From a virus (lineage: Duplodnaviria > Caudoviricetes): DNA of 64,000 bases. Positions 1 to 64,000 of the stretch are shown one piece after another. The DNA lies in the IMG/VR virus record IMGVR_UViG_3300013936_000027, positions 956 through 64,955 of that record; one strand, written 5' to 3'. The notes beneath the pieces are model-generated. The model was not told where the DNA came from. It was given only the letters and a program-made list of their open reading frames with translations, and ran no database searches. The position numbers were made by a program, and so were the translations under genes. Each line of letters begins with the position of its first letter. Positions within the stretch are counted from its first letter, which is position 1.

Positions 1-312
1 TATTGATTTTGAGTTGAATCCTGCGCCTTGGAGCATATTCTTTATATTTCCAAGTCCGCCGTTTCTAAGATGGATATTATTCAATGAACTGTTTAGCGAT
101 TGAGCAAAGGCTTGTCCCGCATTAGTTCCTGTTTTAGATAAACTGTTTTTTATTTCATTATTTAACGCTGTGACATTTAAAGTGTTTTTGCCGTCGCCTA
201 ATGTTATTTTTATTGAGCCGATTTTGTTTAACTGATTTTGAATCTCAGTTATTTGTTTCGGTATTCCCGATGTATCTAATACGGCTTTTATATTTGCACT
301 GAAATCAGACAT
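1..312 (-). CDS. Probable tail tape measure protein, N-terminal part (runs off window)
   Basis: Open frame from ATG at 312 (MSDFSANIKAVLDTSGIPKQITEIQNQLK...) to the window edge; lies downstream of tail genes and a recombinase, as in SPbeta-like phages. Assignment is positional. Confidence 0.55.
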   Translation of the reverse strand, partial: MSDFSANIKAVLDTSGIPKQITEIQNQLNKIGSIKITLGDGKNTLNVTALNNEIKNSLSKTGTNAGQAFAQSLNSSLNNIHLRNGGLGNIKNMLQGAGFNSKSI

Positions 313-388
313 ACGCAATATGCCCCCTTCCTCAGAAATAAAAAAAGCCACCTGTATCGGCGACTTTATTTCTTATATTTAAATTGTT

Positions 389-1432
389 TTATAAATCAGA
401 GATATCCTTTTTTTCTACTTTTTTAATACCTTCAGAGCCGAAGTATTTGTCAAAATTGTCTTCTGCATCTATATCTTTATAAACAGAAACCATTGATACA
501 TCACTCCAACCGGTTATATCTTTTATAACATCATCAGGTATTCCTTGCTCTGACAGCATCGAAACAAATCTGTGTCTCATACTATGCCAATAGAAAGGTT
601 TCCCGATTATGTTGGAGAAAGTTCGAGCCATTGAATCCATAAGAGATATTTCAATATGTTCGTTTATATATTCTCCGTTTTTTGTTTTTGGAAAAAGCCA
701 ATCAGAATCTATGCCAAGTTTATTTCTCTCTTGCATCCACAAATCAAGATATGGCTTAAAAGGTTTCGCAATTGTATACACATCGAGAAGTTTGCCTTTT
801 TGTCCGCGACCTTTTGTCTGCATTTTTTCAGGAGTTTTATATAACGCACCTTCACAAATAAGATTTTTATCATCGAAATAGGATGCTTTAAATCTTGTTA
901 ACTCTGCTTTTCTTTTTCCGCTGTAAATTGCAAGGGCAAGAATACACGCTTTCATATATTCCTTATCATCTACCAATTCCGAGAGCAGAGAATTTAAATC
1001 TTCATCCTGAAATACCGTTTTTGTGCGAACTGCTTCATTTGCCGGAGATTCGATTTTTTTGATAATAGGACGATAATCCTCAAATTCATCATCCAATATA
1101 GATTCGATAAAATTGGAAAGACTGCTTATTGTCGCTTTTACAACTCTGATTCTCCGAGGCGACCATTTCCACACATTTAATGCATGATTTTGAAATTTTA
1201 TCAGTTCTCTTTTTGTTAATTCGACAAAGAATTTATTTTTATTGAAGTCGAGATTCCAACACCAAAATATATGTAAATTTGCACGGTATTGCTTGATTGT
1301 GCTTTTTGACCTGTCAACGGATTCAAGATATTCGAGAAAGTCATTTTCAAGCTGTATATTGTCGGGATTTACTCTTTTCAATTTTTCCTCATCGGTTATA
1401 TTATTGTATACAGTTGTTCTTCCGTCTTTCAT
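389..1432 (-). CDS. Tyrosine recombinase (phage integrase family) inside the tail module
   Basis: Catalytic motifs GKRKAEL, HSMRHRF and a C-terminal Tyr (SMVSVY); SAM-like N-terminal domain. Confidence 0.9.
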   Translation of the reverse strand: MKDGRTTVYNNITDEEKLKRVNPDNIQLENDFLEYLESVDRSKSTIKQYRANLHIFWCWNLDFNKNKFFVELTKRELIKFQNHALNVWKWSPRRIRVVKATISSLSNFIESILDDEFEDYRPIIKKIESPANEAVRTKTVFQDEDLNSLLSELVDDKEYMKACILALAIYSGKRKAELTRFKASYFDDKNLICEGALYKTPEKMQTKGRGQKGKLLDVYTIAKPFKPYLDLWMQERNKLGIDSDWLFPKTKNGEYINEHIEISLMDSMARTFSNIIGKPFYWHSMRHRFVSMLSEQGIPDDVIKDITGWSDVSMVSVYKDIDAEDNFDKYFGSEGIKKVEKKDISDL

Positions 1433-1453
1433 ACTCTAAATACCTCCTTTCAT

Positions 1454-1490
1454 AAAAAAAAGACCAACACATGATTGTGCTGGTCTTTTT
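1454..1490. terminator. Bidirectional intrinsic terminator
   Basis: AAAAGACCA...TGGTCTTTT stem with flanking A and T runs. Confidence 0.7.
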
Positions 1491-1501
1491 GATATATTAT
1501 T

Positions 1502-1948
1502 TCACCTTTTACCGGTATATTGTCCTTCTATTATTTTATATATTAGGGAAATATGTTTTTGCAAATCATTAAGAAAATCAGTTTGTTCTTCTCCGCTCAT
1601 TTCTTTGTCTTCTGCGTTTGTTATGTAGTCCTCTAACTGTTGCAATGCTTTTTTTAATTCTATATAAAATCTTTTATCATTATATTCAAAATAAAGAGAA
1701 TCAATACGCATTGACCTTAAAACTTCAATAAGTTCATCTGTGTCTTGTAGTTTATGACTTGTTGAATTGAACATAATCTTTTTTCTTGCCAACGGTATTC
1801 TTTTTATTAAATACTCATTGAAAATAGTATCAAAGAATTTTGATTTTAATTCAATCTTTGCGTTTTTATTGGTTTGTATAAATGAAATTATAAAAGATGT
1901 TATTGATGCAGCAAGTGCAAATGAAGACAAAATTAATTCTGCAATCAT
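1502..1948 (-). CDS. Hypothetical protein with N-terminal transmembrane helix (third gene of moron cassette)
   Basis: Hydrophobic N-terminus MIAELILSSFALAASITSFIISFI, then a helical soluble domain. Confidence 0.6.
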   Translation of the reverse strand: MIAELILSSFALAASITSFIISFIQTNKNAKIELKSKFFDTIFNEYLIKRIPLARKKIMFNSTSHKLQDTDELIEVLRSMRIDSLYFEYNDKRFYIELKKALQQLEDYITNAEDKEMSGEEQTDFLNDLQKHISLIYKIIEGQYTGKR

Positions 1949-1957
1949 ATGTTTTCC

Positions 1958-2260
1958 TCATATTAAATTATTTTTAATAGAATCAATTAAAGATTGATTT
2001 TTTGATTCTATTAAAACTTGATTTCCGATTAAGGCATAACCATAATGTTCAATTAATTTTTTAAAAAATCCCTGAACAAAAGATGAGGCGGCTTTTATTA
2101 TATTATCAGGAAATTCAATATGAATGGGCGGATTTTCAAAGTCAATATTTTTTTCAACTTGCTTTTCAAATGTTTCGACACCAAAATCATATCCGGCTAA
2201 TCGTGTAATAGTTTTGTCAAAAGACAGATTAAAATAGGTTTTGTTCATTGTTTGGTTCAT
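1958..2260 (-). CDS. STAS-like domain protein (DUF4325-like)
   Basis: 100 aa; LAGYDFG...IEFPDNIIKAASSFVQGFF pattern; overlaps the upstream HATPase gene. Confidence 0.65.
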   Translation of the reverse strand: MNQTMNKTYFNLSFDKTITRLAGYDFGVETFEKQVEKNIDFENPPIHIEFPDNIIKAASSFVQGFFKKLIEHYGYALIGNQVLIESKNQSLIDSIKNNLI

Positions 2261-3413
2261 CTACTTTCATAATAAAACTTAAATTATAAGCCGTTCCCGG
2301 CATAAAGAAACTACCTTTCGCTAAGATACTTGGATGCGGTCTTTTGTTAAAAAAGTCATTATTATCATTAAATCCAATCCAATCGCCATTGTATTCCAAA
2401 TATTTATTATCAAATGAAATAATGCGTTTTCCCGTGAGAACATAACAAGCGTGATTTTCTGATTTATCTTCAATAGCTTTTATCAACTTTGTTAAACCTG
2501 TTCCTCCTGTATGGTTGTTATATCTGCTCGATACTTTATTTTGAAATGCCGTTATGTTAAAAAAGTCCTCTTCTGTATATTCAATATCAAAGAGCTTCTT
2601 ATGATTTGAATATGCCTTACTGATTTGTGAAAAATTTTCTGATACATCTTCATTTTGAATTATAGAATTGTATTTTTCTTTAAGTTTATCGCCCAACAGA
2701 TAATTTGAAAAATTAAGGATTGCTATATTGATTCCATAGACTTTTTCATTATTTGAATTTATATAATCTTGCACAATATCAAAATCTAAAAGACAATCAG
2801 ATTCGGAATGTTCTACTGCATTCCCGATTAGTTCAATTATTACTTCCGTTATTTCATCCCTGCAATCTTGATTTATACCGAATGGAATTTGAAAGTATGT
2901 TAGTTCATCATACAGTTTGCTTAATTTGTCGGTTTTTGAAAAATATTCGTTTTTTAATAATCTTCTAAAATGTTGATAACTTAAGTCCGAATTGAATTTT
3001 GATAAAAACATTGCTGTTCTTTCGTTTGTATTCTCATGATTTGAAGTTAAGCAAAGAAAACGCAAAGGAGACTGTGTTATTCCATCTGTAAGAATTGAAC
3101 TTTTTGCGTTAAAATATATTTCTATATTTTTATGATGAGATGTTATATATGTTTTTATTATGCATTCGAGAAGAACAAAAGACAATTTGTCTAACAATTC
3201 TATTTGTTTAAAAATAAAAAGTACAGGAAAGTTAACACTACGATATCTATTATTAATGTAATTCAAATAAGATGAAATATTCCTGATTACTTTGTTACTT
3301 AACATTTTGTCATTAATTTCAATATTGATTTTTCCATTTTTTATATAAATATTCTTAAATTTTTGTTTATAACCGACAGGATTGCATTTGTAAAGTAGTT
3401 CTTCGTTTTTCAT
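2229..3413 (-). CDS. GHKL/HATPase-fold ATP-binding protein
   Basis: N-box ELIGNAVEHS, G1-like AILNFSNYLLG, G2 box GGTGLTKL. Confidence 0.75.
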   Translation of the reverse strand: MKNEELLYKCNPVGYKQKFKNIYIKNGKINIEINDKMLSNKVIRNISSYLNYINNRYRSVNFPVLFIFKQIELLDKLSFVLLECIIKTYITSHHKNIEIYFNAKSSILTDGITQSPLRFLCLTSNHENTNERTAMFLSKFNSDLSYQHFRRLLKNEYFSKTDKLSKLYDELTYFQIPFGINQDCRDEITEVIIELIGNAVEHSESDCLLDFDIVQDYINSNNEKVYGINIAILNFSNYLLGDKLKEKYNSIIQNEDVSENFSQISKAYSNHKKLFDIEYTEEDFFNITAFQNKVSSRYNNHTGGTGLTKLIKAIEDKSENHACYVLTGKRIISFDNKYLEYNGDWIGFNDNNDFFNKRPHPSILAKGSFFMPGTAYNLSFIMKVDEPNNEQNLF

Positions 3414-3445
3414 TATAATAAATCCTCAAACATATTTTGACAATT

Positions 3446-3474
3446 ATTATATCATAATAATTATAACAATGCAA
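3446..3474 (-). promoter_or_regulatory. sigmaA promoter for the HATPase-STAS cassette
   Basis: TTGCAT-17 bp-TATAAT on the minus strand just upstream of 3413. Confidence 0.6.
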
Positions 3475-3621
3475 ATGTCAATAGTTTTTGCGTGTACATT
3501 TGAAAATATATCTTATATGAATATTAAAACTTCTTACATAGTTATAGTATAATAATTTTTTTATTTTGTCTATACCCGCATCAAACAAAGATATGGTTTT
3601 GTTTACGATATTTTATATTAA

Positions 3622-4044
3622 TTATTTAAAGAAACTTTTTAGCGTATCATTTAACCTATGCTCCATGCTTCGATTTGCGCGTTCCCAAAAGCCGCCGTTG
3701 CCTATTGCTGCTCTCAGATATCCTACGCTGCTATTATATACAGGCTGTTCCTTTGTGAGGTTAAGAATATCTGTCATAGTCGGATTTTTACCTGTTGTAT
3801 AAACATGGTTAGTATCTAAATACGCATCGAACGATACGCTGTTTCCAATAGATGTAAGTGCTGTAATTCTGGGCGTATCTCCTAATGCGCCTGTTCTTTC
3901 GTAAATTGCAGGGGGCTTTGTATCATAAAACCTACCGGTTTCATCATACATATCAGAAAGCACTTTGTTCGCTGTTATATTCATGGCTTTCCGGAGTTCT
4001 CTCATCAGCATAGAGTTGAGCTGCTGCATATTTTTTGCTTGCAT
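3622..4044 (-). CDS. Putative tail completion protein (HK97 gp10-like)
   Basis: YERTGAL motif, size and position in the tail module. Confidence 0.5.
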   Translation of the reverse strand: MQAKNMQQLNSMLMRELRKAMNITANKVLSDMYDETGRFYDTKPPAIYERTGALGDTPRITALTSIGNSVSFDAYLDTNHVYTTGKNPTMTDILNLTKEQPVYNSSVGYLRAAIGNGGFWERANRSMEHRLNDTLKSFFK

Positions 4045-4063
4045 ACGATTATCCTTTGGTTAA

Positions 4064-4588
4064 TTAGGTTTCGTCCTTTTTGAGATAATCAGTATAAAGC
4101 TTCTTGAAACTATCAAGGTCAAAGTTTTCCTCGCCTATGCTCTCTGCAATTTTAGATAACTTCTCAATATTCTCGGCAGAAAGAGATTCACTGAAGCTAT
4201 TAACTGCTTTTTTTATCACATTTTTTACTGTTAAAATTAAACCGTTTAACGAATCTTTCTTTGTTTTAACAATTTTCATTGCATCTCTATAAGCATTTGC
4301 GAAGTCAAGGCGGATATAGCCATCACCATTTAACGACTGATTGTATTTATAAATAAACTCATTGTCATTTATAAGCGGTCTGAGCTGTAAAGCGCCACTG
4401 AAACCATGCGGAATATCAAAATTACTCTCAATAACATATTCATTATAGAATAAGCGCATAGTGTTTAATTTGCCGATATGGGGCTGATAATTACCCTCCT
4501 CATCAAAGAATCCTTCTGCAATATTTTCAACTAAAGAGACATACTCAGTCAGTTCTAAATTCTCTTTTACAGTAATTGTATTTTCCAT
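4064..4588 (-). CDS. Hypothetical tail-module protein
   Basis: Good RBS (GGAGG) and 174 aa ORF; function not recognised. Confidence 0.5.
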   Translation of the reverse strand: MENTITVKENLELTEYVSLVENIAEGFFDEEGNYQPHIGKLNTMRLFYNEYVIESNFDIPHGFSGALQLRPLINDNEFIYKYNQSLNGDGYIRLDFANAYRDAMKIVKTKKDSLNGLILTVKNVIKKAVNSFSESLSAENIEKLSKIAESIGEENFDLDSFKKLYTDYLKKDET

Positions 4589-4617
4589 ATTTTCCTCCGT
4601 TACTTATATTAATAAAA

Positions 4618-5139
4618 TTATTCTTTTATTGTTGACAAAAACTCATCAACGGCGTATTTATATCTGGTTCTGACTTTATTTTGATTGATTACTATGTACT
4701 TGATTTTATTTCGCGCTAAATCATCATAATTAAAACTTTTCTTAGCCAATAAAGAAATGAGCTTGCCTAATTCATTTATGTTAATAAAAATAGTTTTTTC
4801 GATTTTTCTAAATTCAATGAGAAATCCGCAAATTATCCCATCATATCTGTCCCATGCTTTTAAGCCTTCGATTTGATGGTAATGAATTTCTCCGTGTTCT
4901 TCCTTATTTTTTTCAAAAGATATTGATTTTCCTGCTACCGTTTTTAATTCCAAAGCATATAGCATATGCCTTTTTGAATCCCAGAGCAGATAATCAAACG
5001 GATTCTTCCTACTAAATCTTAAATTAGAGCTTTTGGGTGCAAAAGCTTGTGCCGAATCGGGGAGTCGATAAAGCAGAACATAATTCGGTACGGATTTCTT
5101 AAAATCGTCCTCAAATATTTTGCCTCTGTTTTTTGACAT
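4618..5139 (-). CDS. recU: Holliday junction resolvase, RecU family
   Basis: NRGKIFE, NPFDY, ALELKT and IHYHQI motifs; start reassigned to the ATG at 5139. Confidence 0.8.
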   Translation of the reverse strand: MSKNRGKIFEDDFKKSVPNYVLLYRLPDSAQAFAPKSSNLRFSRKNPFDYLLWDSKRHMLYALELKTVAGKSISFEKNKEEHGEIHYHQIEGLKAWDRYDGIICGFLIEFRKIEKTIFININELGKLISLLAKKSFNYDDLARNKIKYIVINQNKVRTRYKYAVDEFLSTIKE

Positions 5140-5748
5140 TTTTTTGTTCCTTTTTTGGGTTTGAATTCTGCCAAAGTTTGTAAACAAATGCAGTTTCATT
5201 TTTTAGAAACCAACAGCTTATTTTTCCTTGCTTTATTTGATTTTCAGATACATATTTTGGCTGAACCCCATTTGCTGTATAGAAAATAATCTGGGGGAGT
5301 GTATCAATTGCAATCAGGTTTTCTCTGCCGTAGCATTCTATACAATCATCCAAACTTTTAAATTGAATCTTCTTCATTTCCTTTCTCCAATCTGCTTAAA
5401 ATTAAATGCGTAAAAGAAAAGGGGAGTTTACTTAATACATAAAATTGTAAGAGTAAATTCCCCTATATGTTAAAATACAATACAACTTTACGCATCCGCA
5501 TTATCTTCTTTAATCTCTATAATTTCTGAAATTTCTTTTTTAGTTGTTTTCTTTTTATTGTTTTTCTTTTCAACCGTCACATTTTTCGGTTTGCGGTCTT
5601 TATCAACTATTTCATATTTGCCGTTTTCACAGTTTACGAAGAGTGTCTTTACCTCTTTATGAATTGCCGGAAACTGAATATCAATATCTCCGTAGGCAAC
5701 AACAGTGACCGCCTCATTATTGAGTTTAACGATACATTCTTTAATCAT
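5111..5748 (-). CDS. Two small hypothetical proteins (5111-5377, 5488-5748)
   Basis: Both have RBS and are co-oriented with the late operon. Confidence 0.55.
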
Positions 5749-5806
5749 TCTATCTCCTATGGTTGAAGGGCTACCTCAAATAAGATAGCCCTTGATGTAT
5801 TTAATT

Positions 5807-6565
5807 TTACTCGGCATCATCCGTGAGTTCGGTGAAGTCAAGAACATTTCCTTCCTTATCCTCCATAAGGTCAAAAGTCAAAGTGACACTTGCGGGGTCG
5901 CCCTCAGAAGAGAATGACATCTCAAAGTTTCTCTGAATTGTTGCCTTGTATGCAGTCATGACAAAGGGAGTAAGAAGACCTTCTTCGTCCTTATCAACGG
6001 TTTTCTGCGTTATGTAGTAATCTTTCGGAAGTTTCCTATTATTGAATGAAATCTTCTTAATGCCGGACGTGCGGGTTACAATATAAGCAACCTCATATTC
6101 AGAACCAACCTTAATTTTCTTATCGGATTCCGCTGTTTCGGTGAACTTGTTTGTTGCAAAAGTACCAGCAATTAATGCACTTTCGTCTCCGTACTGACCC
6201 TTCGGATAGACAAAAATTGTACCGGCTTTGATTTCACCTTTTGTCACCGTAACTGAAAGCTCACCCTCTGTTTCACACTTGATAACCTGAGAATCGGCAT
6301 AAGCTGAAGTTGTCTCAATTTCTCCGTCTGAAAGCAGAGCAAAGAGCTTGAAAGGATAAACCTGAGCTTCTATTGACATAGTTCCTTCGATAGGATTCTG
6401 GAATGCAATCTTCTTTGCACCCTTAGCCATTGCATATACACTGTCACCGCTCAGACCGGTAGTGGTGGTATTCGCCGTCTCGAATTTCAGAAACGGTGCC
6501 ATAGTCTTTAAAATACGAATATCAACATCGCATGTCTGACGATTAGCTTTATTTAATTCGGGCAT
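5807..6565 (-). CDS. Major tail tube protein
   Basis: About 252 aa; ETANTTT, FSSEGDPASVTLTFDL pattern; follows head-tail joining genes. Confidence 0.7.
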   Translation of the reverse strand: MPELNKANRQTCDVDIRILKTMAPFLKFETANTTTTGLSGDSVYAMAKGAKKIAFQNPIEGTMSIEAQVYPFKLFALLSDGEIETTSAYADSQVIKCETEGELSVTVTKGEIKAGTIFVYPKGQYGDESALIAGTFATNKFTETAESDKKIKVGSEYEVAYIVTRTSGIKKISFNNRKLPKDYYITQKTVDKDEEGLLTPFVMTAYKATIQRNFEMSFSSEGDPASVTLTFDLMEDKEGNVLDFTELTDDAE

Positions 6566-6613
6566 ATTTATTTTCCTCCTAAACATAAAAATAAGCCGAC
6601 TGTAAGCCGACCT

Positions 6614-7896
6614 TTATCTCTTATCGTATTCATTTTTGAACCACAATGTGTGGTCAAATGTTTTCTTCTCATCTCCCCATACAGATACCCTTGTAGAATC
6701 AATTTCATACATTGAATTTACTTGTATTCTGCTGAATGTGTCCAACAATTGAAATATAGTCAAATTCCAGATGTTAGAGTAGTTCAGAGAGGGATGCTTG
6801 CTCGATACCGCAGAAATTATATTCGGTATCGTCATATTAATATCATTTTTAGTTTTTTCTTTTTTTTTGTTTGCTTTCATCCGTTGTAAAAGCTTTTTTG
6901 CAAGATTATTTTTGTATTTTAAATTATCGATATTTTCTTTTTCATCAATACAACAGATTTGTTGCAGTATACTTAAAATTTGATAAAATTTATCCTCTGC
7001 AATTGCACCTTGAACATCATAAGAATCAGCATCATCTTCTTTTTGAATTTTCAAAACAACGAAATATCCGTTTTGATACAGAATAGTTTCCATGCAAAAG
7101 AAATTTAACAACTCAACATAAATATCCTGTATTGTTTTATCCTGTTTTATGATGTTATATAGAGTAATTTCTTTTCTTTGTTCTGTTGTTAGACTTTCCC
7201 AATAATTGTTCCCGTTCTGTTTTATTTTAGTAAAGAACATTTCGGGAGTTAGTTTTAAAAATAATTCGTAATAGCTGAATTTATCAAATGATATTTTTGC
7301 GATATCCGCAAGTGTAGGTTTTTTTATAGTCACATCCGAGAGCACCACCGGATATGGACTTATTTGTGTTCCGTAATCTAAACGCATATTATATATCACC
7401 TGAAATTGGGAACATTGAAAACCATTATTACGCCGTAATATCTTTTGGCATTGTAGATATCAACACTATTCAATGCCAATCTACCGATTCCGAAATTGTT
7501 TATAACAGACTCGTCGTTAATTAAACAATCCTCTATCATTTGAGACAGTATATCGGCACGATTACCGTAGTACCCCTCTTTTTCATAATTGTCGAGGATA
7601 TCTCTATGGCATATAGCGTAAAGAATGATTTGACAATTCTTTATGTTCTCAGATAATTCGGGAAATCTAATATCATAAAAAATAAAAGAATCCGTTTCCT
7701 GAATCGTGTCATCGATAAATAGATGCGATTTTACATGGTTTTTGAACATTTTTTGTTTTTCACTTGAACTCAAATCACTTAAATCGGTATCTCCTAAGAG
7801 CAATTCTTTGATATCGTTGCTCCGGTAGAGAGCAGAAGTTATTTCTTGTTTGAATTTTCCGCGCTCTGCGGTGTTTTTCCTCTTTTTTGTCACCAA
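6614..7896 (-). CDS. Two virion/neck proteins (6614-7399; 7396-7896, tail terminator-like)
   Basis: Translationally coupled ORFs between head-closure and tail tube genes. Assignment is positional. Confidence 0.5.
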
Positions 7897-7917
7897 TCAA
7901 CCCCTCCTAAATTCCAA

Positions 7918-8985
7918 TCAAATAAAAGCTTTAATTGTGATAATAAGAGTTACAGTTGTATATCCATCCGCAGACAGGGATAATTTAAAGGATTTATTAA
8001 TACATTTTTTATCCGTGACAAAAATACTGATTGCATTTTCTATGTATTCAATATTTAATTTGTCTTTAAAATCACAATCAATTTCCCAGCAAGGGGATAT
8101 ATTCTTAACCTCACCGCCAGAGTCGTAGAATTTTGCATAGAACAATGCCGGTTCTAAATTACAATAAATACACGGCTCGTCACATTCAATTGTACATAAT
8201 AAAATGTCCGTTTTATTTTCACTTTTCGGAGCTTCGCACAGCCAATAACCTTGTCCGTCTACAACATAATAACCGTCAGTTTCATGCTGTTCATCCTGAT
8301 ATGCCATGAATTCAAGATATCCACTATCCTGATAATCAAACAGAACATTATCCATTCTGGTAAGCTCATAGGTTATAACAGGCTTTGATGTGTCGGTAGC
8401 AACATCTTTTTCCATGCTTTTTTCATAAATATCACATCTTTTGTCTATAATAAAGCGTTGCTTGTGCTTAATAAGCAGACACTCCTCATCATTAGGAATC
8501 AACACCATAAGCTGGTCACTACGGACAAAATAAAACTTGTTGCTTGTCTCACCGTTGTTGTATTGTGATGCTGAGGTTATGTTACTCCAACGCTGTATGA
8601 CCTTTCCGTCTTTGTTTTGCCATGTTAATAAGTAGTTGCAGAAGGCTAATACTGCTTTCTCATATATACCGTTGTCATCTACAAGTCCGACAATCAACCA
8701 ATAATAATTCTTATAGAATATATATTGTCCTGCTTTACAAGAACCAATCGGGACTAATACTGTTCGTTGCTGTGTCTTTAATCTTGTGTCTTGTACATTA
8801 CCTTGTACTATAGCTTTTATTTTCTTTCTTTGTGTTAAATCGCAATTGCATATTTCAATGTTACGACCGATAGAAGAGTTCAGAGCCTCATAAAACGCAT
8901 CGGCAGCATAATCGTCGAAATTTTCACTTTCAAATCCACTGACAGTATCGTGGTTAGTGTTTAATAAATACCATTCTTTTGCCGT
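7918..8985 (-). CDS. Putative head-closure protein, probably starting at non-canonical ACG (or ATT)
   Basis: Frame is open 96 codons upstream of the TTG used by the ORF track, up to AAGGCGGTG-atatt-ACG GCA AAA GAA TGG TAT (xAKEWYLL) right after the previous stop. Confidence 0.65.
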   Translation of the reverse strand, partial: TAKEWYLLNTNHDTVSGFESENFDDYAADAFYEALNSSIGRNIEICNCDLTQRKKIKAIVQGNVQDTRLKTQQRTVLVPIGSCKAGQYIFYKNYYWLIVGLVDDNGIYEKAVLAFCNYLLTWQNKDGKVIQRWSNITSASQYNNGETSNKFYFVRSDQLMVLIPNDEECLLIKHKQRFIIDKRCDIYEKSMEKDVATDTSKPVITYELTRMDNVLFDYQDSGYLEFMAYQDEQHETDGYYVVDGQGYWLCEAPKSENKTDILLCTIECDEPCIYCNLEPALFYAKFYDSGGEVKNISPCWEIDCDFKDKLNIEYIENAISIFVTDKKCINKSFKLSLSADGYTTVTLIITIKAFI

Positions 8986-8997
8986 AATATCACCGCC

Positions 8998-9396
8998 TTA
9001 TGAATACGCGGTCGGTTTTTGATTTGAAACCATGATATTATTTTGAGTAACATAGTACTCTAATTCGTTTTTGGCAGCAGTTTTTCCGTGACCGGCACCA
9101 TCTATGCTTATATCTTTTCCGACAATAGATATTTGCTTGTTAATTTTCGACCATTCGCGCTCTTGATAAAATTGTCTCATCATGGTGGCAAGATTATCCA
9201 TAACATATGGGTCAAGTTTGCAATCAAATTCCAAATTTTCTAAATCGAAATTCAGCACATCAAGTTCTGCACTATATCTTCCGATTGCTTTCTTTAGCCA
9301 ACATAATTCTAATTCATCAGGCAAAACAACCTTGTCGGCGAATGATGATTCAAATATTTCAAAAATCTCTTGAGCTTTTGTGTTTATCGCGAGCAC
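8998..9396 (-). CDS. Putative head-tail adaptor
   Basis: Position after capsid module; the annotated GTG lies inside the RBS, so the likely start is ATA at 9387. Confidence 0.5.
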   Translation of the reverse strand: MLAINTKAQEIFEIFESSFADKVVLPDELELCWLKKAIGRYSAELDVLNFDLENLEFDCKLDPYVMDNLATMMRQFYQEREWSKINKQISIVGKDISIDGAGHGKTAAKNELEYYVTQNNIMVSNQKPTAYS

Positions 9397-9414
9397 CTTC
9401 TTTCTATCTTTAAG

Positions 9415-10141
9415 TTACAACTGATAACCTGTATATTTTGTTGCGAATACAATCTTGGCATAATCGTTTAAATGTAAGTTTCGGATTGTGTCGATTAGTG
9501 CATATTTTTCTGTCCTTGTTTTTATATGTTTTACGATTTCAGTCTCATATTCAGCTTGACTTAAAGCAAACAAATCCTTGACCAATTTTTCTGTGAAAAT
9601 TCTTTGTGGTCTGTCCTTTTCCTCGAATCCAAGAAGTTGACGAGTTGCAGCATCTTCAATATATACAGTTGCATGGTCTCCGTTTGCCGTGCCTATAAAG
9701 AGATTATTATTGTCATTTACCTGAGCAATTACTTCATTACGAGACAATCTCTGCTGTCCGTTTGCAACTATAACAATATCTCCGACTCCATCATGCTTTC
9801 TTGCGAATGTTACATCCCAATCGGCAAGATTCTTGACCGTTACCTTCGTGTCAAGATTCAACTCTTCTTCATTATTCTGAGGCTGAACTTTTGTTGCAGT
9901 TTTTTTCTCTGCCATTTTTTTACCTCGTTTCAATTAATTAATTCAGATTTCAACTAATTTTGTGTTTAACTTTGTTGTATAGTTTAATTATTTCATCCAA
10001 TCTGTTTGATTTTTTGAATACCCAATAGCGATTTCCGCTAACAGTATTTATTTTTGAAATATAACATTTTTCTGAAAAAGCAGACAGAAAATGAAACAAT
10101 CTTAAAGAATAGCAATAAAAATTATCGTTGTGTTTTTCCAT
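9415..10141 (-). CDS. Two hypothetical late proteins (9415-9915; 9950-10141)
   Basis: ORFs with RBS directly after the capsid gene. Confidence 0.55.
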
Positions 10142-10174
10142 TAGATTCTTTCTTCGCTAATCCGATAATATTAA

Positions 10175-10210
10175 AAGGCGGCATTCCCTTGTGGAGTGCC
10201 GCCATTTATA
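10175..10210 (-). terminator. Intrinsic terminator after the major capsid gene
   Basis: GGCGGCACTCC/GGGAATGCCGCC stem followed by TTTT on the minus strand. Confidence 0.75.
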
Positions 10211-10224
10211 TATTTGGAACAGGA

Positions 10225-11328
10225 TTAATCCAAACCTCCGATGTTTGAATCATAAATCGTACCAATACGGTGCTCCTGACCCTTTGCGACATCACAGCCA
10301 ACCTCAAGGTCAAAGCGAGTCTCAATCTTACCTGTCTTAATATTATTACCGGTAAATGAGGTAAGACCGCCACGAGTGTATGTAGCAATAGGAGACTTAA
10401 CTCCGGTAGGAACAACGAATCCAAGACCGGCAGGAAGCATGGTCTCGAAATTAGTTCCATCCTCAGTCATTTCATATTCATTATACGGATTGGGCATCTC
10501 CTTCAAAATACAGCCATTGTAGAGAGAAAGAATTCCATCCTGTGCAATCTCATTCATAGCCTTTTCGGAGATACCGGTTACCGTATTGCTGTTTATATTG
10601 CCTACATAACCAGCCCAAGGAGTGAACTGAGATATCAGAGCGTAGTCGCCGATAATAGTGGGTCTGCCATTTCTGCGAACCTTGTTGATAACTCCATCAA
10701 CACCGGTCTTAGTTAAACCGGCAGCCTCAATTGTATATTTAACACCGGTAGCATTCTTGATTGCATTATAAACTCTCTCTACGATTGCACGAACAGCACG
10801 ATTGCGAATGTCGGTCTTAACGAGAGCAAGACCCTCATTCTCCTTCTCCATGTCGCCGAGCGCAACTCTGCGATAGTCAACAGCGTAACCACCGGAGACC
10901 GTGAATGTTGCAACAGGATAAGTCTCTTTTACAGTCTGAGGGAATACAACATCACCACCGGCAGCCTGTGTGCGAGAGCGTTCGCCTACATGCTTATATA
11001 CCTCGCGCTCAATGGTCTCGTCATAGGCTACATGCTTGTATGTGCCGAAAATGCCAAGCAGCTTAATCTCTTCCATGATAGGCGTTTCGACTACAAATCG
11101 TCTCAATGTGTTCAATTCTACGACCGCAGAAGGGTCGCCATTTTCGGCACGAGAACCAAGGTCTTTAATGTATGCGACTGCTGCATCTGCTTTCTTGCCG
11201 AACTTTGAAAGTTCCTGACCGCTTACCATTGCAGAAAAAACTTCTACAATAGGGGAGGTCTTTTTAAATTTTCCGTTGAATGTATCTGCATCCTTGCGGA
11301 GATTGTTAAGTTCATATGTAGTATTCAT
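10225..11328 (-). CDS. Major capsid protein
   Basis: About 367 aa from MNTTYELN; follows portal, protease and decoration genes; strong terminator downstream. Confidence 0.75.
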   Translation of the reverse strand: MNTTYELNNLRKDADTFNGKFKKTSPIVEVFSAMVSGQELSKFGKKADAAVAYIKDLGSRAENGDPSAVVELNTLRRFVVETPIMEEIKLLGIFGTYKHVAYDETIEREVYKHVGERSRTQAAGGDVVFPQTVKETYPVATFTVSGGYAVDYRRVALGDMEKENEGLALVKTDIRNRAVRAIVERVYNAIKNATGVKYTIEAAGLTKTGVDGVINKVRRNGRPTIIGDYALISQFTPWAGYVGNINSNTVTGISEKAMNEIAQDGILSLYNGCILKEMPNPYNEYEMTEDGTNFETMLPAGLGFVVPTGVKSPIATYTRGGLTSFTGNNIKTGKIETRFDLEVGCDVAKGQEHRIGTIYDSNIGGLD

Positions 11329-11347
11329 TTTAATCGTCCTTTCTATC

Positions 11348-11797
11348 TTAATTACCCGAAACAGTATCTTTATCGACAACTATAACCTTTGCTTTAATTG
11401 CCTTTTCGGTCAAGGTGCATTTGTCCGTCACTTTGAAATAAATACCGGTGCTGGGCGCAGCCGAAGCAACTTCAAGATTTCCATCAGTGGTAATCTTTAA
11501 AAGTGTAGTGCCTGCTGCAATATCTGCATAAGACTTGCTATCTGCATACTTGATATGCTTCTCATCTATAACGAGCTTCTGACCATCCCATGCTTTAACA
11601 AGGTAACCGTTAAGATACTCACCAGCCTTTATGATAATATCTTCCTTGCCGGAGTCGTCTCCGCTCAAGGTGTTTGCGATGAGATATACATCGTCATCAT
11701 GTGTAATAAACTGATAATTTGCAACATCACTCTGAGATGTAATTACGGGATTAACTTTTGCACTATCTATCATGCCAAGTGTTTCTACTTTTATCAT
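11348..11797 (-). CDS. Putative head decoration protein
   Basis: 149 aa beta-rich ORF immediately upstream of the capsid gene. Confidence 0.5.
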   Translation of the reverse strand: MIKVETLGMIDSAKVNPVITSQSDVANYQFITHDDDVYLIANTLSGDDSGKEDIIIKAGEYLNGYLVKAWDGQKLVIDEKHIKYADSKSYADIAAGTTLLKITTDGNLEVASAAPSTGIYFKVTDKCTLTEKAIKAKVIVVDKDTVSGN

Positions 11798-11825
11798 ATT
11801 GAAATCGTCCTTCTTTCTTTAATTT

Positions 11826-13022
11826 TTAAAAAATGCTTGTGTCCGTATTTGCAGAGGGAATTTCTACCACGCTAAAAATATCTTCCACATTATGCTTTGA
11901 GTTGGCAGCATTTTGTTCTGCAATAACATCTTTTTCTTTTGCCTTTTTGCCAATACCTTCCCAAATCTTACTTATAACCGAATTGATTTCCGAAGTAACG
12001 GGGTCGGAGTTAAAGGCTTCAATTTCAGCTGATGCATATGATTTTTCGTCGTCAGAAAAATCAGCAATAGCGGCATTTAATTCATTGATACGCTCGGCAG
12101 CCTTTGCTTTGCCAAGCTCATTACGCAAAGTGTTCATTTCCTCATACAAGCTATCAAGCTTTTTGTGTGTATCTTCAAGTTCTTTCCTACAAGCATCAAG
12201 AGCTTCCTGAATTTTCTCTTCGTTCGCAATAGCTTCATTTTTTTCCTCAGTTACAGTTTCAATTTGGGCATTGAGTTCTGCGGTTTTCTTTTGACAATCG
12301 TCCTTACACTGATTGATTTCAGATGTATGATTTAATACGGAAGCAACCGTCTGTTCTATAAGAGTCTTAATCTCAGAATCATTCATTTTTTCGATATTCT
12401 CCTTTTCATTCAATTCTATAATTTTTGCCTTTTGGTCAGATGGCGTTACTCCAAGAAGTGCGTAACCCGAATGTACGAACTCAGTTGGGATTCGACCATA
12501 ATCCTTATAACCGTATTTATATATAATTCCATCGTTATTCTCGGTTCGCATGATTTCCACACTTCCGCTGGGGTAAATGCCGTTTGAAATATTCTCGTCT
12601 AATTTTTCACATAAGTTGTTATAACAACTACTGTCAATTTCTCCCTCTCCAATACAGGCTGTAATTATCTCTCCATCAGGAAGTTCAACCTCATCAATAT
12701 AACCATCACTGAAAGTTCCGATAACTACCGCATTCTCAAAGATAGGAATATCATCTTTAACATCGGTCATTCCATGACCGCATAATTCTGTTCTTTCCTC
12801 ATCAAGAAATTCACATCTCAAACTCATACCTTTAATGCTCGGCAGTGCTCTTTCACAATACTTTTTAATCCATGTGATGCCGTTTGCATTATATTGTGTC
12901 CCTGCTTCTTTTTCTTCATCTATACAGCTATCGGGATATATTTGATAAAGTACGGCTTTGAATTTTCGTCTACCGTTTTGTCCCTTTTTCTTCGATTCAC
13001 TAAAAATCTCAAATGTTTTCAT
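11826..13022 (-). CDS. Prohead protease/scaffold fusion
   Basis: N-terminal globular domain (CGHG, SGSVEI) plus acidic coiled-coil C-terminus. Confidence 0.6.
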   Translation of the reverse strand: MKTFEIFSESKKKGQNGRRKFKAVLYQIYPDSCIDEEKEAGTQYNANGITWIKKYCERALPSIKGMSLRCEFLDEERTELCGHGMTDVKDDIPIFENAVVIGTFSDGYIDEVELPDGEIITACIGEGEIDSSCYNNLCEKLDENISNGIYPSGSVEIMRTENNDGIIYKYGYKDYGRIPTEFVHSGYALLGVTPSDQKAKIIELNEKENIEKMNDSEIKTLIEQTVASVLNHTSEINQCKDDCQKKTAELNAQIETVTEEKNEAIANEEKIQEALDACRKELEDTHKKLDSLYEEMNTLRNELGKAKAAERINELNAAIADFSDDEKSYASAEIEAFNSDPVTSEINSVISKIWEGIGKKAKEKDVIAEQNAANSKHNVEDIFSVVEIPSANTDTSIF

Positions 13023-13198
13023 TCATTCTCACCACCTTGTATTTACTTTTTATATAAAAAGACCCCATAAAAATGGGGGTCTTAATAATTAAACTCTCCA
13101 TTTTATGAGTCTCGGCAAACATAAAAAAACAACTTCAAATGATTGTTTAACATACAATAATCATTAAAAGTTAATTTCAGTCTATGTATTAAGTTTTA

Positions 13199-14827
13199 TT
13201 ATTTATCATCAGAAGGGGAGGGTATATTATTGCCGTTGTTAGCTCTTGATTGAATTGTTTTTGCACTTGGCGTATCAGTGGTGGGTCTGCCGCCACTATT
13301 ATTTTTAGTTGAAAGAGTGTAAGAAGTTTTATGCACAGGATATTTGTTTTCAATATCCTCCGAAAGTTCTTGGTCAAGCAAAGCAAAGAATACATCGGGA
13401 GAGATTCCACATGCACTCGCCCACAGAGATAAGCTGCCTTTTCCCTGTAAGTATAAGTCTTTTGCGTAATTAACCATTTTACTTTTGTTGACATATGTAA
13501 TAGGCAGGTATCTGCATTCAACCCAATTCTTTTTATCATCGATAATGTTTTCTGAGATGCATTTGTTTATTTCTGAAACAATTTGTTCAACCCATTGAAA
13601 TAATTGCGCTGTTACAAGTTCAAGATTCTGCTCTTGTGATGAATATGAGCCTGAACCGACTCCATTAAGAGCGGATGCTGCGAAACCTAAATCGAGAGCG
13701 ATTCTGTCACCAAGGTTCGATTCGTATTTTTCATCGAAAATATCGGTGTTGCCTACCTCAAGTGCATTTAGTTTTGTCCCCGATGCGACTGAAAAGAATG
13801 AAGTTCCTCCACGATTATTTTTATTCATAACCGCATTTTTAACAGTGTTATGTTGTTCTTCTTGTTGCTTTTTTGTTAAGGCGCAAGTGCCCTTATCTCT
13901 TCCTTCCGGGAATGTTTCATAAATAATCTTGTTGTTTATTTCTCCAAGTATATTTCTTTTTGTTGATGTGAAATAATCATCGTATAATATATCATTTATT
14001 GCCGCAAGAACTAACGGTCTGCCATATTTTTCTTCTCGTCTTGAACGAATTTTATGAACAATAGTTTTTTTGTTGTCTAATACTATCCAATTGCCGCCTG
14101 TAAATCCATTTTTATTGCGCCGAGTATTATATGCGTCTCTAATTTCTTTTGGGTATTTTTTTAGTTTCATCTCGGTAGCTTCTCCTTCTGCGGAGTTAAA
14201 ATAATCAAGATTAAAAGCTATAACATACGAATTATTCTTTATGCCGACAATTTCTGTATAATCAGCCGGCAGCGAAATTATACTTGCATTTAATCCAAGT
14301 TCATTTATTTCGACGATACTGTTCACATCATAATCCGTAAGCAATATTTGCAACATAGGAGGCTTATTCGTCGTCTCAAAATAATAAAAAGCAATACCGT
14401 CAACCATTCCTCTGAATAGTGCATCTCGAACAATTTCTTTATCCTTAATTGTTCTTAAAGTGGATTCCATTAATTCTTTGTTTCTTTTTCGTTTTGAAAT
14501 GTTTTTGCCGTGAGAAACAATTACTTTGTCGAGCGTCGGCATTGCCGTCATGTAATCAACCGTGTTCGTAAATGTGCCGTTTGTACTATATAAAATATTA
14601 GATAACTCTCTCAATAGTTTATTATTAGCCATAGGGTCTTTAACAAGAGCTGAAAGTTGTTCTCTTGTATATAAGTCAAAAATGTTAAAACCATTGAAAT
14701 AACAGTCTATGTAAGCTTGTTGACTTCCAAGTGAAGAAAACTCGTTCACGGGATTTTGAGCGAATTGTTTGCTGTTATGTTCATATATCTCTTTTTGTTT
14801 GAAATTGTTGTTTTTTCTGTTAGACAT
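13199..14827 (-). CDS. Portal protein
   Basis: 542 aa between terminase and protease; YGRPLVLAAINDI pattern. Confidence 0.75.
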   Translation of the reverse strand: MSNRKNNNFKQKEIYEHNSKQFAQNPVNEFSSLGSQQAYIDCYFNGFNIFDLYTREQLSALVKDPMANNKLLRELSNILYSTNGTFTNTVDYMTAMPTLDKVIVSHGKNISKRKRNKELMESTLRTIKDKEIVRDALFRGMVDGIAFYYFETTNKPPMLQILLTDYDVNSIVEINELGLNASIISLPADYTEIVGIKNNSYVIAFNLDYFNSAEGEATEMKLKKYPKEIRDAYNTRRNKNGFTGGNWIVLDNKKTIVHKIRSRREEKYGRPLVLAAINDILYDDYFTSTKRNILGEINNKIIYETFPEGRDKGTCALTKKQQEEQHNTVKNAVMNKNNRGGTSFFSVASGTKLNALEVGNTDIFDEKYESNLGDRIALDLGFAASALNGVGSGSYSSQEQNLELVTAQLFQWVEQIVSEINKCISENIIDDKKNWVECRYLPITYVNKSKMVNYAKDLYLQGKGSLSLWASACGISPDVFFALLDQELSEDIENKYPVHKTSYTLSTKNNSGGRPTTDTPSAKTIQSRANNGNNIPSPSDDK

Positions 14828-14846
14828 TTTCTACCTCCCTCCTGTG

Positions 14847-16685
14847 CTAATTTATAAATGTCCCATACTCATAATCTTCATTTTGTATGGTTAAATCTTT
14901 TTCTAATTGAGTTGCGAACCATGAACCATAAGAAACCGATGTGTATCGGTCTTTTCGATTGCTTCCGGTTTCTTTAATAACAATCACACCTGTTTGTTCT
15001 TTCTTTTCGTAGACCAAACTTACCGTTTCGTTTATCAGTGCTTGCGCCTGTAAGTAAGGAGACTCATAAAAGACTTGTGTTTCTCCGTCAGCAGATGCAA
15101 CATATTCTTTAATATTCGGAAGTATTTCTTCTTTTGCTTGTTCAAATGTGACTGGCAAATCTATTTTTTTACTTTCTAAAATTCTTCTAAAATCAAGAGC
15201 AATATCACTGTTTAATTTTTGAGTTGCATTTATTGCATACACGCATTCGATAGAACCTTCGATGTGAATCCTATTCTTGTATGATTCATTATTCATGCAT
15301 ACTAATGGTGTATACTCTTTGCCTCTTTCTTCGTCATACATTATATTTCCAAGTATATCCAACACTGTTGAACCGCCGTTCCGCGTATCTAAAACAATAT
15401 AATCGGCATTAAAGTCCTCAAACAACTGTCTGATTCTTAATGCTTGTTTTGTAACATCTCCACCTTGAATCGCCTCCATATATGAAACAATTCTGCGGTA
15501 TCCGTTGTCAATTTTTATATCTTCAGATGAACTGCGGTTAATTGTTGAAAACTCAGGCAATAATCTCATACATGTGAAAACCGAGTTATCATTCTTATTG
15601 TTTGTAACAAAAGCCATATCACAAGATATTATTCTGATTTCATTGTTTAGCTTTGTAATTTCAAACTTATTCTTTTTCCCCATCTTTACATCCAGTAATG
15701 TCCTTGGGTAAAATGGATTCAACAACCTCTGATTTTCTTGAAGCATTGCGTATGAAAAAAAAGCAGATTGATTTTCTTTCAATCTACTGTTTAAAAATTC
15801 TAATTTCCAAGTAATAGGGTCTTGTTTCCGCTGTTCTCCAATAAGCTGACTCATGGATTTAATGCCGTGTTTTAAAACGACAGCTTCGTCAAACGCTAAT
15901 AAACAAGATGGTTTTCCTTCCAACATTTGTTCATATGCATTGTCAACTATTTTCCACATCCAGTTTCCGTTATCGAACCAACTGGAACTAATATAGATAT
16001 CAACAGGCTCTTCTTTTAGCTCCGGCTGTTCTGCATAATAAGGATTATTCATGTATGGAGCTTGCCTTAGAATTTGGCAAGGGGATAAAACGCTATCGTC
16101 TATGGATTTTAAAATCTGTCTAAATTCTTCTCTTACAATACAATTAGAACGATTGCCGCGGGCGTTGTCGTTTGCAACAACAACCGTTATTTTGCTTTTA
16201 TTTCTAAAATAAACAATAGTTTTGTTCTGGTTGTCTTTAATGCTTTCTATTTCTCTTGCAAGCATCGGAGACCAAACCATAAGTTCATTTTTTATTTTTT
16301 CCGTAATTATGAGTTCGCTCTGTCCTTTTGTCGCTGAACTTAGCAAAATTTTTGTATTTGGATATAGAATGCACCGTATGCAAGCATAAAGGGCAATTAT
16401 AAATGATTTAGCTGCGGCACGAGATGCAACTATGACTATCATATTATTTACGCCCATTTGGTACAATGAGAGTGCTTGATATTCGTAAAGCTTTAAACCC
16501 AAATAATCAATTGCAAACCTATGAAAATTGCGCCGGAAGAAAGTGTTCCAGCGCAGAAAGTGTTCACAATTTGTTGGATTACTTAAGAAATGTGTATTTG
16601 GAAAGTTTTTATATAAATTTCTTTGTATTTCGTCCAAATCAGAATTGTATATTCTTTTTGTTTTTGTTGCGAGAGGAGTGTTCAT
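14847..16685 (-). CDS. terL: Terminase large subunit
   Basis: Walker A-like ASRAAAKS, ARGNRSNCIVREEF Walker B, nuclease CDMA...NDNS, DTRNGG, KDRYTS. Confidence 0.9.
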   Translation of the reverse strand: MNTPLATKTKRIYNSDLDEIQRNLYKNFPNTHFLSNPTNCEHFLRWNTFFRRNFHRFAIDYLGLKLYEYQALSLYQMGVNNMIVIVASRAAAKSFIIALYACIRCILYPNTKILLSSATKGQSELIITEKIKNELMVWSPMLAREIESIKDNQNKTIVYFRNKSKITVVVANDNARGNRSNCIVREEFRQILKSIDDSVLSPCQILRQAPYMNNPYYAEQPELKEEPVDIYISSSWFDNGNWMWKIVDNAYEQMLEGKPSCLLAFDEAVVLKHGIKSMSQLIGEQRKQDPITWKLEFLNSRLKENQSAFFSYAMLQENQRLLNPFYPRTLLDVKMGKKNKFEITKLNNEIRIISCDMAFVTNNKNDNSVFTCMRLLPEFSTINRSSSEDIKIDNGYRRIVSYMEAIQGGDVTKQALRIRQLFEDFNADYIVLDTRNGGSTVLDILGNIMYDEERGKEYTPLVCMNNESYKNRIHIEGSIECVYAINATQKLNSDIALDFRRILESKKIDLPVTFEQAKEEILPNIKEYVASADGETQVFYESPYLQAQALINETVSLVYEKKEQTGVIVIKETGSNRKDRYTSVSYGSWFATQLEKDLTIQNEDYEYGTFIN

Positions 16686-16688
16686 GGA

Positions 16689-17585
16689 CTATTCCTCCTC
16701 ATGTACATAAAATTCATAATCCCTGTCTTCTGTTCCAAGCTCAATATTTCGCAAGGGACGAACAGCGAAACGCTCATAATATTCGCCTAATCCGTCGAAA
16801 TCTTTGTAGCGTTCTTTGTTTTTATAAAATTCCTCCGGTGTAAATTGCGAAACTCTATCAACCCACAAGCTCCAACAGTCATCATCTGTTTTCATGGTAT
16901 CTGCCGTTTTCAATCCTGCTTGATTAAATGATTTTCTATAAGATTCGGTTAGCTTGTTGTAGCCATCAACATCACTATTTCTTAACGCTTTCATCTTTTG
17001 CATATGAATATAACATAAATCAATTACAAATATTTCTTGATTGCTGTCGCAATTTGGATTGGCTGTTTTTAAATATTTGTAATGTGCATTTAGCACATCA
17101 TAATCAACCTTTTCAAAACCCACACCCCATTTATCTATGTCTTCTGAGGCGATTGTATTGTTATCATCTATTTCATCATTTCCTGCTGTTACCGTTGTGG
17201 GAGGTTTATTAATACTGTTTTTTTCTTCCGCGAAATAAAACCCGTTTTGCAATGAGTCGCTAAAAGTCTTGTTCTTATATTGAGACATGTTAAGTTTCCT
17301 GAAATAATTGCCTAACGTAGCATCATTGGTGTTGCATTTGTCAAATAATGTATCATCAAAGTAAATATCAAATGCCATGCATAACCTTTTCATTGCCTTT
17401 TTTGCACTGTGATATTCGGCTGTAAATTCTCCGAATTTAGCACCAAAACACTCTTTACATATCGGAAGTATGCCTTTGTTATAAAAAGGACTGTTTGATT
17501 TGTAGAATCCTGTTAGACTAAGTAATTCACCGCAGACGCAACAGCTATTTTTATCTTCTTTTTCTGATATCTTAACCACCTCCAT
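16689..17585 (-). CDS. Putative terminase small subunit with Zn-binding N-terminus
   Basis: CxxC...CKEC motif; directly upstream of terL. Confidence 0.5.
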   Translation of the reverse strand: MEVVKISEKEDKNSCCVCGELLSLTGFYKSNSPFYNKGILPICKECFGAKFGEFTAEYHSAKKAMKRLCMAFDIYFDDTLFDKCNTNDATLGNYFRKLNMSQYKNKTFSDSLQNGFYFAEEKNSINKPPTTVTAGNDEIDDNNTIASEDIDKWGVGFEKVDYDVLNAHYKYLKTANPNCDSNQEIFVIDLCYIHMQKMKALRNSDVDGYNKLTESYRKSFNQAGLKTADTMKTDDDCWSLWVDRVSQFTPEEFYKNKERYKDFDGLGEYYERFAVRPLRNIELGTEDRDYEFYVHEEE

Positions 17586-17802
17586 GTTCTTTCATTTAAT
17601 ATAAAAAAAAGAGACTGTTAAAAACAGTCCGGTTTCATCTATTAAGTGTCGCAGGAATGATTTAAAATATAGTCAAACAAATCCAAGGATTCTGCAATAG
17701 AATCAAAATTATCTTTATGAGGACAATTAGAACAATCACAGCAGCAATCCTCACATCTCGTGTTCTTTAGAAGTTCATAATATTTTGATTCCATAAGAAC
17801 TC

Positions 17803-18096
17803 CTATTCCTCATTAACCATATCTTTGATGGTTTTGCTGATTTTGCACTTAACAGATTTTGTAGGAGGAAAGACGACAATCTCATTTGTCTGTGGGTTTC
17901 TTCCGCAACGCTGCTTCCTTTCAATTACTTCAATATTTAAAAAACCTTTCCATGCAATCTTATTTCCCTCAATTAATGCGTCTGTACATATATCTGCGAA
18001 AGTATCGCAAAATTGAGTTATCTGTTTTATATTGCATTCTGATGTATCACCGTAGATACGCTCAGATAACTTTTCAATAATATCTTTTTTGTTCAT
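17803..18096 (-). CDS. HU family DNA-binding protein
   Basis: MNKKDIIEKL...GFLNIEVIERKQRCGRNPQTNE signature. Confidence 0.85.
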   Translation of the reverse strand: MNKKDIIEKLSERIYGDTSECNIKQITQFCDTFADICTDALIEGNKIAWKGFLNIEVIERKQRCGRNPQTNEIVVFPPTKSVKCKISKTIKDMVNEE

Positions 18097-18141
18097 TTCT
18101 TTTTTTATCTCTCCATTTTTTTTATTAAAAATCAAATCAAA

Positions 18142-19362
18142 TTAATCAATTTGAATATCGCATAATGCTTTAATTCTTTTCTTAGCTGTTACAACTGTCA
18201 CGGTTTGTTCGGGCGTTCCGACCAATCGTCTGTCTATTGCATATGCATCCATCCCATCTACACATCCGCTTTCGATAACTTTAACATCATCAACAGTTGT
18301 AAGTCCGTTTTTGTGTCGATGACCAAGGTAACATAAATCCGGTAACGGTAGTTTTGCCTTTCTTGCAAATTGTGTCATATGATAAACAACATTCTTTGCG
18401 GTGTCTTTATCTCCGTGTGTTGCATAGACCATATGTCCTCTGACTTTGAATGTTGCAATATCACAATCCAAATAATTGTCTATAAACTTTACATTTTCTA
18501 CATTCTTTAAATCTTTTTTGCAGGCGAAGGGAACAAGCAAGTCGAAATTTTCACCATGAACAGATTCTTCTTTATTTGCTGTTGAGCGAGAATGATTACC
18601 TGCTGTCGTATGAACTTCTACATTCTGAAAAATCTTACTCAGTTCAAAAATAAAATTGCTAACCAAATCGGTAACTTCCACAATCTGTGTAACAACATTT
18701 TCTTTAGCTTCGATTCTTGCATTTGGATGAATCAAGCCTTGAATTAAATCGCCGCCGATAATCACATAAGCATTTTGCGATTTGTAAATTCTTTGAATGT
18801 CGAATATTTCATCCAAATAATTCTTCAATCGCTGTTCTAATATGTTCATATTAAAAATATTAAAAGGAGAATCAATATTTACTCCGCAATGCAAATCGGT
18901 TAAATGAATAATTAAGTCATTATCACTGTCCGGAACAACAGATGGTGTATAGTTAAAACTAACAGGCTTATATTCCTCTATAGCTCGTTTTACAATCTCG
19001 AACATAGATTCTTTTCTGCCCTGCTCTCTTAAAACCTTGTTCAAAGCAGTTCTTTCATCAAAGAGTTTTTGTTTTTCTTTTCTGATTTCCTGTTTCTCGG
19101 CACGGATTTCCGTTAAATATGTATTGTCTGATTGTGACGCCAATTTGGACTTGAAGTATTCCAAAACAAAAGCTCCGCCAAAAATTGTTTGTGTGGCTTT
19201 GCGCAGACTGTCATAATGAATATTCAGATTATATTTATCTACAATCTCTTGCCAATCCATATCAATAATATGATTAGCTTTTTTATAAGCATCAGACAAA
19301 CATGATTCATACTGTTTTGGTGTTAAGCCATACGCTTGAATCTTCTTCTCCAAATCAGTCAT
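18142..19362 (-). CDS. Calcineurin-like metallophosphoesterase with coiled-coil N-terminus
   Basis: DLH, GGD, GNH, THGD and GHRH motifs. Confidence 0.8.
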   Translation of the reverse strand: MTDLEKKIQAYGLTPKQYESCLSDAYKKANHIIDMDWQEIVDKYNLNIHYDSLRKATQTIFGGAFVLEYFKSKLASQSDNTYLTEIRAEKQEIRKEKQKLFDERTALNKVLREQGRKESMFEIVKRAIEEYKPVSFNYTPSVVPDSDNDLIIHLTDLHCGVNIDSPFNIFNMNILEQRLKNYLDEIFDIQRIYKSQNAYVIIGGDLIQGLIHPNARIEAKENVVTQIVEVTDLVSNFIFELSKIFQNVEVHTTAGNHSRSTANKEESVHGENFDLLVPFACKKDLKNVENVKFIDNYLDCDIATFKVRGHMVYATHGDKDTAKNVVYHMTQFARKAKLPLPDLCYLGHRHKNGLTTVDDVKVIESGCVDGMDAYAIDRRLVGTPEQTVTVVTAKKRIKALCDIQID

Positions 19363-19690
19363 TGTCTCACATCCTTAAATGTTTTATCTGTATTTGTTTT
19401 GTATTTTCTTAATTAAATAAGTAAAAGGCGTGTCAGGATGACTTAACACACCTTCTGTTATGATTTAAATCATTTATTTAATCTCCTTGCAATATCTGAG
19501 TATTTGTCTTCTATGTATCGCTTATTTACTGTACGATAAAAACCGACTACATTTCCGAACCTATCAACATAACCCCTACTGGAATTATGGATAATATTTC
19601 TTCTTTCAAGTAACTCAATTTCCTCTTTTTTGATTTCTTTCAAATGGATAAACCACCTTTTCTTTTATTTTTTTTGTCTTTCGACATTTA

Positions 19691-19764
19691 TGGAGTGGGT
19701 GATGGGAGTTGAACCCACACGACCAGCTTGGAAGGCTGGGATTCTACCATTGAACTACACCCAC
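19691..19764 (-). tRNA. tRNA-Gly(TCC)
   Basis: Cloverleaf; anticodon arm CCAGC-CTTCCAA-GCTGG; encoded CCA end. Confidence 0.95.
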
Positions 19765-19810
19765 ATATGGAAGTTAGAGCACTGAACTACAGAGCCATAT
19801 AAATTGTTAA

Positions 19811-19887
19811 TGGTGACATTAGCGAGACTTGAACTCACATTACAACCTTGAAAGGGTTGTGTCCTATACCTGTTAGACGATAATGCC
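19811..19887 (-). tRNA. tRNA-Glu(TTC)
   Basis: Cloverleaf; anticodon arm CAACC-CTTTCAA-GGTTG; encoded CCA end. Confidence 0.9.
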
Positions 19888-20191
19888 GTATGTTTGCCAA
19901 GTGGATTTAATCTCTTATCGGACTCGCACCGTTTGGACTTTATGCGGAAGTCATTGTGGCTTTGAAAATTTATAAACATCTTTTTGTATTATTAAAGAAG
20001 GAAGTCACAATATAGCCGCTGTGACACCGACATAGCAATCGCCATAGCGGTGTAATCAAGAAAAGAGAAAGATAAAGAAATGAGAGAGAAGGTGTATTTA
20101 CCTTCATAAAGGAGAACAGACTTTTTTTAAAAATCCTCTTAACTCGATTTTAGCCCTCAATTCTTGAGTGTTTGTATGGGTTATAAGGTTT

Positions 20192-21082
20192 TTAATTTTT
20201 TTTGTGCTGATTACATTTTTGTTTCTCTCTTAATTTTTGCACATTTTTTCTTATACATTTTTTTCGATAAATCTCATAACATTCAAGACATCTATTCGTT
20301 TGATTATCTTTTGATGCTATCTCTACGGGTTTTCCGCAATCAACGCAGAAGATTGTTTTTTCTGTTTGATTTTCATTATTCCTATGTTTTTTGCAGTATT
20401 TTTGGATTTTAGCTTTAGAATTCGGCTTCTCCAATACTCCGCATTCCGCACATCGAAAAAACTTTTCTCCGCAATAATTGAGATATTCAAAACCGAGTTC
20501 TCGGAAATCGGATATGAAAAGTTCCTCCTCATCATTATCATCAACAAATGTTATTCTGTAATTAAGATTGCCATTCTTTTTTGGAAACTCAACCAAACCA
20601 AGAATATATAATTTGTTTAGTTTTATACTTTGCTCAATTGCGGAACACGGTATATGAGCCAACTTAAAAACTTCGGGGGGGGCTATGTTTACCCAACTAT
20701 TGTTATTTGGTTTCTTTAAATTGTTTAGCTTTGCAAGACATAAAGATGTGAAAGCGAGTTTTTCTAAGGTTTTGTTTTTTATGTTTTTTATTGTGTTAAT
20801 TTCGGATTTTGTAATTTTTACGCCTGATATTTCAAACAACTGTTCGTTGGCGGCTTTATTAATCACCGTATCAATTGCACTAAGCCATCGTTCTTCATTC
20901 AGTTCATAGCGAGGGTAGTGTTTTTGTAAGTAATGTAAAATGTCGGTTTTGACCTGCCTCTTTTTCATACTTTGCTGTGCGTAATATTTTGCTAAAATAC
21001 CAATCACTTGATATGGATTTTTATCTGTTATTCCTTGTTCTAAACATTTTTGAGCATATGCTTTCTCATTCAAAATAATCAT
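20192..21082 (-). CDS. Hypothetical protein coupled to the RNA polymerase gene, with C-terminal CxxC motifs
   Basis: ATG overlaps the RNAP stop codon; CAECG, CVDCG and CLEC motifs; contains an in-frame C8 run (plus-strand G8 at 20675-20682). Confidence 0.6.
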   Translation of the reverse strand: MIILNEKAYAQKCLEQGITDKNPYQVIGILAKYYAQQSMKKRQVKTDILHYLQKHYPRYELNEERWLSAIDTVINKAANEQLFEISGVKITKSEINTIKNIKNKTLEKLAFTSLCLAKLNNLKKPNNNSWVNIAPPEVFKLAHIPCSAIEQSIKLNKLYILGLVEFPKKNGNLNYRITFVDDNDEEELFISDFRELGFEYLNYCGEKFFRCAECGVLEKPNSKAKIQKYCKKHRNNENQTEKTIFCVDCGKPVEIASKDNQTNRCLECYEIYRKKCIRKNVQKLREKQKCNQHKKN

Positions 21083-24000
21083 TATTTCACCTCCACTTCT
21101 TTTTCACACATATTAAATTGTAATCCGCAATAGGCGAACTCACCGTTGCTCTTGGTTGTCAGAGGATAATGTATTGTGTAATTGTTTTTTCTTAATAGAT
21201 TTCTAATAATCGTTGAACCGCATATTTCCCATGCGAATTGTTTTGACCTTTCTTTTGAATAACAAATGTCTAAGATGATATCACATAATTCGTCCTCATT
21301 AGAGCATATTTTTTCGCATTCGATTTGAAAAGCTAATCTTAATGATGATAACCAATCTGCTACATCATCATCGCTATTTTTTTTATTCCAATTGACAATA
21401 TGAAATTTATCAATTTCATCGTTGTATTTTTTATATAATGTAAGTATTTTCTTAAAGGCATCCTTAGAGTATTCTGTTCCGCATTTTAGAATCGAATAAT
21501 CAAAATGTGAATGCTGAGATTTTGTTTGATTCCTTGTGAACGCTTTTTCAAATATCCAAGATATACGGTTTACAACACAATGATTATTCCCTACAGGGAT
21601 TAGCTTATCGTAATAATCGAGATACATAAGCATAGAAACTGTTTTATTATCATATTTTTCTAAATCCTCAATGCTGTTGATTCCATATTGTCTGAATCTC
21701 CTGATGATATCAAGGCGGTTGTTTTCAATATAAGCATTGTTTTCTGATTTTAGTCTTGGATATATGTAAGTCATAAAATAGGGTTTCTTATCAGCGACAA
21801 TCTTGGAGTTAAACTCCTTTTGTTTGGCGACTTCTTCATTATCATCTTCTTTGATTTTGCATTCATGAGAATTATACCAATATGAGGGCATGGGTTTGGC
21901 AATAATTCCTTTAGCTCTATCTCTTTTATACCCTCGGTTTCCCGATATTTATTAGGGGAATAGACTATCTCTTCATCTCTGTTAAGAGATGCAAGGCACT
22001 TCCCATAACGGAATTTCACCATTATAGTACAAACTTCATCTTCTCATAGAGAAGGTATGTTTTAGTCGTTTGACCTTTCAGAATATCACTATCCTGATTT
22101 GGCACTGGATTATCTTGTATGTATTTTATTAAACTTCTTTCCACCTACGGTAAGTGGCTATTAAATATACGGTATACCTTGGAATGTGCATTAATTCTGA
22201 GATTTCTGTATATCCTTTGTTTTCTGTTTCGTGCAGTCTACGAATTTCTTTAACTTGTTCAATGGTATATAATGCACCATTTTTATTGTTTTTCCAACAT
22301 AAATTTTGTTATTTAATTTATTTTTTATTCCGTAAATTCCGTATTCTTTGTATATACTTTTATTATTATACATATTTAGATTTTCCCAGTTAGCCAGTTA
22401 ATACATCATCATTTCCTATGATTACTAAAGCGTTTAACTGACACCCAATATTTATTGGTTCACCTTGTTTTCATCTGTATATCACTACACAGCGCGACTA
22501 TTAAGTTAATCGTATTTTGCTGAAATAATTGTCCGCACATTATTCTATAATCTAAAGTCTTATATTCATCCGATTCAGGGGAATAACCGGATTGAACTTC
22601 AATCATACTGGTTACATGATTAGTAACCACTCCGATATCATCATTAAAAGCCAGTTTGTTTGAGGCTATGATGTCATCTTCTGTTGGTATTTTCTTTGCA
22701 GCCCTTTTCTGAAGGCAGATAATAGTGGGTGAATGTTTTGTCCTATTTACTATAATAGGATTATCTGTACACATGTTTGTATCTCCCAAAAACACCCTCG
22801 GTTTCCCGATATTTATTAGGGGAATAGACTATCTCTTACTATATTCGCAGCATATAGCCTCGGCACTTCCGGCAACAGAATTCCACTACTGCCGTACAGA
22901 ATTCATAGGCAATGTCTATTGATTTAGCCCGTATTTCTTAGTCGTTACACCTTCTACATGTTTCCAAATAGCTTGGCACGGTGTTGTCGTATGAAAGTAT
23001 TTATATAAATTTAAAATAGTAGTTGTAATATTTTCTATTTTTCTTTATGGATAATGAGATTGCTGTTCTGATTGAGTTTACATTTTTTGATTTTGTAATA
23101 TTGTTATCTATTAAGTATTCAGCGCATTCGCCTATCCATTTAAATGTTTTGAGATGATGCATATTTAAATCTATCATCTCAATTTGTTTAGCCATTCCGT
23201 TTTGTTCTTTTGGTCTGGATTGTAATTTCCCAAGTTCGCGATTTGTCGTGTATCTATTATGCAACTTGTGGTTTCCGTAATTGGGGTTCTTTATCCCATA
23301 TCTTTTTGGATATCTTCCGAGTTTTGCTGAGTGTTTTATATTATCATAATGGCTACACCATTCCAAATTGTTTACATTGTTGTTTTGTCTATTACAATCC
23401 TTGTGATTTACTTCTGGTAATTTTAATGGATTGGGGATAAAAGCTTGAGCAACCAGTCTATGAATAGGAATTGATTTTGAAGTTCTATTTAAATTTAATT
23501 TCGCAATATAATATCCGTCACTATTCTGCCTTTTACTCATAATTCGTTCTTTTCTTTTTTGAACAACGCCATTCCGTTCTACTATTCTTTCAAGACTTTT
23601 TACATTCCCAAGATTACTTATTTGGTAATAACCAATGTACCCATCTATATCTTTCCATATTTCCTCCATATAGCTCCTTTCCTTAATTTATAAATACTTT
23701 CACTTAGATGTTCACCGTTAGCAATTACATTTGCCAATATGTAATTACACCCTATATGTATAGGTTCACCGAGTTTTACAAGAACCGAAATTAATCCTTG
23801 TCCGCGCCATTTTCTGCCTCACAAGCAGAATCCCAGCTGTTGTATATTAGCGCGGTAGTTATATACTGATACCAATGTTTTATGTCTTCACCTTTTGCGA
23901 GTTTCATTCTTCTGATGTTATTTTTGCATGTCATTGGGGCACGGAAACAAGCGATTTCGTCTGCACCCCTATCCATCCAATATTTATGGTAAACCTCACC

Positions 24001-25452
24001 CTTCTTTAATAGCCCTGTGACATCCAGTCCAAAAATGCTTTGTGCGAGAGAATACGGGTCTCCGGATATCATTGCATAGTTCGCATTTATTCTTACTGCT
24101 CCGCGTTTACCCATTTCAATGCGTCTCTTTATCATGTGCTTAATTTTATTGCGAATAAAAGGGTCGTTAATCATTCGGTGGTCAATCATCAACGCTTTTA
24201 CATAGAATTCCAGATTGTCATTGAATGCATTTCTATCATTGAGACCGAATCCGGCAAGAAAAGCAAGACTCTTTCTATAATCAAGCCCGATAACATCCTT
24301 AATCTCATCTATTGTCGGCTGACATAATTCGACAAGTTCATCATCCGAAAAATCATAGCTTTGAAGAAATTGATAATTTGTGTCTCGAACATTTTCTAAT
24401 TCATCAGGAGTAGTCTTTGTTGTGGAAAACTGATAATGATTTTTCTCGCAATTAGAGTAATAATCCTCCCAATTTTTATAGCTGTCCCAAAGCTTGAGCA
24501 TTGAAGCTGTAAGAATAACTTCTGCATCCCTAACATCTCGTTTGTCACCCCAAACATCAGTGACCTCATATGTGTCAGCTACCGTTTCAGCAAATTCAAT
24601 GTAGTCGAATGTATAAAGCATTCCCTTATTCCATGCGTATCGTGTATTCATGCCGGATATTGTTTCAGAGTTGCCGGTGAGATATTCATTAACTCTTTTA
24701 GAATAGGATGGGAGCATTAGACCGTAGCCATCAGAATCATTATGTTCGATTTCGTAGTCTTTTTCATAAGTTAAGAGAGGTTCGCCATCCGTTTCATCAT
24801 TTATAAGAATTACATCCTCTTTAAATTTAGTAATACAATCATTAACAACAATAATTCCGTTTGGTTTTGGGAGAGGAATTGACCCGGAACAGATAAGTGC
24901 CTGATATGCCTCTAATTTCGCAGGAACTAATTCCTTGCTTTTGTCTCTGCCGTTATCCAATCGTTTTTTTAATTCAGGGTAGATGTTTTCATTGACATAT
25001 ACAATGGTCGAGTTCTTGATTCCACCATTCGTGCCGAGAAATCGTCTGTATTTAATTGTGCAGTCACCATAATCAATACTAAAGCCTTTATTGGCTCTGT
25101 CATAGTCTGATTCACTATTCATAACAACACAAATGTAATCCTTCTGAAACTGTAGGGCATAAAGAATGTCATAGTAGTTTTTGATAAGCATTTTGGTTTC
25201 CCGACTTCTCGGTTGCTTTTTTATGTCTTTAATCTTTTTCTGAATGTTACGAACTTTATCGTTAATATCATTAATACCGTTAATTTCGTCAATAAAGCGT
25301 AAGCACTGGCTGTCACTGAGTGAAACTATTATTTCAGGACAGCGTTTCATTGCATCCTTTAGCGACAGCGTAAGTTCCCATTTTTCTTTTTTTAATTGTT
25401 TACTTTCAATCTTATATATAAACCTTTGTACGCTTTTTTGCTGCAAATGCAT
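21082..25452 (-). CDS. YonO-like single-subunit RNA polymerase, three exons (25452-23794, 22786-22509, 21922-21082; about 925 aa spliced)
   Basis: Splicing restores NGADKD|GD (DxDGD) and QNTI|DRAKG; FRAP motif; exon total 2778 nt is a multiple of 3. Confidence 0.85.
21923..22508 (-). mobile_element. Group I intron 2 in the RNAP gene
   Basis: P1 CGAU/GUCG with U-G pair at the splice site; AAGAGATAGTCT S element; terminal G before A-GAT-AGA. Confidence 0.85.
22154..22373 (-). pseudogene. Internally deleted GIY-YIG homing endonuclease in intron 2
   Basis: YGIYGIKNKLNNKIYVGKT N-terminus joined out of frame to an HTH-like C-terminal remnant. Confidence 0.75.
22787..23793 (-). mobile_element. Group I intron 1 in the RNAP gene, carrying an HNH homing endonuclease
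   Basis: P1 CAAGGAU/GUUCUUG with U-G pair at the splice site; core elements CCGTGCCAAG, GTAACGACTA, AAGAGATAGTCT; terminal G. Confidence 0.9.
23001..23669 (-). CDS. NUMOD4-HNH homing endonuclease (intron-encoded)
   Basis: WKDIDGYIGYYQISNLG (NUMOD4); HRLVAQAF...VNHKDCNRQNNNVNNLEW (HNH). Confidence 0.9.
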   Translation of the reverse strand: MEEIWKDIDGYIGYYQISNLGNVKSLERIVERNGVVQKRKERIMSKRQNSDGYYIAKLNLNRTSKSIPIHRLVAQAFIPNPLKLPEVNHKDCNRQNNNVNNLEWCSHYDNIKHSAKLGRYPKRYGIKNPNYGNHKLHNRYTTNRELGKLQSRPKEQNGMAKQIEMIDLNMHHLKTFKWIGECAEYLIDNNITKSKNVNSIRTAISLSIKKNRKYYNYYFKFI

Positions 25453-25513
25453 TCCTCCTGTTTTTTATATTTTTAACCACAAGGTCATAAATGATTATAT
25501 GTATTTTTCTATC

Positions 25514-25858
25514 TTATTTATTAAGGCTTAATTTAAAGCAGCCATCTTCCGGCAGCCACTCAGCTTTTAATCGGTCATGTTCATATTTCAATAAATCTTC
25601 AATTTGATAAATATGATAACAGTAATCAATTTCTCCGCGTCTAATGGTAGATAACATGTCATTAATTCCATCACAATAATATTGATATTGCGTCTTACCA
25701 TGATATGTACCATTAAGGTGATATGATTCAGGAATGATTTTCATTTTGCTTAACGAAGATGGTTGTATAACCTCTTTGATGTACAGAAAATCTTGTTGCC
25801 ATTGTGCATCAGAATACCCTTTGGGTATTTTTTTAATTCTCTTATTAATTACATTCAT
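25514..25858 (-). CDS. Hypothetical protein leading the RNAP operon
   Basis: RBS GGAGG; 114 aa. Confidence 0.6.
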   Translation of the reverse strand: MNVINKRIKKIPKGYSDAQWQQDFLYIKEVIQPSSLSKMKIIPESYHLNGTYHGKTQYQYYCDGINDMLSTIRRGEIDYCYHIYQIEDLLKYEHDRLKAEWLPEDGCFKLSLNK

Positions 25859-25970
25859 CCGTATTTAACCTCCCTTCTTTAAATTTCAGATGTAAATATA
25901 CTCCCTCTCTCAATAACCACCAGAGGGATTTCTTTTTTTATCATTATTATTTCCTTTGCTAACAGGGCTT

Positions 25971-25999
25971 ATTATAGCACAAGGTTGAAACTATGTCAA
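25971..25999 (-). promoter_or_regulatory. Consensus sigmaA promoter of the RNAP operon
   Basis: TTGACA-17 bp-TATAAT with TG extension on the minus strand. Confidence 0.85.
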
Positions 26000-26199
26000 G
26001 GGGTTTTTCTAAATTATTTATAAAGCTTCTCATTTTCTTGTTTTCTCCGGCTGCATAGAAGAATAATCATGCTATATATAAGACCGCATAAGGCTCTACA
26101 ATGAGTTTTTAATATCAGATAGTATACTAAGTTATCAAATTGCAAAAACACTTTAGGAAAGCTTGTGTAAAGCGTGAGCGGGTGATGTATTGGCAAGAC

Positions 26200-27740
26200 T
26201 GCATCTTTAATCCTCTCATAGTTGTAAGGGGGGTATTTTCTATAAGTATTTTATATAGAGAATTCCCCCCCCTTTAGCAATATAGTATTATACTTAAATA
26301 GCTGAATACCCCCTATTCTCTATATAATATATTATAGAAAAAGGGGGTATAAGACATATTTAAATGAACAATTAATCGTAGAAGGTGAAACCACCGAGGA
26401 AATAGGCTTATGGTTTAGGTATTACTATATATTATAATATAATATTTTTATTATTTTTTTTATTTATATTATTATATGTATTACTTCTATAACAGTATTA
26501 ATTCTCTTTATAGTATTAATTCAATAATAGTATTACCCTTTAATAGTATTAATACTGTAATAGCATAATATAGTATTAAATCTATAATAGTATTAATGTC
26601 TTTAATACTATTCTTGAAGGTATATTATTAATGTTAGAATAGTATTAATCAAGAATAGTACCGTTGGTCTATTGCTTTTATGAGCAATTTACCAACGAAA
26701 CAAGCAATTTTAATTGCGCGTTAGTCTAATACTTGTATTAATCCTTAATAATCACAGAAGGAATATAGTTTAGTATAATCCAATAAGCTAATAATCATCA
26801 GGTTTATTATTATTGTCTTGGTGTTGTAGATTATTAGGTTATTGCAGACGATAGTCTGTTAAATCTTAAAGAACAGTATTATGTTTTGACAGACGGTCAA
26901 TAAACACAAAGCTCACCTTGTGGTTTCGCTTTGGTTTATTATCTAATAAAGAAAATAATTATTTTAATACTATACCTTTGTGTATAAAATTTATTTCCTG
27001 ATTTCCAAATATCAGTTCCAATATTAACATTTATCCTTTTTGCAGGTTAAAATTCAATACTTTTAAACCAATTTTCGGAGTAAAAATCCTTAATATTATA
27101 CCTGATTTTAGTTCCGAAAATCAACTTTCTGATATAATTTACCTGATTTTGAGTGTAACAATATTCATTATGAAATTAATTATATTCAATAATTGAGTGA
27201 TTGAATTGTATAAAAAATGTATAGAATGAGGTGTGTTTTAATGATAGTATCGGTATACCGAAAATTCGTGATTATATTATTCAATAATTGAGGATTTACA
27301 TCTTCAGAATCTTGTTTTCGGTAAAATACGAATTTGTTATAAAACTCCGAAAGATTGAGGGTTTGTACTATTATATTCACTTTTTCGGTAACTGCGAAAG
27401 ATTGAGGGTTTGTAGGGGATATAAAAAAATGAATATTTATTAAAGGTTGAGAGTGAAGGAGAACACATTACTAATATTTTATTACATTCTAATTCCGTCC
27501 GGATGTAAACTAACCCCCCTATTATTGAATAGTTTTTTTGACAAGTCTATAATTGTACCAAAATATAGACTTGCATTTTTGTGTATTTTGCTTTAGTGTA
27601 TTAAAGTAATAAAGTAATTTGACCGCATCCGGATGCAATTATAAATTTGCTTTTTTTCGGTACGCTTATTTACTCTAATGCATTAGAGTAAAAAGAATTT
27701 TACTTTGGTTAATTTTGGTACAAAAAAATTAAAAAAATTC
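26200..27740. repeat. AT-rich non-coding region with iteron-like repeats and palindromes (putative origin or genome-end region)
   Basis: At least 7 TAGTATTA copies (26283-26650); AAAGATTGAGGGTTTGTA twice (about 27349 and 27397); G/C-clamped hairpins at 26228-26350; perfect 24-bp palindrome at 27669-27692. Confidence 0.6.
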
Positions 27741-27750
27741 AAAAAAGCTA

Positions 27751-27901
27751 TTGACATACTGTTATCAGTGTGCTATAATATAGCCACAAACAAAACAACA
27801 GCGCATCATGCTACAAGTTTGGCGACTCTACATGATACGCTGTCCACAAAACAAAAAGAGTTTTGCTTTAATATTATATTATTAAACACTCTTTTTGTCA
27901 A
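27751..27901. promoter_or_regulatory. Convergent sigmaA promoter pair enclosing a hairpin leader
   Basis: Plus strand TTGACA(27751)-17-TATAAT; minus strand TTGACA(27901)-17-TATAAT(27878-27873); hairpin 27797-27844 with TTTGGCG loop. Confidence 0.8.
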
Positions 27902-27920
27902 GTATAAGGAGTGTTATTTT

Positions 27921-30900
27921 TATGTTCAAAACAGTATTAACCGTCGGCTTGTTCGATAAGGACACCGAAACACAATTAATTAATTCTAATGAGGCAAAAA
28001 AAATAATATCATCAATATTGATTGATAAAAATAATATTTTTGCATTCACAATGATTGATTGTTCCGGCGTTTATAAAATGCAGTCAACCGACTGCATCGT
28101 GTATGAGCCATCAATCAGGATTGAAATTGCAACAGATAAAATGATTGATTATAAAAAAATAACATCTGAATTAAAAAGCGAATTGAATCAGGAGTCAATC
28201 ATGGTTGACATCAGCGAATCAAACATCATCTTTGAATAAGGGGGCTACAACATGTTATACAGCGAATTCATAAACGGTACAGGATGCCGAGATACAGAAC
28301 AGAACTATAACATATATAAGGGGCTTGAGCTTGTATATATGAGCACTGAGATATCAAAAAATGATATCTATAAATTAGGTAAACGATTGGTGAATAATGA
28401 GCTTACAGAATCACAGAAGGTGCATAATGCACAGATAGCAAATGAGATGCAGCAATTGATGCAAGAGATATCAAACATGCAATCATGGCTTGATATCACA
28501 CCTTGGGGTGAGACTGAATCAATTAAATATTATGAGCGTGAGATTAAATCTCACAAGCAAAAAATCAAGCAATTAAAAAGTTTAATAATAAAGTAATAAT
28601 AACACGCTGTGCTATCGGCGATACGGGCAGGAGGTTAACATCATGTATAAATCTATTTTAAATTTAAAGCACAGGCTTGAAATAATCGGGGTTGATTTTG
28701 ATTTCGGTAATGCTTACGATGGCTATTATTTGATTGTTGATAATTTTTCAATTATTCAACATAAATATAGCTATGGTTTAGAACTCTGTGATAAGAGTTA
28801 TGAATTTTGGTGGTCAGAGCCGGATGCAATTCAGCACTATTTAACAGTCAATGAAGCATTAAAGATTATGGGAATATGAGAGGAGCAAAAAATCATGTCA
28901 AGAAACATAAAGCCCGAATACATTAACAGAATCAGGGCGATTGAAGCCCCTAACGGCTACAGATTCGATATTGAAAATTATCTTTATAATCCGTCATTTG
29001 ATTATGATTATCCGTCGTTTATTAAAAAGATTTCGGAGACCGACAACACGGAAACATTCAGACGCGTTTATTATTTTAAACACTATAATGGTAACGGTGA
29101 ATATTTAGCCGAAACATTCACACGGAAAAAGAACGGCGAATCATGGCAGGTTGCAACGAATAGAAATGAAACCGCCCTTGAAGCCTCTAACCGATTCAAT
29201 ATAAAAAAGTTGTTGACATTCTGTACAGAATAAGCAGATAGCCGAGGGCGGCGGCAAAACCGCCCGAAATTTAAAAGAAAAAAGGGATATAAAAATGATT
29301 CTGGAAATTGGAAAAAGTTATGTGGAGAGATTTTACAATGGGAATTTAAATGCAGCGGTCAAAGCGGAAGATGGAACGTTATGGACTGATGAAAGAATAA
29401 AAGCCGCTTTTAATTTTGGGAATGGTAGAAAATCAGACCTAAAAAAATACATGGAAAATAACAGAAGTTTAGCATACTTTGTTAAAGTAAAGGTCAACCC
29501 GATGTGCGAGAATTGTGGAAAATATGGCGGCGAATGTTACGATACAACGGAAAAGGTATGGACTGGCTGCGTTTACAAAACGCCGAAGAACTGAGGGGGA
29601 AAGCGATGGTAGGAAAATTTGAATTGTTTTTCGGATGCCTCGGCAATGGAACAACGGTATGTAATAAGGCAGTAGAGGAAAATGGAGATTATAAAAAAAT
29701 CGCCCACATCTCAGAGGGTGGAAACATCCGGCTATATGTTGCTGAGTCGTATATTCCTACCGCCGAAATGGAAAAAATCAAAGCGATGGCAAGTAGAGAT
29801 AAGATGGAATTTATAAAGAGGTTTGAAAGTTTGTCGGAAATTGAACAGTATTCAAGAATACTTGATAGAACACCACATCCGAAATTTATGGAATTTATCA
29901 AAGATGAACGACCTCTGACGAAAAAATTGCCTGCGATGCGCAATTATTTTTACAGCATAGTATAAAAGCAAAGGAGAAGAATCAGCATGACTAAGTTAAT
30001 AACAATATACGGGATATCAAGCAAATTTGCCTTTGGAGAATGGCATAATTCCGTCCATGCGTTTTATAGCAGAGAGGATGCAATAAAATGGTTGCATACT
30101 GAGGAGTATGATTTTCGGGAACGCGAATTATTAACGAAGAGCGAGGCAATAAAAAAGGTCGGAAAGAATGCGGTTAAAAATGCTATAATACACGACATTA
30201 TTTTTAAGAGTGGAAAAAAATAATATAGAAAAATTTCAAAATTATTATTGACGTAGCGAAACATCCGTGTTATAGTATAAACACATTGAAAGAGGAGCGG
30301 AAAATATGATAAAAGCCACATCAACACAATTTGAGAGTTTAAAGGAAAAGATGATTAAACGCGGAGCATCCACGGAATATTTGACTCCGGAGGTATTGGA
30401 TATCATTCTTAATGATAGAATTAATGCAGCGGAAATTCTCCTAAAGAACGGAAATATTCAGAGCTTTTTCAAAAAAAGTCCGACGATTCAGACGGAATTT
30501 TATAAAAAAAACTCATGCGCTTATTGCGTTCTATTGGAAATTCTGGAATCGATGAAAACACAATATATAGTAGGCATTTCGCTTGAAGATTACGGCGGTG
30601 TTTTTGAGGAAAATGTTATTGCCGATAATCCGGAACAGGCTAAGATATTAGGCTTAAAAAGCTTTTACGAAAATCACTCAGCATTTAAAAAGGAAAAAAT
30701 CAAATCGGTAACAGTGTTATAAATAGATATATTTTTTTTGTGATTAAAAATAAGATAGAATAATACAAAAAGATAAGATTTGAAAGGAGCGGAAAATATG
30801 ACAACGGTACATATAATTCAAACAGCAATAGAGGTTATCATAGCTCTATTGTTAATAATCGGAGTTTTAAATGAGGAGAAATTAATCGCAGTGGAAAATA

Positions 30901-33208
30901 TGATAATTAATAGTATCAAGGAATATATTAAAAACCAGAGAAAAAGGAGAAATTAAAATGTTAAAAAACTCGGAAATTACAGTTGCATTTTGTTCAGTAT
31001 GCGATATCGCGGATGTACTTATTGAGAGTATTAAAAGCGGAAAATATGAAGAAATAACGCTTGATTTCTGTGATATGTCAGAATCTGAAATAGCTGTTGG
31101 ATATGAACTGTCATCTTGGTTTGGTTTTCATGCGAAGAAGGAATTTGACACATCAATAATCTCAGTAGGGTACTATGGTGGCGGATATTACGCAGCAACG
31201 GAATTTAATCCGAATGAAGATAGTAAAGAGGATTTGGTTGCTTGGTTGATTTCAACCTTTAGCGAATGTCTTGAAACTTTTGACGGAAAATCAATTTGTC
31301 TTGATGTTACAAAGATTCTTCCTGAGGAGGAAAATGAGGAATGAAAACACTTGCAGATTTAAAGAGAGATGCAGCAAACGGAAAAATTAAACTTGAATTA
31401 ATTGAAAGATACGGAAAGGGTGAAGCGGAATTTCCGGAAAGACTCCGAGGAATCAGAACAGTTTGTCGGGTAAATACCGTTGCCATCTTCTTAGCTAATG
31501 AGAATGGGATGGAAAGTGAATTGCGATTTAACTCTGCAAAACTGGTTGAGTATGACGGAAAATCTCTCATCATATATGCAGCAGGAGAAAGAGACTTGAC
31601 CGAGCAGGAACGGAAAATCCTCTCTGACTGGCAGAAAATTGAAGATAATTATTACAAGAGGAATCCTTATGGTGATGCTTATTGGAAAAAGAAGGACTAT
31701 TTTAAAAACTGTTCCTGCCCTTGGCTCTCCGGCTATGAGATAGTAAGAGGAAAATACTATACCTATAAGGGGAAAATCCTTGATAATCAAATTAAAGGTG
31801 ATGTGATTTTGAAATATCGAGTTTACGCGCAGTAAGGAGCGGAATTTATGAATATTAGATTAGAAGATACATTATGGGTTATAAATGACGGAGAATATAT
31901 TATCGGCGAAGGAGAGAACACATCATATGTTGTAAGCAATTACGATGGGGAAACGGTATATTCAAGTGATGACTTCGAAAAATGCTTGTGCTGGATTTTT
32001 AATAGCATTTAAGGTGGACTGATACAATGGAAGAAACGGCAAAAGAAAAGGAAAATCGTATATTTAATCACTATAAAATGATACTTGAAAAAGATGCAAA
32101 TACAAATGGAGAAATTCGCTTTATCGTGATTGAATATATGTGTAAGATTTCACACATAAATCCATATCTTATGGCTAAGCGTTTGTTGTTAGATGGATAT
32201 GTAATTATATTTGATGATACATCTATTTCTATGGTAGATAATGTCGCCAAACGAAAAAGGGTATATAGTTAATAAAAAACAAGGAGTATTACAATGAAAA
32301 ATACAGTAGTTTTAGAGATGATTAACGACGGGAAAATTGACCGTCTCAAAGAGCTTTTACAAGAAGAAATATATAAAGATAGTTTAAAAGGTAACGGAAA
32401 TTCTAATCAGCGATATTCAGCAATGAAAAGATTTTTTAAATATGGCGATGCTTCTGCTGCTTATAATCCCGATTCCATTAGATATCCATGTTTGGATGTC
32501 GAAATTGGGAATGAAGTATATAATTCTTTTTGTGATTCTCGTTGCTTTGCTTTAACAACGGAAAATATAGGTACTATAAACACTTTTGATAAATCAAAAT
32601 ATAAATACTTTGATATGAATAGCATTGTTAATTTTGATACAGAAAGCAAGGAAAGTTTGAATTTAAATCGTGTTCTGGCGGATGCGAAATCAAAGGGATA
32701 TCAATATAAAAAATCAGAGTTTGAAAAGTATTTTATTAGATATAAGGATACATATTATAGGGTTGAACTTTTGGATAAAGCTTATAGCATAGTCAACGAT
32801 GGCGAGCTTGCAGAAGTGTATTATAACGGAAAAGTTAGTGTCCTGCTAATCAAAACAAGTATCGGAATTGCCGGAGTTATGCCGATTAGATTGGTTGACT
32901 TTAAAGACGAATATGTTATTATAGATGTTCATTGATAGCAGTATTCAAATATGAAGATAACAAAAACAGCTGCGGACGCAGCTAATTATACACAGAGAAA
33001 GATAAAAGCAAACATAGGATGTAATAAATGTCCTTTCTGCGGAGAAACGAAATCGAATCTTCAATATATAAAAGAAGGTAACCAGAACAAAGGAATATCC
33101 ACAGGATTTAAACACTGGTGCGAAGGATTTTTTCGTTCGAGATATATGCAATGTGACACTTATTCTTGTTATACTTGCGGAGCAGAATGGGAAAGTGAAC
33201 CGTATTGA
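27921..33208 (+). CDS. Cluster of about 15 small early hypothetical genes
   Basis: Tightly packed plus-strand ORFs with RBS (e.g. 27921-28239, 28252-28596, 28895-29233, 29624-29965, 30306-30722, 31341-31835, 32294-32935, 32951-33208); internal promoter TTGACG at 30248. No functions recognised. Confidence 0.7.
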
Positions 33209-33543
33209 CGGATTCATGATAATAAAAGCCAAGTTTTATTAATATTTTTTGTCTGACCTGAAGGAATTTTTGACCAGCCACAGATTGATTTTTGAAATTA
33301 TTTAGAGCTGACAAAAAAATATAGTGTATCGACCATCCGGCAAGATGGAACGATACACTATATAGAGAAGCATATAGATTCTATAGGTATCTTTATCTAA
33401 CGCGATGCTAATAATACATCATTTGTTCTTTTTTTTGTCAAGTGCTTTTTTGTTAAAAAAAGATAGTTTGCATCGGATAATATTGATTTTTCATCTTATT
33501 TATATTATAATTAACAAAAATAATAAATTAGGATGAGCTGGTT

Positions 33544-45066: not shown

Positions 45067-45675
45067 ATGGAAATTGAAGTTCAGAACAACATTCCCAATG
45101 TAAAGGTAAGCGTAAATCAGAATACAGATGGCTCTTTTATAATTCTGCTTGCACAGATGAATAACAAAACACTCGGCAGTTTGAAACCCGGTGACACCGT
45201 GACCCTCGGTGAACGTAAGTATATCGTGCTTGGTCACGGAGCAGAGACCACCGCTGTAATCACAAAGAAGCCTGTCAAGTCTATGGCTTTCGGCAAAGAT
45301 GGTGATTACGCTAAAAGCGACGTTCGAGCATACTGCAACGGCGAGTTCTACAAAGAGCTCTGTAAAGCAGTCGGAAAAGATAACATCATTCCTCATGCCG
45401 TAAAACTTGTTTCAGATGATGGTTCAAATAAAAGCGCAAGTGTAAAGGATAATGTTTCAATCCTGACCACCGACCTTTACCGCCGCTATCGTGAGCTTCT
45501 TCCTGCAATAGGCTCCACTTGTTGGACAGCGACAAGAGTAACTACCCTTGACAAGGACAATGCTCGTTTTGTTTGCTGTGTCAGTTCCAGCGGTATTCTT
45601 GGCTGGCTTGACTGTGGCTATTCCTTTGGCGTTCGCCCGTTTTGTATCTTGAATTCTTCTATCTTGGTATCTTGA
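45067..45675 (+). CDS. DGR target protein 1 (DUF6273-like; VR1 at 45562-45642)
   Basis: The 3' end matches TR with 11 substitutions at TR adenines plus one terminal C/T difference. Confidence 0.9.
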   Translation: MEIEVQNNIPNVKVSVNQNTDGSFIILLAQMNNKTLGSLKPGDTVTLGERKYIVLGHGAETTAVITKKPVKSMAFGKDGDYAKSDVRAYCNGEFYKELCKAVGKDNIIPHAVKLVSDDGSNKSASVKDNVSILTTDLYRRYRELLPAIGSTCWTATRVTTLDKDNARFVCCVSSSGILGWLDCGYSFGVRPFCILNSSILVS

Positions 45676-45691
45676 TACGAATTAAGATGAT

Positions 45692-46057
45692 ATGAGTAGT
45701 GAAGCTAAATTTGAGATAGGTAATAAGGCAGAACAACTGTATTACAGTGTATTCGACCTCACAACCAACAGGCAACACTATCCTGTGAAATTTCGCAGAC
45801 TTGCAGATAAGCTTCAAGAATATGCACTTGATATTCACTGCGATGTTTTGGATACAAATGCCTTCCCAACCGATTCATCTGAACATAGGCAAAAGAGATG
45901 GAATTTGCAGACAAGCGTTATAGCCAAATGCAATAAATTTTTAAGCCTAACCAAGTATAGTTTACATGCGCATCTGATAAGTGCCGCAACGAGTGAAAAG
46001 TGGGTTGCATTGGCGCATGATATAAAATTTATGACACTCAGTTGGCGAAAAACCTGA
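45692..46057 (+). CDS. avd: DGR accessory variability determinant (Avd, four-helix bundle)
   Basis: 121 aa helical protein between target and TR; typical YP..FR...WRK pattern. Confidence 0.8.
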   Translation: MSSEAKFEIGNKAEQLYYSVFDLTTNRQHYPVKFRRLADKLQEYALDIHCDVLDTNAFPTDSSEHRQKRWNLQTSVIAKCNKFLSLTKYSLHAHLISAATSEKWVALAHDIKFMTLSWRKT

Positions 46058-46086
46058 TTTGATAATTTATTAGGTTATATGCTGTT

Positions 46087-46167
46087 GCTCGTTATGTTTG
46101 CTATGTCAATTCCAACGGTATTCTTAACTGGAATGACTGTGACTATTCCAATGGCGTTCGCCCGTTC
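46087..46167 (+). repeat. DGR template repeat (TR)
   Basis: 81-nt AAT/AAC-rich repeat of VR1 and VR2; GACCAC-TACG-GTGGTC hairpin in the downstream spacer. Confidence 0.92.
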
Positions 46168-46283
46168 TGGTGGATTAGTGAGGTTTATAGACCACTACGG
46201 TGGTCACAAAGAGTGCACCACTACATCAAAAGAGCATATAACCTTTCTCATAAAAAGTTATGGGATAAATACAAAAGTTTATT

Positions 46284-47694
46284 ATGGATGATTTTCAAAC
46301 ACTTATTGATTTCAAAAATCTCTATAATTCTTATCAGGTGTCTCTCAGGGGCAATGGTAAGAAAATGAGTGCGGCGAAGTTCAATGTGATGGCTCTTGAG
46401 CATTTATATGTTATTAAGCAACAATTATTGAACCGCACATACAAGATTTCGCCGTATTCGGAGTTTATCGTTACCGAACCTAAAAAACGGATTATCAAAT
46501 CAGGTTCTTTTCGGGATAAGGTTGTACAGCATTGTCTTTGTGACTATGTTTTACTGCCAAAGATGAAGAATATATTTATCGAAGATAATTATGCCGGTCA
46601 AATTGGCAAGGGTACTTTATTCGGACTTAATCGTTTGTCTGAACATTTAGAAAACTTTTATGCGGAACACGGTGCTAACGGATATATCCTTAAATGCGAT
46701 ATAACGAAATTCTTTTATACAATCAATCACGACATTATGAAAAAGTGTATTCGCAAGTATTTTAATGATGACGGTATCCAATGGATATGTGATTTGTTTA
46801 TAGACAGTGTTGACGGAGACGGATTACCGCTCGGAAACCAAAGCAGTCAGGTTTTTGCTTTGATTTATCTTACCGGTCTTGATTACTTTATAACCGAAGA
46901 ACTTGGCTGCAAGTATTACGGTAGATATATGGATGACTTTTATCTGTTGAGTGAAGATAAAGAATATTTGAAAGATTGCCTTAGACAAATCAAGAACTAT
47001 TTGGCTGATTATAAACTAACTTTGAATGATAAGACTGAGATAGTTCCAATGTGTAAAGGCATTAGATTTCTCGGCTTTCATACATATTTGACAGACCAAG
47101 GCAAGGTAATTCGCAAACTCAATGGAGAAAACAAAAGACAAATAAAAAAAGCGGTTAAGGAAATATGCCAAACTTGTTAAGGATGGCAGTATGACAAGAA
47201 AACGCTTCGATGAAATATACGTATCATGGAAGAATCATGCATCGCACGGAAACTGTTATAAACTGTTGTGTGATATGGATTTATTTATTGGTGAATTATT
47301 TGGAGAGAAGAAAGTGGAATTAAGATTGTTAATTGCAGGAAGCCGAGACTTTGAGGGCTATACCTACTTAAATTCCTGCGTGTCAAAATTCATTAAAGAA
47401 CACATGGATAAAAATATTACCATTGTGAGCGGAAATGCTCGCGGAGCAGATAAGCTTGGTGAAAAATTTGCCATAGACAATGGAATCAAACTCCGAAAAT
47501 TTCCCGCAGATTGGGTCAAGTTCGGTAAGAGTGCGGGTTTTATCAGAAACAATCAGATGCTGGAATATATTCAAGAACCCAATTGTGAATGTGCAGTCCT
47601 TGCATTTTGGGACGGCAAAAGCCACGGAACCAAACATATGATTAATGAAGCAAGAAAAAGAAATATCGAAACGCATGAATTTATGTATGAATGA
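46284..47694 (+). CDS. DGR reverse transcriptase, frameshifted at A7 (47144-47150); corrected frame runs into a YspA/DUF2493 SLOG domain
   Basis: GLPLGNQSSQ and YGRYMDDF motifs; removing one A restores KRLRKYAKLVKDG...SWKNHASHGNCYKL, then IAGSRDF...SGNARGAD...AFWDGKSHGT. Confidence 0.88.
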
Positions 47695-49043
47695 ATGATT
47701 TGTAAAAATGGACAAAAGACATGCTGAATTGTTGAAATTGTTAATTGATGATTTGAATTCAAAGTCTAACGATGAAATTTTTAATGAACTTATTGAGGCT
47801 GGTATTGAATTTGATGATATTAAGAAAGAAAAGGATATATGATTAAAATAGATAATGATATATATGATTATGGATGTGGTTAACAAATGAAATTTAATAG
47901 TGCAGATGAAATGTGTGAGCTTATCCGCGAAGGATTTGATTTGTATAACATCAATACAGGAAATTACGTATTTGTATATTCAGACAAAGGTTCCATTGCC
48001 GTGTATCGTTTTGATTTGGAATACGCCAAAGAATTATCATCCAAAGCTGAGAAACTGGATGGGTACTGGGGCGCGTTTCTTGGACGCGGAGGCTATATTT
48101 ATGAAAATGGTTCGGAAACAGAATGGTGTAGAGAAAATTATTGTCTCGATGGTTGGAGGCTCACAAATGATTTGGATAAAAAGTGGAATCCAACATGTGT
48201 AAAGGAGGCTAACACGTGACCTTAAATGAATTTCAAAATGAATACTGCAAAGGATGCGGAACGCAGCGTTGTGGCGGTGTATATGACAAACAGTTTAGAG
48301 ACGGCTGTAAATACTATCAGCATATAATCCTTAAACAACCGTCTATTTGTGATTGTATAAAAGATGGAAATGACAACATATGAATAACGTAGGAGTTTAA
48401 AAAATGGAATATAATAGACTTTTAGAAATTGCAAGAGAAATGCATTGTTGGATTTTTTTACACACGTTTGATGAAGACGAGGTTTATAAAGAACTCGGAT
48501 TAACACCGGAGGAAAATGTATTTCTTGGCAGTATTAATGGAAAAATTAAAATTAAACTACCTAATGAAGAATAATAACGGTGAACAAATAGTATTACAAG
48601 AAAAAATCTTAAAAAAGATGAAAATAATTTTGAAAAACCTCTTGACAAATGATTAAAAAATGTGATACAATTAAATTACTTTGAGAGTGAACCGACAGCA
48701 AAGGTTGGATTTTGATTAAACTTAATAAATAAGATAGAAAAACACAAATCTTATTTACAATAACTGAGTAGTGAGTATAAAGCCATACTGATGTGGTATG
48801 CCTGTTTATATTTGAATTTGAGAAGTTGTCATCAGTTTTCGTTTGTATATAGCATATATATAATTTCAGACAAAAAGTTTCTTAAAGCGCAGAAGTATGA
48901 AGTAGCAATATAAAATAGTTAGTTTGTTTTTAGATTTAATTGATGAGGCAGATTCATTTTCAAATTGTAAAAGTTAGGTGAAGATACAAACATCCATTCT
49001 ATTGCTCCCAAAGGTGAAAGTCCTTTGGCTCGGTTTTATATAT

Positions 49044-49118
49044 TGGGGAGTCGTCAAGCGGTAAGACACAGCACTTTGACTGCTGTATGCGCGGGTTCGA
49101 ATCCCGCCTCCCCAGCCA
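49044..49118 (+). tRNA. tRNA-Gln(TTG)
   Basis: Anticodon arm CAGCA-CTTTGAC-TGCTG; GGTTCGAATCC; CCA end. Confidence 0.95.
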
Positions 49119-49189
49119 GTATCGACTTTTGTACTAAGTCGATATCAATTAGAATGGTGATAATCCTATTCCATTTAATTAAATTATTA

Positions 49190-49690
49190 TTGTAGATGCG
49201 AAAATAGGCGGCGTAAGAAAACCGATATAATGCAAAATCGTCGTTAGCAATCTGCGTGGTCACTGCACCTATGCTGATGGTGACTTACAACAACTGAGAT
49301 AAATGAGAAGAAGACAACTCTCTGTCTGCGGTGAAATGATATATCTGCTTTCGGTGCTGATACCTATCAGACATTTATCCAGCGTTACATCCTCTACCGA
49401 TACGATAAATCGGGGAATCACAACAAGTGAGGAATTATAGAGTTAAAGCCAAAATAGATACGGAGTGAAGCGGTTTATCAGTTTAATGACATAAGGTTGT
49501 GTATATGGTGTAAATAAAATTCTGGCACTTTACATTAAACTTGTAAATTTGCTGTGATTTAATCATTGGTCGGATTGTATTAATCTGAGGCGTGGATGAT
49601 TTGGAGAGGCTACGCAAACCAACTAATAGTGTTTAGGCGTAATGTAAGAAAGATACTTTCCGGCTAATGTGAGAATCATCACATAAAATT
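49190..49690 (+). ncRNA. Candidate large structured non-coding RNA between tRNAs
   Basis: About 580-nt interval with no plausible plus-strand gene and many nested helices (see findings). Confidence 0.5.
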
Positions 49691-49706
49691 TGTTTAATTG
49701 TTATCT

Positions 49707-49794
49707 GGTGGATTGGTGAAATCGGCAGACACGGCAGACTCAAAATCTGTTGCTTTAACAAAGCGTATGGGTTCAAATCCCATATCCACCACCA
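49707..49794 (+). tRNA. tRNA-Leu(CAA)
   Basis: Anticodon arm GCAGA-CTCAAAA-TCTGT; long variable arm; CCA end. Confidence 0.95.
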
Positions 49795-50114
49795 TAGTTT
49801 TTTATTAATTTGAATATAACATCGGAGGTAATATGGGTTATCATGAAAGCAGAGAAAGAAACAGAAGGCTGAAGAAGTTACATGATGAAACGGAAAACCA
49901 ATATTATGTGGGTGTTTATTATGATGAGGATAAAAAAAGATATATAAAATATTCACCAAACAAAAGAGCAGGATATACAAAATGTATTCGTAAAATAGCA
50001 AATCGCAAAGTCAGAAGAAGTAAAGATTTGTTGAGACATGGTACATACCGTAAGTTGTATGACTATTGGTGGGAGCTGTTCTGACTTTTATACTAAAGAT
50101 AGGAGGAAATTATT

Positions 50115-50876
50115 TTGGTTTACATAACCGGAGATTGTCATGCAGAATTCGGAAAATTTTCGATGAAAAGATTCCCGGAGCAAAGAGAATTAACAAGGGA
50201 AGATTTTGTTATTGTTTGTGGAGATTTTGGTATTTGGCATGATTGTCCGGAAGAGAGATATTGGCTTGATTGGATGTCTGAGAAATCATTTACATTGCTA
50301 TTTGTTGACGGCAATCATGAAAATTTTGATAGATTAAAAAATGAATTTCCTACGGTAGATTTTCATGGTGGCAAAGCTCATAAAATTAGGGACAATATAT
50401 ACCACTTGATGAGAGGGTATGTTTTTGACCTTTGCGGGAAGAAGTTTTTTGCTTTCGGAGGTGCAAGCAGCCATGATATTCAGGATGGCATTCTGAGTTT
50501 TGACGATTATCCGAACAAAAGGGCTTTAGTGGATGATTACAATAGGAGGACAAAAGCCGGTCAAAAGCTGCGCATTAATAAGGTTTCATGGTGGAAAGAT
50601 GAGCTTCCGACGAAATATGAAATGCAGCGAGGAAGAGACAATTTAAAGAAAGTTAATTATAAGGTTGACTATGTTGTTTCGCATTGTTTGCCGCAAAGTA
50701 TGGTAATTTATCTTTATGGCGGTGGTGCAGATTCAGATATTCTTACGAAGTATTTTGAACAACTTGTTCAGAATGGTTTGCAATTTAAACAATGGTATGT
50801 CGGACATTATCACAAGCAAATGAGATTACTTGGAAACTACAATATTCTTTACCACGGTATTGAAAGGATTTTATAA
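50115..50876 (+). CDS. Metallophosphoesterase
   Basis: GDCH, CGDFG, DGNHE, SHC and GHYH motifs. Confidence 0.88.
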   Translation: MVYITGDCHAEFGKFSMKRFPEQRELTREDFVIVCGDFGIWHDCPEERYWLDWMSEKSFTLLFVDGNHENFDRLKNEFPTVDFHGGKAHKIRDNIYHLMRGYVFDLCGKKFFAFGGASSHDIQDGILSFDDYPNKRALVDDYNRRTKAGQKLRINKVSWWKDELPTKYEMQRGRDNLKKVNYKVDYVVSHCLPQSMVIYLYGGGADSDILTKYFEQLVQNGLQFKQWYVGHYHKQMRLLGNYNILYHGIERIL

Positions 50877-50877
50877 T

Positions 50878-51474
50878 ATGAAAAAATGTTTTTTTGTCGC
50901 AGACTTGCATTTTGGTCATAAGAATTGTCTTGCGTTTGATAATAGACCATTTAAGTCCATTGAGGAACACGACGAGACGATTATTCAAAATTGGAATAGT
51001 AGGGTTGATATCAATGACGATGTTTGGGTTCTGGGGGATTTTAGTTGGCATAACGCAACAAAGACCATTGAGATATTTAAACGGCTTAATGGCAACAAGC
51101 ATCTCTGCATTGGTAATCACGATAAGAAACTTTTGAAAAACAAAGAAGTTCGTGATTTGTTTGTTGAAATTGTGGACTATAAAGAAATTCAAATTTCAAG
51201 GAATTGCGGAATTGTGCTTTCTCATTATCCTATTCCTTGTTTCAACAAACATCATTATGGCTGGTATCATCTCTACGGTCATGTCCATAGAAGTATAGAG
51301 TGGGATATGATGGAAAATATTAAATATCAAATGAAGTCTTTTTATGACAAAGAGTGTCGGATGTATAATGTCGGCATTATGATTCCATATATGGAGTTTA
51401 TGCCGAAAACACTTAAGGAAATCATTGAATCAGAAAAAAATGACTGCAACAATTGCAGACACGAAGGAGTTTGA
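50878..51474 (+). CDS. Metallophosphoesterase (phage-type)
   Basis: ADLHFGH, LGDF, GNHD, SHYP and GHVH motifs. Confidence 0.88.
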   Translation: MKKCFFVADLHFGHKNCLAFDNRPFKSIEEHDETIIQNWNSRVDINDDVWVLGDFSWHNATKTIEIFKRLNGNKHLCIGNHDKKLLKNKEVRDLFVEIVDYKEIQISRNCGIVLSHYPIPCFNKHHYGWYHLYGHVHRSIEWDMMENIKYQMKSFYDKECRMYNVGIMIPYMEFMPKTLKEIIESEKNDCNNCRHEGV

Positions 51475-51548
51475 AAAAAATCTTGAGGAGCAATAATCAT
51501 GGAAACGAGTCATGAATGATAAAATAAAACTTAGGAGAAAAGAACTAT

Positions 51549-51895
51549 GAACAAACGAAACATAAAAACAATTATAACGGCATTACTGTGTGCGGTGATT
51601 ATTATTACATCTGTATTTTGCTTTTCCGGTTGTCGTTATAGAGAAGCCGATAAAGTAAAATACAATCTCTCAAAAGAAGCAGATTACTTTAATTATGGCA
51701 CTGTCTAATAACAGTTCAAGTGAAATTGTTGCAACTTTTAAGACCGGCGAAAATGAGTACAAAAAGAACTATATCTATCTCAACGAATATACTCTGTATG
51801 TGGTGGAGGATATCTCAGGAACTCATACAGACCCATATCATTATCAGGTGACCTTTAATACTTCATTCCCGGTAGATATAGAAACAAAACCGTAA
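51549..51895 (+). pseudogene. Phage lipoprotein with internal deletion/frameshift
   Basis: Signal peptide ending FSGC, then a frame break near 51695. Confidence 0.55.
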
Positions 51896-51944
51896 GTATT
51901 ATCATTGCAAATTGTAGAGCGGCTGAAAAAGAGGATGTAAACAA

Positions 51945-52635
51945 ATGAGAGATATAATTTTTCGAGCTAAGCGGCAGCGCGACAGTAAATGGGTTTATGG
52001 TAATTACTGTTATGCTGAACTGCTAAATAGAAGTGGGTATGAGCATTTGATTATTGAAACACCAGCAGACGGTTGTTCTCATATTGTAATCCCCGAAACC
52101 GTAGGTCAATATACAGGATTAACCGACAAAAACGGTACAAGGATATTTGAGGGAGATATAGTTTCAACTGACTTGAAAAGACCTTACAATATAGTTGTGT
52201 TCCGCGACGGTTCTTTTATGTTTAATTGTAATGACGACGGTCAGGATTATTATGACATTATGCTTCCGATTTTACGAAGCGAACATACCCGTTATGAGTA
52301 TGGCGAGGTTATCGGGAACATACACGATAACCCAAAATTGTTAAGGAGTGAAGAACAATATAATATGGATAAAAAAGCATTTTTGATTTCCAACATCGAA
52401 GAATACGGAAAACTCATCTCTTTCTGTATTGAAAAAGATATTGATGTGTGGCGCACTTATTGGGATGAGCGAAAAAAAAGGAGACAGATGTTATCACATT
52501 GATTGGAAAAATAAAAGATGTTACTATTCTTCCCGGCGTTACTATGAAAGCAACGGTTACGAAATAGCAACTCCGACTTTTCAACTTGATGAGTATGGTA
52601 CTTACCATATAAGAAAGGAACAAAACAATGGTTGA
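51945..52635 (+). CDS. YopX-family protein read through into a frameshifted small gene (ATG 52365; A8 at 52472-52479)
   Basis: MRDIIFRAK, VGQYTGLTDKNG..IFEGDIV and VIGNIHDNP motifs. Confidence 0.8.
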
Positions 52636-53058
52636 GTACGAAATTGCAAAACGGCTTATGTCATGTTTTTCAAATAGTTTTATAAATGAACTTGGTGAAT
52701 TTATAGCGCATAGGTACGCAAATGAATACTTCAATTTAGAAAATTGCGAATCAGAACTTGATGTTAAATGCAAGCTTCTTGAGTGGTTTTCTCGTGGGGC
52801 GCATAAAACAGAGCCATATGGAACGGCGAGAAAAAATCGTGAGTTTCACAGATTTATGTTAAATGGTATAAATGAGTTTCTCCATACTGAGTTTACGGAG
52901 GCTGATATGGATATAATATATACTTATCTCGGAAATTCATGTAATCACCCCAAAACAATTAAATTTATAGAGTCCGGTTACAATATGAATCTTTTTAAAT
53001 AATTATGAAGAATGTTTATACACTACAATGAGGTTTTGACCAACCTTGGAGGTAAAGT

Positions 53059-53805
53059 ATGGGTGAATTTGTAAAACCAAAGACTGTGTTTATTACAGAT
53101 GCGGAGTATATTAAAAGTCTTGTCAATGCGAACTTGAAGAAGGATTTGCACGACAACGAGGAAATTTGCCAACACTGCCACGGCACAGGTATGGTGGTTG
53201 TAAACAACTGCTATGGATTAAGTGATGACCCGGATAAAATCATAGGGCGTTTTCCTTACAAGCATCAATCAATTTCGTTTTGTCCTAACTGTTATAATGG
53301 AATTGTTCATCGCTGTACTCTTTGCGGAAAAATAATTAAGAGGGGATTTCTTGTATGTGATTGCGAAGCACAAAAAGAGATTGAAAGGCAAAAGATTGCA
53401 AAGAAAATACAGGAAAAGTTTGAAAAAGCACCTGTTGCTCCGAAAGAGATTGTGGATTCAATGGAATGCTTCTATTCTGACTGTTATGATTACAACGATG
53501 GTTATTTCTTTGATTTTGAAGAATTTTTTGAGTGCTGGGCTAATAATCATGATAAAAATGAGGATAGACCTCTTTATTGTTGGGTGACGGATTCAATTGA
53601 AATGTCTATCGATGCTTGTGATGTTATTGAGTCTGCAACAGAAGATTTATATGAGAATGCATCTGATAACATTTCAAGTGAAGCAAAAGAAGAATTACAG
53701 AAATATGTTGATGATTGGTGTAAACGCTGCGGTGTTGGTACAACTTATTACGAAAGTCATAAATACAAGGTAAGAATTCCGTGGGAGGAATATGATGGAC
53801 AATAA
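53059..53805 (+). CDS. Zn-finger protein (DnaJ-like CxxCxGxG)
   Basis: CQHCHGTG, CPNCYNG and CTLCG motifs. Confidence 0.6.
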   Translation: MGEFVKPKTVFITDAEYIKSLVNANLKKDLHDNEEICQHCHGTGMVVVNNCYGLSDDPDKIIGRFPYKHQSISFCPNCYNGIVHRCTLCGKIIKRGFLVCDCEAQKEIERQKIAKKIQEKFEKAPVAPKEIVDSMECFYSDCYDYNDGYFFDFEEFFECWANNHDKNEDRPLYCWVTDSIEMSIDACDVIESATEDLYENASDNISSEAKEELQKYVDDWCKRCGVGTTYYESHKYKVRIPWEEYDGQ

Positions 53806-54734
53806 AGATTGTAAAAAGATTATGTTTCCTAATATTGAGATGAATGATGAATGCAACTTAGAACATGCGGTAGAAGTTCTTCAGGGGTATGGAATTCGAG
53901 TTGAAGATGATAATGCAAATTATCGTTCAGTCTGCGATGTAATGGTAGATATTTGTCGTACATTTCGATTTTGGCGCGAATTAGGCATAAGAGAAGATGA
54001 ATTTAAATTGCGTAAATATATTATTCTTAAGTCTCTTGTCGGAGTAAAATATATGAATGAATTATATTAAGCTATTTTTTACATATAATTCGTGCAATAC
54101 AAAGAAAATAACCATAACTAAAATGTAAAAAGCCTTTTAAAAAATATTTTTGAAAAACCTCTTGACATGGTAATAAGGATATGATAATATATTGTTGTTG
54201 TCAACCGTAATATTTATTTTTTATACTTTATAAATAATTTAGAATAATACCAAAATGAAAGGATGAAGAGTATGTTTACAGTCTTTAATCAAAGATTAGC
54301 CGGATTTCTGATGTTAAAGGGATTTAAGTTGATTTCCATTGAACCGAATCGAAACATTCAAAATTTCAATATATTTTCTTTTGAAAAATCAGATAAGCTT
54401 GAAAAAGCAATCCATCAGTATGAAGAAATAAAGAAGTTTTTTATATAATGGAATATAAATAAAATATCTTTTTTATTAACAATGGGATGGTATTAGATGA
54501 AGATTTTGGCTGCGTATTGTTTAAAATATGAGCGTACTGAATATGGAAAAATAATAAAAAAACAATATGAACAAAAGAAAATAAAGGAAAAACGCAATAA
54601 TATGAGACATTTGACAACAAGAAATGATGGAATATCTAATACAGTGACTACCGTACAAAAAAGATAATTATATTCTTATAAATATTAAGCTGTAATAAAA
54701 AATTTCATTATAAAAAAGATGGAGGTATAATGAA

Positions 54735-55595
54735 ATGCAAAATAAAAAAGATACTTTAAAATCCAATAGCTATGAGCTTGTAAATTTCTGCGAATTCGAC
54801 AAATACGCCGAGCAGAGTTATTGTGCAATACATGGAGTTGATAAAAGTTTAAATTTAGGAGATATTACGAAGGTGAACGAAAAAGAAATCTCAGATTTTG
54901 ATATGATGACTTGGGGATTTCCATGTACTGATATTAGCTCGGCAGGTTTACAAAAAGGTTTTGTCGATGATGAGGGCAACAAAACAAGAAGCGGTTTATA
55001 TTATGATGGATTGAGAATCTTAAAAGAGAAAAAGCCTAAGATTAGTATTATCGAAAATGTTAAGAATTTAACCAGTAAAAAATTTAAAGATATATTTAAA
55101 ATGGTTTTATTAGATTTAGATGAAGCTGGTTACAATACATATTGGCAAGTGCTTAATTCTAAAGATTTTGGGGTTCCTCAAAACAGAGAAAGAGTATTCA
55201 TCATTTCTATACGAAAAGACATAGACAATGGCAAATTTAAGTTCCCGACTCCATTTGAGAGTGATATACGATTAAAAGACATTCTTGAAGATGAAGTGGA
55301 TGAGAAATATTATATTAACACTCCTACTGCACAAAAATTGATTGATGAACTTATGGACTCTGGAAAATTAGATAAGGAAATCTCTAACACTGTAAGAACA
55401 GGGGGGGCGAGGAAGTGTAGACAGACATCAGTGGGATGTGATTCAGATTTAATTAAGACAGGAATCTTTTCTCAACAGTGTCAAAAGTTTGATAAAGAAA
55501 TTGACATTGCAAATACCTTACTTGCCAGAGATTATAAAGGATTTGGAAATCAGGGCATGAATGGAGTGATAACTCAAAATGATAAAAAGTGCTGA
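54735..55595 (+). CDS. C5-cytosine DNA methyltransferase, N-terminal part (motifs II-VIII, no motif I)
   Basis: FCEFD, GDI, GFPC, ENV and PQNRERVF present; the FxGxG motif is absent from this ORF. Confidence 0.9.
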   Translation: MQNKKDTLKSNSYELVNFCEFDKYAEQSYCAIHGVDKSLNLGDITKVNEKEISDFDMMTWGFPCTDISSAGLQKGFVDDEGNKTRSGLYYDGLRILKEKKPKISIIENVKNLTSKKFKDIFKMVLLDLDEAGYNTYWQVLNSKDFGVPQNRERVFIISIRKDIDNGKFKFPTPFESDIRLKDILEDEVDEKYYINTPTAQKLIDELMDSGKLDKEISNTVRTGGARKCRQTSVGCDSDLIKTGIFSQQCQKFDKEIDIANTLLARDYKGFGNQGMNGVITQNDKKC

Positions 55596-56299
55596 AAGTG
55601 CTCTCATCCAACCAAGAGATAGAGATTATAAACAAAAGAGTTCTGTAAGACAAGTCCATTCTTTGAGAACGGGAGGGCAGACAATGATTTTAATCAAAAA
55701 AGAGGATGGCGTATATGAAGAAAAATAATGCGATAGTTTTAGGTAGGTTGCTTCCCAACTCTGGCAAGATGCATCAAAATCAGGAAGTGTATTTTGCTGG
55801 GGGAGCGAAATATGTACAATTAAAGCATGTCATTACAAAGACCCACCTAAGATATTGATATATTCAAATGTGGCTAAAAATGATAATGAAAAGTAAGGAA
55901 ATAATTAGACTAATACACCGAGGCACAGGGGGGGGCAACAGGGGTGGATTTATTCGACAGACGGACTGATATCAACAATCCCTGCTTCCACTTATAAAGA
56001 CCCTCCAAAAATTGTTGTACAAGATAAAAAGAGAAGTTGTAATGAACAAAATAATTCAAATAGGAAATATAAAAGATGATACAAGTAATTTTTCTAATCC
56101 TCAAATAGGTAGGGTATATTCAATAGAAGGAATCGCACCTACTATTAGCACTTGCCAAGGGGGGGGGAGAGAACCAAAGGTGATTATAAATAATATGAAA
56201 TTTGTGTGTGAAAGCAGAACAGATGAAGGTTTACGAACATTTAAGGATGGAGTTATAGGAACTATCCGAACTATTGATGCGGGGGGGATAAAAGAGTGA
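55579..56299 (+). other. Chain of short TRD-like modules with poly-G tracts
   Basis: Mini-ORFs starting at 55579, 55715, 55880 and 56042; G tracts at 55799, 55928, 56159 and 56281. Confidence 0.7.
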
Positions 56300-56634
56300 T
56301 TGAAGAGAAATTTAATAATGGTTATCGTATTAGGAAGTTGACACCAAAAGAATGTTGGAGACTGATGGCTTTTTCTGATGAGGATTTTGAAAAGGCAAAA
56401 ACAGCGTTAAATGATAATTTCTATAAAGGAAAAGACAAATCGTCAAGTCAGCTATATAAACAAGCAGGAAATTCCATTGTTGTAGATGTGCTTTATTACA
56501 TATTCAAAGAACTATATGAAGCAATGCCTTATTTGTTTGATGATTTAAAAGTCAGCAGCTATTTTTCAGGTATCGGCGCATTTGAAAGCGCATTAGATAG
56601 ATTATATGAAGATATAAACTCCGAAGTAATATAA
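56296..56634 (+). CDS. C5-MTase second part (motifs IX, X, then motif I)
   Basis: RKLTPKECWRLM, YKQAGNSIVV, then YFSGIGAFE. Confidence 0.9.
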   Translation: MIEEKFNNGYRIRKLTPKECWRLMAFSDEDFEKAKTALNDNFYKGKDKSSSQLYKQAGNSIVVDVLYYIFKELYEAMPYLFDDLKVSSYFSGIGAFESALDRLYEDINSEVI

Positions 56635-57311
56635 GAGCAGACCAAAATACAATAGGAACTCTTACATTGAACATTGGAAATAGTTGTTTCCGGAACGCTT
56701 ATAAATTGATAGAGCGTTAATTTTTAAAGCGTTATAAATAAGACTGAATAATACTTTTTGGTATAATACAAATGGCTATGTATACTTTGTTTCTAAAAAT
56801 ACATTAGGAATTTTTCAAAAAAAAGGAGGCAACTGATTTACTCTGAAATGGTTGGACTGTTGATATTATTGCTCATATTTTTAAAGGTACAGGGTGAAAT
56901 ATGAAAATAAAAAGATACAAATTGAGAGATGATGTCACAAAAGACGAATTACTTCAATGTGGATTCAAGGAAGGCGGCACTTGGATTAAGAAAGATGCAA
57001 AAATATTCTTGACACAGTGTTTCGATTATAAGAAAGCACATTTTGAGTTTTCAATTAACATTGCTTTTGATTCTAACATTGGTGACTGGAATGATTTTGA
57101 TAATGTCTTAGTTATTGATGAGAATTTTTGTCAACCATACACGCCTTTCTACGGTAAAAATTACGGAAAGGAAATAAATGATTTTGCTGCCCTTGAATAT
57201 GTAATTCAAAAATATAATGAATTTATGAGTGGGTTAAGTTTTTTAATGGAAAGATAAATTGAAACAATTTAACAAAAGCAAAGCAATAAAAAATAGCGAG
57301 GTGGACACAGA

Positions 57312-57563
57312 ATGAAAACAGCAAAGACCAGTCAGAAAACGACCAGCAAAACAGCACTTGTGCTTGATTACTTTCAGAAAAATAAAACCATTACAAGCTG
57401 GGAAGCAATTGAAGAGTTTGGGGCAACCAGATTAAGTGCAATTATTTATAATCTCCGCAAAAAATACACTATTAATGGTGTGGATAAGATTTTTACAGAT
57501 AAGTATGGTAATACATCTACATTCACAGAATATATCTATTGCGGTGAATTGCCATTGTTATAA
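57312..57563 (+). CDS. Winged helix-turn-helix protein
   Basis: ITSWEAIEEFGATRLSAIIYNLR motif. Confidence 0.7.
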   Translation: MKTAKTSQKTTSKTALVLDYFQKNKTITSWEAIEEFGATRLSAIIYNLRKKYTINGVDKIFTDKYGNTSTFTEYIYCGELPLL

Positions 57564-57583
57564 AGGGGAAAATAAAGCAATAG

Positions 57584-58552
57584 ATGAAAATTATAAAAAC
57601 ACATACTGGTAAAATTTATGTAGACACAAAACGCCAGTTAGAATTTCTTACGGTTGGTGATTATGGCAAAGAAAATAATATCAAAGCTGATTTCCTTGGT
57701 TTACATAAAGAAATCAATGGTGTTTCAAATATAGAGGTTGACATAACAGATAAGTGGGTAGCTACAATTAGCACTCAAAAAGGGTGTCCTATGAAATGTA
57801 AGTTTTGTGATTGTCCTCACTTTGGCTATCATGGAAATGCCGCTATTGAAGATTTAATTTACGAAATTCAGACAATTCTTCAGGGGGAGACCGTAAAACA
57901 TACAGACAAATTCAATGTTCATTTTGCGAGAATGGGCGAACCGACATTCAACGAAAATGTGCTTGCTTTCACAAGAAATATGTTGCGACCTCTTGTAAAT
58001 CAGTATATCAAAGCAAAGACAATTCATCCTGTGATTTCTACTATGTTACCAAAGTCTAATAAACACCTTGAAGAATTTATTTTAAAGTGGTGTGATATTA
58101 AAAATGAGGAATATAACGGAGAAGCCGGACTTCAATTTAGCATTAACAGTACTGATGATGAACAGCGAAACGACCAGTTCAATGGTATGAGTTTGAACCT
58201 TGATGAAATTTCCGCTCTTGCTACGAAGTTGCCTATGCCAAAGGGTAGAAAATACACTTTGAATTTTGCGGTTACTGCAAATACAATCCTCGATGCAAAA
58301 CGCCTTTCTGAGTTGTTTGATAAGAACAAGTTTATTGTTAAGATTACGCCTATCCATGAGACCTATTCCGCAGTAAACAATGGTTTCGATGTTACTACAT
58401 CTTATACTGATTACGATGTCTACAGAGAGTTTGAGCAGTCATTAGTTGCTGAAGGATGGGATGTAATTGTCTTTGTTCCGAGCAAAGAGGAGGATGGTGA
58501 TAGAATTACTTGTGGTAATGCTTTAATTTCCGAGTTCGATAGATATTGTTAA
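57584..58552 (+). CDS. Radical SAM enzyme, RlmN/Cfr-like
   Basis: STQKGCPMKCKFC (CxxxCxxC), MGEP and C-terminal TCG corresponding to the two RlmN catalytic Cys regions. Confidence 0.75.
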   Translation: MKIIKTHTGKIYVDTKRQLEFLTVGDYGKENNIKADFLGLHKEINGVSNIEVDITDKWVATISTQKGCPMKCKFCDCPHFGYHGNAAIEDLIYEIQTILQGETVKHTDKFNVHFARMGEPTFNENVLAFTRNMLRPLVNQYIKAKTIHPVISTMLPKSNKHLEEFILKWCDIKNEEYNGEAGLQFSINSTDDEQRNDQFNGMSLNLDEISALATKLPMPKGRKYTLNFAVTANTILDAKRLSELFDKNKFIVKITPIHETYSAVNNGFDVTTSYTDYDVYREFEQSLVAEGWDVIVFVPSKEEDGDRITCGNALISEFDRYC

Positions 58553-58594
58553 AATGTCGGTTTTATATATATTCAAAGAAAGAAGTTTAGATGA

Positions 58595-59342
58595 ATGATT
58601 AAGAATTACCCCCCCCCCGCTGAATCTGATATGTGGTGAGTGTATTGAACAACTAAAATACATCGAAGATGAAAGTATAGATTTAATAGTGACAGACCCA
58701 CCTTATAAAGTTACATCAAGAGGGAATGCGGGCAATAGTGGTGGAATGCTACAAAAAGATATAAACAAAAAAGGTCAAGTATTTATTTACAATAATATAG
58801 ATTGTTTGGAATATGCACCTGAATTTTATAGGATTTTAAAGGATGGAAGTCATTGTTATGTGATGACTAACCATACTAATCTCATACATATGCTTAATAC
58901 TTTTACTGATTTGCGGACAGATGAGGAGAAGAATAAGGGTATTAAACCTTATGGCTTTCACTTTATTAAATCGTTAATATGGGATAAACGAAATAAAATA
59001 ATGGGGCAATATTATATGTCGCAATTTGAATATATTTTGTTTTTCCGTAAAGGCAGAGGTGTTAAAATAAACAACTGTGGAACGAGTGACATACTTTCTA
59101 TTCCAAATGTCAAAACGAAGTATGTTGATGGCAGCAATTTACATGATACTGAAAAGCCAGTTGCTCTTATGAATATCCTTATTGCTAACTCATCAAAAGA
59201 AAATGATACGGTTTTAGACCCGTTCATGGGAATCGGAAGCACAGGAATTGCATGTAAAACCCTCGGTCGAAAGTTTATTGGTATCGAGATTGATAATCAT
59301 TATTATGAAATCGCCAAGCAGCGGATTCTTGATATAAATTAA
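58595..59342 (+). CDS. Beta-class amino-DNA methyltransferase (DPPY), out of frame at a C10 tract (58609-58618)
   Basis: TDPPY, HDTEKP and DPFMGIGST motifs; C9 or C12 gives MIKNYPPPLNLICGECIEQLK... in frame. Confidence 0.85.
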
Positions 59343-59384
59343 AGAGTAATTTGTAATAAAAATATACGAAAGGATATAACAAAA

Positions 59385-60026
59385 ATGAATATTTCCATTG
59401 ACATTGAAAAAGTAACGATTTCTGACGGTAAGGTAATAATTAATGTAGACCATACCCAGAAGAAATTATTTGAGGATATTCTTAAAAATAGTGTAAAACT
59501 TTCCGACCTCAACCCCGGTGATGAGTTTAAAATCGGAGAAGAAGTGTTTATTGTTTTAGAACAAACTGATAATGGCACGAGAGTTATTTCTAAAGAGTTT
59601 GCCTATAATGATGTGAAATTCGGAGATAATTCTGATTGGAAAGTATCTCATATCCGTAAGATACTCAACAACGAGTATTTTAAGAAGATTGCAGCCATTA
59701 TCGGAGAGCAGAACATTCTCTCTATGGATAGAGACCTTATCTCTCTCGATGGTTTGGATGACTATGGCGCTTGTACCGACAAGGTGAGCCTGTTGACCGC
59801 TGCGGAATATGCAAAGTACCATAAAATTCTTGGTTTGAAGTCTAACTATCCTGATTGGTGGTGGCTTATCACTCCTGCATCCACTCCGAGCAACGACTAC
59901 GCTCGTTGTGTTTGCGTTGTCATTTCCTGCGGTTTTCTTCGCTGGGGTGTCTGTGTCTATTCCTTTGGCGTTCGCCCGTTTTTAAATCTTGAATCTTCTA
60001 TCATGGTTCTTTTGAACAATGATTAA
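59385..60026 (+). CDS. DGR target protein 2 (remote; VR2 at 59901-59981)
   Basis: VR2 differs from TR at 14 adenine positions, one internal T and the terminal C. Confidence 0.9.
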   Translation: MNISIDIEKVTISDGKVIINVDHTQKKLFEDILKNSVKLSDLNPGDEFKIGEEVFIVLEQTDNGTRVISKEFAYNDVKFGDNSDWKVSHIRKILNNEYFKKIAAIIGEQNILSMDRDLISLDGLDDYGACTDKVSLLTAAEYAKYHKILGLKSNYPDWWWLITPASTPSNDYARCVCVVISCGFLRWGVCVYSFGVRPFLNLESSIMVLLNND

Positions 60027-60454
60027 CGACTGTTTATCCATTCTTGGAATTGCAATAATACAATTGATTCAAGTCGGGAAGTTTTAAAAGCATTTCTTTG
60101 TAAGAGTGTTTCAAGACGCTTAAATCTTTGATTTGCAATATCTTGCGGAAGTCCGGATAGCCTACATAATTCTTCGGCTGATGTTATACCCAGCTCTTTG
60201 AAAACAATCATAGGAGCAAGTACTCTGACTGCAAGGTATTTCGTAAATCCAGGATTATACATACCAAACAATTTTAATATACCTTCAGATACGGAAAGTG
60301 TATTTTCATATAATGATTTAGATTTATCTGTTAATTGTTGCAGGTCATATAAGGATGCAATTGCATTGATGTCAACCGGTAATTGTGAAATATTTGCGTC
60401 AATCAGCAAATCCCATGCTAAGTTCCTTATGTGTTTATATTCCTGTTCATTCAT
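60023..60454 (-). CDS. ImmA/IrrE-like protein lacking the HExxH protease core
   Basis: Retains ImmA-type N-terminus (AWDLLIDANISQLPVDI) and C-terminus (RVLAP...SAEELCRLSGL...RF). Confidence 0.55.
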   Translation of the reverse strand: MNEQEYKHIRNLAWDLLIDANISQLPVDINAIASLYDLQQLTDKSKSLYENTLSVSEGILKLFGMYNPGFTKYLAVRVLAPMIVFKELGITSAEELCRLSGLPQDIANQRFKRLETLLQRNAFKTSRLESIVLLQFQEWINSR

Positions 60455-60498
60455 AAAAAATCACCTCACAGGTATTATGCCCGTGAGATGATTAAGGA

Positions 60499-61131
60499 TT
60501 AATGGTTAATATTCTCTGTGGATTTGAGTGCCTGATAACGATAAAGTCTAATCATATCATTTTCCCAAGAAGTTTTGATTCGTGACTTTTGCCACTTTAA
60601 ATATTGTTTATATCTATAAAGAGATGCTTCGGTGGAAAGTCCGAATGTATTTTGAATATCTATGGCAGATTTTATATCAAAGAATTGAAACAAAGGAAAA
60701 GGTGCTAATAGTGTCGCTGCAAAATAATCCGCTTCCGATTCATATTGTGGGTTTATAGATTGTAAAAGGTTGTTTTCAGATATTTTATCGTATGCGGAAA
60801 TTGTATGATGTTTGCAAATAATATGTCCAATTTCATGACTGCAAGTCCATCTTTGTCTGCCAATATTATTATTGTCTTCTGTTGATTGATTGCATAGAAT
60901 CAAATATCTGTCATGTGTTATGTCATAATGTGTGCAACCTGATTTACTTTCGCAAATCTGAATAACATCATCAACAGAACATTTATTTATCTGTGCAAAT
61001 TCTTGGTAGGACATATATCTGCAATTCGGTATGTAATGAATGATTTCTTTCGTATCAATAGGAAATTGAATTGCCGGAAGCATAGAATATATCTTTAATA
61101 CCTGATTATTAATATAGGCATATCTAATCAT
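60499..61131 (-). CDS. ImmA/IrrE family metallo-endopeptidase (anti-repressor)
   Basis: RWTCSHEIGH and EADYFAATLLAP motifs. Confidence 0.9.
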   Translation of the reverse strand: MIRYAYINNQVLKIYSMLPAIQFPIDTKEIIHYIPNCRYMSYQEFAQINKCSVDDVIQICESKSGCTHYDITHDRYLILCNQSTEDNNNIGRQRWTCSHEIGHIICKHHTISAYDKISENNLLQSINPQYESEADYFAATLLAPFPLFQFFDIKSAIDIQNTFGLSTEASLYRYKQYLKWQKSRIKTSWENDMIRLYRYQALKSTENINH

Positions 61132-61487
61132 TTATCGTCACTGTCCTCCGGATTAAACGCGTAATCGAACCCAGCTCGAAGCATTTTCATCATCCTTTCT
61201 CTATCTTTTGGTGTCATCTTCTCTCTGGCTCTTTGAAACGAAATAATATCTTCATCGCCGATTATTTCAGTGACAGAGCCGACGATATCTGTTCTTCCGA
61301 GAAGATAATCAACTGAAACATCAAAATAACTTGCGATTTTAACAATCTTATCAACAGAAGGTGAACTTGTTTTCTCCCATTTTCTAATTGATGCATTTCC
61401 GAATCCTAAATCAGATTCTAATTTAGAAATCGATATGCCTTTCTGTGAACATAATTCTTTAATTCGATTATACAGAATGGACTCCAT
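61128..61487 (-). CDS. XRE-family repressor (ImmR-like)
   Basis: HTH_3 pattern; IASYFDVSVDYLLGRTD. Confidence 0.9.
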   Translation of the reverse strand: MESILYNRIKELCSQKGISISKLESDLGFGNASIRKWEKTSSPSVDKIVKIASYFDVSVDYLLGRTDIVGSVTEIIGDEDIISFQRAREKMTPKDRERMMKMLRAGFDYAFNPEDSDDK

Positions 61488-61509
61488 AATTTTTCCCTCC
61501 ACGGTGGTT

Positions 61510-61611
61510 ATATTTTCTAAAAAACAGTTGACATTTAGAATATATTCTGATACAATGCTTTCGGGTAGAAAATATGACCGAATTTTATTCTATTATATAG
61601 AATATTTTCTA
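61510..61611. promoter_or_regulatory. Divergent promoter/operator region
   Basis: TTGACA(61528)-17-TACAAT; repeated TAGAAAATAT/ATATTTTCTA half-sites and the palindrome AGAATATATTCT. Confidence 0.65.
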
Positions 61612-62345
61612 AAAAGTCAAGCGATAATTAAAAAATAAAGGAGATTTTTTATGTACTATGCAACTTATAAGAACATTGGAGATTCTGATATTACAGTGTT
61701 TAAGACTGAACAGGAGCGTGATGCATGGGTAAATTTTAAAGACCCTTATAGTAAAGCTCTTGGGGTCACTGTGGATAATTGTACTTTTGAGCGGATGGCT
61801 ATTGTGGCGGAAGAAGCAGAACCGAGAATTAAAACTATGTTACATAAGAAAGATGAATTTAATGCCGGACAGGAGTGGTATTGTGTTGAATGAAATCAGA
61901 GATACAAGAAGTAAGAATAAAGGATTAGTATTTGCCGAAACGACTACAAAAAGAGGTTTCGGAAAATTATTGTTTTCTTGACCATTATAATGAGAAGTGT
62001 TCTTTGCAGATGAGTTCTACGGGAACTGATGAATGTGTTTAGCTTGGAGTTGGAAACGCAGAACCAAGAATTTTGACAACGGATGCAATTAGGCTCGGAG
62101 TAATAAAAGAGGAAGATGCGAAGTGAAAAAGACGATTAATTATCTTAATATATTAGATGATACAGAATATCTAATACAGGAAGGTAATTATCAGGCAAGT
62201 AAAAGAAGATTTATTGTATTTAGGTGTAAATAAAATTCTTGTTTTATTATAAAAAAATAATAAATATTTTTGAAAAACCTCTTGACACAACTATAAAACT
62301 GAGGTATAATATGTCTGTAACCGAAAGGAGATTGGAGGTGGTTAG

Positions 62346-63116
62346 TTGGCAGCTTGTTTAAGTAAGTTAGATAAAACATCTGGGATTTACGAAATTAGAA
62401 ATCTTTTTAATAATAAAAGATACATTGGGCAGTCTCAAAATATGTATGTTCGTACGAACAAACATATAGCGTTATTAAGGAATGGTAGCCATTGTAATAA
62501 GCACTTGCAATCTGCGTGGAATGAATAATATGGAGAAGATTCATTTATATGTAGCGTATTAGAGTATTGTGGTGAACCTCAATTAAATGAGAAAGAATTA
62601 TTTTGGATTGAGCATTATCATTCAAATGATAAAAATTATGGTTATAATATTCGTCTAAATCCATTTGATAATCGTGGGTTAAAATGGACAGACGAACAAA
62701 GAGATAAAATGCTACAACACATAAATGAAGATGGTAGTTATTATAGAAATCATAAAATTCCGAAGAAAACATTAGAAAAGGCTTGGGAATCAAGCCGAAG
62801 GCGAGTTTGGTCAGAAGATGAAAGAAAAAGGCATTCTCAAATCTTAACTGGAACAAAAGTTAAAGACACCAAAAATATGAGAATTGCTCAAACCGGAGAG
62901 TCAAATAATTATGCTAAACTCAAACAAAATGAGGTTGAAGAAATTATATATCTTTTAACCTGCGGACATTCGCAAACATATTTGTCAAAATTATATGATG
63001 TATCTTGCTCCACAATTCACGCTATAAAAGTCAAAAGGTCTTGGTCTTGTTTAAATTGGGAAAATATAAATAGCAGTAGTACAATAAAAAATAGAGCATT
63101 AAAAAAGATTTCGTAG
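62346..63116 (+). pseudogene. Free-standing GIY-YIG endonuclease with an in-frame TAA (62526-62528)
   Basis: GIYEIRN...YIGQS; the frame resumes YGEDSF...GYNI and continues into ORF 62709-63116. Confidence 0.75.
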
Positions 63117-63127
63117 GGAGCGATAGT

Positions 63128-63454
63128 TTGGATTACAAATGCGAAAAATGCGGATGCATCAGAGTTTATGCAAAACCAAGCGGTAGAAGAATCGGTATTT
63201 ATTGCGCCGATTGCAATGCTTGGATTTGCTGGACTACATATTCCAAAATGTGTGAACTTTACAAGAGGAAAGATGAAGGTAATTTAAACGATAAGGTGTC
63301 GTTAAAAAAAATCTTCAAGAAGAGCGGAATAACGACAATGCGATGTTCCAAATGCGATTGTCTGTTATATAATTCGTGTAAGCCAAAAGTACAAGGTCAA
63401 TTTGACTTGGTAAATGCAAAGTTCTGTCCGAAGTGCGGCAGAAAATTGCTTTAA
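63128..63454 (+). CDS. Zn-ribbon protein
   Basis: Four CxxC pairs. Confidence 0.6.
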   Translation: MDYKCEKCGCIRVYAKPSGRRIGIYCADCNAWICWTTYSKMCELYKRKDEGNLNDKVSLKKIFKKSGITTMRCSKCDCLLYNSCKPKVQGQFDLVNAKFCPKCGRKLL

Positions 63455-63515
63455 TTTTTAGATTTTAAAAATAAGATAGAATAACACACATAATGTTTTT
63501 AAGAAAGGTATAGAA

Positions 63516-64000
63516 ATGAAAATAACAAACCAATGGATTAACGGGGATTGTTTAAAGGAATTGAAGAAACTTCCTGATGAAAGTGTTCATCTGATTATTA
63601 CATCCCCCCCCTATCACAATTTAAGAGTGTATAGCAATGACCCATGTGATTTATCAAATTGCGAAACATATGATGAATATTATTATCTTCTTGGATTGGT
63701 AATTGCAGAATGTAAAAGGGTTCTTATCCCCGGTGGAAAATTTGTAATTCAATATGAAGATTACAATTATACTCTTGGTCGAGACGGCAAAAATGGGCAG
63801 GAGAGCTTGACTGGTGAAATTAACAGTCTATTTTTAAATAACAATTTTTCTCTATGGACTAAAGCGTTTTGGCGCAAATATTCTGCGCAGAGAGCAATGC
63901 TTGCACAGGGGAATCTCTACTATAGGAATATGAAAGCCAGAGATACGATTCTCGCAGCCAATGTAGGCTTTGTATATGTGTATAAAAAAGAAGGTAATTG
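63516..64000 (+). CDS. Beta-class amino-DNA methyltransferase (SPPY), partial; in-frame C8 tract
   Basis: GDCLKELKKLPDESVHLIITSPPY; TCC CCC CCC TAT at 63603-63614; runs off the window. Confidence 0.85.
   Translation, partial: MKITNQWINGDCLKELKKLPDESVHLIITSPPYHNLRVYSNDPCDLSNCETYDEYYYLLGLVIAECKRVLIPGGKFVIQYEDYNYTLGRDGKNGQESLTGEINSLFLNNNFSLWTKAFWRKYSAQRAMLAQGNLYYRNMKARDTILAANVGFVYVYKKEGN

Follow-up and report, generated by a model that had tools for sequence, protein, structure and literature searches.

The 64,000-nucleotide stretch of Caudoviricetes DNA analysed here (hereafter the window) comes from a large phage infecting gut/rumen Clostridia and carries, in place of one gene, a string of short overlapping ORFs that would together specify a phage anti-restriction C5 DNA methyltransferase. 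We consider it likely that this is a split, circularly permuted enzyme whose target-recognition (TRD) modules are switched by poly-G tracts in a combinatorial manner. By this means the phage population can probably turn single methylation specificities on and off, hedging against host restriction.

Catalytic core of the methyltransferase

The core is divided between two ORFs of the plus strand, on which all the features described below are also located. The alpha ORF (54735-55595, 286 amino acids), with GGAGG 9 nt 5' of its ATG, corresponds to positions 17-216 of the PF00145 profile (E 7e-54) and carries motifs II-VIII, followed by TRD M1 (out of frame at present), TRD M2 (in frame) and a stop. 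The beta ORF (56296-56634, 112 amino acids, GTG start; pN/pS 0.18) corresponds to profile positions 270-323 (E 3e-11) and carries motifs IX and X, with motif I (FSGIGAFE) near its C-terminus, after the PF00145 match. Both matches exceed the Pfam cut-off. The beta GTG overlaps the TGA of the preceding M6+M7 ORF (GTGA), and a G7 run lies 9 nt upstream. Motifs IV (PC), VI (ENV), VIII (QNRER), IX, X and I (FxGxG) identify a C5 cytosine DNA methyltransferase, and their distribution over two ORFs with the cut after motif VIII is that of M.AquI.

BLASTP alignment with L039, a relative with motifs in the canonical order, placed alpha residues 13-185 on L039 residues 25-197 (69% identity), beta residues 5-73 on residues 304-363 (motifs IX-X) and beta residues 84-102 on residues 2-20 (motif I). 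Because the N-terminus of L039 aligns to the tail of the last ORF of the window, these alignments establish a core permuted between motifs I and II, in the order II-VIII, TRDs, IX, X, I. The initial annotation, made from the letters of the window alone, had placed the core in two ORFs with motif I moved to the C-terminus, and the PF00145 and BLASTP matches confirm both the ORFs and the motif order. An HhaI-like fold is suggested by the relatives: L006 matches M.HhaI with E 1e-37, and M.HhaI is the top Foldseek match (E 5e-16) of a model of the continuous relative L011, whose core has pLDDT 85-96, the C-terminal motif-I strand and helix included. When a continuous relative was modelled with AF2, pLDDT stayed below 50 over the TRD region, too low for module packing to be read.

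TRD modules

Reading of the frames revealed seven TRD modules between motifs VIII and IX, where about six had been counted initially. They stand in tandem at this position, as in multispecific phage C5 enzymes, and homologous modules are present in continuous relatives and in P0001, a 399-amino acid PF00145 protein. Further TRDs are placed ahead of motif II and beyond motif I. A Pfam search of the small module ORFs gave no match, and a promoter and terminator scan gave nothing above shuffles.

Upstream of alpha, a stand-alone TRD minigene (54497-54667, 56 amino acids) ends early at an A6 run near 54654; with A5 the frame would continue for about 10 more residues, as in the consensus. A module of this type is found between motifs VIII and IX in P0001, and homologues follow motif I in group A loci, the continuous class of relatives described below. 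Within alpha, the C-terminal half of M1 (55408-55452) is in the +1 frame relative to the rest of the ORF and ends at a TAA (55450-55452), and M2 (55453-55592), which is in frame with alpha at present, has a pN/pS of 0.18 in frame 0. M2-like modules occur within continuous group A enzymes.

The minigene M3 (55579-55728, 49 amino acids) is free of homopolymers and starts at an ATG that overlaps the 3' end of alpha; weak homologues exist in L173 and L174. M4 (55715-55896) is broken at a G5 run (55799-55803), with its N-terminal half in frame 2 and its C-terminal half in frame 1; intact M4 ORFs of 62-83 amino acids with their own Met are found in L013, L016, L018 and L021, the tract being G6 in L013 and L021. 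M5 (55880-56079) is broken at a G8 run (55928-55935) and would be restored by G9. The M6+M7 ORF (56042-56299) encodes 85 amino acids from its ATG, with a G9 run (56159-56167) in frame and a G7 run at 56281-56287. The M6-type module aligns to the TRD of M.HhaI, the G tract falling at its Gly-rich recognition loop, and in most modules a conserved Gly-Gly(-Gly) is encoded by the G run. At 55579, 55715, 55880 and 56042, an ATG shortly precedes the stop of the upstream frame, as had been noticed initially at all four positions, and the Shine-Dalgarno sequences of the internal minigenes are weak or absent.

Poly-G tracts and reading frames

The five G tracts of the initial annotation (G7 at 55401, G5 at 55799, G8 at 55928, G9 at 56159 and G7 at 56281) were all found at the positions and lengths given there, with the reservation that long runs in short-read assemblies may be miscounted by one. 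The frame reading also agrees that G5 and G8 are out of frame, each being one G short, that G9 is in frame, and that the last G7 is one G short of fusing the last module to motifs IX-X-I. The more general statement that G tracts set the frame holds at the tracts but not at the junctions between minigenes, where the shifts are not tract-controlled.

Tract 1 (G7, 55401-55407) had been described as a toggle between two C-termini. It does switch, but in three ways, and the three-way design is conserved: at G6 or G9, M1 is intact and followed by a stop; at G7, M1 is garbled into a stop-free linker that leads into M2; and at G8 a stop follows at once. Each of these states occurs somewhere in a set of 27 related loci, and four loci that are mutually 96-99.7% identical (L069, L072, L077 and L081) have states B, C, A and B, respectively. 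Tract 1 clearly selects one of two TRDs and does not act as an on/off device. At the M4 tract, G6 instead of G5 restores the frame. The M6 tract is G5, G6 or G7 in relatives and is ON only at lengths divisible by 3. In four of five close relatives, the tract that would fuse M7 to beta is in the OFF state, and there either beta needs putative reinitiation at its GTG or the enzyme is simply off.

In this genome of 34% GC, the G runs are built from GGG codons. The window contains eight G/C runs of at least 7, against about 0.5 expected by an estimate from base composition; four are within 900 bp of the methyltransferase locus. Two more are in the two amino-methyltransferase genes of the phage, which carry C10 and C8 runs. 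The location of the G tracts of the locus inside ORFs, where tract length sets the frame, is that of a simple-sequence-repeat contingency locus.

As metagenome contigs may miscount long G runs, the frame breaks might be sequencing or assembly artefacts at homopolymers. We regard this as scarcely credible: the window contains 567 A or T runs of at least 5 and yet the neighbouring genes are intact and tightly packed, by which a general homopolymer error was rejected; the all-frame stops, start codons and frame-specific selection described below are independent of tract counts; and the same design recurs in independent assemblies, cultured isolates included.

Related loci

Comparison with 80 related phage loci revealed two classes. 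In about 45 loci, the permuted enzyme is encoded by a single uninterrupted ORF that has 2-5 TRDs in tandem and no G tract of at least 6. About 27 others, divergent and from many samples, keep the multi-ORF layout, with overlapping short ORFs as in the window and G tracts of G5-G12, of which 1-8 per locus are of at least 6. Homologs are thus neither always continuous nor invariant in their tracts, a combination which, according to the initial annotation, would have refuted switching: the continuous ones have no G tracts, and those of the second class have tracts that vary. Runs of at least 7 G or C number 47 in 44 kb of methyltransferase loci; the phage DNA that flanks them has 3 over 160 kb, and group A loci have 1 over 267 kb.

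Tract length varies between genomes that are otherwise nearly the same. Over 2888 bp, L063 and L071 have no substitution and differ only by G11 versus G6. All internal indels but one among L069, L072, L077 and L081 are in G tracts, and all but one among L249, L250 and L257 (cultured Oscillospiraceae and a MAG) are in G/C runs. The tract-length polymorphism among near-identical genomes that characterizes contingency loci is therefore seen in sister lineages of the window rather than in its own tracts. Viral, metagenome and GTDB scans yielded no near-identical relative of the window (best 83% at the amino acid level), and a distant-mode blastn search of GenBank phages yielded just short matches (3-6% coverage) to other phage methyltransferases. 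Related loci are present in the cultured strains Dysosmobacter segnis BX15 and Hominicoprocola fusiformis CLA-AA-H269, which opens the idea to direct testing.

Selection on the modules

Every module has a pN/pS of 0.17-0.27 in its proper frame, including M1, M5 and the C-terminal half of M4, which are out of frame at present; values in other frames range from 0.37 to more than 6, with a single one below 0.8. The C-terminal half of M1 has 0.18 in its own frame versus 2.0 in the frame currently translated. The halves of M4 have 0.17-0.20, each in its own frame, M5 has 0.22-0.27 in its proper frames (against L021), and M6 and M7 have 0.24 and 0.17. No module contains an in-frame nonsense codon in its proper frame.

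These values bear on the possibility that a once-continuous multispecific methyltransferase is decaying here as a pseudogene, its homopolymers having broken first. Such decay would fit the nine frame breaks within 900 bp, each of them at a homopolymer, as well as the loss of about 84 nt after motif I and the A6 truncation of the upstream module, but it is very improbable: module pN/pS is as low as that of the catalytic core, with the proper frames free of nonsense codons, about 27 divergent loci share the layout, and the G runs, absent from continuous relatives, are a gain (GGG codons in a 34% GC genome). Decay was disfavoured on the pN/pS values, the relatives showing no neutral pattern of substitution. 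Judged from the sequence comparisons, purifying selection on modules that are now out of frame argues for a working contingency system and not for decay or sequencing error. Such a system is further favoured because all three states of tract 1 occur, including within one group of 96-99.7% identity.

Frameshifting and chain architecture

In every one of 27 loci (the window and 26 related ones), the segments between tracts are closed by stops in each of the three frames. The possibility that some combination of tract lengths yields a single chain was rejected on this ground, no open path leading through the inter-tract segments of any of the 27 loci. The enzyme must therefore consist of at least two chains, with free TRD minigenes, and does not have all TRDs and the core in one polypeptide as multispecific phage C5 enzymes do.

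Downstream of beta lies the stranded C-terminal part of a further TRD, M8 (56626-56718), a remnant after the deletion of about 84 nt, with a pN/pS of 0.23 in frame 0. The beta ORF of relatives leads into M8 via a -1 frameshift site and a G tract. Programmed -1 frameshifting calls for a heptamer of the form X_XXY_YYZ in frame, 5-8 nt of spacer, a stable hairpin beyond it and an open frame that goes on at -1, and all of these are found in the relatives: A_AAT_TTT is the heptamer in each of 20 aligned loci, and an 11-bp hairpin has 92% of cells paired, versus 33-52% in slid controls, and 8 pairs with compensatory changes. In the window, the deletion after motif I has removed both the frameshift site and the G tract. 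Of the two orphan modules initially thought to flank the locus, the upstream one is thus a real TRD module cut by an A6 run, whereas the downstream one is a deletion remnant. Programmed frameshifting at the internal junctions was rejected, as these contain no X_XXY_YYZ heptamers or hairpins and the direction of the shift from M2 to M4 differs between L013 (+1) and L021 (-1).

The same observations make it quite unlikely that the G tracts are recoding sites at which, together with A5 runs at the junctions, transcriptional slippage or ribosomal frameshifting produces a full-length single chain. It is true that each junction of the window has an A5 run, that one A fewer restores continuity, and that the G9-G12 runs of some relatives are long enough for polymerase slippage. 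However, given the stops in all frames of each inter-tract segment, the window would need at least nine separate recoding events; the direction of the junction shift is not conserved, the junctions have no slippery signals, and tract lengths vary heritably between genomes.

Another interpretation, unlikely but less so than recoding, is that the tracts switch the whole enzyme ON or OFF (alpha and beta being made or not) and that the minigenes are silent TRD cassettes that recombination at conserved module borders transfers into alpha or beta. Modules do appear and disappear as clean cassette indels between relatives: among close relatives, M3 occurs in the window only and M5 only in the window and L021, and L028 is without M3-M5. 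The window is moreover a mosaic, with a group-A-like N-domain (72% identity to L003 versus 53% to L021) and TRDs and beta that are 83% identical to the L021 contig, and the weak ribosome-binding sites of the internal minigenes would also suit silent cassettes. Such cassettes, though, need no G tracts of their own, no overlapping starts and no inter-tract stops, the stops being present in all 27 loci and the other features in the loci inspected, and tract 1 picks one TRD of two instead of switching on or off.

Discussion

Taken together, the existence of two classes of loci, the tract variation, the purifying selection and the three states of tract 1 support the combinatorial, phase-variable methyltransferase proposed initially. 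In the model that we favour, the fold has undergone circular permutation and its termini now lie between motifs I and II, alpha supplying motifs II-VIII and beta motifs IX-X-I, and TRD modules of about 40 amino acids, of the type found in tandem in multispecific phage enzymes, are arranged around and between them. Slipped-strand mispairing during replication would alter the length of the G runs and hence the reading frame. Tract 1 would pick M1, M2 or no TRD at the alpha C-terminus, the M4 and M5 tracts would turn these minigenes on or off, and the M6 and M7 tracts would determine whether those TRDs are fused to beta. The nominal combinations in the window (3x2x2x2x2 = 48) would be spread over the phage population, and the survivors would be the phages whose methylation fits the restriction-modification and methylation-dependent restriction systems of the host.

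Several steps of this model are deduced from sequence and by analogy. The alpha and beta chains presumably assemble, as do those of M.AquI and of engineered split permutants, each TRD would confer its own target sequence, switching would proceed at the rates of contingency loci, changes in tract state would change the methylated motifs, and the benefit would be evasion of restriction. The least certain step is that minigene products which are never fused would work in trans. That TRDs are tethered at three topological positions (behind motif VIII, ahead of motif IX and, by frameshifting, behind motif I) suggests that the core is indifferent to the route by which they are delivered. It is conceivable, though we hold it only tentatively, that the minigene products are exchangeable specificity subunits that dock non-covalently in trans on the two-chain permuted core, each independently phase-variable, so that one core could write dozens of methylomes; HsdS of Type I enzymes offers a likeness. 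We know of no free-standing TRD subunit for any C5 methyltransferase, and the locus may be the first case.

The C5 methyltransferases of Bacillus phages (M.SPRI, M.Phi3TI, M.Rho11sI and that of SPbeta), studied in the Trautner laboratory, carry tandem TRDs between motifs VIII and IX. Each TRD is thought to recognize one target, and the enzymes are presumed to protect the phage against many host restriction enzymes. Like the locus of the window, they are phage-borne, lack a partner endonuclease and have short tandem TRDs, and the continuous group A relatives look like their direct analogues. However, they are single chains in canonical order without repeat tracts, whereas the enzyme of the window is permuted and split, and its TRDs, which form ORFs of their own or are fused in alternative ways, each carry a hypermutable G run. 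The comparison drawn initially with these multispecific enzymes and with the two-chain M.AquI is apt as regards the mode of working.

According to PMC5944983, M.AquI is a naturally two-chain C5 methyltransferase, engineered enzymes (split or permuted M.MpeI and M.SssI) are active when permuted near the N-terminus, and the fragments of a bisected N-terminally permuted enzyme complement each other. M.AquI, unlike the locus of the window, has no repeat tracts and a single specificity. Type H enzymes (M.BssHII, M.Alw26I, M2.Eco31I, M.Esp3I and M2.BsaI) have their N-terminus in the variable region, with motifs IX-X before I-VIII, whereas the termini in the window are between motifs I and II. Natural C5 permutations in a 2018 REBASE survey are limited to the variable region (PMC5944983); a natural permutation between motifs I and II, as found here, is not among the sites that it gives.

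In phasevarions (Type III mod, Type I hsdM/hsdS, Campylobacter Type IIG), slippage of repeat tracts switches methyltransferase expression or specificity (PMC4889913, PMC7383803). The likeness resides in poly-G tracts inside methyltransferase reading frames of an AT-rich genome. Phasevarions, however, rely on N6-adenine enzymes of cells, have a single tract in each gene and serve gene regulation or defence, whereas the window has a phage C5 enzyme with one tract per recognition module, combinatorial and presumably serving counter-defence. Among phages, poly-G tracts in the receptor-binding proteins of Fletchervirus are reportedly contingency loci (Sorensen 2021). Contingency loci of T2/T4 are described in bioRxiv 10.1101/2025.10.21.683753, which also cites a poly-G tract in a Bordetella phage methylase gene. 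These loci use hypermutable homopolymers for bet-hedging, as the window would, but they affect adsorption or other single genes, and none is an array of switchable TRDs in a methyltransferase. A literature search found no published description of such a locus.

The TRD modules of about 40 amino acids constitute a natural library for the engineering of sequence-specific cytosine methylation. Provided that the switches do what the model proposes, 2 kb of DNA gives the phage a counter-defence by which methylome diversity is made combinatorially. It would then be the phage-side mirror of bacterial phasevarions and phase-variable restriction systems, and would help to explain how large phages of gut/rumen Clostridia cope with the strain-level diversity of restriction-modification and methylation-dependent restriction.

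Organization of the locus and circular permutation of its catalytic core

The window covers nearly the whole of a linear viral contig from IMG/VR (64,955 bp, GC 34%) for which CheckV estimates a completeness of 42%, and which encodes portal, terminase and other phage genes. The methyltransferase locus lies at 54497-56718 on the plus strand, and three-frame translation with an ORF list reproduced each coordinate given for it in the initial annotation. Its first ORF (alpha, 54735-55595, plus strand, 286 aa) matches positions 17-216 of the Pfam profile PF00145. Its last ORF (beta, 56296-56634, plus strand, 112 aa) matches positions 270-323, with motif I following close to its C-terminal end. The locus thus contains a member of PF00145. 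Between motifs VIII and IX, tandem modules resembling target-recognition modules (TRDs) are present as annotated, but they number seven (M1 to M7) rather than about six; they occupy changing frames, with five G runs among them (G7, G5, G8, G9 and G7). Outside this region are one upstream module forming its own ORF (54497-54667, plus strand) and a partial downstream module, M8 (56626-56718, plus strand).

A close relative with canonical motif order, L039, served as reference for the permutation. By BLASTP, the first ORF begins at the equivalent of L039 residue 25, while the last spans residues 304-363 and then the equivalent of residues 2-20. The motif order is therefore II-VIII, variable region, IX, X and I. 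The locus falls outside the known natural permuted class of C5 methyltransferases.

Two classes of relatives

A scan of viral contigs with the N-terminal domain as query returned 80 loci, which were classified by script and form a clean dichotomy. In group A, about 45 of the 80, a single permuted ORF of 400-620 aa runs uninterrupted and holds 2-5 tandem TRD modules, and G runs of 6 or more are absent; in one member (L006), three of the five modules are homologous to M4, M2 and M6 of the window. In group B (about 27 loci) the first ORF is just 245-335 aa, motifs IX and I lie in a separate ORF 300-2400 nt downstream, and each locus has one to eight G runs of 6-12. Relatives are therefore not always one continuous ORF with invariant tracts, the pattern that would have spoken against the first reading.

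The window itself is a recombinant between the two lineages. Its TRD array and beta place it in group B, with 83% identity to contig 3300011008_000049. The catalytic domain at its N-terminus is group A-like (identity of 72% with L003 versus 53% with L021), and the window is missing a zinc-ribbon-like insertion present in most other loci. In L013-L028 and most other relatives this insertion is about 45 aa long, has two CxxC pairs and follows the catalytic PC motif, between motifs IV and VI of the first ORF; the N-terminal domain of the window is instead GFPC-type. Scans of viral, metagenome and GTDB sequences found no near-identical relative of the window.

Group B loci are also carried by Hominicoprocola fusiformis CLA-AA-H269 (L249, on a 164-kb contig), Dysosmobacter segnis BX15 (L250), Clostridiaceae bacterium strain 9 (L248) and the Ruminococcus MAG RUG13152 (L247). 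Since such loci sit in cultured genomes of these taxa, their likely host group is Oscillospiraceae/Clostridia, and the cultured strains are usable for experiments. Three viral contigs (L045, L046 and L047) encode C5 methyltransferases in canonical order, with motif I N-terminal, whose ORFs likewise end at the first TRD, directly past a G8/G9 run, with more G runs downstream; the poly-G device thus extends beyond the permuted clade.

Absence of a single-chain reading

Every G run of 5 or more was treated as a free frame switch, and an open path from alpha to motif I was sought. No such path was found in the window or in 26 other group B loci: all inter-tract segments carry stops in all three frames, which excludes a one-chain enzyme through any combination of tract lengths (27/27 loci). 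Because these stops are found everywhere, we conclude that the division into several ORFs is built into the locus by design. Each module ORF extends a few to about 35 nt past the start codon of the module that follows, and in four loci M4 is intact with its own Met, as an ORF of 62-83 aa. Programmed frameshifting at the internal junctions would be another way of joining modules; it is unlikely, since these junctions contain no X_XXY_YYZ heptamers and the frame step from M2 to M4 is +1 in L013 and -1 in L021. All four internal junctions contain an A5 run, so poly-A may also matter at this locus.

Enrichment and hypermutability of G tracts

The window contains eight G/C runs of 7 or more, against about 0.5 estimated from base composition; four are in this locus and two in the two PF01555 genes, so that methyltransferase genes hold 6/8. 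General homopolymer error does not account for the breaks: A or T runs of at least 5 number 567 in the window, and its other genes are still intact and tightly packed. Across the 19 group B loci whose flanks were complete, 47 G/C runs of 7+ occur in 44 kb of methyltransferase locus versus 3 in 160 kb of neighbouring phage DNA, and group A loci have 1 in 267 kb.

The PF01555 genes, both with poly-C runs, encode N6/N4 amino-methyltransferases. In the first (58596-59342), a C10 at 58609, just after the ATG at 58596, puts the DPPY enzyme out of frame and C9 would restore it; in the second (63516-63998), a C8 at 63604 is in frame. The remaining runs are a G8 (20675-20682) within a minus-strand ORF of unknown function (20192-21082, phrog_30716) and a C8 (26265-26272) in a stretch where no ORF reaches 60 aa.

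The G tracts are hypermutable. Over 2,888 bp, L063 and L071 have no substitution between them, and the sole difference is G11 versus G6 at the first tract. Among L069, L072, L077 and L081 (96-99.7% identical), all internal indels but one are in four G tracts, each seen in two or three lengths. The L249 and L250 loci are 98.4% identical with internal indels confined to G or C runs, and a Clostridia MAG differs from both by one additional 3-nt indel outside runs; a C9 versus C6 inside the first ORF of L249 and L250 is an in-frame difference. At the positions of the window's tracts, four related loci (L013, L020, L021 and L028) have runs of other lengths. The M4 tract, G5 in the window, is an in-frame G6 in L013 and L021; the M6 tract is in frame as G9 in the window and as G6 in L020, and out of frame, as G5 or G7, in the others.

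Tract 1 (G7 at 55401) had been described as toggling between two C-termini. The alternative M1 and M2 ends were recovered, together with a third state, which makes the tract a three-way switch. In all group B loci the three frames past the first tract have the same content: the remainder of M1 up to a stop (state A), about 14 linker residues free of stops that lead into M2 and its stop (state B), or a stop after three or four codons (state C). Across 27 loci, about 7 were in state A, about 10 in B and about 8 in C, and the rest fit none; the window is in state B, and the near-identical L069, L072, L077 and L081 show B, C, A and B, respectively.

Frame-specific selection on TRD modules

Nei-Gojobori pN/pS was calculated for each segment in all three frames, comparing the window with the four relatives closest to it. 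Every module gave 0.17-0.27 in its TRD-encoding frame, as compared with 0.18-0.21 for the catalytic core, and the other frames gave 0.8 to above 6, except one at 0.37. M4 and M5, both interrupted in the window, gave the same frame-specific low values in each half, as did the M8 remnant. Decay of the modules is ruled out by values equal to those of the core and by the absence of nonsense codons in the selected frames, and the modules thus appear functional. In the segment after tract 1, pN/pS is 0.18 in the selected frame and 2.0 in the frame translated in 4/5 genomes; selection keeps the usually unread frame, which argues that the tract often returns it to phase.

Flanking modules and a predicted -1 frameshift signal

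The upstream orphan proved to be a true TRD module, as the same type occurs among five tandem TRDs between motifs VIII and IX of P0001, a 399-aa PF00145 protein. It ends early in the window (at 54650-54667) because of an A6 run; A5 would add about 10 residues and a consensus-like end. Its group A homologues lie downstream of motif I, in a -1-frame ORF that has no ATG and overlaps the 3' end of the main gene. These ORFs (55-174 aa) encode further TRD modules. Of 30 distinct group A loci, about 20 have an invariant in-frame heptamer, A_AAT_TTT, some 24 nt ahead of the main stop, and six nucleotides past it an 11-bp hairpin (among them L005, L006, L007, L050, L052, L055, L056, L059, L062, L066, L070, L073, L076, L078-L080 and L082). 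In the alignment 92% of cells are paired, versus 33-52% with the 3' arm slid; 8 of the 11 pairs have changes on both sides, and none of 500 shuffles matched the covariation score. Heptamer and hairpin make up a canonical -1 frameshift signal, by which further TRDs are appended after motif I.

Group B loci L020, L028 and L014 keep both elements, and a G run sits at the stem's 3' foot. M8 is in the -1 frame in L020 and L028; L013 has lost the heptamer and has M8 in frame. In the window, a deletion of ~84 nt near 56624 took out both of these elements together with the tract and the initial part of M8. The downstream orphan (about 56630-56720) is thus a stranded remnant of M8.

Proposed working and comparison with known systems

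The architecture, tract polymorphism and frame-specific selection documented here bear out the first reading in its architecture and genetics; the function it predicted is one that we infer. Alpha, made of motifs II-VIII and ending in M1, in M2 or in neither, and beta, made of IX-X-I and optionally fused to M6 and M7, would assemble into an active enzyme, much as the split core of M.AquI assembles. In the AF2 model of a continuous relative, pLDDT is below 50 across the TRD region. In the multispecific enzymes of Bacillus phages every TRD adds one target sequence, and by analogy each TRD here would contribute one. Trautner's multispecific enzymes are single polypeptides, from which this locus differs.

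In its present state the window would yield alpha joined to M2, two free peptides (M3 and M6+M7), and M4 and M5 in truncated form. The beta core would have to start at GTG 56296, which overlaps the upstream TGA as GTGA; a G7 run 9 nt upstream could act as a Shine-Dalgarno mimic. Minigenes (short free-standing TRD ORFs) that are never fused may act in trans, the main rival being that they serve as a recombination reservoir.

Contingency loci in phages are already known, in genes for receptor binding among others. In the full-text literature searched, neither per-TRD switches nor TRD minigenes are described; one preprint (bioRxiv 10.1101/2025.10.21.683753) mentions a methylase gene of a Bordetella phage that contains a poly-G tract. 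The locus resembles a cross between the multispecific C5 methyltransferases of phages and the simple-repeat contingency loci of bacteria, in which replication slippage at the G runs would reshuffle the TRD set every burst.
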